Shown here: in pieces, positions 1-64,000 of the stretch
Layout: every line of letters begins with the position of its first letter
Position numbering within the stretch: the stretch's first letter is position 1
Source: Octopus sinensis
Lineage: Eukaryota
NCBI RefSeq assembly: GCF_006345805.1
Contig: NC_043002.1
Location: 22,754,001 to 22,818,000, forward strand
Reading direction: 5' to 3'
Length of the DNA stretch: 64,000 nucleotides
Notes under the pieces: generated by a model
The model's input: the letters and a program-made list of their open reading frames with translations, nothing else
Databases searched by the model: none
What the model was told of the DNA's origin: nothing
Program-made: the position numbers and the translations under genes

Positions 1-2265
1 CTTGACTGTGTCTAATATAAATGGCACTGTGAATCTGCTGGGAATCACTTCTCTATGTTTTTCTAACCAGTATTTAATCGCCTTTATTCCTAAATCGTGT
101 GGAATATTGGTGTAGAGGCTTACCACATCAAAACTTAGTAAAACTGAATTTGTTTCTGTTGTTTTGGGAAGATGGGACAGGAAGTCGATGTCATCCCTGA
201 TGAAACTTGGTATGTAAGTACATAGTGGTTTCAAAACAATGTCAATAAAATTGCTTAGACGGTGTGTAGGGCATGCTGGACCAGCTATAATAGGTCTAAG
301 TTTTAGGTCTTTTGGATGTAATAATTTTATGTACTCACTTTCTTGTTCTTTTACTGCCTGTTGAATGTTTTTGATTTGTGTATTTTTGGTAAGCCGTAGA
401 AGTTGCTGGGTTTTGGTTCAAAATTGGTGATGTAGTCTTTTTCATTATCCGTAAGTGAGTTGTGGTGTGTTGAAATCAGGTTGTTGATCTTTTTCATGAT
501 GTGGTGGTCTATATTTGCGGGTATTTCACAATAGAAGGTTGTATCCTTCAGTTGGTCTTCAACCAAATCCTTATAGTATTCGGTATCCATAATAACAATT
601 GCACCACCTTTATCTGCTTGTTTAATTATTATTGTTTGATCGTTTTGTATACGTTTACATGCAGACATCTCTGATTTGCTAATGTTTGGCCTAACATTGG
701 TATTGCGTCTAAGGGGAAATTTAGACAGGATATCAATGTATTGGTCAAGGTAGTTATTTCTTCCTTTTGGTGGGGTGAAATTTGATTTATTCCTTACTAG
801 GGATTCATCAATCTCATTACTTTTGTTAGCGAAGAATTCTACAAGTCGTAATTTTCGACAGAATTTTTGGATATCCTCCTTTAATTCTTGGTGGTTGGCT
901 GTTGGTGTAGGTGTGAATTTCAGTCCTTTTGACAGAAGTTGGATTTCATCATTGTCAAAATCTCTTTTTGATAAATTAATTATTTTAGGATCTATACGTT
1001 CAGTTGTTTGGGGTATGTTTCCTCTTGGATTTTTTCTTTCTCCGGTGTTTGTTGTCCTGACGTAAAAAAATGGATTTTTTCTGGTTATGATTTATATTCC
1101 TGTTGATGTTTGCTTGATGAATTTTGCGTTTTGGTTGTGGTACTTTACTTGGTTTCGTTATGTTTTCTGTCTTGTTTTTGGTATTATGTATGCTACTTTT
1201 CAATTTCTTGTTAGCATTGTTTTTAACCACCTGGAGAAATGATCTGGGTTTACTTCTAGATCTAGATCGGTTTTTTGTCCAGTTTCTTGTGGGTAATCTC
1301 TGTTGAGGTCTTGAAAATGATGTTATTTTCTACTGCTAATGGTCTGTTCAAAACAATATCTATTGTTTGTGCTTTTTGTTCATGTTGTGTGCATTGGGGT
1401 GTTTGCATACAAAATGGGAAGAGTTCTTACCGTAGTTCGTCTTCGATTCGTGGTGAAACAGGTGTTCATGTTGCCACGTGTTCTGGTGTATGTTGCGTTG
1501 GTGAGGTTGTCCACTTTTAATGCTATTTCTCGGAGCTCTGTTGTCTTTACCGTAGTTTGTAGCATATTTGTCGAGAAATAATTGTTTCCGCTGCCAAAAC
1601 TTTCTTGATCTGCTTTCTTCTTTTGAGATATCTCTGATCCATAGTTCTCGCATTTTTTCTGCTATATTGCCGGTCGTTAGTTTGGATATTTCATCTCTGA
1701 TTTGATCATCGATAGCTTCGTATTTGGCTTTGTAGCGGGATTGTTTAGACAGGGTAATGGAGATGTCGGTCCTGAATTTTATCAAACTAAGGTCCCATCG
1801 AAGTTTAGTTTCTTCCTCTGTTTCTCCTGCAATTTCTTTAATTAGGTACTTCCGAGGAAGTATGGGTGCCGCTAAAGATATCCATTCGAATGTTTCAGCA
1901 TATTTTTCGCATTTATATGCCTTCCAGAAGTTTTGTTTTCTTATGTTAAGGAGTTTTTTCCATGTCTTCTGTATCTCTTCTCTTTTTCGGTGTGCCTCTT
2001 TTTCCAGATTTCTTTCGTTTATTTCTGACATCCAAGGAGGTTGTGGTAGGCTTTCTCTTGTAGATTTTATAATTGGTATCATTTCAGCTAAATTCTTAAT
2101 TTCAGAGTTTATGTGTTCATTCCAAAGTTTCCGTCTGTAGAGTTTTTCTATTTCCTTTAAAATAGAGGATTGTGTGTCAATCATCGTGATGAGTGTTGAT
2201 AATTTCGATGAAATTTCCATTAGAATTCTTCTGATTCTGTAATTTGTTTGTTGCTTTCCAGACAT
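1..2265 (-). mobile_element. Penelope-like retroelement, 5' part (long N-terminal region plus RT), frameshifted, runs off the window
   Basis: LLSKGLKFTPTP, IIIKQADKGGAIVIMD, FYGLPKIHK, LRPIIAGPACPT, SFDVVSLYTNIP; frameshifts near 365 and 1000-1400. Confidence 0.9.
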
Positions 2266-2338
2266 GTTGGCATATACAAATAGGAATATAGAATAATATT
2301 ATATGGGTGTGTGTGATTGTGTATAGAAGAATATATTA

Positions 2339-2390
<52 letters not shown>

Positions 2391-2474
2391 ATATTATATA
2401 TATTATATATTATATATATTATAATATATATACATATATAAGCTTACTTAGAATTGGATGTGTGGCGTTCAATC

Positions 2475-2506
<32 letters not shown>

Positions 2507-2691
2507 TAATAATAATAATATAATATAATAATAATAATAATATTAATAATAATAATAATAATAATAACATATATATATTATATATGTAGTAATAAATGCA
2601 TATAATAATTATATATATTGCATATAATATATGATATTATATATAATATAATATATATATCTATATATATATGCATACACTATATATATAT

Positions 2692-2725
<34 letters not shown>

Positions 2726-2801
2726 ATACATATATATAAATAAACTATATATATATGCATATATATATATATATATATATATGATATATATATATATATA
2801 T

Positions 2802-2834
<33 letters not shown>

Positions 2835-2855
2835 GAGTCTATATATATATATATA

Positions 2856-4733
2856 CCGGGCTTCCGAAAATCCGCCCATCCATTAGATCTTCCATGGGCG
2901 TTTATTTTGATGGGCGGTTATTTGAGGTTAAAAGTTGAAACAGAGTGTTCTTGTTTGCATTCTGTTAAGGCGTTCATTTGCTCTCCGTCTGTAGATAAAT
3001 TCAAAGGATTTTTATTCCCAATAATGAAGTCGAAAGAAAATATATCAAAGCGTGTTCAACGATCATATACCATGAGTGAAAAATTGAGTCCTATTAAACG
3101 AGTAAAAGAACATTCTGGCAATTTATCTGCTACTTCAAGAGACAGGTATTGATAGAAAACGATTGAGTTAAACTGAGTTAAACCATATGTCAAACCAGGG
3201 GAGGCGCAGATCAATTTGTGGAGGTAGAGGACCAGCACAGGGATCTGGAGATTGAACTCTTACAGTGAATTCTTTTTCAGCGTGCAAACAATATAATTGT
3301 AAATTATCGCCGTTTACGGGAATATACGTTCGAATTGGTAAAAAGGTTTGGAATTGAAATGAACAGCTTTAGACGTTCTGATAACTGGATTTTCAATTTC
3401 ATGAAACAGAATAAACGGACTCTGAGAAAGATTACACATGTTGGTCAAGCAGACAATAAAACACTTGGAGAAAAGGCACAGATCGCCAGTGACTATCTAG
3501 ATAGCATTCCAGTATTAGCAGCATATAAGGATGCTGACCAGATTTATAATATGAATGAAACACCTGTATACGTTGTCATGTTGAGTTCAATAACCATAGA
3601 CATTTTTGGCAATAAAAATGTAGATGCTAGCAACTGTGGTGCTACCAAACCTGGTTTTACTGTTGTGTTGTGTGTTAATGCTGCAGGAAAGGTGTTAAAA
3701 ACAATGATTATCCTTAAAGGATTGAAAAACGTGCCTAAAATTAAGGTCCCAAAGAATAGTTACATAAGTCTCCAACAAGAGATCAATCACATATGAACTC
3801 ATGCAGCTGTGGGCCGACAAAATGTTTGGGCAGAGAACAGCACAATTATTCCATGCTCAAAATTCAGTGCTATTCATGGATGAATGCTCAGTGCACAAGA
3901 AATCAGAGCTGCTAGAAGTGTTCAATCGTAGGAATACAATTCTCAAACTTATTCCTCCTAAAACAACATGTTACTTGCAGCCGTTAGATGTATCAATTAT
4001 TGGTCCTTTCAAGAAAGCCCTTCGTGCAGAACGGGAGAATTGGTTTTCAAACGGCAAAAAGGAGCATACAAATAAAGGATATCGCAAAAAACCTTATCAA
4101 GAGATAGTGAACTTTGTGACCCAAGATGTTGCCACTTTGAATAAAGAAACTATAACGCGTGCTTTTGAACGCTGTGGAATTGCTCATAGTGGACAGACTA
4201 TAAGAACAGAGCGTCTTAAACTCACGCTTACAGAATGTTTTGTCTGGACTTGAGGTAAATGCACCAGATGCTCATAATGACAAAATTGAAGATGAGATAC
4301 AAATGAAATTTGCTCTGATGTGAATTACGGCCAAGCAACAAATGAAGAAATTCGTGATATTTAACTTGAAACTATTCGGTTATAATTCTACCATAAATGC
4401 CCAAGGACATTATTTGTTCATAGGAGGCTTCTATTCATGTTTTCAACAGTTTAATTTTCAATATTTCCTAATAGATCCAGAATATTTTTTAATATGCTAC
4501 TTCTTTTAATGTGGTTTCAGTTTCTTTATGTCTATATATCTGATAACTGAAGCGATAGAAGTTCAAAGGAATTGTATAAAATAAATATGGTTTTTGAGAA
4601 TATCGTTGTTTTTCCCAGGTGAAATATTTTACTTCCATATTACCGCCCATGGGCGCTTATTATAGGTGGGCGGTTATATAAGCCAAAAAATAGTTTTCGT
4701 TTCACAGCCCTTGACGGATTTTCGGAAAACCCT

Positions 4734-4735
<2 letters not shown>
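2856..4735 (+). mobile_element. pogo/Tigger-family DNA transposon, decayed
   Basis: TIRs CCGGGCTTCCGAAAATCCG / CGGATTTTCGGAAAACCCTGG within (TA)n; DDE_1 motifs YNMNETP (D to N), LFMDECSVH, YLQPLDVSI; split ORF. Confidence 0.9.
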
Positions 4736-4785
<50 letters not shown>

Positions 4786-4873
4786 CATATATATATGCAC
4801 ACACACAGACACACAGACACACACATATATATCTATGTATATGTATGTATATATATATGCACATATATATATG

Positions 4874-4910
<37 letters not shown>

Positions 4911-5049
4911 TTAAATACATACATATATGTGTTTGTGTGTATGCGTGTGTGTGCATACACATGTATCTATGTATGTATGTGTGTATGTGTGTATGTATGT
5001 ATGTATGTATGTATGTATGTATGTATGTATGTATGTATGTGTATTTATA

Positions 5050-6306
5050 CGAGGTCGTATCAAAACTTCCCGGAATAGTCCTGTAGCACGCCAACTGATG
5101 GCAGTACATGGTTGCGTACGTAGTGAGAGCTAGCAGTACTTTGCGTTTTTGTGATCACGTGTAAGCTGTAGTGTGTGAGGGCGCGTGGCTTAGTGGTTAG
5201 GGCATTCGGCTCATGATCGTGAGGTTGTGAGTTCGATTCCCGGCGACGCGTTGTGTCCTTGAGCAAAACACTTTATTTCACGTTGCTCCAGTCCACTCAG
5301 CTGGCAAAAGTGAGTTGTACTTGTATTTCAAAGGGTCAGCCTTGTCACTCTCTGTGTCACGCTGATTATCCCCGAGAACTACGTTAAGGGTACACGTGTC
5401 TGTGGAATGCTCAGCCATTTGCACGTTAATTTCACGAGCAAGCTGTTCCGTTGATCGTATCAGCTGGGACCCTCGTCGTCGTAACCGGCGGAGTCTTATT
5501 TTAAGCTGTAGTGTGCGATTTTGTCATGGACAGGAACAAAGAATCAACGTGAAATTTTGCATGAAACTTGGGAAGTCTGCTACAGAGACATTGAGCATGT
5601 TTCGGCTAGCTTACAATAACGAAGCAATGGGCCGTACGCGTTTCGAGTGGCACAAGTGCTTCAAAAGCGGAAAACGTCTCTGGAATACCCGGAGACGAAG
5701 CAGTAGTTGTCACAATGGAAGAGGACTTCATCTCCGCGACCGAAGAAAGTACGACGGAACCACACCTCAATCAAAAACATACTCGTAATTTTTATTTGAC
5801 ACCCACGGTACTGTGCATCGAGAATTCGTCCGCCATGGTCAAACAGTCAATCGAGAGTTCTCCTGCCACGTTTGGAAGCGTTTGCGGGAGGACATTCGAC
5901 GAAAGCGACCGGATCTGTGAAGCGCGAAGACCGGTCTCACCTTATTCACCAAGCTGTCACCGAGTTCTTGTCACTCATGAGTTTCTCGCCAAAAAATTCA
6001 ACATTCAACCCGCCTTATTCGCCAAATTTACCACCGGCGGACTTCTATTTCTTCTCTAAGATGAAAATGCAGCTCAAAGGTTATCGTTTTAACACCGTTG
6101 TCGAGATCCAGAGCAATTCGCAGAAGGTCCTCGATTTACTCACAGAAAATGACTTTCAAGCTGGATCCTAAAAGTGGCAGGAACACTGAGACGGGTGTAT
6201 TGCTGCGCAAGATGACTATTTCGAAGGAGATGATGTTAAAACTAGGTAAATAAGTTATTTTTTTTATTAAGCATAACTAGTCCAGGAACATTTTGATACC
6301 ACCTCG
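5050..6306 (+). mobile_element. mariner transposon, decayed, interrupted by a SINE
   Basis: TA-flanked TIRs CGAGGTCGTATCAAAA / TTTTGATACCACCTCG; EQRINVKFC..LGKSATET, PPYSP.L.PADF. Confidence 0.9.
5176..5501 (+). mobile_element. tRNA-derived SINE with CORE-like body
   Basis: A/B boxes, GTGTCCTTGAGCAAAACACTT, 14-bp TSD TAAGCTGTAGTGTG at 5162 and 5502. Confidence 0.9.
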
Positions 6307-6859
6307 TATATCTTTATCGGTATATTTTAATGTTCTGGCGCACTTATTCGATTGTGAGAGGAGTTTTCCACAGTTTGGCTTTGGTGTTCTGTCCATCAAT
6401 GTAATGATTCAATCATTTTAAAATCCGAAGTTGCATGAATTGGCCATGTTATCTAACTTGCTAATTAAGTGCTTGCCAAAGTAGCTATACCAACAATGGT
6501 CATTATGATAGAATAGTTGGCAATTTATATCAAATTTAGTCATTTGTGTTTGTCGAATCCATCGAAACGTCGACAAGATCATTGAATTTAGACTCGTTTT
6601 ACCCAAGCTGGTTAGCTGCCAAAGAGCAGTGAGAAGTACGCATAATGAGATGTATTTATATGATTTTTCAGCTGACAAAATTGCATGTGAAATCTAAATC
6701 TTTAACTAGAATGTAATAACAACACATGGGGAATATTACAAATAAGCCTTGAGCTAAGGTCACCCATATTTGATGTTAGGCATGAGATACTTTCCTTGCA
6801 ATATCTAGATACCTGCTAGATGTAATTTAGTCAGATTAATATATTAGACAGCAGAGATA

Positions 6860-7760
6860 GAGATATTTTAATTTACACCATCGTTTTCCGTCGAGACATT
6901 AATTTAATGAAAGTAGACTTCTTAGCCACATTATTGAATCTAAAATCAAGTATCTATAAAAGTTTTCATAAGCCAAATGAATAATTAAGTTATCTTAATA
7001 AACATTCCTACCACTCACTATAATCTTTATAAAGCACATTTCCAACGTAAGTCTTAGCATTTCCAATCTGTTCTCCTGTAAAGAGAGTTTTGACAACACA
7101 ATCCCTACCATAACAGAGTCCTGATAAGCAGCAGCCTCAAGGAAAAGTAAGTCTATATCCACCACCAGAACCAAAAGATCCAGTAATAATATCAGTAAAA
7201 TCATCTTGTTCGCAACACATTTCTCTTTAAACGTTAAAACTAATCTACGAAGGACATAACTGGCATTTTAGACAAGTATTTCCCAGTACACTGTCTTTAT
7301 AAGAGCTTCAACCGATGCACCTAAAAATCAGTTACTACTGCGCTCTCTATACGGAATCAGTAACACAAGGGGAAAAAATGGCATTGGAAATAAAAAGTTC
7401 ATGTAGAAAGAAAGATAAACGTTCTTTAGACAAAACAAGTAGCACCAGATCAGTCGCATATAAAGCAAAGATCACCTCAACCACGCCGAATCGAAAAGTG
7501 GAGATATAAACGTTATATACGCACCACCGAAAGTCTATTTAAATGAAGATCCAATAACCATTTGTCATTCTTCAAACATCCAGATGACTGGAGAGTCATC
7601 ATATTTGCAGGCCTTATCTGCTTTTACAAAAACAGAAAATCCACTAATGGCATTAAATGGAAGGTCTGGAGAAGCCAAAGACCAATGCAAATGGATCCAA
7701 GGAGTAAAACTCTGCCTGTCAAAGAAGTGTCTCAACACTAAAATTGAAATTTTACACGAT
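6860..7760 (+). mobile_element. Decayed Penelope-like element (RT thumb to GIY-YIG C-terminus)
   Basis: KVDFLA, FSLNVKTN..ILDKYFP, FNR..LKISY, IKWKV, LCLSKK across broken frames. Confidence 0.7.
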
Positions 7761-8361
7761 GCGTGTGTGTGTGTGTGTTTGTGTGTTTGTATGCGCACAC
7801 ACACACATTTTCTCGCTGTTTTTTAATACTAAAAGTCCGTTATTTGATTCTGGCTATTATTAGTCCTTCACGAATGGCTATTTGGATCGACATATAAGTG
7901 GAGGTACGTGTGAAAGCGTGATTATATTTGTCTATGTGTGTATCATAGATCAATATATCTAACTAGGTATTCTCTGTATGCATGAGTATGACAGCAATAT
8001 GTGCGTATTCCAGAAAGCGCACGCACACGTATAGTTTTTAGTGTGTGTGTGTTTGTGTGTGTATTTGGGTCATAAATAAAAACCTATGAGGTTCACGTAC
8101 AAAATATATTCCTCAGTTTGTTCCCATTCAAGTCGACATTTTCACGTAACAAACTTATGATTTCCTTCTAACCTTTAGCCTTCTAACCTTTAGTTATTGT
8201 TTTTGACGTTGTTGCTGTAGATGTTATTATTGTTTACGCTGCTGTTGTTGTAGGTGTTGTTGTTTAGTCCCAGGTCAGCTCTAATTGAGCAGACCTATAA
8301 CTAAAGACACTCTAGCTGTGACTATCCCGTCTCTATTTTTTTTTTTCAATTTTTTTCACAG

Positions 8362-9220
8362 TTTGTACCGGTTGGCCTCCAAGAAAACTCCAAAGCCTGA
8401 TTGCATGATAAAAGTATTCGCTTCCGTCCTTCTCGTACCTCTTTTGCCATCTTATACCAACGCGGAATTCCGTGGCAAAGCAGATATATTTACTGCAGTA
8501 CTCAGGTACTTGGTCTATTTAAGAATGGCCGGAATAACCTTTCAAGAAGAAGAAGAATCGCCACCGAAAAAGGGCAAAAAATCCAAAAAGCAATGCAGCC
8601 GAGAATCATCTAAAGAATCACAAGACGGAAGTAAGAGATCGGAGAGAAGATGCTTTTCAGATATACTACCAAAGAAAAAAGGCAAAAAGTCCAAAAAGCA
8701 ATCCACCCAAGAAGTCCCGCAAGACGGCGCTAAGTCAGGTTCTAGGTGCTTTCCTTATGACCAAGAAGAAACACCCAAGAAAAAAGGTAAAAAGTCGAAA
8801 AAGGCGTCAGCCAGCCGAGAAGTTTCGAAGGAGTCATACGCCAGCGTTAAGTCAGGAGCTAGTTCCACAAATGATCCTAAACCTGACGAAAGTATGTGCA
8901 AACAGGCATGCCGCCGAGAACCTTCAAATGGATGCGAAATACCATTTCCGAGGTGCAGTGCAGAGGGCATAATAGAAGTAAATCCACCGACAGATCGAGA
9001 AACATCTGCGGAGTCCAACGAAAGCCAAAGAAAAAAGGCTTTCACTAAATCGCAGGAGAGTGTTAACTCAGTTGCTTTTAAGTCACAAGAGAGCGTTAAG
9101 TCTGCGAAAAGCAACGCATCACAGGGGAGAAAGAAAAGTTTTCTGGGGAAATTGTGCAACAGAAAGAAAAAGGATAAAGACAAGGTGTCGTGCGAAGATA
9201 TACCAAAGTTGGTAGACTAA
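8362..9220 (+). CDS. Terminal coding exon of a second, convergent BCR/ABR-like RhoGAP gene with a lysine-rich repeat tail
   Basis: Acceptor tttttttcacag| in phase 2, the same phase as the exon 24/25 junction. LYRLASKK..IKVFASVLLVP..DIFTAVLRYLV matches the RhoGAP C-terminus and exons 25-26 of the minus gene. Open to TAA at 9220. Upstream exons were not found in the window. Confidence 0.75.
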
Positions 9221-9387
9221 TCAGATTCGGGATTTGCTTATCTAATGTAAACATTTAATTATATTTAGAAAATACACATACAAATATATGTAAAAAATAT
9301 ATATGCACGCATAAACTATATATGTTCACATACACACAGATATACACACACATGCACATATATGTATATATTTACAATATGCATATG

Positions 9388-9504
<117 letters not shown>

Positions 9505-9803
9505 GTACATATCATATGTAATTAGCTCAGATTACGACAGATGTGACAAAGGTTCATGCGTTTCGTGCCAGGGTGGTTATCATTATGGTAAATGCTTTTG
9601 CCAAGTTCTCTACGATGAGGTGTCACTGCTATAACAATCTCAGCCAATATAGACGTCTTTTTTTACATACTGAGTTCTTTGTCTCTCGATTGTAAACGAT
9701 GTGTGCGTGTGTGTATGTGTGTGTGTATGTGTGTGTGTGTGCATGTGAGTGTGCGGTTCTCCGTTTGTGTGTTTGACTGTATATGTCTCTCTGTCTCTGT
9801 CTG

Positions 9804-9878
<75 letters not shown>

Positions 9879-9951
9879 ACTTATGTATGTATATTTGTAC
9901 GTATAAGATCCACATATTTGTGTGTGTATAATATACATATACATATATGCA

Positions 9952-10017
<66 letters not shown>

Positions 10018-10371
10018 AGATATATGTATATATTACTTAAAGCAATTTGATTCGGCTCCATGCAGCTCAAAGTTTTGCCCATCTTTTTTTGAACACACAC
10101 ACACAAAAACAGAGATAATTCTGACTGTGACTTCGAATCACTGGCAACGTTTTACTTCAAAAATAAATCTGATGCTTTAGTTAAATGGGTTGACTGAACC
10201 TTCTCTTGTGATTGGTAGTTTTTATACACTCTAATACATACAGTCTATACGTGCAAAACACACACACACACACACAAACATACATATGTAGATACACACA
10301 CACATATATACATACATACATACATACATACATACATACATACATACTACATACATACATACATACATACA

Positions 10372-10429
<58 letters not shown>

Positions 10430-10742
10430 TATATATTTCATTCAGAGGGGTGACATGTTCAAAACTAAACTATGTCCAGCCACTTACAATAAAGTGTTAA
10501 AAGATATGTCTGTGCTTTAATGAAGATTAAAAAATATTTACTCCATAGTTGTTGGCCCGAAAAAAAAAATATATATTCTGTTTCGCTCTTTTTCTGTTTG
10601 GCTCATTAGCATGAGCCTTTGGCGAAACAGAACACATTTTGTCGGACTAACGATTATGGATTACATACATACACACACACACAACACACACACACATGTA
10701 TATGCATACATACATACATACATACATACATACATACATACA

Positions 10743-10790
<48 letters not shown>

Positions 10791-11399
10791 CGTAGATTGT
10801 TAGAACTGATACAGTTTTTCTATATTAAGAAAAAGGAGGCAGTCAGAAGTTTGGATAATTATTTAGCGCTCTCGTCCATTCGTTGGAACCCAATTCTGAC
10901 ACCCTCATTTTTGTTATATATATAAATACACACACATATACTTATATGCATATACACGAACTTTATATATATGTATATGCATGCCTAAGTTCGTGTATAC
11001 GTATATAAGTATATGTGTATTTGTATGTATGTATGTATATATGTATGTATTTATGTATGTATGTATGTATGTATGTATGTATGTATGTATGTATGTATGT
11101 ATGTATGTACAAGTAAATCCCTAACGAAAATCAACAACGAATGTCTGGTATTTCCCAAAGAATGGAAGATATTCTACTTAAAAAAAAATTAATATTCGAT
11201 ACGGAATTCCAAGATCCTCGACTAAGATGCGATTTTTATCAACAAAAGAAATCTGAAATTACACTGAGCAGAGAAAAAAATTATAAAATTGCCCGATTCT
11301 TCAAAAAGAAAGGAAAAATAAAATATAAATATCTAAAAACGGTTTTTATGTTTGTTTTTGTTGGTGTGCATTCACTCTCCAAGTCGATACCTCTATGAA

Positions 11400-11700
11400 T
11401 TGAGAGGTCACAACTCCGGTACTTCTGACAGGTGATCAGAATGTCGCAATAAAAAATCGCAAGACAGATTCTTCAAGCGGAGCCGACCGGCAGGAGATCT
11501 AGGGATCGACCAAGAACAAGCTGGGCGGATAATATTTATATCCTCAGATGGTGAGGCTTGAGAATCCAACAGGTAGGTGTAATAACGATTGCTTCTGATA
11601 GGATCCTATAGTGGAGGTGGCTGAGGACTCTACTTCAACGACCTGCCCAGGACTATTGGGTAGAGAAGCTGAATGGATGGATGGATGGTTTCAGTTAAAA
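11400..11700 (+). mobile_element. RTE-type LINE 3' relic
   Basis: GRRSRDRPRTSWADNI motif, (GGAT)n tail. Confidence 0.6.
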
Positions 11701-11879
11701 GCATTCTAGCTATGCCATGTCCTACGATTCTTTTCCTCCTGTTTTTTTTTCTCGTTATGACTGATGTTATTTTGATACACCATGCAAACTAAAACCGGGT
11801 CACCTAAACCTATGATTAGTTCATTCTGCCTTGTTAATAGAACTTAAGGTTACATCGCTAATATGATTTTTTTGTTACT

Positions 11880-13260
11880 GCTGTGCTTGTTGTTTCCTTA
11901 CATGTAAACAAGAATAGGATCTTTGCTATAGATGCGTTTGAACCGGAGGAAATGTGTAATGTTGTGTGTAGTGTGAGTAAAATTCGAGGCAAACGTGGAA
12001 TTTATAGGTGTATAGGGAAGCGATGAGAAGCAGTAGACGTGATCGACATAGAGGGAATGTCTAGGAACTTGATGGAAGCGTTTGGGGTGGCTGAGGCACA
12101 ATTCAGTGCAGCAGTTTTCTGGGGAGTGATGTCACACCTATGCATGCATTTGATAGATGTAACGACTTTATAACTCATAGGGAGGTTCAGTAACATGGGT
12201 ATAATATCCAAAAAGCAAGATGGTCCATATTTCTACCTAAAGTGTCAGAGGAGAACACAAGAGAAATGACGATATTCCAAATAAAGAGTTCATTGGAACG
12301 AAGGTGTATAAATGTTCTACGTTTAAATATAGAGTGAAAGTAAAAAAGAAAATGGGAGATGAGAAACCGTACGTCTATAATGGAATGACGTTTAGAGGGT
12401 CCAGAAGGGGCGTGGGTAATGTATTAAACAAATGAATGGTTAAAAGAGATAGGTATTAGTTCCGTGCGACAAGCGGCGTTGATAGGAATGATAGGAAAAC
12501 TAGAACGCTGGTCTTCTGAATTTAGGTGAGGGTATATGTATTTGTTCCTTGTCGAGCCACGCCTGGCTCATAAGGGCCGGTTTCCCGGTTTCATTGGCGT
12601 ATAGGTTATCCACCTGGACAGGACGCCGGTCCGTCGTAGGTGAGCTGCAAGATGCAATAGGAAAGAGTAAGAGAAAGTTGTGGCGAAAGAGTCAGCAGAA
12701 GTTCGCCTTTACCTTCTGCCGGAGCCGCGAGGAGCTTAGGTGTTTCGCTCATAAACACACATATCGCCCGCTCTGAGATTCGAACCCGCGATCCCTCGAC
12801 CGCAAGTCCGCTGCTCTAACCACTAGGCCATGTGCCTCCACTATATATAGTGGATGTGCAGAATGATTTGGGGACGAAGTGGGTGAATATAGGAGGAAGT
12901 AGAGAAGAGCTGTTGAATTCTGGTAAAAGATGAGATTTTCGGTTTGGAAGTATCTGGACAGTAGGTTACCTCCCAGTAGAGATATGCACTTAAAGGCCAT
13001 TACTGCTCCGCTCATATCGGTTAGCTTGATGACAATGTAATCTGATGTTAATATATGAGCCATCGTGGTAACTGTACCGAAAAATATTTCAGGAAAGAAA
13101 ATCAAAACAAAGAGAATTACAAGGTAATTAACTGTGCGCTGTAATGAAGAAACAGAAGAAAGTTCGACGTTTCAGATGGTGATCCTTTCTCAAGATAATG
13201 CGTGGGGAAAAGTGAAAAGAAAACATAGATAATGTGAATGTTCAGTGGTGGTTCTAAAAT
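11880..13260 (-). mobile_element. Decayed Penelope-like RT, interrupted by a SINE
   Basis: DYIVIKLTDMSGAV (~IKPADKGGAV), KFLDI, HFLRFKRIYSKD (~QFLRLRRICS). Confidence 0.6.
12548..12840 (-). mobile_element. tRNA-SINE (head and body shared with the 24022 family, different tail)
   Basis: Head TGGAGGCACATGGCCTAGTGG..GGTTCGAATC; tail GAAACCGGCCCTTATGAGCC. Confidence 0.85.
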
Positions 13261-13969
13261 GGGCAGAACATGTAAAAGAATAACTGAAAGAAATAACAGA
13301 ACTGATTAGCCTTCTCCAGCAGAAGAGTGGTCTCAATTAAATGAAGCTGATTGGCGAAAGGTTTTGTGTATATGTAGTGGGTTATCGAGAATGAATTTTC
13401 TGTATGTGCAGATAAGTTTGTGAAGCAATGTGTGTGCAATGCGGTTAAGTGTATGCACGTGTATGGTACAGTATAAGAGTGTGTTATGCATGTGTGTTGT
13501 ATATGTGTATGTATGCTTGTGTATAGTGCTGCGTGCACCCGTGTGTGTACGTGTATGTGTGTGCGTTACTGTGTGTTTGATCATGAATGAATGAATATGA
13601 GAGGGTGATCTGTAGATGAATATAGAAGCAGGAAGAGAATGTTTTGTCTGTAGATGTTTGTGTATAGAGAAGAAATAAATACATGCCGCATGCACAGAAG
13701 GCTGGAGAGAGGAGAACTGTTAGTTATGAAAAGCGAACTTGTTATTCATTCCAACGAGGTGAGTTATGGACGAAAAGTTGGTAGTCGTTCTTTGTACAAA
13801 CGAGAAGTGGTTGGTCCGTAGACAAACAGCCTGACAGAGAAACAGGCGCACTGGTAGACAGACAGATTGATGGATAGATAAACAGACAAGCAGACAGATA
13901 GACAGACAGACAGACAGTTAGACAGACAGCCATACAAACAGATAGATAGAGAGACATACATACATACAT

Positions 13970-14056
<87 letters not shown>

Positions 14057-14066
14057 TATAGGTAGC

Positions 14067-14145
<79 letters not shown>

Positions 14146-14276
14146 GGAAGGGAGAGATATGTAGATAGGAAGGGAGATGGAGAGGAAAGGACAGGGAGAG
14201 AGGGAAGGAGGGAGAGGCAGAGAGGGAGGAATAAGCAGAGGGAGGGAGAGAAGGAAATGTAGGAAGAGAGTGGTAG

Positions 14277-14307
<31 letters not shown>

Positions 14308-14339
14308 AGGAAAGAGGAGAGGGAGGATGAAGTAGAGAG

Positions 14340-14520
14340 TGATGCAAATGATTATCACGTCCAGGAGAACTAAAATGACGAGCTCCAGGTTGAAATGGTT
14401 CAGAGTTGTTAGTTTGGACGTATGGAAGATGTTCTCCACAGCAATCTGTTTATTTCCGACCAGTGTCTCCTATATTTACAATGTACCGGATTGTTGGCAT
14501 TTCATGTTGTAAATGAAGTT
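14340..14520 (-). mobile_element. GIY-YIG endonuclease relic (Penelope-like)
   Basis: GDTGRK..DCCGEHL..ARHF. Confidence 0.55.
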
Positions 14521-15039
14521 GTTTATTGTACAAGGAAAGTGGGGAACTATGTACTATTGATAGAACAGTGCTGTAATATCTGTCCTTTCATTATAAAATG
14601 AAGGGACAGATAAATCAGGCGAAGAATCTAGTTTTGGGTGTGATGAATAAATAAGCAACTCTGAAAATAAGTGAAAGGAACTCTAGGAATTACGGTCACG
14701 TCTGAAAGAATGAAGGGAACGTTCCAAGAAGATGGCGTAAATGGCGAGGTCAGACTGCTTCTCTTCATCTTCTACCCTACCACGCTATCACCCCAACATA
14801 CCATTCCACAACCCTTTTTGTCCTGCACAGTCTGACTCCGCTATTTGCACTAATTAGTCCATGATAGCTCTTTGTTTCTTCAGCACACTCACTCTTCGTC
14901 CTTCGCCTGCTTTTTCTTCCACTGTAGGACTTATCCATCCAGAAAAAGAAAAAAAACGTCATCATGCACGTATCTAACCCTTATTGTTACATTGTCAACT
15001 CCTTCACTTATACCACAAACAACCTCACTTATTGAATAA

Positions 15040-15180
15040 AATACTAAGTGATATAACATATATTGGAGAAACTGGTCGGAGATTCGTAGACAACTGTGGA
15101 GAGCATCTTGGACCTTTACAAAAAAGAGTCCAACTTAATATCAGATCACTGACCTGTTGCTCGTCATATCACTTTTCATG
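15040..15180 (+). mobile_element. GIY-YIG endonuclease relic (Penelope-like), inverted relative to the 14340 relic
   Basis: YIGETGRRFVDNCGEHL. Confidence 0.65.
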
Positions 15181-15200
15181 AACACCGCAGCTCTCTATTT

Positions 15201-15259
<59 letters not shown>

Positions 15260-15784
15260 CTTTCTTTCTCTTCTTTCTGTTCAAGGATCAGCCGCTTTCC
15301 GTTTGCCCAAAGAACAACGATTTTTTTTTTTTTACAATCCACTCACCTAACAAAGCTCCTGTGTATTTCACACAGCATTTTCTGTTGGAACGATGCTGCT
15401 TTTGTTTTATAAAAAAGAAGTTCATGCAGCGTCGTTCATGTTAGCAGACCACGTGCTTTCAAGTGGAGGAAAAGCACAGGTTGGTGGATCACATGCCTTC
15501 ATATGAAAGAAAACTCTCAACCGAGGACGACAAAAGGACTGTGCAATCTCACCGTGTCTGGAAATCATTTGCCGTACGTTTGAGCGAAGGTTAAGACCCA
15601 TGTCAAGGAATGAGTGTCCAGCGTCGGTGAAAGGTAAGGTTTTATGCAAAATGGCTACTACATGTAGCGGCTTAATTAGGGGAAGCCGAAATATGAGAAA
15701 TCTTTAATAAACTATTATTAAATTTGAACATTCTTTGACTGTTTACTACTAATCATAAGCTTTTGTGCCTGAAATATATAAATA

Positions 15785-15815
15785 CTAGTTATTTTGACCC
15801 GTGCTACGCTCGGGT
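15785..15815 (-). mobile_element. Helitron-like 3' terminus (hairpin plus CTAG)
   Basis: ACTAGTTATTTTGACCCGTGCTACGCTCGGGT; 5' end not found. Confidence 0.45.
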
Positions 15816-16194
15816 TTTGGTGGTGGTGTTGTTTTGCGCGAGTTGTCTCCTTTTCCCTTTCTTCTTTTGTTCGTCTTCTTTGCCTGGTTCTTTTAATTGC
15901 CCTCTTCTTTACCCTCCCCTTTCCAAAATCCCCCAAATTTTTATACCCACAATTAAAGATAACCGCCTGTAGCCCCTGCAGCAACACGAAAAGCCACTGT
16001 TATTCAAACAGCGCAACCTGTCTTTCCCATAAAACTCAATTTTTCCCATATTCCTCACCATGTTGTTACGCTGTGTATGCTCAATCTAAGCCAACTCTCT
16101 ACGTGTCTTCTTAAGTGATTTTTATGTCCCGTCATGCTGAAGCAGACTCTCCCACATTCATCACGTCACCATCTTCACTCTGGTCATCCACCCG

Positions 16195-16733
16195 TATACA
16201 TACATACATACATACATACATACATACATACATACAAACATACACATATACATGCATACATGCATACATACATACATACATGCATACATACATACGTACA
16301 TACATACATGCATACATACATACATACATACATGCATACATATATACATACATACAAACAAACATACTTACATACATACATACATACATACATACATGCA
16401 TGCTTGCGTGCATGCATACATACATACATACATACATACAAACATACATACATACATACATACATACATACATACAAACACATACATACATACATACATA
16501 CATGCATACATACATACATAAAACATACATACATACATACATACATGCATACATACATACATATATACATACAAACAAACAAACATACATACATACATAC
16601 ATACATACATACATGCATACATACAAACATACATACATACATGCATACATACAAACATACATACATGCATACATACATACATACATACATACATGCATAC
16701 ATACATACATACATACATACATACATACATACA

Positions 16734-16762
<29 letters not shown>
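16195..16762. repeat. Long interrupted (TACA)n microsatellite
   Basis: Direct; source of the spurious MYVC/HTYI ORFs. Confidence 0.95.
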
Positions 16763-16764
<2 letters not shown>

Positions 16765-17143
16765 CAAAATACAAATATCCTGTTGATGTTGAAACGCCAA
16801 ACAAGAAGCCTTGGATCTAGGTTAGAAACCAGCTCTTTCTCTATTGGCAAGAAATCTTGAAATAAAACTGAATAATGACATACATACTTGTATGTATTTT
16901 GTAGACAAAGGGTTGATGGTAGATGTCGTATGTTCATGTATCGACATAGCACCCGAACAGTTTCTTAGCCTTGCATCTTTTGTATATTTCCTTTCGATTT
17001 TCAGTAAAGAAATACCATTTCCTTTATTAGGGTGTTTACATATTTCGAAAAATAAAATCAGTAAAAATGAGCGAACAAAGATATTTCTAAATAATATGAA
17101 AGAAACGTATGAAGAATTTATTTGTTATCAATCGACCATTTAA

Positions 17144-62640
<45,497 letters not shown>

Positions 62641-63000
62641 CGTGATGGCATACTCATTGGCGATAACCAAATCCGTCTCGTTCGCAGCAGCAGCTACTTG
62701 GTATAGCACCACAGATCAGCAACGCCAGGACTTCAAACGAGTGCGCGCTGAACAGTTTTGTTGCTCCGTATGTACCCCTGACAGACCCATCCGTTGACAC
62801 TTCCAGTAGACCAAAGATTCCAGTAACTTTCCCAAAGTAGTCCCCGACTCGCAAGCCCTGTACAAAACAAAACCAGCTAGTTTATTTTCATCGACACCCA
62901 AAGCTTCCCCTAGAACGCCTAGTCGGCGCTCTTTTCCTATACTAAATCTCTAAAGATTGCTAAATGGAACTTCTGCCGATTCCATTACTTGATTGATAGA

Positions 63001-63044
63001 GGGCGGTAAGCGTCTGACGACATTCCGCTTGCCAGGCAACCAAT
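63001..63044. promoter_or_regulatory. Putative promoter motifs: GC box, RFX X-box-like CTTGCCAGGCAAC, CCAAT
   Basis: GGGCGG at 63001, X-box-like motif at 63028-63040, CCAAT at 63040-63044, about 360 nt upstream of the putative ATG. Confidence 0.35.
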
Positions 63045-63695
63045 ACTGGCAGGGCTGGATTTAGACCTTAGTGGGAGCCCAAGGCTCATAGATATTAGGA
63101 CTCCTCCGATTTTGCGTATACAGGATGAGCCAAAAGTCACGCCCCAAAATATTTTGACATTTTATTTATATTACATAATTATTATATTCATTCAGTTTTT
63201 TATCATGTACATACAGTATGTGTAAATTCAATTTTATTTTATTTATTTTATTCAATTTTAGAAAGATTGAAGCATGTCTGACAATTCCCGAGCGCATTGA
63301 ACTTATTTTGTGCTGGCCCACACTGTATAATTTTCAACTGTTTAAATGTGGAAAATAGGAATGTGCATCGCAAAAGCAAATATAATGTTGTAAATAGTCT
63401 AAGTACAAAGAACATTTAAAAGTTCATATCAATTTTGTATTTTTTAATGTTTTTTTTTCTTTCTTTCAGCTATTCCTTAACTATAATGGCTGATAACTTT
63501 TTGATAGTTTCTGGCCTGTTGAGGTTACTTTGTTCATTTGTTTGAAAAGTGCATTGCTGTTAACTGGCTTCTTATTATATCAGAAGAAAACATACCAAAA
63601 GTATTTCAAAAATGCAATACTTACAAAAAAAGCTAATTCAAAACATACGAGAATAGAGAGGACCCATTAAATCTAGAGACCCCGATCACTTAGAC

Positions 63696-63760
<65 letters not shown>

Positions 63761-64000
63761 TGCTGCAGCAGCAGCAGAATCAGCAGCGTTACCTTACCTT
63801 GTCCAGATTCTTCATCTCAGTTACGCTGGCCTTTTCCACACTGAATATTCGATCAATCAATGTGCGCCACATGTTGAGGTGGCATTCTCTCGACTGACGT
63901 GACATATCCTCATTGCTGACAAGTTGCCTCACACGGCATGGCATATGCAGAGGGTCCAGCAGCTCGGCTACATTGGACCGAATTTTGTTCTCCTGGAAAA

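What the first reader, a model, noticed from the sequence alone, without database searches (positions are those of the whole stretch)
8362..9220. Convergent BCR/ABR-like paralog with a novel polybasic KKGKKSKK-repeat tail
Seen: this plus-strand terminal exon starts in the same phase and with the same LY.. motif as exon 25 of the minus gene. It lacks the exon 25/26 intron and continues about 225 aa beyond the GAP domain. The tail has three ~35-aa repeats (about 8563, 8668, 8773), each with (K)KKGKKSKK, two of them preceded by RCF. Inference: a tail-to-tail, lineage-specific cluster of BCR/ABR duplicates, one of which gained an NLS, lipid-binding or microtubule-binding tail.
Basis: partly seen in the sequence, partly recalled or inferred. 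Interest (0 to 1): 0.7.

Follow-up and report, generated by a model that had tools for sequence, protein, structure and literature searches.

The report
Duplicated RhoGAP exon with polybasic tail
An octopus coding exon descended from the last exon of the neighbouring BCR/ABR-like RhoGAP gene now carries a 224-residue, fast-evolving, lysine-rich repeat tail and is kept intact in three octopus genomes, but nothing yet shows that it still belongs to a complete RhoGAP gene.

Summary
The exon is real. It is an 858-nt open frame (8362-9220, +) behind a conserved branch-point-like motif, polypyrimidine tract and AG.

Its first 52 codons align without gaps, from the acceptor and in the same phase, to the last GAP exon of the convergent minus-strand BCR/ABR-like gene (13/52 identities, P about 1e-5). 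So it descends from a RhoGAP terminal exon.

The three 35-36-aa KKGKKSKK repeats are confirmed at 8561, 8669 and 8774. The tail evolves almost neutrally (dN/dS 0.6-1.0) yet stays open in three octopus species. The first 47 residues after Met 8405 and about 140 nt of upstream intron are 97-100% conserved.

What is not shown is a whole paralogous gene. No other RhoGAP exon lies on the plus strand in 8.3 kb upstream here, or in 10 kb upstream in O. bimaculoides. There the orthologue is annotated as a stand-alone 275-aa uncharacterised protein starting at that Met, and a second copy of this exon alone sits 9.4 kb upstream.

My best reading (about 0.45) is an exon-level duplicate that became a small lineage-specific gene. 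Transcript junction data would decide.

The parts
8220..8361 (+). Highly conserved intron end. It holds a branch-point-like GTGAC (8318-8322), a polypyrimidine tract (8323-8358) and the AG (8360-8361).
   Evidence: 8220-8539 is the longest block at >=96% identity in about 10 kb of alignment to O. bimaculoides (background 88.6%). GTGAC, the poly-Y tract and YAG are also kept in the old tandem paralogue P1 of O. bimaculoides (cAG versus tAG).
8362..9220 (+). The exon or ORF of the finding: one split-codon base, then 285 codons, then TAA.
   Evidence: Orthologues are P0001 (O. bimaculoides, 72% identity) and P0002 (Logan run SRR11869394, 60%).
8363..8404 (+). Fourteen open codons (LYRLASKKTPKPDC) between the acceptor and the first ATG. 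They are either coding sequence or 5' UTR.
   Evidence: The frame is open and free of indels in all four copies. P1 versus P2 gives dN 0.17 and dS 0.39 from 8 substitutions, which is too few to decide.
8405..8545 (+). Conserved module from Met 8405 (MIKVFASVLLVPLLPSYTNAEFRGKADIFTAVLRYLVYLRMAGITF). It corresponds to the last RhoGAP helices, and read from the Met it looks like a signal peptide.
   Evidence: 97-100% nucleotide identity to O. bimaculoides. P1 versus P2 gives dS 0.91, dN 0.24, omega 0.26. Grafted onto minus exons a-d it extends the Pfam RhoGAP match to position 144/148, which 6 shuffles do not. AlphaFold2 predicts helices 3-10 and 20-41.
8546..9217 (+). Tail of 224 residues: disordered, basic (pI 9.6), rich in Lys, Ser and Glu, with 9 Cys.
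   Evidence: pLDDT is below 50 almost throughout. dN/dS is 0.96, 0.64 and 0.63. Only 0.2-0.3% of neutrally mutated copies stay open at the divergence from O. bimaculoides, and none of 3000 at the divergence from the third species.
8561..8668 (+). Repeat 1 (PPKKGKKSKKQCSRESSKESQDGSKRSERRCFSDIL).
   Evidence: family D1 (reference copy).
8669..8773 (+). Repeat 2 (PKKKGKKSKKQSTQEVPQDGAKSGSRCFPYDQEET).
   Evidence: 84% identity to repeat 1 over the 45-nt core, spacing 108 nt.
8774..8878 (+). Repeat 3 (PKKKGKKSKKASASREVSKESYASVKSGASSTNDP), more diverged.
   Evidence: 60% identity over the core, spacing 105 nt.
9128..9199 (+). Conserved C-terminal basic and Cys cluster (RKKSFLGKLCNRKKKDKDKVSCED).
   Evidence: Nearly invariant in the three orthologues.
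17144..17366 (-). Terminal exon e of the convergent BCR/ABR-like gene ((K)[24 protein letters not shown]...SRTSFY*). It is the homologue of the plus exon.
   Evidence: It adds 22.6 bits to the Pfam RhoGAP match.
20678..20783 (-). Minus gene GAP exon d ([36 protein letters not shown]).
21967..22101 (-). Minus gene GAP exon c. The Lys and Arg of LLK..FLRELPEPL are replaced ([13 protein letters not shown]).
25263..25340 (-). Minus gene GAP exon b. The arginine-finger motif GIYRVSG reads NIYLTNG.
28267..28328 (-). Minus gene GAP exon a ([21 protein letters not shown]).
37733..38068 (-). Minus gene C2 exon (approximate limits).
   Evidence: tblastn to the human BCR C2 region, E=8.6e-6. Pfam C2 E=3.9e-4, just under the curated cut-off.

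Best explanation
The exon is an old, exon-level duplicate of the last RhoGAP exon of a BCR/ABR-like gene. It now works as the coding exon of a small Octopus-restricted gene, the orthologue of O. bimaculoides LOC106877770.

Shown:
1. It shares the intron position, the phase and a gap-free alignment with the neighbour's terminal GAP exon.
2. Its reading frame is under selection. The module is under purifying selection, and the tail is kept open against stops and frameshifts.
3. The 3' splice site signals are conserved.
4. The tail arose partly by three-fold tandem duplication of a 105-108-nt unit.
5. The exon itself was duplicated in tandem in O. bimaculoides.

Inferred:
1. Translation starts at Met 8405, after splicing of an untranslated upstream exon onto the acceptor at 8361/8362. 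The product is 271 aa.
2. The former GAP helix (MIKVFASVLLVPLLPSYTNA|EF) now serves as a hydrophobic N-terminal targeting or signal segment. The second former helix forms a conserved amphipathic helix.
3. The disordered tail acts through charge. Three PKKKGKKSKK clusters and a C-terminal RKKS..KKKKDKDK cluster, with conserved Cys and Ser, would bind polyanions (acidic membranes, nucleic acids or matrix), possibly tuned by Ser phosphorylation.
4. It has no GAP activity of its own, because it carries none of the catalytic part of the domain.
For: Descent from the RhoGAP exon:
- Anchored ungapped alignment: z about 5, P about 1e-5 for the window, O. bimaculoides and Logan copies, and P=1.2e-4 for paralogue P1.
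- Identity sits at codon positions 1 and 2, not 3.
- In the same register the module also matches ARHGAP15, ARHGAP12 and BCR segments (P=0.002-0.016).
- The Pfam RhoGAP alignment extends to position 144/148 only with the real module, not with 6 shuffles.

Real coding exon:
- P1 versus P2 omega is 0.26.
- The three orthologous ORFs differ by in-frame gaps only.
- Only 0.2-0.3% of neutrally mutated tails stay open at the smaller divergence, and 0 of 3000 at the larger.

Stand-alone gene:
- XP_014782264.1 and UniProt A0A0L8GCA2 give the same 275-aa product starting at this Met, with a single CDS exon.
- No plus-strand RhoGAP exon lies in 8.3 kb upstream here or in 10 kb upstream in O. bimaculoides. 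That DNA is old transposon debris shared by both species.
- A second copy of this exon alone lies 9.4 kb upstream in O. bimaculoides.
- No protein among 1.84 billion representatives joins this module to anything else.
- The module has lost most of the RhoGAP signature (+2.6 bits against +22.6 for the minus exon), yet it is now almost invariant. That fits a new role.
- From the Met the N-terminus has n/h/c regions like a signal peptide (Lys3; an 11-residue core with mean Kyte-Doolittle 2.7; T-N-A at -3 to -1).
- The rest is predicted disordered.
Against: - No transcript was seen. The annotated models may rest on exon coverage alone.
- The conserved acceptor means that some upstream exon exists, and it could be coding.
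- The 14 codons before the Met are open, indel-free and as conserved at the protein level as the module (64% versus 63% between P1 and P2).
- The ATG context is weak (T at -3).
- Two helices of a seven-helix domain that are this conserved could equally be packing against the rest of a GAP-like domain encoded upstream.
- Octopus introns here run to about 3-10 kb, so an upstream exon could simply lie outside both sequences.
- No signal-peptide predictor was run.
- The Cys count is odd and varies between species.
Confidence: 0.45

Rival explanations
1. The exon is still the terminal exon, perhaps one of two alternative terminal exons (P1 acidic and short, P2 basic and long), of a plus-strand BCR/ABR-like, probably catalytically dead, RhoGAP gene. 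The other exons would lie further upstream, outside the window. The polybasic tail would then target that protein to acidic membranes or the nucleus.
For: - Same intron position and phase as the parent exon.
- GTGAC, poly-Y tract and YAG are conserved in orthologues and in the old paralogue. About 140 nt of the flanking intron is also conserved (8220-8361; about 110 nt aligns with P1), as is usual beside regulated exons.
- The pre-ATG codons are open and conserved.
- The module is almost invariant, as expected if it packs into a larger fold.
- Two tandem copies of a last exon behind one gene is a known layout for alternative 3' ends (from my own knowledge).
Against: - No exon a-d equivalent is found upstream in either species.
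- No database protein joins the module to a RhoGAP domain.
- Both O. bimaculoides annotations start at the Met.
- The module has lost the NKM and FGP features of the GAP fold.
Confidence: 0.3
2. The exon was captured by an unrelated plus-strand host gene and serves as its (alternative) last coding exon.
For: The acceptor is conserved and the frame is open from the acceptor. No RhoGAP exon is nearby.
Against: It needs a phase-2 donor in the host. Annotation in O. bimaculoides gives a separate locus. No chimeric protein appears in the databases.
Confidence: 0.1
3. It is a non-functional relic: an untranslated pseudo-exon whose open frame and conservation come from something else, such as a regulatory element.
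For: The tail has dN/dS near 1 between the two closest species. The module shows low dS as well as low dN, and the conserved block runs into non-coding DNA. There is no canonical AATAAA within 480 nt downstream.
Against: The frame is kept open over 224 stop-prone codons in three species, with in-frame gaps only. P1 versus P2 omega is 0.26 with dS 0.91. Identity to the parent exon sits at codon positions 1 and 2.
Confidence: 0.05

Closest known systems
BCR/ABR family (DH-PH-C2-RhoGAP Rac/Cdc42 GAPs)
   Same: The neighbouring minus gene has PH-like, C2 and RhoGAP exons in that order. The plus exon is homologous to its last GAP exon, at the same intron position and phase.
   Different: Only the last two helices of the domain are present here. 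There are no DH, PH, C2 or catalytic exons. The tail is 224 aa and polybasic, whereas BCR ends about 20 residues after the last helix in a PDZ-binding motif (from my own knowledge). The plus protein's C-terminus is not conserved between species.
Arginine-finger-less RhoGAP-like domains (p85, OCRL1, ARHGAP36, DEPDC1, FAM13B; listed in PMC8305018)
   Same: The minus gene has Leu for the arginine finger, and Val and Leu for the Lys and Arg pair. The plus module has likewise lost the NKM and FGP features.
   Different: Those are whole folded domains used as scaffolds. For the plus exon no whole domain has been found.
Polybasic membrane-targeting regions with a phospho-switch (K-Ras4B hypervariable region, MARCKS effector domain, polybasic regions of several RhoGAPs)
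   Same: Lys runs are interrupted by a conserved Ser (KKGKKSKK three times, and RKKSFLGKL), with conserved Cys nearby. This resemblance is from my own knowledge and was not tested.
   Different: There is no CaaX box or myristoylation signal. Three clusters are spread over a long disordered chain, which could equally be read as three classical monopartite nuclear localisation signals.
Genes with an ultra-conserved signal or pro region and a near-neutral mature region (the organisation known from cone-snail venom peptide superfamilies)
   Same: The N-terminal 47 residues and the flanking non-coding DNA are nearly invariant, even at synonymous sites, while the rest evolves at dN/dS 0.6-1.0 with several Cys kept.
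   Different: The mature part here is long, disordered and lysine-rich, not a small disulphide knot. Secretion is not shown, and there is no sequence relationship to any toxin family.
New genes made by partial duplication of a parent gene
   Same: A fragment of a parent gene, namely one exon with its acceptor, was duplicated next to the parent, kept a frame, gained a novel low-complexity extension and was duplicated again.
   Different: The promoter and first exon of the new unit are unknown.

Membership tests
RhoGAP domain (Pfam PF00620) | Significant match to the domain profile | tested here: not met
   The exon product alone gives no RhoGAP hit even at E<=10 and no PDB hit at E<=10. Only when grafted onto minus exons a-d does it extend the match, by 2.6 bits. 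It is a remnant of the domain, not a domain.
RhoGAP domain (Pfam PF00620) | Catalytic arginine finger and the Lys/Arg binding pair (Arg282, Lys319, Arg323 in p50RhoGAP numbering; PMC8305018) | not testable with these tools
   These residues lie in exons that would be upstream of this one, and none was found. In the minus neighbour they are Leu, Val and Leu.
RhoGAP domain (Pfam PF00620) | Descent from a RhoGAP exon (homology, intron position and phase) | tested here: met
   (P about 1e-5; same phase; codon-position signature).
BCR/ABR family | DH-PH-C2-RhoGAP architecture in one gene | tested here: inconclusive
   For the plus exon, no such exons lie on the plus strand in 8.3 kb (window) or 10 kb (O. 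bimaculoides) upstream, and sequence further upstream was not available. For the minus gene, PH-like, C2 and GAP exons were seen, and no DH was seen within the window.
BCR/ABR family | Short C-terminus ending in a class I PDZ-binding motif (from my own knowledge) | tested here: not met
   The plus products end in ...PKLVD...ELCDV and ...EICEE after a 224-aa tail.
Secreted protein with a cleavable signal peptide | N-terminal n/h/c regions with small residues at -3 and -1, at the true N-terminus | tested here: inconclusive
   The pattern is present from Met 8405 (MIK / VFASVLLVPLL / PSYTNA|EF; mean Kyte-Doolittle 2.7) and is kept in P1. No predictor was run, and whether this Met is the N-terminus is unknown.
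Polybasic membrane-binding or NLS tail | Clusters of at least 5 Lys/Arg in a disordered region, conserved across species | tested here: met
   This concerns composition and conservation only. Binding and localisation were not tested.

The most novel reading that the evidence does not exclude
A buried helix of a RhoGAP domain has been recycled as a signal peptide. A duplicated last exon of a BCR/ABR-like gene became a tandemly expanding family of secreted, disordered, polybasic, Cys-bearing octopus proteins. The signal and pro region and its flanking DNA are frozen while the mature part drifts at nearly the neutral rate. This would be a clear case of an intracellular domain fragment turned into a secretory leader.
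Probability: 0.2. Interest if true: 0.6.

Novelty: new member of a known kind. Interest (0 to 1): 0.35.

Why it matters
It gives a datable, sequence-level example of how a lineage-restricted gene can arise. One exon, with its splice acceptor, was copied from a signalling gene. It kept its frame, gained a new tail by tandem repeat growth, and now shows a striking split between a frozen 47-residue head and a nearly neutral tail.

It also attaches an origin to an 'uncharacterised protein' of O. bimaculoides. And it flags the neighbouring BCR/ABR-like gene as an unannotated, probably catalytically dead GAP. Beyond cephalopod genome annotation the impact is modest, unless the head proves to be a recycled signal peptide or the two copies prove to be alternative tails of one GAP-like protein.

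Tried and rejected
- Ordinary searches do not see the RhoGAP relationship. Pfam on the exon product gave nothing. PDB phmmer gave nothing. tblastn of the exon against the window did not find the minus exon at E<=50. Pairwise BLASTP was only E=0.011, with a 3-aa gap that borrows intron-encoded residues. The anchored test replaced these.
- HMMER of the 67-aa head against 1.84 billion representatives found only its own cluster and P0003, a translated tandem repeat that I regard as spurious.
- A search with minus-gene exons found no annotated relative.
- A profile search with alignment A2 returned 'no candidate', which is at odds, so I treat it as uninformative.
- The Logan contigs L001 and L003 are colinear with the intron and end in microsatellites. 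They look genomic and carry no splicing information.
- Rfam gave only sub-threshold microsatellite hits and nothing in 8220-8540.
- No candidate 'exon 26' of the minus gene was found between 9.3 and 17.1 kb.
- The orthologous site of the minus terminal exon could not be seen in O. bimaculoides, because colinearity ends at window 15787.
- Literature searches for LOC106877770 and SRR11869394 found nothing.
It was used only to locate exons.

Full report
WHAT THE WINDOW IS. The window is AT-rich eukaryotic DNA full of microsatellites and decayed DNA transposons. Its non-coding DNA aligns colinearly at 86-89% identity with Octopus bimaculoides chromosome CM046606.1, so it comes from a related octopus.

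THE OBSERVATION. On the plus strand an open frame runs from 8285 to 9220. At 8361/8362 there is a textbook 3' splice site (...tctctattttttttttttcaatttttttcacag|T). From 8363 the frame gives 285 codons and then TAA. Three direct repeats start at 8561, 8669 and 8774, spaced 108 and 105 nt. Each begins (P)KKGKKSKK, and the second and third are preceded by RRCF and SRCF.

THE MINUS-STRAND NEIGHBOUR.
They are PH-like at 53.5 and 43.6 kb, C2 at 38.0 kb (E=8.6e-6), and GAP pieces at 28.3, 20.7 and 17.4 kb.
- Reading the DNA, I placed five GAP exons with mutually consistent splice phases: a 28328-28267, b 25340-25263, c 22101-21967, d 20783-20678 and e 17366-17144.
- Spliced together they match Pfam RhoGAP at 103 bits (E=1e-29) and RhoGAP structures in the PDB (ARHGAP12 68 bits, ARHGAP15 66 bits).
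- The domain looks catalytically dead. The arginine-finger motif reads NIYLTNG, and the Lys and Arg of LLK..FLRELPEPL are Val and Leu. The roles of these residues are taken from PMC8305018.
- No annotated relative of this gene was found.

HOMOLOGY OF THE PLUS EXON TO MINUS EXON E.
- Exon d ends ...GTGAA|gtaagt and exon e starts with G. So exon e begins with the third base of a split codon, exactly as the plus exon does (xx|T).
- I aligned the two products from their first full codon with no gap. This gave 13 identities in 52, BLOSUM62 score +27 and z=5.0, reached by at most 1 of 100,000 shuffles. All 16 neighbouring offsets score -25 to -86.
- The O. bimaculoides and third-species copies behave the same way, and so does the older paralogue P1 (P=1.2e-4).
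- At the DNA level identity is 62/157 (P=5e-5). It lies at codon positions 1 and 2 (25/52, 24/52) and not at position 3 (13/52, which is chance). This is the mark of an old coding homology.
- In the same register the plus head also resembles the ARHGAP15, ARHGAP12 and BCR segments (P=0.002-0.016).
- Grafted onto minus exons a-d, it carries the Pfam RhoGAP alignment from profile position 118 to 144/148. Six shuffled versions do not. The gain is small (+2.6 bits against +22.6 for the true exon e), so most of the GAP signature is gone.

First, the 'LY' seen in the minus gene (I-Y) is encoded by the intron just before the acceptor, and the exon starts (K)VCQ. Second, the similarity continues in frame for 32 codons beyond the supposed GG|GTATGT donor (P=0.0015), and the frame then ends 24 codons after the last helix. 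So the minus gene probably has no intron there. I also found no 'exon 26' candidate downstream.

IS THE EXON A LIVE CODING SEQUENCE? Only two relatives exist among 5.8 billion proteins. They are O. bimaculoides XP_014782264.1 / A0A0L8GCA2 ('uncharacterized protein LOC106877770', 275 aa, 72% identity) and a 300-aa ORF on genomic Logan contigs of a third octopus (60%).
- Against O. bimaculoides the block 8220-8539 is the longest stretch at >=96% identity in about 10 kb of alignment. It covers about 140 nt of intron, the acceptor and the first 59 codons.
- The head has almost no changes of any kind (dS 0.03-0.10).
- The tail has dS 0.18-0.40 and dN/dS of 0.96, 0.64 and 0.63.
- Yet the tail stays open in all three species, and the species differ by in-frame gaps only.
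- In simulation only 0.2-0.3% of neutrally mutated tails remain stop-free at the smaller divergence, and none of 3000 at the larger.
So the tail is translated and selected for being there. It keeps its composition and a few islands: the three KKGKKSKK clusters, RCF twice, PFPRCSAEGI, SQESVKS and RKKS.LG.LC.KKKKDKDK..CED. Otherwise it is free to drift. AlphaFold2 gives two helices in the head (residues 3-10 and 20-41) and disorder elsewhere.

A SECOND COPY IN O. BIMACULOIDES. About 9.4 kb upstream of the orthologue, on the same strand, lies another copy of the exon (L002:516-831). It has the same GTGAC, polypyrimidine tract and YAG, the same 14 pre-ATG codons (LYLLAAKQIPKPDG), the same Met and head (63% identity), and a short acidic tail ending KKKCFENP*. 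Between the two copies the head has dS 0.91, dN 0.24 and omega 0.26. Both have therefore been under protein-level constraint since an old duplication. The equivalent position in the window would fall about 1 kb before base 1.

WHOLE PARALOGUE OR EXON-LEVEL DUPLICATE? This is the open point.
For a still-spliced coding exon:
- The acceptor signals and the flanking intron are conserved in orthologues and in the old paralogue.
- The 14 codons before the Met are open, indel-free and as conserved as the head.
- The ATG context is weak.
Against a complete RhoGAP gene:
- No a-d-like exon lies on the plus strand in window 1-8361 or in 10 kb upstream in O. bimaculoides. That DNA holds pogo- and mariner-type remnants shared by both species, plus the second exon copy.
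- No protein in either large database joins the head to anything else.
- The two accessions for O. bimaculoides carry the same 275-aa product, with a single CDS exon that starts at the Met.
Read from that Met, the head has the n/h/c layout of a cleavable signal peptide (MIK / VFASVLLVPLL / PSYTNA|EF). This hydrophobicity is inherited from the GAP helix, so it is not independent evidence.

I put about 0.45 on a stand-alone small gene that uses an untranslated upstream exon. About 0.1 goes to capture by an unrelated host gene and about 0.05 to a relic.

MECHANISM.
Shown: descent from the GAP exon, selection on the frame, repeat growth of the tail, and tandem duplication of the exon.
Inferred: the product cannot be a GAP by itself. 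Its conserved head is either a targeting or secretory leader plus an amphipathic helix, or the last two helices of a pseudo-GAP. The tail most plausibly acts electrostatically through four Lys clusters with conserved Ser and Cys. That is a layout known from polybasic membrane-binding regions and from nuclear localisation signals (comparison from my own knowledge, not tested).

NOVELTY. The protein itself is already in databases as uncharacterised. Its origin from a RhoGAP exon, the head/tail rate contrast, the tandem second copy and the dead-GAP neighbour were not found in anything I could search. The kind of event, a new gene from a partial duplicate with a low-complexity extension, is well known. 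I rate it a new member of a known kind, with interest about 0.35. It would be higher if the recycled-signal-peptide reading or the alternative-tail reading were shown.

Noticed in passing
window 17144-28328 (-), especially 25263-25340 and 21967-22101: The convergent BCR/ABR-like gene has intact, phase-consistent GAP exons. It lacks the arginine finger (NIYLTNG) and the Lys/Arg pair ([13 protein letters not shown]), so it is probably a catalytically dead GAP. No annotated orthologue was found in the protein database.
   Followed up: partly
L002:516-831 (O. bimaculoides CM046606.1, about 9.4 kb upstream of LOC106877770): An unannotated second tandem copy of the exon. It has a conserved acceptor, the same head and a short acidic tail ending KKKCFENP*. 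An assembly gap follows about 130 nt later.
   Followed up: partly
window 3335-4253 (+) and 5396-5788 (+): Decayed pogo-like DDE_1 and mariner HTH_48 transposase remnants fill the DNA upstream of the exon. They are shared with O. bimaculoides, so they are old insertions.
   Followed up: partly
window 8224-8404: There is no ATG in the 181 nt before Met 8405; the nearest upstream ATG is at 8221. This is mildly unusual for AT-rich DNA and compatible with a 5' UTR, but a T-rich tract lowers the expectation.
   Followed up: no
window 14540-14799, 13240-13399, 12860-12999, 7820-7939: Other blocks at >=96% identity to O. bimaculoides lie in the intergenic DNA between the two convergent units. There is no convincing ORF, and some look like repeat elements.
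   Followed up: no
window 15787 / L002:18052: Colinearity with O. bimaculoides ends here. The orthologous site of the minus terminal exon could not be seen in the 2.8 kb of L002 that remain, which suggests an insertion or rearrangement in one species.
   Followed up: no
window 9360-9500 and many other places: Long (TA)n, (CA)n and CATA-type microsatellites produce many spurious long ORFs and sub-threshold Rfam miRNA hits.
   Followed up: yes
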